Below, in pieces: positions 1 through 64,000 of a stretch of DNA of 64,000 nucleotides. The notes beneath the pieces were generated by a model. It made no database searches and was not told the origin of the DNA. It saw only the letters and a program-made list of their open reading frames with translations. The DNA lies in assembly GCA_000182565.2 (NCBI GenBank), contig KQ257454.1. One strand, given 5' to 3'. The position numbers and the translations under genes are program-made. Every line of letters begins with the position of its first letter. Position 1 is the first letter of the stretch. This DNA is from Spizellomyces punctatus DAOM BR117 (lineage: Eukaryota).

Positions 1-529
1 GCCACTCCATATTTTACGCCCAAAGAGCCCGTATCCACCGTGTAGCGTTAGACCTCCCACACCTACGGTAGGACAGGTACCACCTGGAAAAGCATATTTT
101 TCCTGCCGTCCATAACTTGTAATAGAGCGGGGCAAGCATGTTTCCATTACCGACAACGGCTGTACGGGTATTCTTATCGACGGATACTGAATACAGCTTG
201 TACAAGTCCACAAGTAGAGCTCCATTCTTCCCACCTTGCGAGTACCCTTCGTAAGAGTGGCCACTAGATCGGGGAGCTATCGTCATGTTGTTTTGCGTTC
301 GCACACATTACGGCAGTTTGAATGTGTTTCTCCTTCGTTGGGATGAATATTGCCGCGGGTTTATAGGTGAAGCGGTAGTCTTGTCCAAGTGAAGCTTTTG
401 GGTATGTCGGATCTGAAGGTGCGATTACCTTGGAACCATCTTGAATACCAGAAATAGTTGTATAAGCTGGCCAAATGTGCATGGTGCGCCAGGAAAAAGA
501 CAAGCCAAAGTGGCCACGACAAGACGCAT
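1..529 (-). pseudogene. FAD-linked oxidase (berberine-bridge-enzyme/AA7-like), secreted; 3' end outside window; about five frameshifts (pseudogene or assembly error)
   Basis: Stitched frames give signal-like MRLVVATLACLF, then ...KPAAIFIPTKEKHIQTAVMCA, RSSGHSYEGYS (RSGGHS FAD-binding motif), ALLVDL and FPGGTCPTVGVGGLTLHGGYGLFGRKYG. Each frame break is a +1 base in an A/T homopolymer. Confidence 0.8.
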
Positions 530-1021
530 GTTATGTCTCCTCCCAGAGATCGGCGCAGATTCAGAGATATGCGAGCCCGCACAGAAGGAGTTGGTATGCC
601 TGATCTACTTTATTGACGATTAACAAGAGTTGGATCCTCTGATCGCTGTAAGCAGCATTGTACAGCCATGAGTGGTCGCTGAGTTCCGATTTTTCTAATC
701 TCTTTTCTTTGTGCTGCGTGCTGCCGCACCGACCCTTTTATTTTGTCTTCAACAAGAAGACCATGCGTGTCGTCCTGCACGAATTCGGGAGCTGACTTTT
801 AGCGTTCGTCAGTGTAGATAAAGTTGCTGCGAGATGGACGTTGAGATCGGAGTATCGCTCCCGGCGGTGAAAACGCGAGGATGGCACAGTTAGAGATGAT
901 GTCACTCCCAACGAGTGACGTCCAACAAGTTGCCGGCAACTACTTAAAGCAAACCTTTTTTGACGGGGAGAGCTTCACTTGCCCTTCTTGTCGGTGCAAG
1001 TTCTATCCTCGTCCAGTACAA

Positions 1022-2955
1022 ATGTCAGCTCAACCAGGAGGACATACATTTCGCGTCTGGGCACCGGATGCCCCTTCTGTAACGTTGGTGTTGGGCGCTG
1101 GGGACCAAGCCAAGTCCATCCCCATGAAGAAAGTAGATGTCCCATCTGCACGTAGTCAAGGATGGTGGGAGGCAGTTGTCAAGGGTGCAGGACACGGTTC
1201 CGACTATGGATTTCTGGTAGAGAAGAACAAATATAACGTCGACAAACCTTTACCGGACCCTCGAGGTTTCTGGCTTCCTACAAGCGTTCACGGACCCTCA
1301 CGAGTTTACAATCATGATCAATTCAAATGGACAGACAAAACATGGAGAGGCGTGCCTCTGGCAGGGTAAGCTAATTGTTGGCCGGCTCCACTGGAAAATA
1401 ACATTGACACATCCTCAGATCAGTGCTGTACGAGCTGCACGTCGGTACTTTTAGCGAGGAAGGCACCTTTGATGGTGCCATAAAGAAATTGGATCATCTC
1501 GTAAATCTAGGAATAGATGCAATTGAATTGCTCCCTTGCAACGCATTTCCTGGTCAATGGAACTGGGGATATGATGGGGTTGGCTTGTACGCGGTCCAAG
1601 AGTCATACGGTGGTCCCGACGGCCTGAAACGCCTCGTCGATGCTTGCCACGCTAGAGGTATTGGAGTTATAATGGACGTGGTATATAACCACCTTGGTCC
1701 CGATGGCAATTATTTGGAGTGCTTTGGTCCGTACTTTAGTACAAAGTCCAATTCATGGGGGACTTCAGTCAATTTGGACGGGCCATGGTCGGATGAGGTG
1801 CGGAGCTTCTTCATCGACAATGCTTTGATGTGGTTGGAGCATTATCACATCGATGGTCTTCGATTGGACGCCGTCCACGCTTTACTTGATACAAGCGCAA
1901 CCCATTTCCTCGAGGATCTCGCCAATCATGTACGCAATCTGAGTGCACGTCTTCGAAAGCCTCTGTTCCTCATCGCGGAGTCGGATCTCAATGATCCAAG
2001 GTTGATCAAAAGCCCTGAAGCCGGTGGATATGGTCTCGATGCGCAGTGGGCCGATGACGTTCACCATTCGCTCCATGCACTCCTTACTGGAGAACGGCAA
2101 GGATACTATGGTGACTTTGGTTCGCTAGAGGTGATGGCGAAAGCACTCCGTGGTGGATTTGTGCATGATGGGGAATGGTCCTCCTTTCGCAAGCGAAAAT
2201 ACGGTCGACCAATTCCCACTACCGTACCTACATCCCGCTTGGTGGTATTCTTGCAAGATCATGACCAGGTGCATATTCATCTCTCTTCTTTTCACGTTCG
2301 TAAGTGATACTGACTCGCACCTCGCCAGATTGGTAATCGCGCTGTTGGAGACCGCATTTCGGAGCATCTTAACGACAACCTTCTTCGTATCGGAGCAGCG
2401 TTGCTTTTGATGTCACCATTCACCCCTATGCTGTTTCAAGGTGAAGAGTGGGGAGCAAAAACACCTTTCCAGTTTTTTACCAATCATAATAAGGAGCTGG
2501 GGGAGCTCGTCAAGAAAGGTCGTCGAGCAGAGTTCGCTGAGCACGGATGGAACACGGAGGATGTTCCTGACCCGCAGGATCCCGAAACTTTCAAGCGAAG
2601 CAAGCTGAACTGGAATGAACCTACTCAAAACAAACACGCTTCTCTCTTGGATTGGTATAAGTCCCTCATTCATCTCAGGAGGAGCGTACCGGAAATTGCC
2701 AAAGTCGATGAATTTGGGCAGATTGAATGCGAAGTTGATGAGGAAGCGAAATGGCTGGTTCTTAGGAGAAGCGAAAAAGTGGCAACCGTGGTCAATCTAG
2801 GAAAGAAAGAACAAACTATTCCAGTGATCGGAGACGGGCATAACGGACGGAAGCAGATTGGCGACATTCTCTTGTCGCATGGGTCGTACGAGGTGAAAGG
2901 CGCTGCTCTGACGCTCGGACCAGAGTCTGTAGCAATTGTCAGAATTCGGGGGTAA
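1022..2955 (+). CDS. treZ: Malto-oligosyltrehalose trehalohydrolase (GH13 with N-terminal CBM48-like domain), bacterial type; 3 exons
   Basis: Motifs FRVWAP, LPDPR, YELHVGTF, NWGYDGV, DVVYNHLGP, DGLRLDAVHA, LIAESDLN, QDHDQ|IGNRAVGDR, PMLFQGEEWGA, GRRAEF, VPDPQDPETF. GT-AG introns at 1366-1418 and 2269-2328 restore the frame. An upstream in-frame ATG at 881 is possible. Confidence 0.93.
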
Positions 2956-3076
2956 ACAGAGGATAACATTATAATATGTACAGGCCATCATGGATGCTCC
3001 GCATTATAAATAAATATTACGGTTCTGCTAAGGCTCGCTGTCGTTAGGATACGTAATCCGGCAGGTAGCTAAGAGT

Positions 3077-4994
3077 TTACATCAGACCGCTCTTAAACAC
3101 AATAGGCCAGCATTCCAGTGTTTTAGAGTTCACCAGAACTAATGTACCCGACTCGGCAAAGGATGGTATTAGTACTATGCGGGTTTTGCTGCCCTTAGCG
3201 TCTATGATTGCAAATGCGTAAGCCAAGAAAACCTATCTGTAGCACTCATGATACTGGTACCTTCCACCAAACTAGTTTCATATGCCGGTTGATTACCAAT
3301 GAAATAAAGGTGAGGAGGATGTTTGATGACGAACGGATCCGTATCCTTATAAGGATGGCACCCTACAATGTTGACCTGTCAGTAATTGCCCAGCTCGATA
3401 GAAATTATGCACAGTCTACAAACATAGGGTATCAGGAGCCGTCGGCGCTAAATGCGCCCATCGCAATGTATTTTCCGCCATTGACAGGCGATCTTCGGAC
3501 GTTACAAATCGGAAAATGTCGTCGATGTTCTGTCCAGACGTGCCCAGTACACTGCACAAATGATGTGGTTCAAGTCCGAGCTTGAAAAATGACTCTCGCG
3601 CTGGCAACTCACCTAAGGCCCCCAATCTCTGCAGAATAGGGATTCGTGACCGTATTGAAAGTGGAAAATTTCGAAGCATTGGGGAAAATAGCAAAGTGGA
3701 TAGGCTGCTGCGGCAGCGAGCAATTGGCGGGATCAGTTTCACCCGGAAGGATGTCAACATCAAGGTTCTCGCACAGTTGTGAGAGCACAGTATCCACTAC
3801 ATGTAACGGCTCTTTCCTAGTGGCCGTGCTTTCTGAGCCGTATTTGTTTCTTGACTGAATGGGCAAGGCAAAATTGATGTTCAACAAAGGTGCCAACCCC
3901 TTATACACGCCAGTACTTACGGGACGCTTTTCCTCCTCGACCAGTTTGGGTTTTGCCACAGAATTTCCCGCCAGTATTAGGCGAGTGATGCATGAAGCAG
4001 TACGTTGTTCCTAAAAAATAGTGTTCAGTGTGAAAAGTAGCAACAATATCAGCACCCGTCCTATTCAGCCTACCCTTTCGCTTCCTAATTCGCCAGCAAG
4101 AAAATCAGACAGCAGTTCCAACTCCAAGTTGAAGGTCTCATCACCCACGCTAAGACCAGACGCAATGGCAATGAACGTGTCTCCTATTACAGACCGAATC
4201 AGTCCAGGGCTCCATGCTGTAAGATCTTTCGTAAAGCACCTTCACTCGGGGGCAGCGTAGGCTGTGGTGCCAGTTGTGGATAACATATATCAATCACTTC
4301 AAAATCACCACTCGCATTCTCGCAACCAAGAACAGCTACAATAATGCCTAGAAGATTTCGATGTCAATTAACATATCCTTGGCGCGGTTATAAATTTGTG
4401 TTTGCCGTAGTCATCACACCTGTGACGAGCATTGTGTCTTTCAAAATCTCTCCAGTCAGCTTTACCCGCCCCGATTCGTCTTCCAGTACCACCTCATCTT
4501 CATCACTAGCGTACTTGCTTCTTGGTGGAGGCGCAATAACCCAATGCTACAACAATTCACATAAACAATTGCTTTGTGCCATTTGCACACCCTGAATAAA
4601 CTGACCTCTTGTGTAACTTCATCCAAAATGTTCGGTTTTAAGGGCATATCAACGTAAATGGTACCCGCTATGTAGCACACTTCTCCGGGCCGGACATCCA
4701 GCGCTCTGGGAATATGTGGTGGACTGGCTATCCTTTCAAAATTGAGCGCGTGGTACGACTGTCTCCAATATTACAAAGTCCGGAAGTACCTCCAGCTCTT
4801 GCCCATCGTTCTTTTGCAGCAGAAAGGACCTTTGGCCGGAGCATGTTGAGTCTGCTGAAATAGATGCCCGCATACTGTTGTGTGTAAACTCGTTCTTTGA
4901 CAATGAACTTGTCGCATGTGTTGAGACTGTGACATGATTTTCGCTCGAAAGTGATGGTGTCTTCCTGTGAAGTGGAGGAAGCGGGTCGAAACAT
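3077..4994 (-). CDS. POLD2: DNA polymerase delta small (B) subunit, multi-exon
   Basis: [81 protein letters not shown]-terminal [15 protein letters not shown]. Confidence 0.92.
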
Positions 4995-5430
4995 GGTTTC
5001 ACTAGAACGAAGGCAAGGTCAAAGACGTAGAAATGCAAAGGTCTGCGAGATCACTCCAATAACATTGATACGAACTCGGCAGCATGCTCGACATCAGAGT
5101 CGAAGGACATCGCGGTTGACTCCACGGCCGTAAGCATATAGTATATTTGGAGATTAAAGCAGCCTGAATCCTGCACGCCAGCGTCACGCCAATAGGAAAA
5201 CCACCGGATGGGAAGATGATCTTGTGGGAATGCGAGAGGAGAGTCCGGACGATGGGACGTGCATGCTATGGCAACAGCAGGGGCACAGCATCCACCGTGA
5301 GATTGTCCTCGCGCGTTTCGTACGCCCTACACAGAAGGGTGTTCGACATATACGATGGTGGGGCCACATCCCATCAGGAGAAGGGGTAGCCGCTGCTGAA
5401 CGGCATCGAGTTGTCCTGGCCAGCCGCCCA

Positions 5431-6662
5431 ATGTCTAGCGCACCCTTCCCATCACACTTTGCACGCTCTCTTTCGCTTGCCAAAGCCCGTCGAACTGGTC
5501 AGTTGGACGACATTTCGGAAAAGGCGCCCAAGGCAGAAGGCAAAGTACGAACGAAGTCAGTGAGTTTGTTTAGAAATATCAAGAAATTTTGTCAGAAATT
5601 GCGTCAGAAGTCGGCTTCCGGGGGACAAGCCAAGAGATGGAGTCTTTTCAAAGGGCCCGGAAGTTTTCGGCCAGAGAGCGTCGTGATACATGAAGCCAAT
5701 GTAAGCGAGCCTTATAGTCCATCCTATCTGAAATCAAGGGAAATGGGAGAAGTTGGCAGGCCTTGTGAACCTGACTTCATGGACACGCCCAATCCGATTT
5801 CTGCACGAGAATCGGTCGTTGAACGCGCGCTTCTAAACGGACAATGTGCGGCATCTTTCAGTTCGACAGGAAGACGTCCCGTGAGTTGGCATCACTTCTA
5901 CAAAATCAAATATATTATGTCATGACTTAGATTTGCACTCCGTTTCGTTGGACAAAGGTGTCTTATTCACATCGGCGGCCATCCGTGAAAGCGGTCAAGC
6001 ACTTGTCCTATATCCAGCCTCAGAGATATGTGTGTGTTCCGGGTAGTCACGACATACTGAAAAATCCGGAGACCTCGGCTATACTGTCGCGAAATGATTC
6101 TACGCCTCGTTTTTCGATTGACTCGGAAGCATCGCTTCATGCGCATTGTGACAGCTTATCTGTTGTGGATTCATTGGTGACATCAACGCCTTCCTCGTCT
6201 GCATCAGCGAGGCTGGATGCGCAGGTGCAAGCTTTGGATGGTGCATTCTCGCGTATCAGGGCCGCTCAAAATCTAAAGAAGGAAGATCTGGATGGTCAAA
6301 ATCGGAGAAGATCTCTTGGGGAGCATCTAGGAGCCGACAGCTATGAAGGACGGGGGTCCCTGGAGGTGGAGACTGGTGGACCTTCACTAGAGCTCGTGAC
6401 CGATTGCCATCAGCCATACCATGGACGCACAGATGCTGTATCGGGGACAAGGGCAATTCAGTCGGTCATGTATCTTCCGCGTGCCATGTTGCCAACCTTG
6501 CAAGGAACCGTGGAGGGAGGTGATAGTAAAGAATGGTACTCGTCCAACACTTTGGATTCCTTGTATTTGGATTTCAAAGATCTGTCGCTTGATCAGCTGG
6601 CCCACAAATATTCCCCAGATGGGTTGAGTGCTCACCCTGGATTTAGAGCAAGTGTTGCGTGA
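5431..6662 (+). CDS. Hypothetical Ser-rich, probably disordered protein (2 exons, intron ~5881-5957)
   Basis: Two long ORFs are joined in frame by a GTGAGT...AAG intron. No recognisable domain; the start is uncertain (ORF open from 5224). Confidence 0.55.
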
Positions 6663-7143
6663 AGGCAACCTTTCTCTGCTTGTATCATATCTCTTTTCTG
6701 TATCTATTGCTTATGTGTATTTACCAAACAAGGTGTCCTTGTCATGATTGCAATCTATTGCAAGTTAGCATTGTGGCCTTTGAGCCTAAGACTCGGCCAG
6801 CGCCTTTTCCCCAACCGTTGATGGTACAATTATAGACTGCCAAACATCCAGCCCTTGGACTGACGTCGTTATCCTCGACCTCTTTGGGAAAGGCTCCAGC
6901 ACTTCCAACGTTGACCGGTATCCACGGTGCAGGATGTCTCCGGTTTTCCTGGAGTTGGGGGCTTGCTGAAACCTATGCTGGCCAATCTTGATCGATTACT
7001 TTTGCTCATGCCAGCCTCCGGTGGGAGGTGGAGATGTATCGGGGCCTTAGGTCGCGTAGCAGCATGTGCCCAATGGCTTTCTTTCTGCCTACGTACTTCG
7101 ATAACTGACATGTTAAGGCTTAGGTCTCTGCCACTGTAACGGC

Positions 7144-10100
7144 TCACGACCTCTCGCTCAGTGCTGATGTCGCAAAGGTGAGCTTGGTTTGTGTCTCGGT
7201 TTCTAAAGCGCTGGAAGCCGTGAGTCGCATCCACGCACTAAGTTGCATAAGTTCATGCTTCGCCTGGCAGGAAAGCTAAAGATTTCAGCAATGAATCCTT
7301 TGCAATGTACATTGAACTGGGCGTTCACCTCTGTCCGTTCCAGATACGCTGCTCGAGGGTCCGATATGCTGCCGAAAATACACCTCAGCCGCGTCGCTAT
7401 ATCTGCTACAATGTTCTATACAAATGTCGACGTTGGCAACAGCACCAGGTTATTCGGTTACTAGCCATCTAAAATAGAGCTTGTTGTCTACTTACACTTT
7501 GGTCCTTTAGGTCGTCGATATTTCCAACTGCGAGGCTGAAGATCTTCACCAGCGCTGTGAGCTCTGTATACTCTTCCTTGTCGCGCGCCGTACTGTATTT
7601 GGCTACCGAAAACACTGAATACCTGGACACCTTCGCCCACACAGTCCCTAATGAAGTTATGCCGACATCGGCAGGAGAGGGGATGTCCTCACATTGTTCA
7701 CTTCGCAGGATCAACAGCCTTGCCAATTGGCGTCGAATTTCGCGCGCCGCTGCCGATTTGGAGGCCGCCCAATTGAAGACGGAGACCACCCAAACATGAT
7801 GGGATGACTTACTGCCAGCAAACTCGGCAAGTCGAATGCATACAGTTCCGCAAAGTGTAGGCCATCCTTCATTGATCTTCAGGGCATTGCAGAGATCTGC
7901 AACCGTGTCTCCAATTGTATCGGCATAAGCCAGCTGAACTCTCGAATCAGTCGACAAGATGGCTACTATATGAAGGGCATTGAGAAGATCGTTGGACGAA
8001 TACAGAGAAGGCCTTATCGATAAATATATCAGCTATGGGAAGATCACAAAACGCGGAATGGGCTTATCCTACCGTTGCCTAGCGCAGATGCCTAAAACAG
8101 TCATCAATATTCGTATCTTGGCGAGAATAAACGACACGTCCTGAAGAGAACTTCCTTCGGCCTCGACCTTGACGTCGCGATGCTTAATGAAAGACCCAAG
8201 GCATGGTCGCGCATTGTCATCCAAGAGCTCCGGGGGGCAACCAAATTGGCGCAGCATTTCGCCGAGCGCATTGATAGTTAAAATCCACCCACTTGAATTT
8301 GTCCGCTGATACGGTTGACTTGTAAGCTCCTGATCCCATCAAGGCATTTGTGCTGAGATGCTATCGAACTCACATTGTGGATACGCGTGAAATTCTGACA
8401 AGCGAGATCCGCCAGCTGGCGATCCGTTTCATAACAGGCTGAAAGAAGCGCATAGCATTAGACAAAACCGTAATAGCGTGTCTGCTTGCTTCTGCAGGAT
8501 TTTACCTGTACTAAACAACCAATCGAGTACAACGACCGCACAATCCGGCTTTCTGTGAACTAGATGGCTCATGACACTACCCCGTAACAACGTGGCCGCT
8601 TTCACCTTGTCTGAAATGGAAGGTTGTCGTAAGGAAGTGACACCTGTAACGTAGTACACGGACCGGAACTATTTAGGAGATACCTGTTAACGACTCCGAT
8701 AAACATGCTGGCAGGACCGCAGTTCGCAAGGGCTGCAAAGTACGCGTTGGCATCTGTACGGCTATGTTATTCGAGAAGAGTGAAGCCAAACATTGCGTGA
8801 CCTAAAGAGAAACTTACTACTACGGACTGCAATATTGCAACAGACATCTCCTGCTCGGGCCCGTCGGGTTTCGAAAGCATCTACAAAGAGAGTCAATCAT
8901 CCTGCAAACACAGAGCCTGTCAACCACGATAACTCACAGAATTGACGATTTCGCCAGTCTCCTGGCCCAAAACTCGATTCGACATTACACCCAGATCCAA
9001 TGCACTAGATTTGTCTTCATCCTAAGTATTGGCTTCTGTGAGACGACAACCCACTTTATCCACACCGGTTGACCTACTTTGACAACTTGTTCCAGTAACC
9101 TCTCATGCTCAAGTCGTCTGTTCTCCTGCTTCCGCTTGTCTTTCAGAAGATAGTCCAAACTGAACATGGGCTTACGCTTCATTGCTGTTGCGCCTGCCCG
9201 ATATCCGGGTGAAGAATTTGTCTCCGTCCGATGCGCATGGGAAAATAGGTTCTGGTCTTGGAAGGGGTCGAGAGGTGGCGGCGCATAGTTCACATGTCGT
9301 TTCGCGCGAGAAGAGCGTCTTTGATCACAAATGACGGGCATATTTGATCAGTTCTACGTATCAAAGACTGGCCGCAGTACAATGGTAGACATTTACCGTT
9401 GTTCGGTTTCCAGATGGATGCTGTTTGGCAAGAGTAGCTCTTCGTCGTCGTCATCATCGTCGTTGTTGCCACGTCCTATGACGGGATCTGTGGCGTAGCC
9501 GAGCTCAACCTCATTCTTCAGCGTAAGTGAGGTCTCACCGAAGCTGTCAGCAGCTTTCGATCGATCATGCCGGCTGGTCCTCTCATCGAGTCTCCGATGA
9601 GATGGATTTGAAACTGACGGACCCTCCACCACAAGTTGATTGCGGCCGGTCTCGCTATTATCCACATCGGCTGACAAAGGTAGTACTTCGACTCTGGATG
9701 CTATTACACCCGGAATGATCGCAATGGTAGGAGATAGAGCCATGCCGTCTGTCAGCATTTCGCTTTCATCCTCTAAGGTTGCAACCTCCTTCCCTGTTAC
9801 TGAATATCGGGCGGCCAATGGATCCGAGCTGCTGCCATCTTCATTTTTTACACGTTGCTGCCCGTCATCCATGATCCCGACTGTTTCCCGCCTAGCGCGT
9901 TTTGAGCTGTTTTCCGCCAGTTCATCTGTCCGCGTCAAAATGACGATGTTGTTCCCACGACATTGTTGCTCGGTTGCAGCGGTGTGTCCTGTCAACGTCT
10001 GGAAATTACCATTGCCTTGTTGAGTCAGTGAAACGTTCAACATATGAGCTGGACATGCAAGGTCTATTTCAGGTAATGCCAAAAAGCGGATAACAACGCA

Positions 10101-10374
10101 CCAGTACGGTCAACGCTCTGGTGGTGGACTTGCTTTCGAACTATTATGTTATTGACTGTCAGGTACGGCAAATTACGTTAGAAACACATACCTGTGGATT
10201 CGGTCGGTGTCTCGCTTGGACACTTTGAGAAGTACTTGGTAATTAACGCATTCCTGTTTAGGTATGAAAGCTTAAGTTGCCGGCAGAGGGGGCCAGCCAA
10301 AGCTAGAATCGAGCACTATACACTTACCCTTTTGGGGGCGGGATATGCTCGTAATAGGAGGTCAAAGGCTTCAT
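7144..10374 (-). CDS. Putative SLF2/Nse6 (FAM178/CANIN-domain) Smc5/6 loader subunit, multi-exon
   Basis: Long disordered N-terminus, then FSLDYLLKDKRKQENRRLEHERLL, a helical core, and C-terminal ISDPRAAYLERTE|AKHELMQL. These resemble remembered SLF2/FAM178 motifs. Confidence 0.6.
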
Positions 10375-10823
10375 GCTAGAAAACAAAATGGGCCAATAAG
10401 GCTTTACTACCGAAGCACGAAAGAATGGCCCTCCCACCATCTCCTTACTTTTTGCTCGCGTTTGGTCTAATCTTTTTGTTCCTCTGCATATTGATTCACA
10501 AATCAATAGAGCGGGAATAGCACATATGGCAGCAACGGGTAATGCAATCACTCTTGGCGTGCACAGAAGAGGATCTGGGAATGGTGCTAGTTGAAGGATG
10601 ATGAGATCTGTCAATTGAAAGAATGTCCGAACAGTTCAAAGTCTTTATGCACTTGAACCGGCTTGATACGTGACCTCCATGGAATAGTCCGTGCTTACAT
10701 TCCCACTGCCTCACCAATAGTTCAACTTTCCACTTGGCGCGTTTGAGTTTATTTACTTGCCTTTCAAGCTTTTGTGATCTTTTGATCCCGTTTCTGAGCA
10801 CTAGTGGAGGAGGTAGAGCCAAT

Positions 10824-12674
10824 ATGTCGAGCACAGGGCATTATGCAAAGCCGGGTACAGTACTGGAATGATCTCCTTGGTCTTTCTGCTATTGTCTAAC
10901 TCTATACCAGGTCCCCCAGCGAGTGCGTTGTCTGCAGCTCAACACGCCAGTTCCTATTTCCTTTCCAGCTCGTCTTCCTCCATTTCCGTCCCCTCTTTCG
11001 CTTTGGCGTCAGCCTCTCCCTCTCTCGTGAGTCCCCTAACATCACCAATGAATACGATGCTCTCCCCCGCCACACATCCTGGAGATTACCTGTCACCGCA
11101 AAATCCTCCTTTTAGTCCACCTTTTGCGAGCCCTTCTGAAAGTCCAATAGATGAAAGTCCTAGGACAAAAGCTAATAATGGCACAACAAGAGAAAATGTA
11201 AGCAACCTGAGCGGAAGTCAGTGCATTCTGGCTTTTCAGTTAGTTAGAAAGTGGTGTGAGTTCAGAAGGCATGTGGCTGACTGTGTACTTCCGTATTCTG
11301 ACGATTCTCGGTAATATTCAAGTTCGTTCACAAGCTACACAAGTAAGATAGTGGGGTTTATCCTTAACTACGGGCGTCGACATTGATCATCTCTGCACGC
11401 AGCATGGTAATAGACAAGCAGTATCAGCACCTCATCAGTTGGAACTACTCTGGTACCTCCTTCATCGTGTGCAACGTATTGGAATTTTCTCGTGAAGTCT
11501 TGCCAAAACGTGGGTATTGACGAAATGATCGCCGCATACTTCCGAATCTCCCTATGTAACACACCCGCCCTTCTTTGAACAGACTTCAAGCATAATAACT
11601 TCTCCAGCTTTGTGCGGCAGTTGAACATGTATGGTTTTCATAAAGTCAACAAATCACCTCGTGGGAGCCGAACGCTGGCGGAGAATCAAGTGTGGGAGTT
11701 TTCGCATCCTAAATTTCTCCGTGATCGACCACAACTTTTGGATGAGATTAAGAGGAAATCTGTAGAGTCGGAAACATTCAGGCGCGAGACAGGAGATATT
11801 CAAGCTCAGATGCAGATAATGCATCTCAATCAAGCGGACATGATGCAGCAGTTACAACGATTGCAAGAGAACTTCACGGAACTCATGCGGGAATTTGCTG
11901 AAAGTCGACGAAAGCAGGTTATCCAGCAACAGATGATGAAAAACATGATGGAGTTCATGAAACAGCAGTACATTCAACAACAGCAACAACAACAACAACA
12001 ACAGCAACAGCAACAGCAACAGCACGAGCAGCAGCGATCTCTCCCCTCGTCCCAGCACCCGCAGCACCAATCACAGCGTACGTGCCACAATTGAAATTAC
12101 AGTTGGTCATATTCTATCGAAAGGCTGACACTTTTTACTGGACTAAATAAGCAATACTTCCTCTCGAATTCGACATGGCCTTCATGGATCCACAATTAAT
12201 GGGCGGGTCAACAGCAACATGCTTCAGCTCCGGTACGGCTACTATGATTGATCGCCAATATTCCTATTCCCGCAACATGCCGCGAACGCGACCCGCTCAT
12301 CATCCTTCACCTTAGGTTCAACGATCGTTAAGCAGGAGTTTGTAAACCAGGAAGGAGGGAGCCCTAGTGGGGGAAACATGGGTGGATCTGGCGGTTCCGT
12401 TGGTGAAGGTATGCGTAATGGTGGAGTCGGGAATACCTTAGTCAATCCAAGCTACATTCAACGGACACCCTGGACCGCCGCCTTAAATACACCTTTACCG
12501 CCAAGCCCAGCCCCAGGGACCCCGATGGATCGCGCCACAGAGAGTGATCGACGACTACCATCGGCATTGGGTGTGTTGGGTATGGACGAGGAGGACATGG
12601 ACGGTCTTTTAGATATGTCGCATGATTTCGGGGACGAATTTGGAGACCCTCTAGAAGGTCTCAGATCAACGTAG
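10824..12674 (+). CDS. HSF-type DNA-binding transcription factor with coiled coil and poly-Q
   Basis: Spliced [67 protein letters not shown]...[22 protein letters not shown]. Confidence 0.9.
11975..12033 (+). repeat. CAA/CAG trinucleotide repeat encoding poly-Q
   Basis: caacaacagcaacaacaacaacaacaacagcaacagcaacagcaacag within the HSF exon. Confidence 0.9.
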
Positions 12675-12768
12675 ATTTTGTACCATAACTCGCTGCTCAC
12701 ATGAATGTGGTGCTGATATGCGAAGAGGCTTGTATGCTTCTTTGGGTTGTATATGATAATGTTATTAT

Positions 12769-15700
12769 TTACAATTTTAACTTCGCGATGTCATCTGCGC
12801 TAAACTCGACCCTGAGTAGATAAACCGCGTTTGGTCAACTGATCAGTGTCATGAAAATTTTGGTAACCTTACCTTAATGCCAACACCTTCCGCACGTCTT
12901 TGAGTGTCAATCGCCAGGTTATTGGACCTGATTTTCCCCACATGTCATAAATTTCCATGAGGTTGTCCAGGTTCAACAATGTGGAGATTTGATTTAGCCG
13001 CGTGAACCTATCTCTCGTTGGCCACTGGGTTACCGAGGACAGGTACGAACTAACTGCTCGGAGATCCTTATCGAACAGCAACGCCCCAAACTATCGAGAC
13101 GGAATAACAAATGTTATGTTGTTTATCTCACTTAATGCTTCTAATCCTTCATACCTGGTTGAACTTGAGGTTTTCATACAGGTACCTTTCCCAATCTTTC
13201 GCTACGTAATCGATCAGAAATATCATGGTTTGATTATAGTTCCACTCGGAATATGATTTCTAGGAAGGGATGAATGAATATGTTGGGTAAGCTAGTCCCG
13301 CTGAGACGCTCCGTTTTCAATGAACCTACCTGGTAAGGTCGAATGATCTTCCCCAAGCCAGCAACGAAACGCTTTACAAAGTACTCATCCGCCTCTTGCG
13401 CGGCGTACTCATCGTCAGTTAAAACGTACTTAATGTCAGCGTATGCTTGATGCAGAGCTGATCGTAGCCGAGGTTTTATCTGTTGCTTGAACAAGTTGTC
13501 TATCCATGTCTAATGTGGAGTGGGATTGTCAGGTAATAATATTGGGATGATTTGGACTATAAATTTTACATACCTTGAGTATATTTCGGAAACTGCCAGC
13601 GTATTCAGACAGCACTGCCAGACATGATCGGATTTTCTCCAAGGACAAATCATCGTTTGACCCGAACAGGTGCTCCACTTCCACATCCAGCTCCTCCGCC
13701 AGCTTCATAACATAATCGCAACTGATGTCTATATTGTTCAAGTAGATCTGCGAAACGGTAGTTTTGAATGCTTTTTCTTCTCACAAATTAATCATCCGTA
13801 ACAAACTTACCATAAACCCAGGTCTGTCTTTTCCTTCTTTGGTCTCAGTGGAAGTAAACGCTGATCCCGAGCGCTTTTGGAAAACATTTATGTAATCGAG
13901 CTCAAGAATCTTGCCAATGCCGTTGATAATCGCGCATATACAATTCGAGTCTGATGTTGACAAAGCTCGCCGTGTACATGTCTTTAGAATAAAGAAGACG
14001 TCTTCAACGCAACTTGATGTGAGGTCGTTTTTGTCATATGTATCAATGGAAAGTGCCTATAATGAATATAGCGGTTTAAATCAGCAGTGTAAGCAGATGA
14101 CATGGGATGACCAACAGTACCTTTTCGATGCTGCGACGAATGAAGTATTCTTCCAATGACACATAGTTGTCCATAAGCCTTTGGGTCAACTCATCCAGCT
14201 TGCTGACCTTTACGAGACCATCTCCTTCGCCATCAAGGTTTGTGGCCCAGTCGGAATGTTTTAGTGGTGTTTCATGAAGTTTCGTAATCTCAGCCTTGTT
14301 TACGATCTTTCAGCAATGGCCCTGCAACACATTTAAACAAACTGTCAGCTACTTTACCTCGGCCCGAACGTGCAGGAATCTATTGAATATCCGCGTCTTC
14401 TGAGATATGAGGGCAATTTCACTCAGAATACCATCAACCTCTCTCGGCTCTAGAAAGCTCTCGGTGGGCGGCTGCTTTAGCTTCTTGCGAGCGCTTTCTT
14501 CATAGCGTGCCACCTCCCCTAACTGATATGTTTCGTTCACCATTAGATGCCACGTGTTTTCTCATTCACATAGTTCTACCTTGCGCTGCAGCTGTCGCTT
14601 CTCAGTGAACGAATTCAGGATGATAGAACTTTGGATGTCCGCCTCACGTTGCAGGCGTTGTATGACTCTCAGCATAGTGCCCGGTCCATAAGTTGAATCC
14701 ACCATCGCTTCCTGTCGATCAACCACCATTGCAATGGTCTCAAATAATCGGGTAAGCAAACCGGCGTAGAACTGCGCTGCCGAGTGGGGTTACTTATAAG
14801 GTCAAAGGCACTCATCCGATACTTTACTTACGGCGGTCAGCGGATTCTCTCATGTTGTCTTGGCATTGCCGCGATATGCTCCCGCAAATATAGGCGGAAA
14901 ACTTATCGAGGCCTACCTCATGGTGTCCAACTAGCGGGAAGATCTTAAAGTATCGTAGTATATTTTCCTCATTGCCCGCTTGCACGGCGTTGTCAAACTC
15001 ATCCATGGCCTTATCTTTCAGGGATTGCTGAGCGTTTTTGAGTACTTCCAAAGGTGTTCTTCCTGGCTGGATAGCGTCATCGAAACTCGTTGTTCCAGAA
15101 AAATACAGATTATCTGCTGCATCTCCAGAGAAGATCTTCTCCACCACCGTTGGATCGTAGCTCAAGTATCGGCAAATGTAGTGCCCAGCCAGCTCGTAAT
15201 CGCCCGTGTTCAGCGCCTCCTCCACTCCACCAGCACATTTCTGTAAGAGCCAGAACAGAAACGCGTTATTTTCAGTCGTGTTGACAGCAGGCATTGTCCA
15301 GATAATCACCTTTAGCTCTTGGATATCCTCCACAAGCCCCATGGTGTCTTTCACGCGAGACTATATGCAGGGTATCAGAATACGCTAGAGCTATAATCCA
15401 AATAGAACCCACACCAACCTGCTCAAGGTCTAGCTGTCGAACTTTGCCTGAAATGCGTTCCGCTAGTGTAGAGGTCTCGGATAGTACGGTCAGAAGGGAA
15501 GTTGCGTCGTTTCGAAGTGAACCTATCTCTGATCTGTACTCAGTGTAGGCGCGGCCGCACATGAGGAACGGTTCGACAACCGTGGGAGAGTAATTACCGC
15601 ATGGAGTCCAATGCTTTCAAGTGGTTTTCGAGATCTGCGCGTCCTTTCATAAGGTTATCCAAGGTGAGATCCACTTCGGTCTCCTCCTCCAACAAAAACC

Positions 15701-15848
15701 GTAATTGCATTTGAATGTCATTGATATCGACAAGCTGTTGCAATTGTTCCAATTGCATCACTACAGGAAGGTCTTTAGATTTCTTCGGAGTCGCCACATG
15801 TGTGAGAGCAGGTACAGGTTGACGCGGAAAGTCATTTGCATCGGCCAT
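12769..15848 (-). CDS. COG4: Conserved oligomeric Golgi complex subunit 4, multi-exon
   Basis: [99 protein letters not shown]. Confidence 0.92.
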
Positions 15849-15962
15849 CGCTGGAGGAGTGAGCGTCAAGGACAGGCCGCGATGGAAGGGTTGGTGCGAT
15901 GACTCAGACGAAATGTGGTTATAGCCAATAATTGAATATTCAATAACATCTATTACATCCCA

Positions 15963-17442
15963 TTATCCATAAAAATATTCAAGCTGCTTTTTCCCTTTTA
16001 TCAGTCGGTGTATCTTTAAAATAAATAGTATCGTAACCATATACGGGCTCCACCAATCGAGTATTGTCCGTATTCTAGACAGAAGAGAGGCCCGAGGTTT
16101 CGGTGCAGAGCGTCGGATCATTGTGCCGGAGGTCGCCGCTGCCGCGCTGGGAGACGGAAGGTTCGTAACAGATCCAACCGCAGCATCTCCATCTCCTTCA
16201 TCTTCACTGGACTTTTTGTCCTTTCTCTGTGCGACAACGTCCGCCGTGCCTTCCGCCCGAGCCAAAACAGTCGAAACCGTTTTTTGTTCCAAGACTTTGA
16301 GAATAGTATCCAATTTTTTAAAACTATTGGGCACGCTCTTTGTCGCAATGAAGCCAATAACGCTTTTCGGTATCCTATTGAAAGTCATCTGTGTTCAAAC
16401 ACACCACATATTGCGTGAGAGCTTCATAAGTCATATGGGTGCTCACCATCCCTTTAAGTCGCCGTCCGCGACCTGAACAACCCGACACATTCCAGGCTGA
16501 TTATCGAGGGTGGGTCCAACGACTTGTCCGGATATCTTGGCTTCCATCCGCACAATGTTCTCTCCGTCTCGCGGAGGACAGTCGGGGTGCTCCACTGATT
16601 GGGCCACGTTCAGGTAGCGACCATCTGGAAGGCGTTCAACATGCGCCAAGACAAGGGTGTCACGAGGGGAAGCTGGCCAAACGCCCTTTGTTCTCATGAA
16701 TTGTATCTGTATGTGGATGACAGGATACACTTAGAGGTCAATAGAGTTGTAAATGCACAGAGATACACACCTTCGTAGCATTATCAATCACTTCGATAAT
16801 TCCTGATTCTTCGCATAAATCGTCCCATTCTCCGCGGCGAGTGATGTCCGACAGCAGATCAAATGCCGTCTCCATGGTACAGTTCAGCTCTGCAATGACC
16901 TTCACACAGAAATCTGTATTCTGGAGCTTGTACACCTCGATCGATGGATTGGCAAGGGAGGCAACAAGAACCCAAGGGTTATCATGCGATAAATTAGTGG
17001 AATCCGCCATTTCAAGAAATTGGGCTTTCATCTTTTGGATTTGATTGGCGTAACGCCCGCCATCGTTATTGGTGCGTTCAGACATGATAACCTTTCTAAG
17101 TGTCTTCAGATAAATAGTAGCAGAAAACTTTGGGCGACGGCGCCAATGTACGTTTGCGGTCTACAATTGAGTACGCTTCATCCGTAAATGTCCAAAAAAA
17201 ACTGGCCATCCCAGACTATAGGATACTACCTTGAACTCTGCAGAGTTATGCCTTGCAGCGTAAACAAACTTGTGGAACAAGCGCAGGTGGCGGGCAAGAG
17301 CAAGGACCAGGCGAACTCCCAGAAACAATCCCAGAAATAAATAGAGGATTGGGTACCAATATGGTACTACTACAAGCAGAAGAGCGTAGCAGCTTAAAAG
17401 AGAGAACAAATGCTTCCAACGTCCCAGGTAGTCGTCAACCAT
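15963..17442 (-). CDS. START lipid-binding domain protein with N-terminal transmembrane segments
   Basis: RRGEWDDLCEE, KGVWPASPRD, VAQSVEHPDCP, VRMEAKISG, DGDLKGW|IPKSVIGF; hydrophobic N-terminus. Confidence 0.82.
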
Positions 17443-17731
17443 AAACCGATGGACCTATCAGGAGGCAGAACGGAGCCACAACCATCAGAATTTATCTCAA
17501 ACAACCAAGTCAGAGCTTACACCCATAGACTGCATTTAAACTCGGTCTTTCATCTTACCTATAATCCTTTGGAAAGATGCAACCAAAAATGCAAAAGCGG
17601 TCATCAAATCTGGTCATCAATCAGTTACGAGATCCATTATCCATAGTCACATGGGGTGAGTCATTCAGGCCATGGGCCACAATCCTGCCTACGCTCTTCG
17701 TCACCTTGAGATCTATCCGCGAAACTAGTAA

Positions 17732-18407
17732 ATGAAGGGAGAAGCTTCAGAGAACGACTTTGCGAATAAAGTGACGTTGCCAGATCAAGAGGTTTCTAAA
17801 GACGCTGGTGTGAAAATGGAAGAAGATGCTGATGAGTCGCACCGTTCGGAAGATACCGCCAAGGAGATGGACCATAACAACGACACAAGTGAGAAAGAAG
17901 GAGGTGGGGAAGACGTGGAAGCGGTAGACGATGAAGACACGGAGCTACCAGAGGAAGAGGAGGAGGCAGAATCACCACGAAAGAGGACCAAACAAGATAG
18001 AGAGACGGCGCGAAAAGATAGAAGTTTGGCGGAGCTTCTGTTGATGCTTGACGAATATCGACCTGTGGTAGGGCTCAATGGGTCTGTTCCGATACATTGT
18101 GTGTTAACTTACATTCTACTTTGGTTTCCAGACACCCGATGCTGTTACGGATTATTATCTAGCACGATCAGGATTCGAATGTGACGACATCCGAGTAAAG
18201 CGTCTTCTAGCCCTTGCCGCTCAAAAGTTTGTGTCAGACATTGCGGTAGATGCGCTTCAGTACTGTAAAATACGTGGACAAGGACCCCAGACAAAGGATC
18301 GCAGAAACATGACGAAGGATAAGCGAACGGTTTTAACCATGGACGACTTATCTGCTGCGCTCGCAGATCATGGCGTCAATATGAAGAAGCCAGAGTATTT
18401 TCTATGA
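17732..18407 (+). CDS. TAF10: TFIID/SAGA subunit TAF10
   Basis: LAELLLMLDEYRPV|TPDAVTDYYLARSGFECDDIRVKRLLALAAQKFVSDIAVDALQYCKIR...VLTMDDLSAALADHGVNMKKPEYF. Confidence 0.95.
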
Positions 18408-18549
18408 TCTCTACCTGTATATAGCTTGTAAATAAGGAACCAATTCGTAAACCGCCATAGACAACACCGACAATGACGCAAAATACCAACCACTATCTTC
18501 GTATTAACAGAAACAAGTAGAGCGTTATATATTACATTGGACTGTCGCG

Positions 18550-19951
18550 TTATAATTCCAGTTGGAATACATAGTTGTAAATTCCTGAAAGGTCCATCCC
18601 ACCGAATATAAGGACCCCGTCCTTGGATTCTGTAGCTTCCGTGCCTTGGTCCTGGTGACGAGGGCGTGCATGTATCATACAGGCATCATGGTCGATAACA
18701 GCGCAAGGTGGCCCTGGTGGTAATGCGGCAACTGAGAGCTTTGACCACACCATGGTCTCTGAAAAGTGGATAACAATGTTAACTCGGATCTATAGGTTCA
18801 AATAATGGAGAAAGTTGTACCTGTATTAAAGACATAGACGTCGTCAAACACCTTTGGCTGCGGTTGCTTCACGAAGCCTCCAAATATGTACAGTTGTGTG
18901 CCGACCGCTGTAGCCGTATGTCCTGCTCGAGCTGTCGGTCGATCGCCGGATGTGTCTGGTAAGCTCCATGTATTGTTCACTATCATTGAGACATTGGTTT
19001 AGTACTTGGACGGGCAGAGAATCCTAACTGATTTCATTTACCTGTATCAAAAATCCACAGTTCATCAAATGTCTGATCACCGTCCATGCCCCCAAACATG
19101 TAAATAGTCGTGCCGACAGCAATGAGAGAATGTCCAAGCCGTGGCAATGGGGATGGCTGTTCGCGCCCCGTAGTGACTTGAATCCATAGCAATGAATCTG
19201 CGGTGGAATGCATAAACCTTTGTATCATGTGTCAACCACTGTCACAAACATTTCAAATACTTACTGACGTCTAAGCAATAAACCTTGACATCTGGTACTG
19301 CCGTGTCAATGGTAAGCCCTCCGCCGAATATGTACAACCGATCCGCTTTTCCACTATTGGAGTCCAACACAATGTGACCACTTGAATGCAATGTACGAGC
19401 TTGCGGCATATTTCCCCGCGTCTTCAGAGCGCTCCACCGATACGTCTCTATCGCGACAAGTTCAGCTGATGAATCGTTTTGTAGGCACATACCGTGCACC
19501 TACCCAGGTCCAACGCCCACACATCACCCCGCAGGCCTTCCTCTCCCGCACCATACATGACCATAAGCTGGGGTACCCCACCGTTTCTACGGACGATAGC
19601 AGCCACATGTTCATATCTCGCTGGCGCTGACTGAAAATTCGTTCTATTCTGCTTTACACCGACGCGCCAGGTCAAGGTTGCTAGAGTCCAGAAAAGCGAC
19701 AAGCAATGAGAGGAAAGATACTTGCTCCGCCAAACGCATTGCAACCACATAGAGCTGGATGTGCCAATATTCTTACCTAGATCAAGGACATGAACATCGT
19801 TTGAAAATCCTGTCTCATGGCTTGCTCCACCAAAGACTATACATTCGTTGGTGGCCTCATTGAATGATACCGTGTGACCGGCGCGGGGAGAAGGCAGGCC
19901 GTCGGTGACCAGAGGTCGCCATACCGGTTGGAACGACATACCCGCCGCCAT
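18550..19951 (-). CDS. Kelch-repeat beta-propeller protein (RABEPK/KLHDC-like)
   Basis: Repeated PSPRAGHT/PLPRLGHS/PTARAGHT ... FGG ... W motifs across exons. Confidence 0.85.
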
Positions 19952-20314
19952 GTCCTAGATTCTAGTCGAGTAAGAAGAGCGTAACTTTCGCAGAGTCTTC
20001 GAGGCCCACGAAAGACAAGAGGGTGGTTAGTCTTTTATGGGCCAGGCGTGAGAAGAGAGCGTGGGATGAGACGGCGGGCGAGCATGGCAGGGCGCTGCAA
20101 AGGAGGGCTTGGGGACGCGAAATGACCATCGAGGCTTAGTTACGTGCTGCACAGCCTAATAAAATTCAGACTGACATGACCTGCCTGGCGCTTCCAAGCC
20201 GATAAAAGTAAGATTTCATGTTTTGAGAAAGGAAGAACTACAGTACATTAATGAAATTATATTAGATTCAACGTCTTCTACACTGGTACTATGCTTTCTC
20301 GGGCCAGTGTTTAT

Positions 20315-21677
20315 CTAGGTGAAAGAAGTGGGAAGAACATTTCCCAATATCGCCCTGGTGTCACCCAACGCATCTTCGCTACCGATATATCCATTTCCAT
20401 CTTCCTTGGGTATTAGTGCACAAGTTCTCCAATCAATTCGACGCTCATTTTCGGCTAATACACCCCAATGGGGACTTGGGGTCCGCTTTAACCATTTGAA
20501 ATCTTCGACTTTGTCAAAGCGGTTAACCTCTGGGGTATACTCCAAATCAGCCATTTCGAAAAGGCGAGACATTGATGACGTGGTAAGTAATGAGGATAGG
20601 TCTTCGGCAGGGTATGGTGCAAATCGGATTTTGTCACAATCTTCAATGATTGGGTGAGACGGTATGTGAAGGAATACATCTGCATGCATCGTGTGATGCA
20701 TGCGAAACTGTAAAACGGGGAGGACACGTAAGCGACATTAGTCTGGTAATCAGCGACAGCAACATTCTAGAATTTCTCACCTGTCGGCACGCCAGTACGA
20801 ATACGCAGTTTTCACAGTTTTCAAGCAGCACTGACCCGGCGATTGGACCAGCAATAACCAGGCAGTTGCGCAATTTCTTTGCATGCAGGGCAGCAACAGG
20901 CGTTGTAAGCATCGAGATCACGCATCGATCTAAATTCAGTAGGTAGTAATCTTTTGATGCTGTAGCAAGCCCCTCCGCATCTGCAGCGCCGGGCAGATTG
21001 ACGTAACGGTCGACATAGTCCGCTATTGTGCGTGAGTGAGTAGGATCGGCTGAATCAAAGGGCTAGTCAATATATCAACCATATAAATGTACGAGCCCCA
21101 TGAATGTCCTTCTGTACCTGGCGGTAGTGCACTGTGCTTTCGTCCTTCCTGTGGTGACTTCGGTATTGCAGTTAATTCAGCTTCCCCAAAAATGTCCCCC
21201 TTTCCACCAGTAGCGGTAGCATCCTGGACCGCCGTTTCCAGCGTAGCGGTGCTTCGTTTCGTGGTCACTTCCTCCTTCGCTGCTTTGCTTTTCCGTGATG
21301 CGAAGGAGAATTTCGCTCGCGGCGGATTAGAGCTCGATAGACACTCTTGCAGATCTTTTAATAACTGCGTTGGTTCAGCAACATGTTCAATTCTCCGCAA
21401 ATCGCTCAGAGTCAACTACCGCAGAGCACTGCCTTTGATCATAAGCTGGAAGATATACAGCGGCTTCCGTAAGCTTTTTGCCAAGCTCACTTGTCTTGAC
21501 CAACAGAGCATGCCGATCGCAAGAAGTGTCTCGCAAGGACGCCTGGACACCTGGTCAAAACATGAGCTGAATGGTCGACCGCCATCCTTTGGGCCTTGAC
21601 CTCGCACCTTCGCATTCGGACTTGAACTCTGAGCAGAATATTGCAGAAGCGTGCTTTACGTCCGGATGAGTGGTCAT
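20315..21677 (-). CDS. TBCC: Tubulin-folding cofactor C (Arl2 GAP)
   Basis: N-terminal YLPAYDQRQ and PRAKFSF; C-CAP domain GPIAGSVLLENCENCVFVLACRQ|FRMH, PIIEDCDKIRFAPY, VEDFKWLK..SPHW. Confidence 0.92.
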
Positions 21678-21720
21678 ATCTCAGGTGAAGCGATACACAT
21701 GCATCTTGCGATGTGGATTA

Positions 21721-22176
21721 CAGTAGCACGAACGAAGGTTTCACGTGCTCACACGTGATACCTTCTATCAGGTTGACGGCCGAGTTTGCTGCAATGCAAT
21801 GGCCAACATGAAGCCACTGGAACCAACCAAACGAGCTGCCATCGTTGCATTGCACAAAGCTGGACATACTAGGGAAGAAATCGCACGTCAAGAAAAGATC
21901 AGCTATTCCACAATCAAAAGAACGCTGAGGAAATACCGAGAGACTGGGTCATATGACACCAAGAAAGCCCCCAGTCGGCCACCAAAGGCGCAAGGTAGTG
22001 CATCTATTCTACAAACCTTATTCTATAGTGAAAACAGTGGAATTTTACCTCTAGGACAGCTCGTATCCCAGTTTCATTAGAAAACTGTCAGCGCTGTTCA
22101 CAAGCGCACGTTGTGGACCTGGCTCACCAAGCATCTTGGAATCAAGAGGCGATGCGCAGGATGTGACTAACTACTG
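21721..22176 (+). mobile_element. Degenerate Tc1/mariner-like DNA transposon relic (N-terminal HTH of the transposase only)
   Basis: ORF from 21799: KRAAIVALHKAGHTREEIARQEKISYSTIKRTLRKYRETGSYDTKKAPSRPPK, then an in-frame stop and a second HTH remnant; no DDE domain. Ends read TA|CAGTAG ... CTACTG|TA. Confidence 0.72.
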
Positions 22177-22880
22177 TAATTGATAAATGCACGTGGGCCC
22201 ACATGATAACAAACTCGGATCTGCACAGCTTCGCAGCATTCGACCAACATCTCCCGTGAGGCGATGGAGACGGGTTCGGCGGGTGGTGTAATTAGCTTGA
22301 GGTGTAAAGAAGCTTGCCCGGCCGGCGATGTTTTGGTTTCCGTTGACATTGGGGCGGTGGCAAATTGGGGTCCATAGTTGTTTGACATCCGCACGGATCT
22401 GCTGATTATTCATCATTAGTGGGTCCTTTTTCTTGACTTTCAGCACTGCACTAGTTTTACGTGCTATATAATTACACCAAAAGCACTACAATATTCCTGC
22501 CCACTAGGCAATGATTTTTCTCAATATACTTTGCAAAATGTCCTTATGGGTATGTAGTTTGAGGAACTCTCATCTGAGTGATGCTACTCTCAGATACTCA
22601 CAGATGGGCGCAGATCCATTGTGGAGTCATATGTGACCACGGCATGTCCATGGAAAGTGATGCGTAATTAGATTGTTCAGTCCTTAAGGTACCTGAGCTG
22701 GGCATCCCAGCAGCCGGATCCTAACGAGATCAATTCGATACCCAGGAGTACGGTACCTACCAAAGAATGCCAACTAAGATGGCTTATCATTCATATAATT
22801 GGAGGTCGACAAAGTCGGTGAGTTGTGTTCACTACTATCGGCCATGTACAGTTCCGCAGTGAAAGGCACACGGGCAGCCA

Positions 22881-23902
22881 TTATTCCAGCATATATATTC
22901 TGGACGCAATGTCACTGACGATCCAATCCATCCCTGCCAGCAGGTTTGCACCGGTTACAGCGCTGCATCCAATGATGTGCCAGTGATGCGTTTGTATAGA
23001 TCTAAGATCAAGCAGCTGAGTGGTAGGAAGCAGCGGGGAATACTTAGATGAGTAAGCTTTCTCCCAATGCTAGAAAGATGGCACCCACCTCCTCTATTTG
23101 TTCGTAACTGAGTGCGCCGGACAAATCTTGTTTATTTGCGAATATCAGAAGGGAGGCCCCGGCCAAACGCTGCATATGGGAAGTCAAACCACAATGTGGC
23201 TCGTTGAAACCATTACGAGGATTCACGTACCTCCTCCAGCAACAAACTATGGAGCTCTCGTCTACAGTCCTCAAGTCGATCTGGTCGATCCGCGCTATCC
23301 ACAACCCAAACCAATCCATCGGTTTGCTCAAAGTAGTTTCTCCAATACGAGCGGATAGATTTTTGACCCCCGACATCCCATATATTTAGCTTGTAACTGT
23401 CAGAAGGTAATGAAAAATCCAATGGTGCAAGCAGGAGAGGAGTCCGCCGGAACCTACCCATTATGTACCAGGGTCTTGATGTTGAAACCTAATGTGGGAG
23501 ATATTGTTGAAATGTCTTCACCATTGATTCGTTTCAATATGGTAGTCTTTCCGGCATTGTCCAGTCCCCTACGCAAAGATGCAGAAAATATCCATATTTG
23601 AGTTCAGTGGAATGGCCGCTCGCAATTTCAACGCTTCATTTCGTTTTCTCCAACGACCCCCTGCGAGCTATCCGGACACGGATTAGAGGACAGTATTGGC
23701 AGAGACAAGCTTGTCCGCCTAGAGATAACAGCAGTACGACGATGCCCAATTCATGTCAGGGTAGCGGACAACAGAACACACGGTGGGTCACCAATCGCAG
23801 GACACCTATAACGCGCAAGGAGCAACCGACTACTTACAGCATGAGAATGCGAATCTCTTTTTCCTTTTGTTTCAATTTCTTAAGAACTGTGAGGAGACCC
23901 AT
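22881..23902 (-). CDS. ARL2: ADP-ribosylation factor-like GTPase 2
   Basis: [84 protein letters not shown]. Confidence 0.96.
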
Positions 23903-25003
23903 GGTTAGGCGAACAAGTTTGGTTGGGATTCAGGCCTCGTTGAGTTGGTGGAAGACGCGTCTCCTTTGGATCGTCCAGCAACCTCTTCGAGCTGCCTCAA
24001 CGCCGCGACTCCCAGGATGTATCTCTGCACTTTCGCTCAAAGTAACTTATCATCAATAGTTTCGAACATCTTGTTCCCTATCATCATAAATGGGACTAGT
24101 ATCCAGAAGAGCTTCTAGATTTCCAGGGCATTATGTTAGCAATGTTCGGGCTAGTTACGACCGCCATAAAGATTCTTATACGAAGATGATGTTCTGACAT
24201 CGCATATATGGTTGACTGATAAGGACACACATGTAGATCTGGAAAACGTTGCCGGGTGTCGTTTGTTCTTTGTATTTGGACACCCCATGAGCCAGCGGCA
24301 TTAAAAGTCAATGCTTTACATGTATGGTAATTTGTGCTTTTCTCAGTTCTCCACCTCTCGGGCTATTATCCTGTATATGTATCAGTTGAAGTGGACGGAA
24401 GGTTATTTGTTGCAAGGTGGATCTCTGTCGTAGCAAAACATTGGGGTAGGTGATGGTCTGCTTTTAAGGCTGAGACTTCAAGTCCTAGAGTACTGTTGAT
24501 ATCCAGTGCTCAGTAACATCATGCAGCTGCTGGCGACCGTTTACGGTCTGGTTGTTGCACGGCGGCAGCTGATCATCGAATCATCTATCCGTTGTCTTGT
24601 TGTTTCATCGGGGTAATAGTTCTGGTGCTTCGATTAGATATACATGTTAGCAAACGTCAATGATGTGATTTTCCTTTGGTGGCATCGCTAGCTCCTCTCA
24701 AGAGATACATGCTTCCGACATCTTGTTATTGCATTTCCACAACTATTATTTGATATTGGGTGAAAGGCATTGTAACTCTGTACATTGCGCCCATCACCAC
24801 AACCGATATCCTCCAACGCGTTGTGGGTGAGCGTGGCCTTCAAGGTTCGAGCCAAAACGATCTGGTTGACGCGCTGAGTTCAACCAAAGGTCGAGTCTAC
24901 GCAGCATTCTCGCTATTGGGTCTGGCCATTCGTGAGACCAATTGCACGTTGCCGTATTGCGCATCTCCTTGGAATATCGTCCAGGCACTCTAGGGAATGT
25001 GCC

Positions 25004-25492
25004 ATGTTTCAGGACAAGAATTCCCTTCACTCCGTAATTGACCAAAAGTTGATCCGAAGTGGGGAGAAAGACAGGTTTGTTTTCGTGCTCGCTTTGGTGC
25101 GGTCAACTCAAAAGTTTATGAGGAACCCGCATGCTCATCCTCTACTTATAGACTGAAGGAGTATTTGCGCCAAAGATTAATTGAGTGCGGGTGGCGAGAC
25201 CAAATGAAGGCATACGCAAAGCGTACGAACCGTTGGCAGTTTGTTTCCCTCTAAGTTTACAAATGCTAACGGAGTATCTTGCAGAGGTCATAACATCAAG
25301 GCCTCATGAACAACTGAACGTTGACGATCTGATCCAAGAAATTACACCCAAAGGCCGAGGTGAATATTCCTAACCATTCATCTCTCATACACCGTTATTG
25401 ATGTTCCAACCTCAGCAATGGTACCCGAAAACGTCAAGGCGGACTTGCTGCTCAGAATTCAAAAGACTCTCCAAGAGCAAGATGTATCGTAA
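25004..25492 (+). CDS. SUS1: SAGA/TREX-2 subunit Sus1/ENY2 (4 exons)
   Basis: IDQKLIRSGEKDR|LKEYLRQRLIECGWRDQMK ... VDDLIQEITPKGRA|MVPENVKADLLLRI. Confidence 0.93.
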
Positions 25493-25829
25493 ACCAGAAA
25501 TCATTGTTGCCTTCTATTCGCCAGTCTACAGGCCGCCTGTTTTTCTCAATTCACCGTCAATACTTTGGCAAATTGAAAGAAGGTGATAGCTGGCGTTGAA
25601 CGTGCTCTGGGCGCAAATCCCGGCAAGATATCAGTCTTTCAATTTGTATGTTATACCTTCAAAGTTGTAAGGGTTGGGCGGGTACTTGGAGGTGGTATCC
25701 AGCGATGGTTCAATCAGATTTAATCGCATTGGCACCGATTCAATACACATGTCACTGTCTTCTTAAAACGATACCTTTGAACATGTTTGGTCTGTGGGCG
25801 AGGCGGTCGCTCCCCGCGATCGCAAAGAC

Positions 25830-27014
25830 ATGAGCAGCCTACCTCCGCTCTATCCTCCAATTCGATACGGCATAGTTGAAGAAGACCTCTTTCGCGGGGC
25901 GTACCCGAAGGAACGCAATTTTCGCTTTTTGCGTCGGCTCCGGCTCACGGCAATTCTCTCGCTCACCCCAGAGCCGCCAAACGCGGACCTCTCCGCTTTC
26001 TGTGTCGCTAATAACATCACCTCAATTCACGTTCGAGTCGACAAGCCAAAAGAGCATGTTCCCTTATCGTTCCAGAAGACTAGTCAAATCTTGGCAATTT
26101 TGGCAGATCCGTCCAATCACCCGCTGTTCGTCCACTGCCTCGACGGTGCAGGTGTCACGGGCGCTGTGATTATGTGCTTACGGAAGTTGCAGTGCTGGAC
26201 AATGGCATCTATATTGGTTGAAAGTACTCGATATCATAAAGAAGGAGTAATTGGCAGCGAGGAGGCGGAGTTTGTCGAAAAATTCAATGCCGACATAGAA
26301 GTGCCTCCGAGACTGCCGAAATGGCTATGGGGTGGCCATCTAACGTTTAAGAAGCACCCTACTCTGAGATTGAAAGTAGCTGCGCAAAGTGGCAATGTGA
26401 CCGCCAAAGCGGGCACTGCGACTGCCGCGTCACTCGATGGAGGGGTTCACTCAGGGCCAGCGCCGGGTAATGGTGAAAATGGCATGTCTTGCAACGCGCT
26501 GGAAGCAGCGGTGGCTATACCATCATCATGCTCTGGTAGTAATACTCAAAATATGTTTAACCTAAATACTGCCGATGAACTGGGTGGGTCCTCGAGTGGC
26601 GATGACGACCGGCTACCACGACGGTCAGTAGATTCTGGAGCGCATGCAGTACCCTTTCACACCAATCTCCTTTCATCCAACGCCCTTACTGCCCTCACTG
26701 GAATGAACGGATCTCCTATGGTACCTGTATCGGTCTTGTCACATGCCCTTTCGGTGCCCAAGGATATTGGTGCACCGTACTTGAGCAACGTTACCGATTT
26801 GCGCAGGGAGAAGGAGGAGTTGCGTAGACGTGCTGTCACGGAAAACCTGCTTGGAGTGGACATGGTGGGCCGAACTGGAGAAACTGCAGGTTTGCAAACT
26901 CCCGAAGTTGACGATGATGGATTAGAAGACGTGGAAGATAGCATGTCTATGACCTTACAAGCCTTAGCGTTGGAGATGTCAGGATCATTCAACAAGGGCC
27001 CCAAGGCATCATAA
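25830..27014 (+). CDS. SIW14/OCA-family (PFA-DSP) phosphatase-like protein, OCA6-like, with a low-complexity C-terminal extension
   Basis: PPIRYGIVEEDLFRGAYP..RNFRFLRRL.L..ILSLTPE, HPLFVHCLDG...TG...CLRKLQCW, PPRLPKWLW. Confidence 0.85.
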   Translation: MSSLPPLYPPIRYGIVEEDLFRGAYPKERNFRFLRRLRLTAILSLTPEPPNADLSAFCVANNITSIHVRVDKPKEHVPLSFQKTSQILAILADPSNHPLFVHCLDGAGVTGAVIMCLRKLQCWTMASILVESTRYHKEGVIGSEEAEFVEKFNADIEVPPRLPKWLWGGHLTFKKHPTLRLKVAAQSGNVTAKAGTATAASLDGGVHSGPAPGNGENGMSCNALEAAVAIPSSCSGSNTQNMFNLNTADELGGSSSGDDDRLPRRSVDSGAHAVPFHTNLLSSNALTALTGMNGSPMVPVSVLSHALSVPKDIGAPYLSNVTDLRREKEELRRRAVTENLLGVDMVGRTGETAGLQTPEVDDDGLEDVEDSMSMTLQALALEMSGSFNKGPKAS

Positions 27015-27154
27015 CATGCCTTCCACCAAATGCATTATCATATATAAAACTATGTCGATCTGCAATTAGAACAACTGCTTAGCCACAAAGAGCCACAAAC
27101 CGAATAATATTTTACAGAATTTCTACAGAATGCATTGTGTTCGATACTCGGGCT

Positions 27155-29911
27155 TTAATCCTCATCACTGTCAACAAATTCCGCGCTTTTGTACTTTCCG
27201 TCGCCACTGCTTTTGCTTCCACTCGCGGAGGGTGCTCCCTTGCTTTTGCTCCCACTGGCGGACGTTGTTCCCTTGCTTGAGCTCCCTCCGCCTCCGGCCT
27301 CGTAGACCTTGCGTTCTCGTTCGTACCGCTCCTTGTCTTCCGAGGCCAAGTTGTCATATTTCTGATAATGACAGAGCCACATCAGTATACAAGGTGTACA
27401 TGTAGATCAAAACACCCACAAAAATATACCTTCTTCTCATCAGGCGTGATGGATTTCCATAGTTCTCCCAACTTCTTTGACGCCTCAGTGATAGACAGTC
27501 CAGGGTTCTCATCCATCACCTCTGGTCGTTTGTCTTTGCAGAAAAGGAGAAATGCCGAGACATTCTTTTTAGGAGCTGCCGCGTCTTTCTTAGCTTTTTT
27601 CTTGGCTGGCTGTTTCGATTTATCCTCCTTCTTTGCGACGTTCCCTTCCGGTTTCACCTTTCCTTTCGGTTTCTGTCTAGAATCTAATTGCCGCAGACCC
27701 CATACAACAATTAGCTACGGTGAACGATGAAAGGCTTACAATCTCTCAAACATTACCTTCGTTGTCGCTAGCATCACTTTTCTCGTTGGCACCATCTGGA
27801 GCCGCGCCCTCTTCATCGCTACTGCCAGCATATTGTTCATCATACTCTTCCGCAACGTCGCTCTCATCTTCAGGTGCAAAATCTTCATCCTCTACAATCA
27901 CCATCCAGTGAATCAAAGGATCTGTAAGATCATCAGTTTCACCTCCTCTTACCGCTTTCGTCCTCATCCTCATATCCATCACCCTCATCTCGCGATCGCT
28001 TTCTAACCGGTTCCTCCTCACTCTCAATGTCGCTATCCTCGACATAACCGACACCAGTATCCACAAGCTCACTAAGAACCTGGATCTTTTTCGCACGGAA
28101 GTACGCCATGAGTGGATCGTGTTCTTCCCTGTAACATTTGTATTAGAATGTGCTAGAGAAATCAGTTCACAAACGAGCCGAACCTTGCGATGCTGCTGAA
28201 TGTGTACTCAGGCCCATCTCGGAGATTAAACTTGATCTCGAAGGTTTTCAAAGTGTTCCCGCCTGCCTGGCCCACGCGAGCGAACGTCACAGCAGCGATG
28301 TCATTGTGGGAGAAATAGATGGCAGGTTTTGGGATAGATAGGATTAATTTCTCCAGCGGGTACAGGAAGGCCTCGTTTGCCTTGTACGCGCATTTAATTC
28401 CGCTCTGGTTTTGATTGCTTTTGGCGAATGAGACATTTGGACATTGCAGACCGATTACACCAGGCCCTTACCTTCTGAAGGTTCCGCCAGGGGTAGTCAG
28501 CTTCTTTCCGGATAAGCCCTTTAGAATGTCGCTAACGACTTCGTAAATAGGTCCGTCGTAGTCTTTCTTCAGTCGATTAGCGTAAGTTGTCGTCAACGTC
28601 TCGCTGCAACAGTACGTGCCTTGAGCGGTCAAGTGGTTGTGACAGAAGGTTGCGATTAAAAGCCCACTTACTCGTCCATAGCAAGGCTGATTTCCATCTC
28701 ATCCTCTCTTTCGAATTGGAACACAAGAAAAGGATATCGAGTTTGTCCTTGTCGAAGTGGAGGGTCCAGTCCCACAACGAGCATGAAATGCAAATCATCA
28801 GGCTTTGGGAGCAAAGCCAGCATAATGACAGAATCGTATAGAACTTTATAGTCGTGGGACTTCCCACGAAGCCGGAAGAAATCGGCGTGCATGTCCACTT
28901 CGAACCGACCGCTACAGTCATCTCACCTGTTAGCAGCGAGCATGCGTAGAATGCAAACCACTACCAGCATCACATACCGAGGAGTGAGACACAGCAGATT
29001 TTCGAAGCTCGCAATAGATTCTCCAAAGGCCCCTCCGAAGTCCGACTTTTGCTTGATAGTTTCGCATAACAGGCTGGCCGACGACAGCGCTGATCCATCC
29101 TCATCGAGGACAGGTTTTTCTCCATTCTCTTCCACTGGCTCATCGTCCACGCCATCGTCAACCCTGATGTCTCCTTCTTCATCCTTATCTTTGAACAGTC
29201 GAATACCGTCTTCATTCTGGGTCACTTGACTCTGAGTTCCCACACCCGGAACGAAAAAGCGGACCTCCACTAAAGCGTCCTCTCCTCGCGAAGACTTTGG
29301 ATCCCCATCTGACCCTGCAAATTCCACTGAAACTTCATTACGAGAAGCCAAGGTCGCGTTGGCAACTTCGTTCAGGGGTATTTCGAACGCAGGGTGATTT
29401 GCCACATTGAAGCTCATGTTATTTCCTTGAAATTCTATAGATCCCCAGTTCCAGCCCCGTACAGATAGTTCCTTCCGCTCCAATGTCTTATGATATAGGT
29501 TCTTTATCAAGTGAGCGAGCGTATCATAAGTCTAGGAAAGCAGGGATGAGTTAGACGACCCACATTTGCTGCCATATTATGAGGCTTACATCTCTGGGAA
29601 ATCCATCAAATTTCACAATCGTTCCATCTTTCTGTTGTACTCGCAATTGAAACTCTCGAGCACAGCGCTGCCACGACAGTTTCTGAATCTCTGCTGCCGG
29701 AACAGCTGTCACCTTCCCATTGGCTGCATTCTTCCACCCTATACCGGCCTCGGCAATTTTCAGTCGCCCAACTCCCTAATATGTGTTATAAAAAGTGGGT
29801 TGGTTAAATGAGCCGAAAACAACCATCAAGATTGCCCTGAGCAGCTTTGCTTGTCATTACCTTGGCAGTTATTTTCCCGCCAAGGTAAATGGTCTCAAAC
29901 TCTCTAGCCAT
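27155..29911 (-). CDS. SSRP1: FACT complex subunit SSRP1/Pob3 with C-terminal HMG box
   Basis: RGWNWG, FEIPL, CLTPRGRFEVDM, RLRGKSHDYK, LDPPLRQGQTRYPFLV, LYPLEK, acidic tract, then HMG box APKKNVSAFLLFCKDKRPEV...KKLGELWKSITPDEK. Confidence 0.95.
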
Positions 29912-30154
29912 GCTCGCGGCGGTCCTCTTTTCCCGTTATGTGTGATACCTAACCAGACGATGGCGAGTAAGACGAGGGGCGGACTCTGGTTTAATCGCAG
30001 TATGTGATCTGTGAATTAGCCTTGGAAATGAGTCCATAGGCATCGTTTACCATTTGAGGCGTAGTCACTGTCGGCTGAGATACACCTTACTGCGATGCCG
30101 CGGATGATTCCCACACTCATACTCAACATACATCATAATCATACGCTTCCAAAG

Positions 30155-31738
30155 ATGGACTTGCGCGCGATGAGCGTCGACGAATCAGATCCCATCGCAA
30201 TGATGCATTACGCAGATCGGTAGGCCGTATCCTTCAACATGTATTAGGCATCCGAAACGTGCATCTGACGCCATAGAGGAAACAAATACTTCCAGCCTCA
30301 TTTATGAAGCACAGGAGAGCGGAAGCGAAGAGCTGAAAGCAGATATTGGCTCAAAAGCGTTACACTACTATATTAGTGCGGCGCGATCAGGCGTTCCAGA
30401 GGCGGCACGAAAGGCAGCTGTTCATTTGTGGGAGGCAGGCCAACGTCGAGGCGCGAAAAAATTGTTACGGGAAGCTGCACAAGAAGGCGACCTAGCCGCA
30501 ACAAAGATACTGGCAGAATGGTTGTGGGCTGAAGACTACCCAGCTGTAAGGAGCACCTCGCAATCTCTGGAAATTGCGAAGAGAGAAGAAGAGCCCGAGG
30601 ACGAGGAGGGCGACGACAGCGACGATGAGGACGTAGAAATGGGCCACGGGTTAACTCCACAAAATAACATTGACCGAGTGACGAAAGTCAGCAAAGCGCG
30701 GCGGCAAGCGTTCCATTTGTGGTGCCTTGCCGCCGATCGCTTTGGCGATCTTACGAGTTAAGTTCGACAGGCAATCTTATGTAGACCTGTTATCTAAATT
30801 ACCGTTTAGGTATGCGCAAGGTTGCCGAGTGCTATGCTAATGGCGAGGGAGTAGGAATAGTGGACATGGACAAATCCATAGCGTACTGGGAGAGAGCTGC
30901 ATCTAAGGACGACAGAACAGCCATGGCTGCGTTGGCTCGGTACTACCACCAGCGCTCCCATGAGACATTCAAACGCCGTGGGAAAGGTCCCATAATGAAT
31001 TCCATCTCAGCACCGCATGAAGACGTGGCGCTCAATGAAGATGGTGATGGAACGGCTATGGTCAAACTACTACGGTACACATGGATGGCAGCATCTGATG
31101 GGGACATATTCTGTTTACGCCATCTTGCAAGTGCTCATCAGCATGGGTACCATGGCGCTCAAAAGGACGTTCCAGCCGCTCTGCAGCTCTACATGGCGGC
31201 AGCAGCACAAGGGGACATATCAGCGCGCGCTGCCGCTGCGGACATCCTGTATCACGGTGATGACGGCGTAGCACCGGATCGAGTCGGCGCATTTGCCTTG
31301 TATACCCAAGCTGCAAAAGAAGGTTTGGTACCTTCGTACAAGGCACTAGCAGACTGCTACCGCACTGGTCAGGGTGCCCCAGACGATAAGTGCAACCTTG
31401 AGCTCGCCTACATGTATTATTCCGAAGCAGCGCAGCAAGGATGTACCACCAGCTTGAGAATGCTCGGGGACCTTCATTGGAACGGCGATGGATGTGTAAA
31501 GGATCGCGCAAAAGCTGCGGAGTTTTACGAACAAGCAGCAGCGGCTGGGGACTTGGAAGCGGAGCGATGTTTGGCTAGATGCTACTGGTTGGGACATGGA
31601 ACGGTAAGGGACCGAGAAAAAGCGAAAGAAATCTGGCGAGAAATGGCGAGAAACTGTGACAGCTTAGGCGATGAGGAAAGAAGACGATTAGAAATAATGG
31701 ATGATGAAGCGTTTGAAGAGTTGATGGAGTATTGTTGA
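30155..31738 (+). CDS. Sel1-like repeat (SLR) protein
   Basis: Multiple AECYANGEGV / LGDLHWNGDGCVKDRAKAAEFYEQAAAAGD / LARCYWLGHG repeats. Confidence 0.85.
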
Positions 31739-32094
31739 TCCTCGATATTCACTTTGTTTTTGCGGAGACCTTTTATATTGAAAGTGACGATGCCTATTAG
31801 ATCACCCTATTAAAGAGTTTTTCATCCTAATTACAAAGTATAAGGAAGAGTTTATTCATTAGTTTTTAGAATTGATTGCCAGATAAAAACAATGCAGTCA
31901 ATATCCCTGAAAGGAAATTTGAGCGTAACTGACCTGTACTGACCGACAGATTGACATGTAAGTCCACGTGACCGATTGTGCTGCCATAGCAACATGAGTT
32001 GGTTCCTGGCTTTACGCTTTGACATTGTGATCTACTGCCAAACTGCAGTGTGGTGACATTCCCCTTTGAAATCCCTCCTCGACAGCACCACGCA

Positions 32095-35000
32095 ATGGAT
32101 CTCGATTTGTATGATGAGTTCGGAAACTATATCGGGCCCGATCTCGATGAAGATGAGGAAGATGAAGAAGACACTTACGCTCTGCCTCAAGCCCAGCGGA
32201 TGGATGTGGATGACGAAGATGAGTCTGGCGAGCGGGAAAAGGACACGACAGGGATGGCGCTGATGCAAGTAGATGGTAAGCACGGTGGTTCGGATTTGAG
32301 CTACTACCTGTACAACGTGATATTAACTCACATTTGGTGACCTGGTCAGAGGCCGTAAATCAAGTTGTTTTGCATGAGGACAAAAAGTATTATCCTACGG
32401 CGGAAGAGGTGTATGGCCCTGATGTGGAAACCTTGGTGCAAGAAGAGGACACACAGCTGCTCAGCGAGCCGATCATTGCTCCTGTTAAGCAAAGAAAAAC
32501 ATACATTCAGGAAAAGGATCTACCAGTTACAAGATACAGTAAAGAGTTCATGGCGGATCTGATGGGCTTTCCCGACTTGATTAGAAACATAGCGATTGTG
32601 GGACATTTGCATCACGGAAAAACCTCGTTTGTAGACGTTCTTGTTGCACAAACGCATGACATGACTTGGGATTTGGAAAGGAAGGAGCGGTACACGGACG
32701 TCCATGAGTTGGAGCGAGGAAGGGGTGTAAGCATCAAGAGCATGCCCATGTCTTTGGTGATGCAGGATTTGAAGGGCAAGTCTCACCTCCTGAATATTTA
32801 CGATACGCCTGGACATGTAAATTTCTCGGATGAAGTAACTGCCGCCGTTCGGATCTGCGATGGCGCGGTTCTCGTGGTTGACGCGGTAGAAGGAGTAATG
32901 GCGAACACTGAACGGCTGATCAAGCACTTGGCGGCAGAGCGAATACCGATGACACTTGTGATCAATAAAGTTGACCGGTTGATCTTAGAGCTCAAGCTTC
33001 CTCCCACGGATGCATATTTCAAGTTGCGACACACTATCGAGGAAGTTAACTCCATACTAGCGACTTGTACAGACGGAGTACGTCTGTCGCCGGAGGCGGG
33101 GAACGTGTGCTTTGCGTCCAGTCAAATGGGTTGGTGTTTCTCGTTGAAGTCGTTTGCACAAATGTACTCTGAAAGCTACGAGAACTTCGACGTTGAGGAA
33201 TTCGCGAAACGTCTGTGGGGCGATATATATTTCAATCCGGAGAAAGGAACATTCCGAAGGCGACCGGTTGACAGTTCCAGTAGTCGTACCTTCGTGCATT
33301 TCATTTTGGAGCCACTTTTCAAGATGTACGCGCAAGTAGTTGGTGAAGACGCAAAGACGTTGAAACAAACTCTTTCTTCCCTTGGGATATACTTGAAACC
33401 ATCTCAGCTATCTATGGATGTCAAGCCTCTCCTGCGATTAGTTTGCGAGCAATTTTTTGGAACAGTTAACGGCTTTGTTGATATGATCATCCGAAAGATT
33501 CCGTCACCAAAAGAAAATGCATGCAATAAAGTGGAGCACATCTACACAGGAGAATTGGACAGCCCCTACGCAGCGGCGATGAAAAACCTTGACCCCGAAG
33601 GGCCATTAATGATTCACATTGTGAAACTGTACAATGCTACGGATATGACAGGATTTGATGCGTTTGGACGAGTAATGAGTGGAACTGTGCAATTGGGACA
33701 GAAGGTTAGAGTACTTGGAGAAGGCTACACGCCCGATGATGAGGAGGACATGACAATCAGGGATGTGACAGGCCTGTCCGTGTACGAAAGCAGATACAAA
33801 GTCAAAGTGAGCTCCGCCTCCGCAGGTAGTTGGGTGTTGCTTGAGGGAGTAGATCCAGGTATCATCAAGACTGCAACTATCACCAGCAAGGAGGTCATCG
33901 AAGATGAGCCCGTATATATCTTTCGGCCACTCCGATACAACACGCAGCCCGTGGTGAAGGTTGCAGTGGAACCGGTGAACCCCACTGAGTTGCCTAAGAT
34001 GTTGGATGGCCTACGTAAAATCAACAAGTCTTATTCGATTGTTCAGACAAAGGTGGAGGAGAGTGGAGAGCATATTATTCTGGGTACCGGAGAACTCTAT
34101 TTGGATTGCGTTCTCCATGATTTGCGGCGGCTGTATTCCGAAATTGAGTTGAAAGTGGCAGATCCCGTGGTAAGATTCTGCGAGACAGTTGTCGAGACAA
34201 GTACCCTCAAATGCTTCGCTGAAACACCAAATAAAAGGTAGACATCTGGTGTGCTGTTTGATTTCGTTTTGTTTACCACTTAGTGACTAAATTGCTCTCC
34301 TCCAACCAGAAATAAAATAACGATGGTATCGGAACCTCTTGAAAAGGGGATAGCAGAAGATATTGAGAATCTGCAGGTCTCCGCAAAGTGGCCAGTGAAA
34401 CAGCTTGGGGATTGGTTTCAAAATAAGTACGACTGGGATGTGCTGGCATCCCGTAATATTTGGGCATTTGGACCAGACGATGCCGGACCAAATGTTTTGG
34501 TGAACGATACCCTACCAACTGAAACGGATAAACAACTTCTTCAGAGCGTCCGGGATTCGATAAAGCAAGGTTTTCAATGGGCGACCAGGGAGGGACCGCT
34601 ATGTGACGAACCGATTAGAAACGTGAAGTTCAAGATACTGGATGCTACAATCGCAAAGGAGCCAATTTATCGTGGCGGTGGTCAGATCATCCCAACTGCA
34701 CGACGAGTATGCTACTCGTCCTTCCTAATGGCCACCCCTCGTCTTATGGAGCCAGTATACTATGTCGAGGTGCAGGCGCCTGCTGACTGTGTCTCCGCAG
34801 TGTACACTGTCCTGGCCCGCCGACGTGGGCACGTAACTCAGGACATATCCAAACCTGGTTCTCCACTCTCCACTGTTAAAGCGTACATCCCCGTCATCGA
34901 TTCGGCGGGATTCGAGACAGATTTACGAACCCATACGCAAGGACAAGCATTTTGTCAACAAATGTTTGATCACTGGCAGATTGTACCTGGAGATCCATTG

Positions 35001-35180
35001 GACAAGAGCATCGTACTGCGACCGTTAGAACCAAGCCCAGCACAGCATTTAGCGAGGGATTTCATGGTGAAAACCAGAAGAAGAAAAGGTCTCAGCGAGG
35101 ACGTTGCTGTGACAAAATTCTTTGATGATCCAATGTTGGTAGAGTTGGCGAAGTTGGAAGGAGGTGTTATTGGATTCTAA
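32095..35180 (+). CDS. SNU114: U5 snRNP 116 kDa EF-2-like GTPase
   Basis: [86 protein letters not shown]. Confidence 0.98.
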
Positions 35181-35307
35181 GATTTGTGTGCGATTGAATG
35201 ATATACTTTACAAAGTTGCAACAGACGGAGTCGCTCTTCCATAATGAACATTTTGCTGAGGTGAACAACCTCAAGAGCTATCGTATCCCAGCATCGGTAT
35301 ACAAAAT

Positions 35308-35675
35308 CTACAAACGTGGTTTCAAGTGCATTCTTCGCATTCCATGATCGTGGTGCGGAACTTTTGTTCGCCAAGGTCGAGAAGGTGTGTACCCGGCAAA
35401 TGCTGGATGTAGGATGGCTGCATCGCAGGGCACTGCGGAACCTGGACGGGGTGGTATGTAAGTGCCTGTACAGCCCGAAAATGCTGGGTGATAGAGTGAG
35501 GGGTCAAAGCAAGAGCTGTAGTGCCACTCCCGTATAGCTAAAAGGAATCATAATTCAGTTCTCGACAATGGATCTTTCCCAGTCAACGACTTCCAAGCAC
35601 ACCTCTGTGAGATTGCATGGAATGAATGTAGCTTGTGTGGGGAGTCTGATGAACGCTATTCCTGTGCTTGACCAT
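35308..35675 (-). CDS. Candidate 100-aa microprotein (2 exons: 35603-35675, 35308-35537)
   Basis: A 65-nt GT-AG intron with a CTGAA branch-like site joins an uninterrupted frame containing the internal repeat LYHPAFSGCT / ILHPAFAGYT. It is divergent from the USP gene. Confidence 0.45.
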
Positions 35676-35789
35676 TCGTTAACCTGAAGATCACAGTCGT
35701 GACGTGATGGATGATGCCACGTGATCGCCCATTAGAGGGCTCCAGATTCATCGCAGGGGCTACAGAACACAGTCGCCATCTTTTGCAAG

Positions 35790-36729
35790 ATGCCTGCCCC
35801 AAAAGCAAGGGTCATTGTCGTCGGTAGGTTCTTTACCTTCCTTCGTGAATTTCTATAAGACGAATACGACAGCTTGGCTTATATCCCGCGGCAGCCTTGG
35901 ACCATACCCCAACATCAGCCCACGCCTTAACAGTGCGTATGAATGCCAACCAGCATATTTCTGTTAATACTGACAGACACAAAGTATCTTTTAGACAATG
36001 TAGTCAGATTGGGTGATCGTCTTGTGCTTGTGAGCGTCGGAGTGACAGAAGGTCCAGAATGGGCAGATGTTGTGGACGCTGCAGCTGGTTGGTGCCTTGT
36101 TTTATCGTCCTCGCAAAGAGGTTTTATCGTCCTCATTTAGTACTGCTAATTTGCGATATCTTCAGGTGTTCCCGACCCCAACCTAAAGGAGGTATATTGG
36201 ATCAAATCTTTTCCGGCGATGGGACAGGATGTTCATAGATTTGAGATTTACACTATCTATCTTTTATGCAGGCTGAAGCCCAGGCTGCTGCCTTGCTTCA
36301 TGATGCAGAAAAACTCGTAAAGGATCGCTTTGCGGGCAATGAGGTACATTGCAAACTCCCAACTATCCAGTTCGTGAGAGTGGCACTGACTGTACCTTGA
36401 CAAATAGATCACAGTTCTTCGTCGTCCGGTGACTGGATCGAGCGTTCACAACATGATTGTGGAGGTATGCGACGAAGTGAATGCAAATTTGTTAGTAATG
36501 GGAAGCAGAAATCGTCCTGGTTTCAAGAGGTTAGTGCGACAGAATGTAATGAGCCCGAGTTGTCTATCCTAACGAGTCGACCTTGGCGCACTTGTCAACA
36601 TATAGAATAATTCTCGGTTCGGTTAGTGATGAGTGTGCACACAGAGCAAAATGCGCTGTTCTTATTGTAAAAGACGATCGTCCTGAAGAAGAGGGCAATA
36701 GCAGATGGCCAGTATGGGCTCGACTGTAG
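35790..36729 (+). CDS. Universal stress protein (USP domain), many small exons
   Basis: RVIVVA|LDHTPTSAHALT|YLLDNVVRLGDRLVLV ... IVEVCDEVNANLLVMGSR...|ILGSVSDECAHRAKCAVLIVK. Confidence 0.85.
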
Positions 36730-36934
36730 ATAGATATTGTGTATTGTATTGCGTAATATAGTCACGTGAGGGTGGAAGCTTGTGAAGTGGTTGGGATGGG
36801 GTCTCCGCAAGACTTTCAACGCAAATGGCTGCCTTCTTGAGGACAATCATACTGCATAAACTTACTTCAAATGTGTTGGACAGCAGAATAATCATACTAG
36901 CAGCGTTGTGTAACTGAACATAAAGAGTGCCAAG

Positions 36935-39132
36935 ATGAGCTCCAAACCCAAGGCTCCTCCGTTGGACTATAACAAGCTCCCAGAGCTGTCACTGGATGCT
37001 GCCCCAACACTCAAGCGCTACCTCGACTATCTAACAAATGCTATCAACTTGAAATCTAGCGGAGCTCCACCCGCGGAAATATTCCAGCCGTTCACACCAT
37101 CCCAACTTCCCGCACTGCCAAGTTCCGTGGAACTGCAACGATTGAAACAAGAACTCGAGGGTTTTGACCAGGCGACAAAGAGCAGACAGGACCATGTGGC
37201 CCGTAACATGCAAGCACTAGAAAGATGGGTACCAGCAAAATCCCTGTCCAACGAAGCAGATAAAGGAAAGGAGGGTATTCGCATCAAAGATGGAAAGGCA
37301 ATGGAAAAGCGAAAGGAATTGTCAAAAGAAAAGAAAATAAAGCTGTCGGGCGATGAATCCTCTCGAGACGAAGCTCGCGTAACGTTGAAACTTAAAATAG
37401 CACCTCAATCGGGTGCGAGAAACGAGAAATCAGGTAACCCAGTCGCCTCGCCTGAAAGACAATGCATCGAACTTAAAATCGAAATCTTCCTCAGATGACG
37501 GTATCACACCGCTCGATAGTCCCATTTCTGTGTCTGCGTATGTGACGGTAATGCTTCCATAATGCGAAAGAGACAGTGTGGTTGAAGTTGTTCTACCTCT
37601 AGAGATACCAATAAAAAACGCAAACGTGAGATGGACCACGACGATGTGAGCGACACGGATAGAGACAAGCGATCCAGCACGAGTTCAAATAGTACGTTGA
37701 AAGCTGGAGCGGTTCGAGTAGGCCTTGGAATCGAACAGGTACAGGAACAAATCGGCCTGTATTTTTCAGGAAATTTAGAGCTGTGACATTCTCACTGTGA
37801 TATATCAGACTCCGATTGCGCCAGGAAAGCCACCAAATCACCGATCTGTGGTTCCTAAGGCTAAACCGGTAAGTTGTTGTAGTTACTTTGTTGTGCAGCA
37901 GCACTACTGATGCTGGACTGGACTGATACGGCCTGACAGAGGACCAGCAAAAAAAGTGGTGCACAAAAAAATAACAAGCTCAAGAAGCGATCGAGCATGG
38001 TGGATTCGGAGGATCTTGGACGACAAACACCAGAAATAGATGACAGGATGGATGGTGTAACGGACATCCCAGTTGAAGGCGACTACACAAAAGCGAAACC
38101 AATACAAAATCAAATTCCCATCCAAACATTTTGGGGTTTCGTCGATCAATTTTATCGTCCTTTAACGGAGGAGGATCTGAAGTACTTGGATGCTCAAGTA
38201 AGCTACCTGACGGATGATTCGGGAGTGAGATCGTTTTCTAACAATGTTCCTGTGCGCTCACCAGGGTGATGAAGTAACACCGTATATTGTTCCCGGTCTG
38301 GGGCGGCCATACAAAGAGCAGTGGGCTGATGAAGAAGCTAAATTCATGTCCCAGCTGGATGCTGAGCTATCAGCTGCGTCGTATTCTGCCCCACTAGGGC
38401 AAGAATATAACGAGATTAATGGAGCGGTTCACTGTGGGGACGTTTATTTCAAGCCTTTGTCAGAACGAATAATTGCGTCGTTACTTGAAAACCGAATTAC
38501 AAGTTATATACCACCAAACAGTCCAATGGGTGCTTGCGACTATGATAAAATCAGCTTCAGGACCAATGGTGACATGATGGACTTGGAACAGAGAATGCGA
38601 AACGAGCTTCGCTTTATCGGCCTTATTGATGATGACGAGGTCAGAATTTGGCGCCTTGATTGGAAGCACATTTTTGACTGACAATCACTAATAGGAGGGG
38701 GCGGGAAACGATGAAGAAGACGAGATCAGTAAAGATCTGCGGCGACTGCAGGCTCAGTTGCGCGAACAGGCGGCCATCAACCGATCCAGGAAGCAGCAAC
38801 TGAAGGAGGTTGCTCAGAAGTGGATGGCTTGGCAGGAATATAATGGCGTACTAGAAGACATCAATAAAAACATCGAGCAAGCATATACGAAACGCTTTGT
38901 AGGTGTTTGCCCGCCTTTAGCCGATAATGGACTGGTCGCTTATCCTGCTTCTTCTCAGAGAACACCCGCAAAATCAAAGGGAAAGAAAAAGATCCTGAAG
39001 GGAGAATATCGACCGATGACGGAAGATGTGATGCATTACTTGGCAAACCGCCAAAAAATCATCGACGAAGTCGGGGCTTTTTTTCCTCCAGAACAGTACA
39101 AGATTCCGGAAACCTCAATCTACTCACGCTGA
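36935..39132 (+). CDS. ADA3: SAGA histone acetyltransferase module subunit Ada3/Ngg1
   Basis: NQIPIQTFWGFVDQFYRPLTEEDLKYL, IVPGLGRPYKEQWADEE, PLSERIIASLL, LEQRMRNELRFIGL, DEISKDLRRLQAQL, MAWQEY. Confidence 0.92.
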
Positions 39133-39353
39133 GGTTTCATTTAAACTTCAACATCCGCGATTTTGTTTGTACATAATTAGTCTTCTCGTTTCAATGGACA
39201 TGATCTTGTCTGTATGGCGTAGCTGTGTGATCTGATCACACGGAGTGGGTTACTGCCACTCTTTATTCTATGAGACTCTCCAGTTGTGTGAAGCGGTACG
39301 CCGGATGAAGATAAATTCAATTCTTCCAGCACCAAGCGATTTGAGACTCAGGT

Positions 39354-40284
39354 TCAGCGAATCGTCGAATACCTACACCCTCGGAATTAGAGCCTTGTGC
39401 ATACACGAGACCTGAACGACTCACATTTGATACTCGAGGGTCGAGAAAGGTGGTATGCTGTCCGGCAGCATATCCTGGCGGCTGACGGGCACATGTCACT
39501 CAATCTCATCAGACCACGTACACTGAAAACTTAATGACCTACAGATTAGGTCCGAATATTTTTAATTGTCTAATATGGGTATCTTTGCCGTTTTGAAGAT
39601 TCCCGAGGATGCACAGTTGTACAATATGTGCACGCAATGGACGCCTACCACCGCTTTAATGAGTATCTCTCCTTTTCATATTGGCAATCTGGAGATAGCT
39701 CACAATGTTTCTTCATCCTCGGATAAAGAGAAATCCACCCATCCACTGGCCTCTCCTATCTCATATCGATGCAGGTCCTGCAAGAGATCAACGTGGACAT
39801 AAGGAACAGAACAGCTTTCAGAGAGTGATTTCAGCTTCTCTCCACCTGTAGATCATAGTGGCTGTTGCCGGCTCTTATAGCAACGACGCTTGGTGTATAA
39901 CTTTCGTCTCGGCTATGGTCCACATATATAGACAGTTTCTGCCGGAAAAGAATTAAAACAAGGTGCTGCTTGATGAGTAAAAGAGACAAGGAGAGTACCG
40001 TCAACGTCATAAGTTGGGGGAACTCAAGGTTGACATAGTGTGGCTGCGGACCGTCCGATCTGCGGGGAAATTGAGAAGCATTTTGTAATTGCTTCAATCT
40101 ACAGCTCAACATCGAGTGCACAAAATTCACAGCCGTCTGCGGGACACACTCGCGTGTGCGATAAATGATTCAAATATACGCACTGCCAGTATGTATCGGT
40201 GCTTCCATCCATCATCTTCTCAGGTGGATGCTCTTCCTTGAAGCTCGACACGGAGATCCTTGCGACATTTGAAAGGTCGCGCAT
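39354..40284 (-). CDS. APC10: Anaphase-promoting complex subunit 10 (start may lie slightly further upstream)
   Basis: VSSFK, DTYWQ|SDGPQPH, DESYTPS, NLQNGKDTHIRQLKIFGP, C-terminal IR tail (YQMYSTIR*). Confidence 0.93.
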
Positions 40285-40744
40285 GTCGGATACTATTCGA
40301 GTTCAAGTGGTGCACCACAAGCAGCTGGTCGGTTGGCGAGAGTATTCCTTGTCATCATTTCCTTATCCTATACAGTGTTCATACATGCGATGTCAAACCA
40401 AAACAAATTAGGGTTAACCATAGGTGCACGTGACCCTATCAAAATAAACAAACAACCGGTGAGGAGTCGCCAATGAACGTTTTTAAGAGCCATTTCATCT
40501 TATCGAACACTATCTTTGGTTTGCTGGAAATGAGCATTTTTCAGTCCTTAAAAGCCGTCGCTCATCACTCTTGCGATTCAAAGTGATCTCAAATTACAGC
40601 TGGGGCCTTGTCTAGTTAACCATCTGCCTGGGCTCCAATGCGGTTAGATCCATTCCGGTGCGCATCATTGAACGCATCGGATGGCCAGAATGATGGAACC
40701 CTCCCTCTCGAAGTCATCACCACCCTCCGTCCCTGCAAGCAGCC

Positions 40745-41663
<919 letters not shown>

Positions 41664-41787
41664 ATCCTGGTCCATTTGTACATTCTTAATAAATTCTTGG
41701 AACTTTTGAATTGCTTTGCCGCATTCAGAGAAAGGAGGCGGTTATTCTTATTCCTACATTACAGATAGTCACAATCCAAGCTAGCTA

Positions 41788-42547
41788 TTATTGTCTTTCG
41801 CCTGCATGCGAGCCATATGATCCCGTTGGGTCTTCGAATCTGGTCGCTTGCTTGATTACAGCAATCGGAGCTGATATTGGGTTGTGTGAGGCGCAGGACT
41901 TATAATGTGATTTCGAAGTGGTCTCTCACCATGGTGTCTACCGTTCACAATCTCCGTTCCGCTTCTTCCATTTTCGCTTTGCCAGTAGCGGATTTCTCCC
42001 TCGACGGCGACTACAGCTCTGAAAAAAAAAACACATCGTATAGCATTACTGGAAGCCTCGCAAAGCCAGCTCCGCTTTATCACCGAACTCGTATTTCATG
42101 CTCACCCCTTTTTGACCCTATCATTCAAATAGGTGTTACGGACAGTTATTCTGTGCCATTGCGTGTCTTCACGGAAAGTGCCGTCATCCCTTTTGGACCG
42201 TTTATTGGTGGCCACTGTAAATCGCCAGTATCCTGAGCGGGTTGCGTTCTGCCCTTCCTTGGGTGCAAATTCTTGAAACTCGGGATCGCGGCCCACATTC
42301 CCGACAAGCATAACCTTGTTGACACCTAACGTTTCGTAGCTAATATTAACTCACAGTATAGGTTTGCATGGCAGAAGTGGCTCTTACCAGCACGAGACGC
42401 GACGCTGGTAGAGAACGACTTTTCGCACCAAGGTATCATAAGGAAGAGCATGTTACGAGTCAGTCCATGTAAACTTATCAACCAGGTCTGTTGAGGGATC
42501 TCGCGGTCCGCGATCTCCAGCGCCCACCTTAACACCGTGAGGTGCAT
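41788..42547 (-). CDS. Mitochondrial single-stranded DNA-binding protein (RIM1/SSBP1-like); start at 42451 or 42547
   Basis: Targeting-like KSFSTSVASRA, then G|VNKVMLVGNVGRDPE, FTVATN, TQWHRI, KKG|AVVAVEGEIRY. Confidence 0.88.
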
Positions 42548-43350
42548 TCCTCACCGTAAAGCGGGTTAGAAAGAGAGACATGTTTGCCTGTATTTCTCTC
42601 ACAATAAGTCAAAAATCGCAAGTAGATTGAGAAGGTGAAGGAGGGAAAACTCTTTAGAGGGTCGAACTAAATACATCCATGATAGGAACTTGACAGCTGA
42701 GACTCGAAGGGGTTGGCGAGCACCTTGAACCGGATGACTCAGGTGATCGCCGCTTACATACACAAACTAAGATACAGATTTAACATTAACTTTTGAAGTG
42801 ATACGAATAACCCAGAGACATTTTCCAATATATTAGTACCCAACAGTTCATGTCGCTTTTATAGTTGAACCTGTTTTTGTGCATACAGCATCGCCCCGGT
42901 ATGCTTTTTCAGCAAACCGAACAGCGGGTCCTGGCTTCGGTTGAGCTGGGGTTTGTGATACAGTACCTCCCTCACATACCTGGGGAACATTGACTAAAGA
43001 ATGCATTAAGGTCATGTTGAATACATTCAAATTGAGAGTTGGCAATTAATGATTACACATGGGTTTCGCGAACGGAGAGCCAGGGCCTGGCAACCCACCC
43101 CAATGGCAAGGTGCACCACATACAACTATTTCTAAAAGTAACCATTTGCCTAGATAAATCATGATATCGTTTGCACCGTGTACACCACAGCACCCCTGCC
43201 CGTAGAAAGCGCCTTCTAACAAGCTACATAGCCCTGGTAGTATTTCTAAATAGAAGAGTCACGCAGTGATGATGCTTGTGCTATTGTTGAAGTCTGCTGG
43301 ACTTCGTCAAATCAGGACTTTCTCAAGCATCCATCACCACATTAACCATT

Positions 43351-43836
43351 TTAGATGTCTTTATAGGTCTCCTTCTCGATCTTCGTCCTGTTTCAAAACA
43401 GTTAAAGCACACACCACCACTGCTCCAACAACAGATTCACATACCTATTCTGCAGATCGAATGCAATCTGCACCTGTTTCTTCACATGGCGCATGTAAGT
43501 TCGCCACTCCTTTTCCTTCCTCTTTCTCCGCCGTTTATCTGTATTCCGCTCAAATCTCTCCTGAGATCTCACCAGCTCATTCAAGCGTGATTCTTGTATG
43601 ATGTCACGAAGCTTGAAATACGCTTGTGTAGGATTTGCAGCGGTGACCCGCACAGATCGACCCTGTCCAGTACTATGGTTGAGGGTGTCAAAGGTATGTC
43701 GACGGTATGATCGGTTTTGTTCCGCTTGATTACTCAAGGTAAGAGTAGCCAATCGATGCAAAGGTGCGTTGAAAGTACTGTTAAGGAGAGGGAACCGTGG
43801 AAAGAGGCGGACTGCCTGCATTTTGTCAAAGGCCAT
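43351..43836 (-). CDS. Mitochondrial ribosomal protein bS21m (MRP21-like)
   Basis: N-terminal presequence-like region; GRSVRV...AYFKLRDII...VRSQERFERNTDKRRRKRKE.WR. Confidence 0.8.
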
Positions 43837-44171
43837 TCAATTTGGAGGTGAACGCATTGCACCATGTTTCCTCACCTTCAGCTTCGGACTGTTGCCATGG
43901 TATGTTTGTGTAACCTAACATGTGCTTACTCATCAAGGTCAACGCTATAGACTTGGCCTATTTGCATGGTCATCTTTAGTCCCAAAGGCAGTCCTTTTTG
44001 GCGTTCAAGGTGGGCCTATAATAGGGTTATTTCCTGTTTTCAATCTAGTCTACAAGTTCACATACCAATGTCCACTTGCGCGACAACCCACGTGTTCAGT
44101 GCGGATTGAAGATTTCATTATAGGAGGGAGGTTTTTGTCGACCTATTCTGTGGCCCGCAGAAATCGGCACG

Positions 44172-47100
44172 ATGTTTGGGGGCGGGAAAGCCCGATCACC
44201 TAGAAAAGCTGGACGGCCACTGTCCATAGTGCGAGCTGGACCGGCGTACTCAGGCGACGCGCAGGACAATGGCGATCCTTCGGAGCCAAACACGCTTCCG
44301 AAACTTGTCATAGACGTGCACAATGAGATAAACGTTGGATGGGATTTTATGACGTCGTCTGACGTGAGTTTTCCTTTGCAAGACCAGATGAAGCTCATTG
44401 GCAGTCAACTCTTTTGGGCTACCCTAACTGGACCCGTTCACAGTTTAATCCCGTACCACATGCCCTATCTCTTCTCGATGAAAGTTCATTGGGACGAGAT
44501 TATAATGCATTTTGTGAAGCCTATGACAAGTTGGAACGGGCCATGGATCTTATAGTTAACGGTAGGAAGATCTCTTCATGCCCTGCGATTGCATAGGAAT
44601 TCTAACGCCACGGTTTTCCGCGCAGAGTATCATCAGGCATTTAACACAGCAATTCAAACCTTCAGCAGTGTGGTGGAGAATATTACAGGTGCTGGTTCTC
44701 TTAACGCGCGATCCATTTGTAAAAATGTTGCTCATCGATGACGGCGCCATAGATTCTCAGCGCCGTGTTCGTGATACGCGAAAAAATCTTCAGAACAGCA
44801 AGGAGTGGCTTCAATGTAAACGATTTGACTTGTTGCACCTATGGTTGAAGAGTATTCAATATAAAGAGATCAATCGTATCTTGGACACAATGTGCGTTGT
44901 TGCTCAGATCGCTAGCACTCGCGGTTGTCTTGGTAGCTGACAATCGGCTTTGGTAGCGAGGAATTGCAAAATATGCCAGACAGATTGGACGCTCTTGTTC
45001 AGGGAAAGTACTATCTCACCGCTGTGCGACTTCTGGTATCGGCGACACGAACGGTTGAAGAGGGAGAATGCTCGGAAATTGGCGCTCTGGAGGCTGTTAA
45101 GCAGCGATTACAAGAGATGCGCGGGGTCAGTAATGCTGTCAAGTTTGTGCCATACAGATCTCGCGATTGTTAACTTTTGTGTCTTATGTCTGGAAATAGA
45201 CAATACATGAGACATTGATTGAAGAGCTCCATAATCATCTTTACTTGAAGAGTGCCTTCAGCTTATATCGGTTAGATTCAGGTATCAACGCAGCGCATTC
45301 TCCGTTTGCTATATTGTCAACTGATACGTGTACATGGACGTCGTCTGCGTTGTTTGCTACTAAGTGGATCATTATACCTTGCGCAAGCAAACCACGTATG
45401 TGCCTTTTACGACACAATTGTCTGCTGCATCCATTAATACATCATGACACAGTGTCAAATTTATACATGGACGCCATTCAACAAAGGGAAATGAGGGTGG
45501 GATATTACACGACAGAGGTAGACGGCATGTTCCGACTAAGCCAGGTATTAGCATCTGCTCGCCAATGAATAGATTGATGTACCAATAACTTTCAGCCATC
45601 AGGTCACGACCCCTTACAAGAAAAATTGGCCAAATTAAGGGAAGATGCAGATAGTGGTCAAGAGGTAGGAGCCAAACGGTTTTGTGCGGCAGTGTCTATC
45701 ACTAAGTCGACCGATAGATTACCGAAGATTTGGAAACCAATCCGGAAACCGACTCTTATCATTATATGTTATGCTTGATTGAAAGTCTAGCCCTCTTAGG
45801 TCGCCTGCGTCCAGCCATGGAGGTACGTGACTGACATTGGTCTGCCCGTGGATCAAAGATTAAAGAGAGATACATAGGTTATCCGCGAGAGACTACCCGT
45901 AGAACTCTACTACGTAGTGGAACGAACAGTGCAGGAAGTTGACCATCGGTACTTAATAGCAACTTAACATGATGTTTTGCGAATTCATTAAAAGACCTTA
46001 TATGCTCATCATAGCTATGGAAAGCTTGGGTCGTCGGTCGAAGAAACGTTGCGAGGCGGGATAGATAGCCAAGGTCCAAACCTGCTTGGCACCGATGCTC
46101 GAAAAGCCGAGATTCGTGTTTTGCTCGAATTTTTATGGGAGCTTTTTCGGAAATTCGAGGCTATCATACATGGGCATACATTCCTTCAGGCCATAGTTCA
46201 GGAACTGACTAAGGTTGGCGTCTCATGGCTTCTTGGAAGCGGCAACTCACTTCTAACGATTTATGCTCGCTAGCGTCAATCAGGCATTAAGCTCGATGGG
46301 TGTACGTGAACTATCTGTCTGATTTTCGTATCTCACAGTTGCTGATGACTCTCGCCAGTATATACCATTAGAGATGTGTGGTTCACTGCACAGAACGAAC
46401 TTAAAGCTCTGCTTTATGAATATGTCCGAAATCCGGAAAGGAAAACTTCGGAGCCTGGAGTTGTCGTGTCACTGAACGACATCCTGAAAGACAGACGACG
46501 AGCAAAGCTACGAACTGATTCGCGAGTGAGTGTGCAACGCTGCTAGTTTAAAGCCGTCATTGATGAGATTCTCACACTTGGACGCAGCCGCTGTTTCGCA
46601 TTATCGGTGCCGACAACAAGGATATGAAGACCGCGTATAAAGGCATCAACCCAGAGGCTGAGGAGACGGCTGAAAATGTTGTAGCGAATGTACGCCAGCT
46701 GGTAGACGGGCAAGATCCCGAAGACAGCGAGGATGGAGCAGCAGTAGGAGTGGTAGACACGTACGCATCAAACACAGTTGTCGCTGGGCATCGACTTCTG
46801 ATTACACCGGATCCCTATAATATTCTGGTCGTATTCGGACCGACTACCGGTTTCGTGCAGCGTATGGAAAGCATGCTCAACGTAAGGTACGCCAAAAGAG
46901 CGCGACGCTAATTTAATTATGGATGCGAATCTTGACGTAAGCCATCTGCAGGTTCGGGAATCTAAGGATTTTCCTGGATGAGTTTGTTATCAACATGTTT
47001 TTGCCGCAAATGGAAAATCGTGTGTCAAGCTACTTTCACAACTATGTCAATGGTGAGAATAGCAATTGGTATTCGATGAGCCCATACACTCTTGGCTAAA

Positions 47101-49001
47101 CATATCCATAAAGGAATGGATGCGTTTCACACAGATTTCCACGTTGAGCTATCTTCATTCCCTCTGACCAAGGTAACTTTGCCCCACTTGTATGCCTTCG
47201 CCATCAGCTAATCCGCATTCAATGCTAGAGTGCCACCGCGTTGGTCGTTCTGATTGAAGGAATATGTAGAACACTTCCTTCCATTCCCATTCATCAGGAT
47301 GAAGCGATCAGAATGATAGAAATGGTGCTACGAAGCTACACAGACAAGTGCTCCTCCCGCTTCAATGGTAAACTGAATTTCTTGGTCAGTCGCGCCTACG
47401 CAGTATGATTTATCCATGTGCAGCCTTGATATCCAGCAACCAGCCAGGGGCAGATGGAGGTTATAGCAGCATTGTCAGCGCTTCGTGGGTCAGAGAGCCG
47501 GAGGTGGTAGAAATCCTATCGCAGCACACCCTTTTCCGAAGCGATGGCATGGTATAGCGTCCTGGCAGACTAACTTTGCGACATTGTAAGATAACAGCTT
47601 CCTTTTAGGAAATCGAGTCACCGGTTGACCAAACGTTGTCACAAAAGGTGGGTCCTATTACATGAACGGAAAATTTTCTCACTGCGAAGCCAACAACTTG
47701 TCCATTCCAGGAAACGTTTCTGGAGATGAAGCTGAAGAAGGAAAGATCTTTCCATCGGAGCGAACTGATTATGGAACTGCGTACTTTGCAGGCGATCGCG
47801 AGCCTGCATCACAGTATTGTGAGTATCCTGCGGCGCCGCATATGCTGACCTTTATTGACCGGATTGCTTTATTGTCGTAGGAATGGTTCATAAGTCAAGT
47901 ATCAAGACTGTTCGTTACAGATACGGCAAAAATGCGGGTTGCTCCATTTTTGAGCCAAGTGAAGACGAGGAAAGGTTCCAGTGAAAGCTTGGTGCGTATA
48001 TCACCTCAATTATTGAAAATAGATGATGACTGACTATTTGAACAGGACTCATATTTCAAACTCTCATCAGAGAGTTTACCTGACCTACGCGTTGAACATG
48101 AAGAGAATCTTCAACTATGGCTGACCCCTGAGATGGCACAGTAAGTTGCACTCATCCTTGGTTGACTCATAACAAAGGTTCTCAACGTGTGTCAGGAAAT
48201 TCCAGGCCGTTGTGTCGGACCTCCAGCGTCTATCGGATCTTTGTCTTTTTGTGTTACGGGTGGAGCTACGCTGTCATTCCATGTATTACCTGGACCTTGC
48301 AATGCGAGAGGTTAGAAGTCACTCTTGGGATGGTGTTCCTCGATTTTGTAAGGACTCACCTTTAGTTACATAGGGTTCCTATTACCTCGAAGACGACACT
48401 CTTGAACCAGATCCTTACATTGGCCTTCTAAATTTGGATCTGTCCACAATTGAAGAAGCGATCAGTGCAGTATTACACCCTCGTAGGACAAGGTACAGTC
48501 ATTTGTATTTTGTTCGTCCCGCGGGATGTACTCAATCGCGGATGATTGCAGGTTCATCTTTGATGGCTTGGCTTATCTCATAGCACATACTCTGTGCTCC
48601 AATCTGCGATATATAAGAAGGGTTAACCGCCATGGAGTGTCGAAGCTCGTGCGCAATGTCCAATCCCTCCAACAGAATCTGACGAATGTGACATCGGTAA
48701 ATTTCAGAAGCCTTGACCGAGCTAAACAATACTTTGAGCTTTTAAACCTCAATGGAGAGGTAACTATCATCTTCCAACGGCATGTTGTTTGTATATGGCC
48801 GAGCGGTACTTGATACCTTTACGTTCACAGAGCCTGCTTGATTATGTCGCGCAAAATCAAGGACAATTCACCTTTGATGAGTACAAAGTGGTGCTGGACA
48901 TCATCTTTTACGACGCACTGGCAGGAGACAACACGGTTCAACGTAAAACTTACAACGACTGTTTACAAAAGTTGAAGGAATGGTTCGTTAAACATCGGTA
49001 G
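44172..49001 (+). CDS. SEC8: Exocyst complex component Sec8/EXOC4, highly multi-exon
   Basis: WDFMTSSD|FNPVPHALSLLDESSLG, EYHQAFNTAIQTFS, LIEELHNHLYLKS, PETDSYHY, LRVELRCHSMYYLD, EPDPYI, RNVQSLQQNL, FTFDEYK. Confidence 0.93.
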
Positions 49002-49063
49002 TTCATGGAGTTGCTACCCTAGGGTGCGGGGGAGATGCTATACTATTGTATTTAAATAGATGT

Positions 49064-50760
49064 TCAATATCTACAGTGTCCCAGCCATCGTGGTACTAAA
49101 ATCAGGTCTCGTATGTTCGCCATGCCCGTGATATATGCTAGGTACCTCTCGAATCCGAGCCCGAACCCACCGTGAGGTACTGACCCGAATCGCCTCAGAT
49201 CTAAATACCATCCGTATTCCTCTACATCTAGACCAGCATGTCTCATGCTCTGTTCCAAAATATCCGGGTTATCTTCCCTTAGGCTTCCACCTACCAATTC
49301 GCCGATCTTCGGAACTAGCAGGTCCACACAAGCGACTGTCTCCTGCGTGTCTGCAGATCTTTCACCAATAGCCGACACCCGCATGTAAAATGGCTTGACA
49401 CACTTTGGGTAGTCTGTAACAAAGACAGGCCCTTTGATGTGCTCTTCCGCCAAATAGCGCTCGTGTTCGCTCTGCAGAGCCAACCCCCACTGGACAGGAT
49501 ATTCCCATGCGCGATTCACCTTTGAAAGAATCTCAACCGCCTCACCGTATGTTATCCGCGCAAACGGTTGACTTGACGTCAAGCCTGCAAGTCGGCTTGG
49601 TAGCTCCTTATCCACCCACTTTGAACAGAAGGCTATATCTTCCTCGCTGTGCTCCAATACGAAAGCAGTGGTCTCTCTTATGCATGCTTCAATAAAATCA
49701 AGCAGTTCCCCAATTTGCGTGATGAAAGCCATTTCTGCCTCCAACATCCAAAACTCTGCTAGATGGCGACTTGAAAGGGAAGGTTCTGCGCGGAAAGTGG
49801 GGCCAAGGGTATACACTCGGGACATTGCTGAAGCCAACATCTCTGCATGCAGTTGTCCTGACACCGTTAAATATACAGCATGGTTAAAAAATTCGGATGG
49901 TCCAGGAGCCACCTGTTCTCTACTGGGCATGGGCAATGACTTTTCAAATGGGCTAGAGTCGTGAGCTTGTCGTTCTTTGATATACGCTTTCAGAGACTCG
50001 TTGCTCACTACGCGAAACACCTCGCCCGCCCCTTCACAATCATTGGACGTCAGAATTGGGGTATGAGCTTGCACGAATCGGTGAGACTTGTGTTCGACCA
50101 CATTAGCAGTGGACCCCTTCGAAGCGCCACGGCACTGGATGAACCTACTTGAAAGAAGTGCTGTAGACCCAATATTGCAGTGTTTCGTATCCTCCATATC
50201 GCTCCAAAAGTTTTACTCCGCGACCGAAAATGCCCATGCTCTCGCAAGTAGTCAAAAGATACTCTCGCTTTGTGGAGAGGATACACCTGCATTGACAATT
50301 TAGTTTGGATCCGCAATGAATGAGGATATGACATACCTCCGGATTTGCTAAACCGTAAACTCTACAATCTGACACTTTCAACTCTTTGCTCTGCTCTTTT
50401 CCTGGACTCAACACGAGCTGACCTGTCAAGCAAACACTAGCACCTGTATGCAAGCTAACTAACTGCCGTTTAGTGAATTATCCACCTGTTAACTCTCCAA
50501 TTATCCACGTACTCTTTAGCCATTTCCGGCTTTAATACAGCTTGAAGTCCCCTCCCTGTCGATCCGTCATTGATCTCCACGAAGGCCAGGTTCTTTTGCA
50601 AACGGACTGAACGCACCCATCCATTAGCGCTTGCGGTCGAGTTCACTGGCTTTTTTAAGATATCCACAATAGTATCATTTGGAAACTTGTATTTCGATGT
50701 TGATATCTTTCTGAATTGGCGACAAAAGGCCGACTGATCAAGGCATCGTCGTCCTAACAT
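49064..50760 (-). CDS. NARS2: Mitochondrial asparaginyl-tRNA synthetase
   Basis: Presequence; GWVRSVR...INDGS, TPILTSNDCEGAGEVF, YLTVSGQLH.E, GPTFRAE...RHLAEFWMLEAE, LQSEHERYL, KPFYM, GGFGLGFER. Confidence 0.93.
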
Positions 50761-50882
50761 TTCTGTTGAACTCCAATGGGTAAGGATAGATCAAAAGGAC
50801 ACCAATATGTGTCACGTGCCCGTGAATTGTTTTTGTCCAAAGGCTCTTCCCGTTCAAAACTTTTGTTATCCGTTTGCAAAAC

Positions 50883-51955
50883 ATGGCAAAGCAGAAGAAG
50901 ACAACAAAGGTCGGCCCGCAACCAGCAGCATCTGCGAGTCCTCAACTTGGTCTCGCATCACCGAGCAATAAGTCCCAACCAGAACCGTCCCCTGCACCTT
51001 TAACTGAGTTTGCTCAATTTCGCGTTCTTCCTATCACTGTCCGACCCCTCTCCGTCTCCGACGAACATCTTTCCTCCTTTAGCTACCATGCCAAGACGAC
51101 CACTACGAGCCGCTCGGTGATGCATTATCTATTTATCCGCGCCCATGAATCCAAGAAACCAGAAGCAAATCTGCCAAATGGTCGAACGCTTTTTGTCGTG
51201 AACATACCTGTTGATGCAACTGAAAGACACTTTAGACGTCTGTTCAGACGATGCGGTAATATTGAGCGAGTAGTATTGAAAGACCGGCATTCTGGGATGC
51301 AAGAGCGAGTACTGGAAACGGGAGCTCAAGCTCATATTGTGTTTGTAGAGGAAGCCGCCGTAACTAAGGCTATGGCGATGAAATCTAGAAAAAGAGTATG
51401 GTCGGATGAATTAGAGGAGGGAAATGACGCAGAAGGGGATGCGCAGGAAGGGGAGTCATGCACAGCAACGTCGCTGCCACGACCTGTCGGCTTGGCAAAA
51501 TGGCTAAAACAGCATTTCGCTAGTCGACCACGATTAGAAGATTTGCAGAGAGCAGTTGACACGTCACTGGTAGCATTCGAAGATGCGGAACGGGAAGCAC
51601 GCATAGCTGCGGAAGGCCGACGCAACGTGCCAGATGAGGACGGCTTTGTAACCGTGATTCGCGGTCGCGGACGTCGTAATGTTAATTTGGACGGACAGGG
51701 TGCCTCTGTTACTGCAGCTCGACCGGAAGAAATCAAGAAGCTGAAGCCTAAAAAGAAAGAGCTGGTGGACTTTTATAGATTTCAGATGCGAGAGACAAAG
51801 CGAAACCGTGAGTCATCTACCCTTTTTGCATTTCATGAGACGTCCCGTTCTCATAGATCACTTTTTCAGAACTTGCTGAACTTCGTCGAAAATTTGAAGA
51901 GGATAAGCTGCGTATTGCATCTTTGAAGGCAAACAGGCGGTTTAAACCATACTAG
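50883..51955 (+). CDS. RRP7: Ribosomal RNA-processing protein 7
   Basis: HYLFIRAH, RTLFVVNIPVDATE, PDEDGFVTV, KKKELVDFYRFQMRE, spliced end LRRKFEEDK...RRFKPY*. Confidence 0.93.
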
Positions 51956-52287
51956 GGTCGTATTAGAGCAGTGGATCGAGTGATCGTTACAGTTGCAACA
52001 CCTCTATCATTCTCCTTCCCGTCGCCATCTTAACGCGATTGTTTCGTGATTCTTGGACGCTGAATGTGATCGTGATTGTGAGCATTGTATTATATAATTC
52101 TGCTTATGAAGGCAATATCATCAATGTGTCTGCATAGGGGGGCAGATTCTATGCTTGCTGTGCGCAGATATGCAGACCAGGAGATGATTCAAGTCTTGAG
52201 AGTTTAATATAACCACATTTGGTTATATTGCGTATGATTTCGTAGACTGTAAATACTGGAGTTTTTAGCACATTAAAGAGATCAAAC

Positions 52288-53609
52288 ATGGTACCTCCCA
52301 AGAAACGTCAGTATCGCAAGCGGTCAGTGGACCAGGACCCTTCAAACCCGCCCCAAGAAGATCCTGACCCCACAGAATTGGAAGAGAAGGCAGAGGATGT
52401 GAGGTGAGCATAACGTTTCCTCTGATCCTTTCTGAAATGTATTCACAGAATGGTATACAGCGCGGTTGTACAAGAAGCTCTGGAATTGAGGCGATTTCGC
52501 CGTCGTGCCGCTGGTTTGGATACAGCTGATCTGAGCCGTGGGGACAAGAGGAAGAAGAAGGAGAAACCTGTGAATGATGACCCATGGAAACTAAAAACGG
52601 GGGGCGGAATCATTAATATCGATGATGTTCGCGGTCGAAATTTTGGTGAGGACGGGCGAGGCGGGGGTGGCGGCGGAAGTTTCGCAACTGCCAGCAATGT
52701 CATGGATACGGACCGACATATGTATGGGCCAGGGACTTGTGTCATTCACAGATGAAATCTCTTTCACTCATTCATAAACCTATAGGAGAGAATACATTGA
52801 ACAAGAACTCCGCAAGCGGCGAGGTGCGTCATCATCAGAGGCAGGTGGTGCCGAGCGAACTGGTGAGAATGGAGCACCAAAAGATATACAGGATGAGCTG
52901 TTCGAGGTGCCGGAACATTTGAAGGTGAGTCGGCCCCGGTGCTCTCATAACGGAATTGGGTAGTAATGGCGTCTACATTACTTCCCTCTGTGATACAGAC
53001 TGTCGAGAAACCCGTTAGCGAGGGGAACGTGACACTGTCGACTTCAATGCTCACCGCAATTCCAGAGATCGATCTAGGAATAAAGTAAGCCATGCATGTA
53101 GAGAATCTCAAGCGTACGGATATTCCTGAATTTGAAACACTTGCAGCACAAAACTGAAAAACATCGAGGCGACTGAGAGAGCCAAACGACAACTCATTGA
53201 ACGTACCGCAGACATTGCATCAGAGAGATCGAAATCTGATTCTCCAATACCCGGGAATGAATTTGCTGGGGCCAATATGGTTGCATCTGACCGATGTGAG
53301 TCTGTACACATTGAGCGCATCACACCTATACTTTTTTTAAGCCAGTTTGTTGTGTCTGTTAAGGGCAACGCTTTCCGTATCGACGAGATGATCGTGATCA
53401 GGAGGCAAAAACTGCGGCACAAGGAAATATGGAGAGATCAGGAGGAACACGCAAAGGCGATGCAGAGAAGAAGTTGGACCGAAGGACAATGGCAACAGGT
53501 ACCTATCGCATCTCCGCTTGTTGAATAATGTACTCCGTTACCAATGCATGTGCTCTCTGCAGATGAAGTGGTCATGGAACGATTTAAGAAGCGTATGCGA
53601 AGAGGGTGA
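52288..53609 (+). CDS. Splicing factor C9orf78/Tls1 (HCA59 family)
   Basis: DPWKLKTGG, FATASNVMDTDRHM, YIEQEL, LSTSMLTAIPEIDLGI, KLKNIEATERAK, ATDEVVMERFKKR. Confidence 0.88.
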
Positions 53610-53819
53610 TTTTGTGATAGCGAAGAATAATGTATCATAGATATTCACTATTTATACTGAGTGAGATGTAAATAGAGTACTGTTTGAGGGAAAGAGTTGG
53701 TGTTCAACCATTGAAAACGCAGGGTATGTATGAATAACGGAAGTTTAAACTAGTACATCCAAAAACTCAAAATGGCTTCACATCACGTCACGTGATCATA
53801 ACTGAACGCCGTGACATCC

Positions 53820-55962
53820 ATGGTGGATTCAAAGCGGGATCCAAGCGTAGGCTGGTCTACTTGTCTACGACGATTAGACACAGTTATGGACGAAGCGCTT
53901 CTCGCGATTATAAATGCAGGCCAAGCACAGGAAAAGCCGCTAAGTCGCCGGACCAGCGAATCTCAGCGGAGGAGTCGGTATGCCCTGGATTCATTGGAGC
54001 AACTTTCTGCCTGTCGTACTCACGTTTCCATAGGCGGGGCGGCCGGAGGGATAGCGATAGCGAAGAGGGCCAGTCCGGCTCTGAAGACGATGATCTGTTG
54101 TCGGAGGATGAAGAGTGGGCAGAAGTGAAGACTTGGGACCCCGAGACGTTGATGGGGGACGATGCGGACAGACAAAGGTTGGGATATGGAGACAGTCGCC
54201 TTTACTGGAATTCTCAATAGTGACGAAACCCAATATCTGTCAACCATGTGCAGACTCACGCAAATGTCTGAGCTCGACCGTGAGGCGATTCTGGCTGAAC
54301 GAAAGAGCAAAGTATGTGGTCGCTTGGTTCACATTAGAGGTCAATCGTTCATTTGGCGTTCCAATATCCGTCCAGTTCGAAAGAATGAGGGAGCGGTTAG
54401 AAGTCAAACGAATGTTGAAGCGGCGAATGAGTGGGCAAACGAAAAGTAAGCGACAACAAGATGATGATGGGCCCCGTAAGTTCGCGCACGATTACGGTCT
54501 AGTAGGTCTTCCATAGACGCTAAAAGTGAATTGTGCCTAGGCCCGTCTAAAAGACAAACAACAGAGAAGGCCAAATGGGGCGATTCCATGGCAAGTTTGC
54601 GAAGAGAACGGGAAAAAAAGAGAGCTGGCGTGAAGGTATGAGGCTGCTGCACAGGGCTGTCGTCTCCTCACCCTGACCTCTATTCGGAATGTACAGGACG
54701 AAGGGGAGGGGCGCAAGGAGCGGAGACGGGAACGTTCTCTAAGCTTTAGTGGAAGCGACGCAGAAGAGGGTGAAGTGAAGGGTTCACTTGACGAGGACGA
54801 GCGAGCGACACAGGTATGTGATACACCATGGAGAGCCTTTCCAATGTCCCAATGTCCAGGTATCTGAATGTAGAAACTCTAGGAGGTGGACAAGCGAGTC
54901 CGCACTCTTCCCACCTTTAATGAGGTCGTCTCAATACAAGTGACGCGGTCGGAATTGGTGGACTGGGCATTTGCGCCTTTTTTTGAGAAAACTGTTCAAG
55001 GTGTGTGTCGTGCGTGGTCAATTATCCCGGTTCGCAGCTAATGGTTCGCCGACTACAGGTTGCTTCGTTCGGTATGGATTGGGCCAAGACCCGAAAGATT
55101 CTACTCGAAATGTCTATCGAGTCTGTCTGATTGATGGTACGCGCATGAGTTCCAACAACTCGGCCGTTTCTCTATTAACAGTCAACCACTTTGTATAGAA
55201 ATCCGTCAAGCATCTAAGACATATCCTGTTGATGGAAAGCCAGTACAGAAAGTTGCGCTCATGAGCCATGCCAAGGCGCGCAGAGAGAACTCATTTCATA
55301 AAGTCTCAAACGGTCGGATTACAGAGGTAATATTGTAATACCCGTGATATCTTTTCTTGCTGACCTGGTTTCATCCTGCGTAACGATGTATAGGCTGAGT
55401 ATCAACGTTGGGCGGACACAATGAAATACGAGAACGCCGCAGACATTCCTATTGGACACATCCAACGCAAACGAGACGATTTACAACGTGCCCGGGAATA
55501 TGTTTTGAGCAGTGTAAGATCACAAAATGCCGTGCGAGGTCACAGCCCTATCATGGGATTCACGTTACTTTACAGGAGGAAGTGGCCCGAATAGTGGAGC
55601 AAAAGAAGGCTCTTAACAAGATGCCGGTTAATATTGCTTCTGAGATCACGGAATTGAGGAGGCGGGTAGAGTATGCAAAGTCGACTGCGAATTCGGATGA
55701 GGAAGCAAAGCTGCAAAAGCGTCTTGAACATTTGCTGTCAATGCTGACATCGAAAGCAAATAAGCCGGAAACGCCCAGTCGCGTCCGAAACGGCGTGGAT
55801 GAAAAGCCTTCCAGGTCAACACCGGAAGTTAAGATTCCTTTGGTTCGCGTTAACAGTTCGGCTCGCTTGAAAGAATGTAGCGTATCGATGATCACAAATG
55901 AGTGGGATGCACAGTTTGCGTTCGATCCAATTTTGGATGAAATAGATATTGATGAATTTTGA
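53820..55962 (+). CDS. RTF1: PAF1-complex-associated protein Rtf1 (Plus3 domain); start approximate
   Basis: GDDADRQR|LTQMSELDREAILAER, IQVTRSELVDWAFAPFFEKTVQ|GCFVRYGLG..VYRVCLI, VSNGRITE, C-terminal IDIDEF. Confidence 0.88.
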
Positions 55963-56244
55963 CCGACGTGGTTTATGATCTGGAGCAGGCTAATTGCCAG
56001 TGCATAGATAAATCAAAAACTGAGCTATTACAGATTCAGATATTCAAAATAAACATGATGTACACAAAAATGGATTAAACTTGGTAAGTTCCGTGCACCG
56101 ACAATCTTAGGGTCCGCTCCCACTTCTCAAATTACAATATCCTATCGATCTCATCATCGTGAGGGGCGGTGCCAGTTTCTAGCATGGGCTCGCTGTCAAA
56201 ATGCTGTACGGGTTCTTGAGGGGGGATATCAAGGTCATACATGG

Positions 56245-59200
56245 TTATGGGTCTGGAATATCCGATTGCGGGTCCTCCTTTGAAGATTCATTGTTGCTGT
56301 CTTGCTGATCTGGGCTATTTCCTTCATGTAACTTGAGCAAGGCATTCACATTCTTTTCATCACCTCGACCAGTATCTGCGTCGCTGTTTCCATCTCTCCA
56401 GTAGGGATCACTCTCAACGTCATCACGACTATTCAACTTGTATTCGTCTAAGAAGTGGTCGGAACTGTCCAGCACCCCCGACTGGTGATCACCCTCAGGA
56501 TGTCGCACCATTAATTCTTCCACATCGTTGCTAACAGGAGCATCAACTTGTAAAACGAATTCCACCCTATTTTGATCATCACCCGACGCGACCTCATCCG
56601 AAAGACCAGACTGTGGCGGTTCCTGATCATGAGGTGATCCTTCGTTGTTGGAAGCATCCATTTCCTCTGCAGCAGCTATGGCCCTTGCAATTGCCGCATC
56701 ATCCGGGGTTGTAGCCACATCAGTTTCTTGCAACGGCTCAATTGCCTCAGAGAATGATGCGGATTCTACTTGCGGTCGCCTCACTGACTTCATTGCTCTT
56801 CTCAAGGTCACACGCGCCTTCAGTAATGAACCCGCCTTCATCAAGCGCGTCGTTGCATCCAAACCCCCAGAAGAGGTCGACAGAAGCAGCTGTCCTTCAG
56901 CGTCAGTCTCCTCCATCATCGCTGACGGATCGTCGCTTTCGTACCGATCGTCGATACTGCCGAACGACCTGCCCCGACGGACAGTCAGTCGCGAGGAAAA
57001 GGGGTCCTGTCCCTCAACCGGTTTGAGACGAGACATGCCGTCTTCTGCGGGACCTACAATAGCAAGGAATGTACCCCGAGGTCCGTACTCTTGTGCAAAC
57101 ACCTGTGAAGCTGATGCTGTGGGACTTTGTACCTCCTCCTCAATTTCGATCGACCGTAGTAGCGTTTCACGCAAGTCGCTATATGAAGGATCCCGTGATC
57201 TGACTGGGGACGATGATGCGGAGTCATCTCTAGATATGCTCTCCAAAACTGGAGCGGGGTTAGAAGCCGATCGCGCCCTATTAGCTTTCAAGAGCGCCAC
57301 GTGCTGCGTATAGGCCTCCTTCTGTTTTGCTTTACGATCTGCTGCCTCATTTTCCCGGCGCGCTCGCGCAAGTGCATTTGAAAATGATGCAAACAATCCA
57401 AAAAATTCCTCCGGGGCGTCTCCTCTTTCATTCGGGTCATCGCCAAAGAATGAAATAAGCTCATTGACATTCTTTTCCGCCACGGCGGCTTGGTACTCCA
57501 GCCCAGCGACACGCACTTCCGCGCGGGCACTGAAGGCCTGCATCACTGGCACAAATCGATCGTTCTCGCTGGCAGGACCGAGCTTAGCAAGCTCTGCAAG
57601 CTCTGCCTTGACACCTTCGACTCCCTTACGAAGCGCCTTGATGGATGCCAAAAGTGCAGGGATGCACACTCGCGCCGCCAATTCGACTCTGGGCATTTCC
57701 CTCATGAAATCAAGGAGTTCTGGTTCCTTTTCGTCCAGCTTCTTAGCAAGATAATGCAAAAGCGTGGAAACCGTCCTGTGGTTGTTTTTGCTCGCCCGTG
57801 TATCTTTGAGCTAAGAAAAAGGGGGAGGGTTACCAGACTGTAAAAGATAGCCACAATTGACGAACGATGTAATTACATTCAGGAGTGCTTCCAGCTTAAA
57901 CCCATGCGCATCACCACGGAAGGACGTCCCATTCAAATAGTTGCCCACAACCAGCACCGTTTCGAGTAGCTTTCGCAAACGTTTGGAGTTCTTAAGTTGC
58001 TCGCATGCAAGTAGGACAGTTTCCATGTCCTTCGATCAAAAAAATAACTCGGTGTCACACAAGAGAACTCGCTGGACAGTTTCCTGCTTAAGCCAAAGCT
58101 TACCGGAACGACTTCTTCAACCTCCTCTGCGAACCGCTTGCGGAAGCGCATGCTTTCCAGTCTGTACGCTAATCTAGGTATATCCATGACTTCACGAATA
58201 TACTTCTCTGCGTTGCCGAGATCTTCTATATCTCCTTCATAGCCACGAACAATATCGCACTAGATGAGGAAACTGTGTAAGGAATATCGTTGGACGTCTC
58301 CGCCAGAAAGAAACTACCTCTTCATCGGTGGGCGCCCACATTCGAAGTGCATGTAACCGCTCAACAGACAAAATACTATCGTCTATTTCGATAATAGCAT
58401 TCCTGATTTCCGGATATTGGAGACGTAAACCTCCCAGCATGATAGCTGTTCAGTCATATGATCGTGAGAAGCCAAGTTTGCAAGCAATAGTTGAATTGGC
58501 ATAACACCTACCAATGTTCTGCGCTCTTCGGCTATCTATCAGGGTGATGACTTTCTTTACAGCCGCTTCCTTTTTCGGCTGTGGTTTGGGACGTGGTGGG
58601 GCTTCTGTATATGCCAATTCATATCTTGTTCTATTAGCGTAGAGACTATTGCAAACACACCTTCTTTGGCAAATAGTTCCACGAGCTCCTTCTCGTCAAA
58701 GAAAACCTCCTTAATAACCGGCCCTCGGTACGCTTCTTCTACAAGGGTCTCCCAGATTGTGGACTTCGCAAGACGACTTGGAATCTTCACCCATTGCAGA
58801 GGCTGGATGCGCGTAATTCATTAGCATGACAACTAGAAAATGTAACATGTAACAACTCACCTTCATGGGCTGTTTCGCTTTGACAATCTTCAATCCGACA
58901 GGGGGTAGCGGCATTCCTCCCGGTGGTGGAGGTGGTGGAGGTGGTCCTCCTCCAGCAGCAGGAGGTGGAGGCGGCGGCGGTGGTGGTCCGCCAGTGGCAG
59001 GTGGTGGAGGTGGAGGCGGCGGAGGCGGCGGCGGAGGAGCGGAAGGTGGTGGTTCAACCTTGTCTTCTTTGCGTGCATCAGCCATTGCCTTTGCTTGTAT
59101 CTCGTTTATTAATACTTCAACACGAGCTTGCTGTTCAGGTTTGAGCGCGGCCAGCTTGCCGGAAAGACTGTCGGGTTTAATAGTCCGTAGCTCGCTCACA

Positions 59201-62200
59201 ATATCTTCCAAGCGTCGGATTTCCTCCCACAATCGGCCAACCCCTGCGCCTGCGCCCAATCGTACGGACGCCGGACGGTCTTCACCGTCGGTTTCTATAA
59301 ACCCTGTGCCACTATCGGAAGTTGTGAGGACAGGTGGTACCGGGAGCGGACGAGGACGGCGTTGTCTTCCTGTCGTATCATGAGGAGGTATTCCGTCCCG
59401 AGGAGGAAGGGGCGGACAGTTCTCCTGTGGCCGTCGGCTCAATGTCGCTCTGAGGTGGTCCAACTCTTTCCGCTGTGCTTCGAAGGCTGTGAGACTTTCC
59501 GCATACTATCCATTGAAATGGTCGATCAGCGGCCATACCGAGCAAGGCATACGTCCCCTCAACGCAGTGCATACCTTCTGTTTCATTGTCTCCAGCTCTC
59601 TAACTACCGTCAATAAGTTACTGCCACCCGGTGGGGTTGAAGTATGTCCGGTAGACTGAAAGCCGACCACGACTCCGGCAACCTCCTCCACCCCACGGAT
59701 CAAGTCTGCAGCTAAAGTTTGATACTTGACGGTTCGATTTGACTTTTCAGGTGCTGAGGAATGCTCTATCCATGCCGACATTCTATTTGAAATTCCTCCC
59801 GTGGCACGCTCCATGAGCGCAAGTGCCTCAGCTGCCTCTTCCCTGACCTCAAGATCGGCATCCACATCCATTTTTATCTGGTGTGCGCCGGCCTCTGAGC
59901 AACGGTTAATTATGCTAGCGCGTTTTCGCAATGCTTCCACCATGGTTGAAACATTTTTAATCGTGGTCAGCACCAGATTTTGCGCCCGCTCAGGGTCAGG
60001 TAAAGCCTTCGCAGTTTCCAAAAGCTTGTCTAGTGTTTCTCGAGGGTCACTATTGGATCGTGTGATGGCAAGTGTGAGATGCAGTTCAACCTTCGAGGTC
60101 GTCCGATATATCTGACCTTAACGCCGCGTTCTTCTCACGGAAAGCGGCCTCCATCATTTCCAAATCCGCTGCTCGATCTTCTTCATATGCATCCAATTGC
60201 ACTGCCAGGGGTTCTGGGGGCTCCATGTCCCGCAAAGTCTGGAAAGCCATGTTCACTGTCATTCATTCAGGCGCTGATCCAAAAATGTCAACCTACCTGC
60301 ATAACTCTTCGCAGACCCCGATCCTCGACCTCGCGCCGTATCTTCCACCTCTCACGTGAGTCTTCAGGAGCAGATACAAGTCCATTCACGAAAATCATTA
60401 TGGCCGTCCGGTACTCCCATGTAGCTTGAACCTCATCCGAGTCTCGCCAATCGGCTGGGGTGGTGCAGGTTGCTTGCAACGGGCTTACAAACGGATCAAG
60501 AAGGGAGTTAATCATGCAATTGAACCTGCCAGGTTCACCCTGAGCAACCGCAAGATCTGACATTGACTGCAGGGCCAGTCTATGAATGAGTGAGGTGTAA
60601 GAATGAGAAATCTTAGTCATGCGCCAGTAGAGCTGGGCTTACGTTCTGCCTTTCTCAGAAAGCAGGCACATGGGGCCCAAAACCCCAGCCACTGCAGTCC
60701 GTAATGCTATATTCGCGCGTCGGGTCCTCGCATCCCCACCAATGGTTGCTGCTGAAAGATCAGGTGCAGCCAAGCAGTACGCCAGCTGCTTCATTAAGGA
60801 AGGGGAATTCAACACCGCGGCATATCCTACTTCGGCATTCATGATTAGTTTGATGCAGCGAACAGTCTCAAGGCCAAGCTCGTCTTCTAAAACAGCATCG
60901 GCGTATGATGAATGTCCTCCGGCAGGAATTGGGGGTAGGGGTTTGTCGGCGGTATAGTTCCGGTAGGACCGATGTCCCCCCGATGTGATACTCCGCAAAT
61001 GCTTTGCTTCATAAACGCGGTCCAATACAATTTCTAGAGCACGTATTCCACGCACACCATGAAGACCTAAGTAGGGGACCTCAGCCTGCAGGAAGTCACG
61101 TATGAAATTGGCATTTGACAGGGAGAGTGTAATGCGGAATGCCGTGAGATGCCGATATAGGGCCTTAAGAGGAGTGTTTCTAACGTGTCGTAGGAGTGAC
61201 AGTGATGCAATGAGAGAAGTTTCTCAGACGCCTGCAAACCACATCCGATTTTACCTATTTGCTAACAGAGCAACAAAGCGTTGGGGAGTTTGCTCCCCAA
61301 GAGTGTTCAAGTCGGCAGGAGATGAAGTTTGAAGTGAGTCGGTTCGCTCAGGAAGAGACGGCATATTACCGTTCGCAGAATGGCGGTCTGGCAATGGTGG
61401 GGCGACTAATGTGGAAGTTGTAGACAACGTTCTTCCCGGCTGGCTGCCCTCCTTTTGACGTAGATGATGATACAGCTGTATGATCTCTCTTTGTCGCGTA
61501 CGGTCCATTTTCAACATATTATCTCGGGCAGATCCTCTGATATCTAGTTCATCCTGCATGGTGAAACATGCAGATACTGTGAATTTCACGTAGTGTTTTG
61601 CAAAATATCATCTTTGGTTTAGGTGACCCTTACCAACACTCTACGGAACACTTTTTCAAGGTCTTCCGTATCGAGGTTAACGGACTCAACCTCAGGGGCT
61701 TGAGCCTGGCTCTGTGTTCTCTCCTGACGTGGTGCGGCAGAGTTTCTGCGGGCAGATTGTTTTTCCAATTCCCTGGCCCGGCGATACTGTTCGATAAGAT
61801 CGCGCTTTCGCTTAGCGTCCAGAGTTCGGATCATGGTTTCTCGTGCAGAACCATGTATCTTTAATCTGTCCTACTCTCCAAAAATATCGGAGTTTGGTAT
61901 AATGGGTTGTCATAAACCGCTAATGGATGACTTACTAATACCGCCACAAAGAGCCTTTCAAGCTTCTCATCAGTTTCCCCATTGAGTGACGTAACAGATG
62001 ACTTGTGCGCCAAAGGCATAGACTCCATTGATGACGCATTGGAATGGTGAGAGCCTATCGAGCCGACAGAAGTCCTTCTCATCCCAGGCGAACCCGGTGG
62101 AGGGGAGTGATTCCCTTGTACGTTTGCCCTCTCTGCGTCTGGTCTTCTTTGCTGCTGCCAGTCTAGAATGAGACGCCTTTTCCGACTACTGTCAAAGCTC

Positions 62201-62427
62201 ATCATGTGAGTCCGTGCAGGACCATGAATTCCGCGATCATTCTGTATGGTTGGAGAGTAAGTTATGTCAGATGCACTTACTTTGACAGACTATATGCTCG
62301 TGTTACGTACCAGCATGGCCTCAAATGCACGCAATAGGTCCTGACTCTCCCGCTCACGGTCCTTTCCGCTGGCTCCGAAAATTCTGGACCCAATCTCCGC
62401 CAGCTTATCTTTTGTTCGCTCCGACAT
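56245..62427 (-). CDS. Diaphanous-related formin (triplicated G region, GBD/FH3, FH1, FH2, long acidic tail)
   Basis: FH1 poly-Pro at ~58910-59050; FH2 motifs K|PLQWVKI, IDSRRAQNI, PTDEE, VGNYLNG...GFKLEAL, LLHYL, EEFFGLFASF; GBD/FH3 CIKLIMNAEVG, IFVNGLV. Confidence 0.93.
58915..59052 (-). repeat. CCN repeat encoding the FH1 polyproline tracts
   Basis: ggtggtggaggtggtggagg... / ggcggcggagg runs. Confidence 0.85.
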
Positions 62428-62650
62428 GCTCGTATGGGAGGTTCGGCGGGTCTCTTTGAAGTCATTTGGCCGATACATTAAGTACAGAAGCCCTTCTGGG
62501 CAGTCGTCCCGCTGAGCAGGAAAGTTTACGCTGCTGAAATGAAGACGTAAAATGAGGAGACATGAATGCAAGTGGACATGCGGGGATTCATGATATCTTT
62601 CAGTGGCGCAGTTTTCAAGTGGCAGTACAACGATGTCATTATAAACAAAA

Positions 62651-64000
62651 TCAACGAGTGGCCTCCAAGAGATCGCGGGTCCATTTCGCACCTTCTTCAA
62701 AATGAGTACCCAAGCCGACAAATCCCTCCATACATGTCCCCAAGCTCCCCAGCACATCGTCGGCTTCCGTCAGTAGGCCAAGTCGATGCAGATTAATGTA
62801 ACCTGTTGCAGCTTGCCAAATGCAGATCCCAAACGTCCAGGGCTCCAGATTTTTAATGGTCGGATTGGTGGGTAAAATAACTTCAGCCAAAATGCGTACT
62901 ATCTCCCGCGCTTCCTCCCGACATCCTACAACAGCAGCGCTTGCCTTCGCATATTCTAAACTCGTTGATGAGTGTACTGTGTCGATCATCGCCGGCCAGC
63001 GAAGGAGCAAACGAGAGGTGTGATATAACAGATGCACAGAGACCCAGAACCAGCTTTGCAAGGGCTTATCGGCGGTAAGATCAGGTATGAAGTACTTGCC
63101 AAGATGAGTTGCCCACGATGGCAGACCAGCAAACCAAGCGCGAAGCTCCTGATCTAAGCCCTGAAGCTGTGACTGGCGATCCGCATAACTTCCGACTTCC
63201 ATTGAATTCGGGTTTGGTAAATATAGCCAAGTTGGGAGTCGAATATTGTCCTGATGGCCACTCGGTATAGGGTCTGGAAGAATACGATCAAAAATGTCAT
63301 GCAGCTTGAGAAACGCAATATACGGATCAGTCATAATGTCGCGTATCGCATCCGGTTGTGGAGATTCCCCGGATTTGAGTACAGTTTGCCAGAGAAGCTC
63401 GGCAGAAGGTAACTGTACTCGAACAATCTCTAATGAAATCCGCCGCGGACGAAATCCCAGATTCGCCATCTGCCTTAATTCCCTGGTGAGCAACACTGAC
63501 TTAATCACATGTCACCGGGTATTGCTACATACCGGTCTCCATGAAAGCAGGCCCAGAATGTCCTTCGCCTCGTCTCCGTTACGACCCACGTTTGTGACGG
63601 GTCGATCTCCGGTTCCAGATGAAGGTCTAATGACAGCGCGATGCTAATTGCACTGTCCAAGTGCTGCACTCCAGTAAGAGCTGTAGTAGAGGAGTCAGGG
63701 GCCATGATCAACAATTTCCAGCGACAGGGAGTCACTACTCACTACGGCCCGAGGACAGAGCGTGCGCCTAATTGGGCAATTTTCAACCATCGCGCAAACT
63801 TTTAAGTGCAATTGAATGGCCTTATAGCATACCGATAGTAGTAACAAGGCATGGATTACTTCAATGTCAGCAGCAGCTTGGCTTTGATGCAACAATTGCT
63901 CAGCACGTTCATAGAATAAGTCGCCAGCCCTGTACTGAGGCCGTCCCGGGAAGAGGTTTGAATACTTTGCTCCAAGGGTATACACTGCATTCATTAGCAA
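62651..64000 (-). CDS. Fungal-specific transcription factor (middle homology region typical of Zn(II)2Cys6 TFs); 5' end outside window
   Basis: LMNAVYTLGAKYS, DLFYERAEQLL, IHALLLLS, AISIALSLDLH, ETRRRTFWACFHGDR, LLYHTSRLLL. Confidence 0.85.

What the first reader, a model, noticed from the sequence alone, without database searches (positions are those of the whole stretch)
61480..62427. Formin with a triplicated Rho-binding G-subdomain generated by exon duplication
Seen: three tandem ~45-aa units precede the armadillo GBD/FH3. They read DLLRAFEAML|NDRGIHGPARTHMMSFDSSRKRRLILDW, EKLERLFVAVL|DRLKIHGSARETMIRTLDAKRKRDLIEQY and EDLEKVFRRVL|DELDIRGSARDNMLKMDRTRQREIIQLY. Each is split by a phase-0 intron at the same position (62242-62310, 61871-61935, 61554-61633). 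Established: Diaphanous-related formins carry one such helical G region that contacts Rho-family GTPases. Inference: three diverged copies could bind several GTPases (coincidence detection) or give avidity or alternative-splicing control of actin nucleation. I do not know of this architecture being described.
Basis: partly seen in the sequence, partly recalled or inferred. Interest (0 to 1): 0.72.

Follow-up and report, generated by a model that had tools for sequence, protein, structure and literature searches.

The report
Chytrid formin with three Rho-binding-type modules
A chytrid-fungus gene for an actin-building formin carries three copies, instead of the usual one, of the small helical module that formins use to sense Rho-type switch proteins, and related chytrids keep all three.

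Summary
On the minus strand, 56245-62478, lies a 15-exon Diaphanous-type formin. Its N-terminus holds three ~44-aa units (aa 28-71, 130-173, 209-252). Each is cut by a GT-AG, phase-0 intron at the same unit position. Pairwise scores exceed all 2000 shuffles (z 11-14).

In a close homologue that consists of the units only, Pfam Drf_GBD gives three stretches on profile positions ~3-53 (58.7 bits).

The triplication is old, not local. All 5 spizellomycete homologues have three units. Three-unit formins occur in at least five orders of Chytridiomycetes. Units group by position. The named non-chytrid fungi have one unit.

AlphaFold models of homologues give each unit as a confident three-helix module on disordered linkers. 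Unit 3 is collinear with the G subdomain of solved formin-GTPase complexes. Unit 1 is most like the single unit of other formins.

I could not test GTPase binding by any unit, or whether exons 1-3 are in the mRNA. I found no description in the papers I could search. Verdict: a new variant of a known kind, of moderate interest.

The parts
56245..62478 (-). Formin gene. The CDS has 15 exons and 1752 aa from the ATG at 62427. The likely true start is the ATG at 62478, which adds 17 aa. The stop codon is at 56245-56247.
   Evidence: The exon coordinates join into one open frame, and all 14 introns are GT..AG, 56-80 nt long. Homologues begin MYRP/MYRG, as does the frame from 62478. Poly(A) ends of the upstream gene lie at about 62579 and 62612.
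62146..62346 (-). Unit 1 (aa 28-71), split by intron 1 (62242-62310, phase 0). It is the unit most like the single unit of other formins.
   Evidence: The position-1 profile scores best for 28 of 36 single-unit proteins.
61775..61971 (-). Unit 2 (aa 130-173), split by intron 2 (61871-61935, phase 0).
   Evidence: Exon 3 gives Drf_GBD E 0.017 on profile 19-70.
61458..61669 (-). Unit 3 (aa 209-252), split by intron 3 (61554-61633, phase 0). It is collinear with the canonical G subdomain.
   Evidence: Exon 4 gives Drf_GBD E 0.11 on profile 19-54. In the model of homologue P0002, GTPase-bound formin structures align from residue 217-224, which is its unit 3. Pfam joins unit 3 and the ARM into one match in P0015 and P0040.
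61936..62241 (-). Exon 2, 306 nt, phase 0-0. It encodes the last two thirds of unit 1, a linker, and the first third of unit 2.
61634..61870 (-). Exon 3, 237 nt, phase 0-0, built like exon 2. It encodes the last two thirds of unit 2, a linker, and the first third of unit 3.
60031..61292 (-). Armadillo region (rest of Drf_GBD plus Drf_FH3/DID), aa ~308-640, with introns 4-7.
   Evidence: Pfam gives Drf_GBD 2.3e-06 (profile 135-174) and Drf_FH3 1.8e-06 on single exons. The homologue model matches the mDia1 DID at Z 25, rmsd 2.0-2.9. An RNA-library contig joins 61255 directly to 61179, so intron 4 is spliced.
58912..59052 (-). FH1: proline runs, aa ~944-990.
   Evidence: Read directly from the translation.
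57373..58867 (-). FH2 domain, aa ~1006-1377, with introns 9-14.
   Evidence: Pfam FH2 scores 1.1e-22 on the last exon alone, profile 233-370, and 6e-87 in homologue P0003.
57148..57177 (-). DAD-like motif (DLRETLLRSI) behind FH2, aa 1443-1452.
   Evidence: A pattern search found the same motif in 3 of 3 Geranomyces homologues and in none of 6 more distant chytrid proteins tried. The comparison with the MDxLLxxL consensus, which is quoted in the preprint read, is by eye.

Best explanation
This is a Diaphanous-related formin of a spizellomycete-like chytrid. In formins of this type a small three-helix 'G' module sits ahead of the armadillo/DID region. Here it is present in three tandem copies, strung on disordered linkers.

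Shown:
- The three copies are homologous to each other and to the G part of Drf_GBD.
- Each is cut by a phase-0 intron at the same point.
- Exons 2 and 3 are symmetric paralogues, as expected from two tandem duplications of one exon.
- The triplet is present across Chytridiomycetes, with position-specific signatures.
- The units are about as conserved as the armadillo region (units 52-75% identical, armadillo region 60-62%), and the linkers much less (21-46%).
- AlphaFold gives each unit of the homologues as a confident, separate three-helix module.

Inferred:
- All three are in the protein and have non-redundant roles.
- Most likely they are tethered docking modules for active Rho-family GTPases. 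The formin dimer would then offer six of them. They would capture membrane-bound GTPases, possibly different ones for each position.
- The module that pairs with the first armadillo repeat then releases the DID-DAD lock, as in the two-step model for mDia1.
For: - Gene model and introns.
- Repeat significance: z 11-14, 0 of 2000 shuffles for each pair.
- Pfam Drf_GBD in P0001, which holds the units only: 58.7 bits against a cut-off of 30.1, three stretches, the best on profile 3-53. P0013 also gives three stretches.
- Three units in 5 of 5 close homologues.
- A family-specific unit HMM was run over the 142 fetched proteins plus the window's own (143 in all). 23 have three units, 9 have two, 38 have one, none has four. 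The same sequences reversed give 0 hits.
- Named three-unit proteins come from Spizellomycetales, Chytridiales, Rhizophydiales, Lobulomycetales, Cladochytriales and Blyttiomyces.
- Units cluster by position: 8 label changes against a shuffled mean of 28.9, as low in 0 of 200 shuffles.
- Units are 52-75% identical to those of four homologues, linkers 21-46%, the ARM 60-62%.
- AlphaFold gives three helices per unit. Block-mean pLDDT is 87-96 in P0002 and 93-98 in P0001, linkers are below 50, and pTM is 0.30 for the units alone.
- The mDia1 GBD is described as three triangularly arranged helices that contact switch I, with a two-step binding model. I read these as passages of PMC4111664.
- A DAD-like motif is conserved in Geranomyces.
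Against: - No binding test was possible.
- Sequence searches did not align the units to any solved G subdomain. phmmer of P0001 against PDB chains gave 0 hits at E<=10. The A1 profile matched mDia1 only from the armadillo region on.
- The fold match of a single unit to a solved G region is not discriminating. EhFormin1 residues 73-123 match at Z 5.4, tied with unrelated helix-loop-helix folds.
- Pfam's generic model sees fewer units in more distant chytrids: 3, 2, 1, 2, 0 and 1 stretches in six proteins. The wide survey therefore rests on an HMM built from this same family.
- Units 1 and 2 lie far from the armadillo region, whereas the review describes the mDia1 G as joined by a short linker.
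- Unit 2 of Geranomyces and Thoreauomyces has lost the G-x-A-R motif.
- RNA evidence covers only intron 4.
Confidence: 0.55

Rival explanations
1. Only one unit works as the GTPase-binding G subdomain. This would be unit 3 by position, or unit 1 by sequence. The other two have been taken over for other partners, for example cortical localisation factors or lipids, as the N-termini of yeast formins hold several localisation regions.
For: Position-specific signatures are kept across orders, which suits different partners. Unit 2 lost the G-x-A-R motif in Geranomyces and Thoreauomyces. Units 2 and 3 are the diverged ones: 28 of 36 single units score best with the position-1 profile. PMC3268721 on the localisation regions of Bni1 was seen only as a search listing with its abstract.
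Against: All three keep the same hydrophobic pattern and the predicted three-helix form. No other partner is indicated by any result.
Confidence: 0.3
2. The extra units act within the molecule. They would be decoy G modules that compete with the working unit for the armadillo surface, or for the DAD, and so tune autoinhibition rather than bind GTPases.
For: The units sit on flexible linkers 35-60 aa long that could reach the armadillo region. The G subdomain is said to be loosely attached when Rho is absent (passage of PMC4111664).
Against: No result points to it. With the units alone the model shows no confident arrangement between them (pTM 0.30). Contacts in the 940-aa model could not be inspected.
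Confidence: 0.1
3. Gene-model artefact or splicing variant. The main mRNA would hold fewer than three units, either because transcription starts downstream or because the symmetric exons 2 and/or 3 are usually skipped.
For: Exons 2 and 3 are phase 0-0 and multiples of three, so skipping would keep the frame and rebuild one hybrid unit. No RNA read bridges introns 1-3.
Against: Units 1 and 2 are as conserved as unit 3 and as the armadillo region. They are kept in many chytrid orders. All splice sites are canonical and the frame is open. Constant skipping would not preserve them. Occasional skipping is not excluded.
Confidence: 0.05

Closest known systems
mDia1 (DIAPH1) GBD-FH3, as in the complexes with RhoC (1Z2C) and Cdc42 (3EG5)
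   Same: Both have a three-helix G module ahead of a five-repeat armadillo DID, then a dimerisation region, FH1 and FH2. The model of homologue P0002 matches the mDia1 DID at Z 25 with rmsd 2.0-2.9. The GTPase-bound chains align from the start of unit 3.
   Different: mDia1 has one G, joined to the DID by a short linker (passage of PMC4111664). Here there are three, 35-60 aa apart, and the last lies about 55 aa from the armadillo region. No sequence-level match to the mDia1 G was obtained.
Fungal 'Yeast-subtype' formins (Bni1/SepA type) and their relatives in Mortierellomycota, Entomophthoromycotina, Glomeromycota and Basidiomycota
   Same: They share the overall architecture, and they are the next-closest relatives after the chytrids in the search with P0002. 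Their single unit has the same motif pattern. Pruyne 2017 places a Spizellomyces formin with this subtype (passages of PMC5628938).
   Different: One unit was detected in each named non-chytrid fungus, 5 of 5: Basidiobolus, Lunasporangiospora, Parajaminaea, Neoconidiobolus and Funneliformis.
Formin of the amoebozoan Vermistella antarctica (P0132/P0142)
   Same: It has two tandem G-like units ahead of the armadillo region.
   Different: It has two units, not three. Both score as position-1-like (32.9 and 31.8 bits, against 3-20 bits for the other positions). This looks like a separate duplication.
PKN/PRK kinases with three tandem HR1 Rho-binding repeats (recalled, not tested here)
   Same: A Rho effector with three tandem copies of a small helical GTPase-binding module, whose copies differ in what they bind.
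   Different: The fold (antiparallel coiled-coil finger) and the protein family are unrelated. The resemblance is functional only and comes from memory.

Membership tests
Diaphanous-related formin (DRF) | FH2 domain | tested here: met
   Pfam FH2 scores 1.1e-22 (81.1 bits, cut-off 34.8) on the last exon alone. Homologues score 6e-87 and 6e-84.
Diaphanous-related formin (DRF) | Proline-rich FH1 directly before FH2 | tested here: met
   Runs of 8-13 prolines at aa ~944-990, read in the translation.
Diaphanous-related formin (DRF) | Armadillo DID/FH3 region | tested here: met
   Drf_FH3 scores 28.4 bits (cut-off 27) on exon 6 alone, and Drf_GBD profile 135-174 scores 27.7 bits on exon 5. The region is 60-62% identical to P0002, P0003 and P0005. 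The P0002 model matches the mDia1 DID at Z 25.
Diaphanous-related formin (DRF) | N-terminal GTPase-binding G subdomain recognised by Drf_GBD | tested here: met
   Homologue P0001 (units only) scores 58.7 bits against a cut-off of 30.1, in three stretches. The window's own exons reach only 15.1 and 12.5 bits, because each unit is split by an intron.
Diaphanous-related formin (DRF) | C-terminal DAD (MDxLLxxL) that binds the DID | tested here: inconclusive
   A DAD-like motif lies at aa 1443-1452. It is shared with 3 of 3 Geranomyces proteins and was found in none of 6 more distant chytrids with my pattern. No binding test was done.
Diaphanous-related formin (DRF) | Activation by binding of a GTP-loaded Rho-family protein | not testable with these tools
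G subdomain of the formin GBD (each of the three units) | About 50 residues forming three short helices | tested here: met
   AlphaFold on homologues gives three helices per unit. In P0002 these are H55-71/76-83/87-101, H125-142/147-156/159-186 and H220-233/239-245/249-268, with block-mean pLDDT 87-96. P0001 gives the same form, pLDDT 93-98. The window's own protein was not folded.
G subdomain of the formin GBD (each of the three units) | Short linker to the first armadillo repeat | tested here: not met
   Units 1 and 2 lie about 235 and 135 residues before the armadillo region, and unit 3 about 55. Single-unit fungal formins also have long gaps here: the unit of P0045 is at 502-541, and its armadillo match starts near 756, aligned to query residue 437.
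G subdomain of the formin GBD (each of the three units) | Contacts switch I of the GTPase through a hydrophobic face | not testable with these tools
   The hydrophobic pattern is kept in all three units. Mapping it to the mDia1 contact residues listed in PMC4111664 would rest on a sequence I only recall, so I did not do it.

The most novel reading that the evidence does not exclude
The three modules have become specialised for different Rho-family GTPases, for example Rho, Rac and Cdc42, which I recall chytrids all possess. This one formin would then integrate several polarity signals. In-frame skipping of the symmetric exons 2 and 3 would let the cell set how many and which modules are present. 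Nothing of this kind is known for any formin.
Probability: 0.15. Interest if true: 0.75.

Novelty: new variant of a known kind. Interest (0 to 1): 0.5.

Why it matters
How Rho-family GTPases find and open Diaphanous-type formins is still only partly understood. According to the review read, GTPase binding alone gives only partial activation, and a weak first contact with the G module has been proposed.

A natural formin with three separately folding G-type modules offers a way into this question. The modules have been kept since before the chytrid orders split, and each has its own conserved signature. That gives a ready-made test of whether the G module can bind a GTPase without the armadillo region, and of whether number and spacing matter.

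[quoted passage not shown] The feature may therefore bear on how their cells switch between crawling and walled growth. It does not change what a formin is.

Tried and rejected
- Whole-genome search of the window's own assembly: no genome is held.
- RNA check of introns 1-3 and of exon skipping. The one RNA run of the species (X8) is 60-nt 3'-tag data, with depth 0-0.16 over 61382-62551 and no joints. X9 laid nothing. X2 is low-depth contigs of unknown kind. Only X1 helped, with one contig across intron 4.
- Two metagenome scans for related loci, meant to compare intron positions: nothing was confirmed.
- phmmer of P0001 against PDB chains: 0 hits at E<=10.
- The A1 profile against PDB chains reached mDia1 only from the armadillo region on, so contact residues could not be mapped by sequence.
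- Wide fold search with the units-only model: best Z 5.8, not discriminating.
- The third word-index search, with A1, returned 7 proteins and added no new informative relative.
- One Pfam call was over the size limit and was repeated with fewer proteins.
- Complex prediction was not used, because no Rho-family sequence was available and a unit-armadillo docking job would not have tested a claim I make.
- I considered that the units might be generic low-complexity or coiled-coil matches. I rejected this because of the Pfam hits, the reversed-sequence control (0 hits) and the three-helix models.
Full report
**What is there.** The finding lies in the 5' part of a minus-strand gene. I took exon ends from the sequence and joined 15 exons by coordinate. 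They give one open frame of 1752 codons from the ATG at 62427 to the stop at 56245-56247. All 14 introns are GT..AG and 56-80 nt long.

All three are phase 0.
- The frame stays open upstream. An ATG at 62478 would add 17 residues that begin MYRP. The five homologues begin MYRP or MYRG, so 62478 is the likelier start.
- Poly(A) ends of the upstream gene lie at about 62579 and 62612. The formin's 5' untranslated part must therefore be short.

**Pfam on single exons** gives:
- Drf_GBD profile 135-174, 27.7 bits, on exon 5
- Drf_FH3, 28.4 bits, on exon 6
- FH2, 81.1 bits, on exon 15

Proline runs at aa ~944-990 make the FH1. A DAD-like motif follows FH2 at aa 1443-1452. It is shared with 3 of 3 Geranomyces proteins, and my pattern did not find it in 6 more distant chytrid proteins.

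**The repeat is real.** The units are aa 28-71, 130-173 and 209-252.
- Pairwise local scores are 62, 70 and 90 against shuffle means of 20-24, giving z 11.0-13.9. For each pair, 0 of 2000 shuffles reach the observed score. Ungapped identity is 12-14 of 44.
- No fourth copy exists in the protein.
- Each unit is cut after its 12th residue by a phase-0 intron.
- Exon 2 (306 nt) and exon 3 (237 nt) are therefore built alike. Each holds the last two thirds of one unit, a linker, and the first third of the next. Both are phase 0-0.
- This is what two tandem duplications of one symmetric exon would leave. It also means that skipping either exon would keep the frame and rebuild a hybrid unit. That last point is a property of the sequence, not an observation of splicing.

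**Relation to the formin G subdomain.** The spliced protein could not be handed to the outside tools, so I used exons and homologues.
- Exon 3 and exon 4 each match Drf_GBD at the same profile positions, 19-70 and 19-54. Both are below threshold (E 0.017 and 0.11). Exons 1 and 2 give nothing.
- A search with exon 3 found one protein, P0001, among 62 candidates. P0001 is from Phlyctochytrium arcticum, is 330 aa long, and its gene model ends where the window's exon 4 ends. It holds the three units and no armadillo region.
- On P0001, Drf_GBD scores 58.7 bits against a cut-off of 30.1, in three stretches. The best is residues 39-89 on profile 3-53.

**Conservation among close relatives.**
- A search with P0001 for longer proteins found four more among 8000 candidates: Thoreauomyces humboldtii, two Geranomyces variabilis and G. 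michiganensis. These genera are Spizellomycetales.
- An HMM built from the window's three units finds three units in 5 of 5 homologues, and each is most like the unit at the same position.
- Against four homologues, the window's units are 52-75% identical, its linkers 21-46%, and its armadillo region 60-62%.

**Wider survey.**
- I searched 1.84 billion representatives with P0002 and found 133 proteins at E<=0.001.
- I then ran a broader unit HMM over the 142 proteins fetched by then plus the window's own, 143 in all. 23 have three units, 9 have two, 38 have one, 73 have none and none has four. The same sequences reversed give 0 hits.
- This HMM was built from the family itself. Many of the two-, one- and no-unit proteins are fragments or N-terminally cut models. 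For example, P0008 begins inside a unit, and two shorter Batrachochytrium models show one unit where the longer ones show three.
- I looked up 30 proteins, and 27 carry an organism name.
- The three-unit proteins among those 30 are from Blyttiomyces, Batrachochytrium dendrobatidis, Zopfochytrium, Kappamyces, Gorgonomyces, a Chytridiales species, Irineochytrium, Cladochytrium tenue, Clydaea, Phlyctochytrium planicorne, Dinochytrium and Terramyces. Two further cluster members listed, from Lobulomyces and a second Kappamyces, also have three.
- The lineages I looked up put these in Chytridiales, Rhizophydiales, Lobulomycetales, Cladochytriales and Blyttiomyces incertae sedis, besides Spizellomycetales. 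The orders of the other genera I only recall.
- The five named non-chytrid fungi each have one unit: Basidiobolus, Lunasporangiospora, Parajaminaea, Neoconidiobolus and Funneliformis. So does the amoebozoan Clastostelium.
- Among named chytrids, Cladochytrium replicatum and Globomyces show one unit and Homolaphlyctis none.
- An independent check with Pfam on six more distant chytrid proteins is weaker. It gives 3, 2, 1, 2, 0 and 1 Drf_GBD stretches, and 1 in the single-unit control.

**One old triplication.**
- A tree of 52 units (43 columns, weak branches) needs 8 label changes for the four labels, where the minimum is 3. Shuffled labels need 28.9 on average, and 0 of 200 shuffles are as low.
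- Position-specific marks are visible in the alignment. Most first units end in a tryptophan, and second units carry a one-residue insertion.
- With position-specific profiles, 28 of 36 single-unit proteins score best with position 1. By sequence, the most N-terminal unit is therefore the one closest to the ordinary G, and units 2 and 3 are the diverged copies.
- The amoebozoan Vermistella has two units, both position-1-like, so that duplication looks separate.

**Structure.**
- AlphaFold on P0002 (940 aa, 40-row alignment, mean pLDDT 73.5) gives each unit as three helices, with block-mean pLDDT of 87-96. The linkers are below 50.
- On P0001 alone the units stay at 93-98 and pTM is 0.30. They are confident modules with no confident mutual arrangement.
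- The P0002 model matches the mDia1 DID at Z 25, rmsd 2.0-2.9. The four GTPase-bound formin chains that include a G subdomain (3EG5, 4YC7, 4YDH, 4DVG) align from model residue 217-224, the start of unit 3. Their overall rmsd is 7-13 Å, so collinearity is shown but docking geometry is not.
- Pfam also joins unit 3 and the armadillo region into one match in P0015 and P0040.
- I could not inspect contacts in the models. The window's own protein was not folded.

**How it most likely works.**
- The review PMC4111664, of which I read passages, describes the mDia1 GBD as three triangularly arranged helices. They contact switch I through a hydrophobic face and move freely without Rho. The review proposes a weak first contact with the GBD before the GBD-FH3 interface forms and the DAD is displaced.
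- On that basis, three conserved, separately folding G-type modules on flexible linkers are best read as tethered GTPase-docking modules. A formin dimer would carry six.
- Their position-specific conservation argues for non-redundant roles rather than simple spare copies.
- This step is inference. No binding was tested.
- The rivals are that only one unit binds GTPases and the others bind something else, that the extra units act within the molecule, or that fewer units are in the main mRNA. They are scored in their own section.

**RNA.**
- One contig of an RNA library (X1) matches 61255-61478 without a difference and continues with 14 letters that equal 61166-61179. Intron 4 is therefore spliced.
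- The RNA run of the same species label (X8) is 3'-tag data. Depth is 16.7 just below the stop codon and 0-0.16 over exons 1-4, with no joints.
Conservation argues against it.

**Literature.**
- I searched full text for formin with chytrid and GBD terms, for tandem-repeat and Rho-binding terms, for phrases for duplicated, tandem, two, multiple or second GBD, and for the locus names of the Spizellomyces and Batrachochytrium proteins.
- I read passages of Prostak et al. (bioRxiv 10.1101/2020.06.12.142943), Pruyne 2017 (PMC5628938), Rivero et al. 2005 (PMC555941) and Kühn and Geyer 2014 (PMC4111664).
- None of the passages mentions more than one G or GBD in a formin.
- Prostak et al. refer to a Supplementary Text 1 on chytrid Diaphanous-like formins that depart from the canonical form. 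Supplements were closed, so a note there cannot be excluded.

**Verdict.** The exon-duplication origin is supported. The functional ideas are untested. This is a new variant of a known kind, of moderate interest.

Noticed in passing
window 62579-64000 (minus strand): The gene upstream of the formin ends with poly(A) sites at about 62579 and 62612, less than 140 nt from the formin's likely start codon. It is well covered in the 3'-tag RNA run (depth 38.8). Its last long exon (62654-63511) matched no Pfam family at E<=0.001.
   Followed up: partly
P0132/P0142 (Vermistella antarctica transcriptome proteins), residues 28-68 and 146-184: An amoebozoan formin has two tandem G-like units, both closest to the position-1 profile. 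This looks like an independent duplication of the same module outside fungi.
   Followed up: partly
window 57148-57177 (minus strand): A DAD-like motif lies behind FH2. It is identical in three Geranomyces homologues, and my pattern did not find it in six more distant chytrid formins. The long acidic tail behind it (aa ~1460-1752) has no recognised domain.
   Followed up: partly
window 1408-2304, 25767-27011, 30785-31735, 32280-35177 (all +), 49067-50212 (-): Other genes in the window, from Pfam on long open frames: alpha-amylase, Y_phosphatase2-type tyrosine phosphatase, Sel1-repeat protein, the U5 snRNP GTPase EFTUD2/Snu114 type, and a class II aminoacyl-tRNA synthetase. No small GTPase was seen among the ten frames scanned.
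   Followed up: no
P0137/P0138 versus P0011/P0136 (Batrachochytrium dendrobatidis): Public gene models of the same Batrachochytrium formin differ by about 200 N-terminal residues. The shorter models show one unit and the longer ones three, so copy counts taken from annotation alone are unreliable.
   Followed up: no
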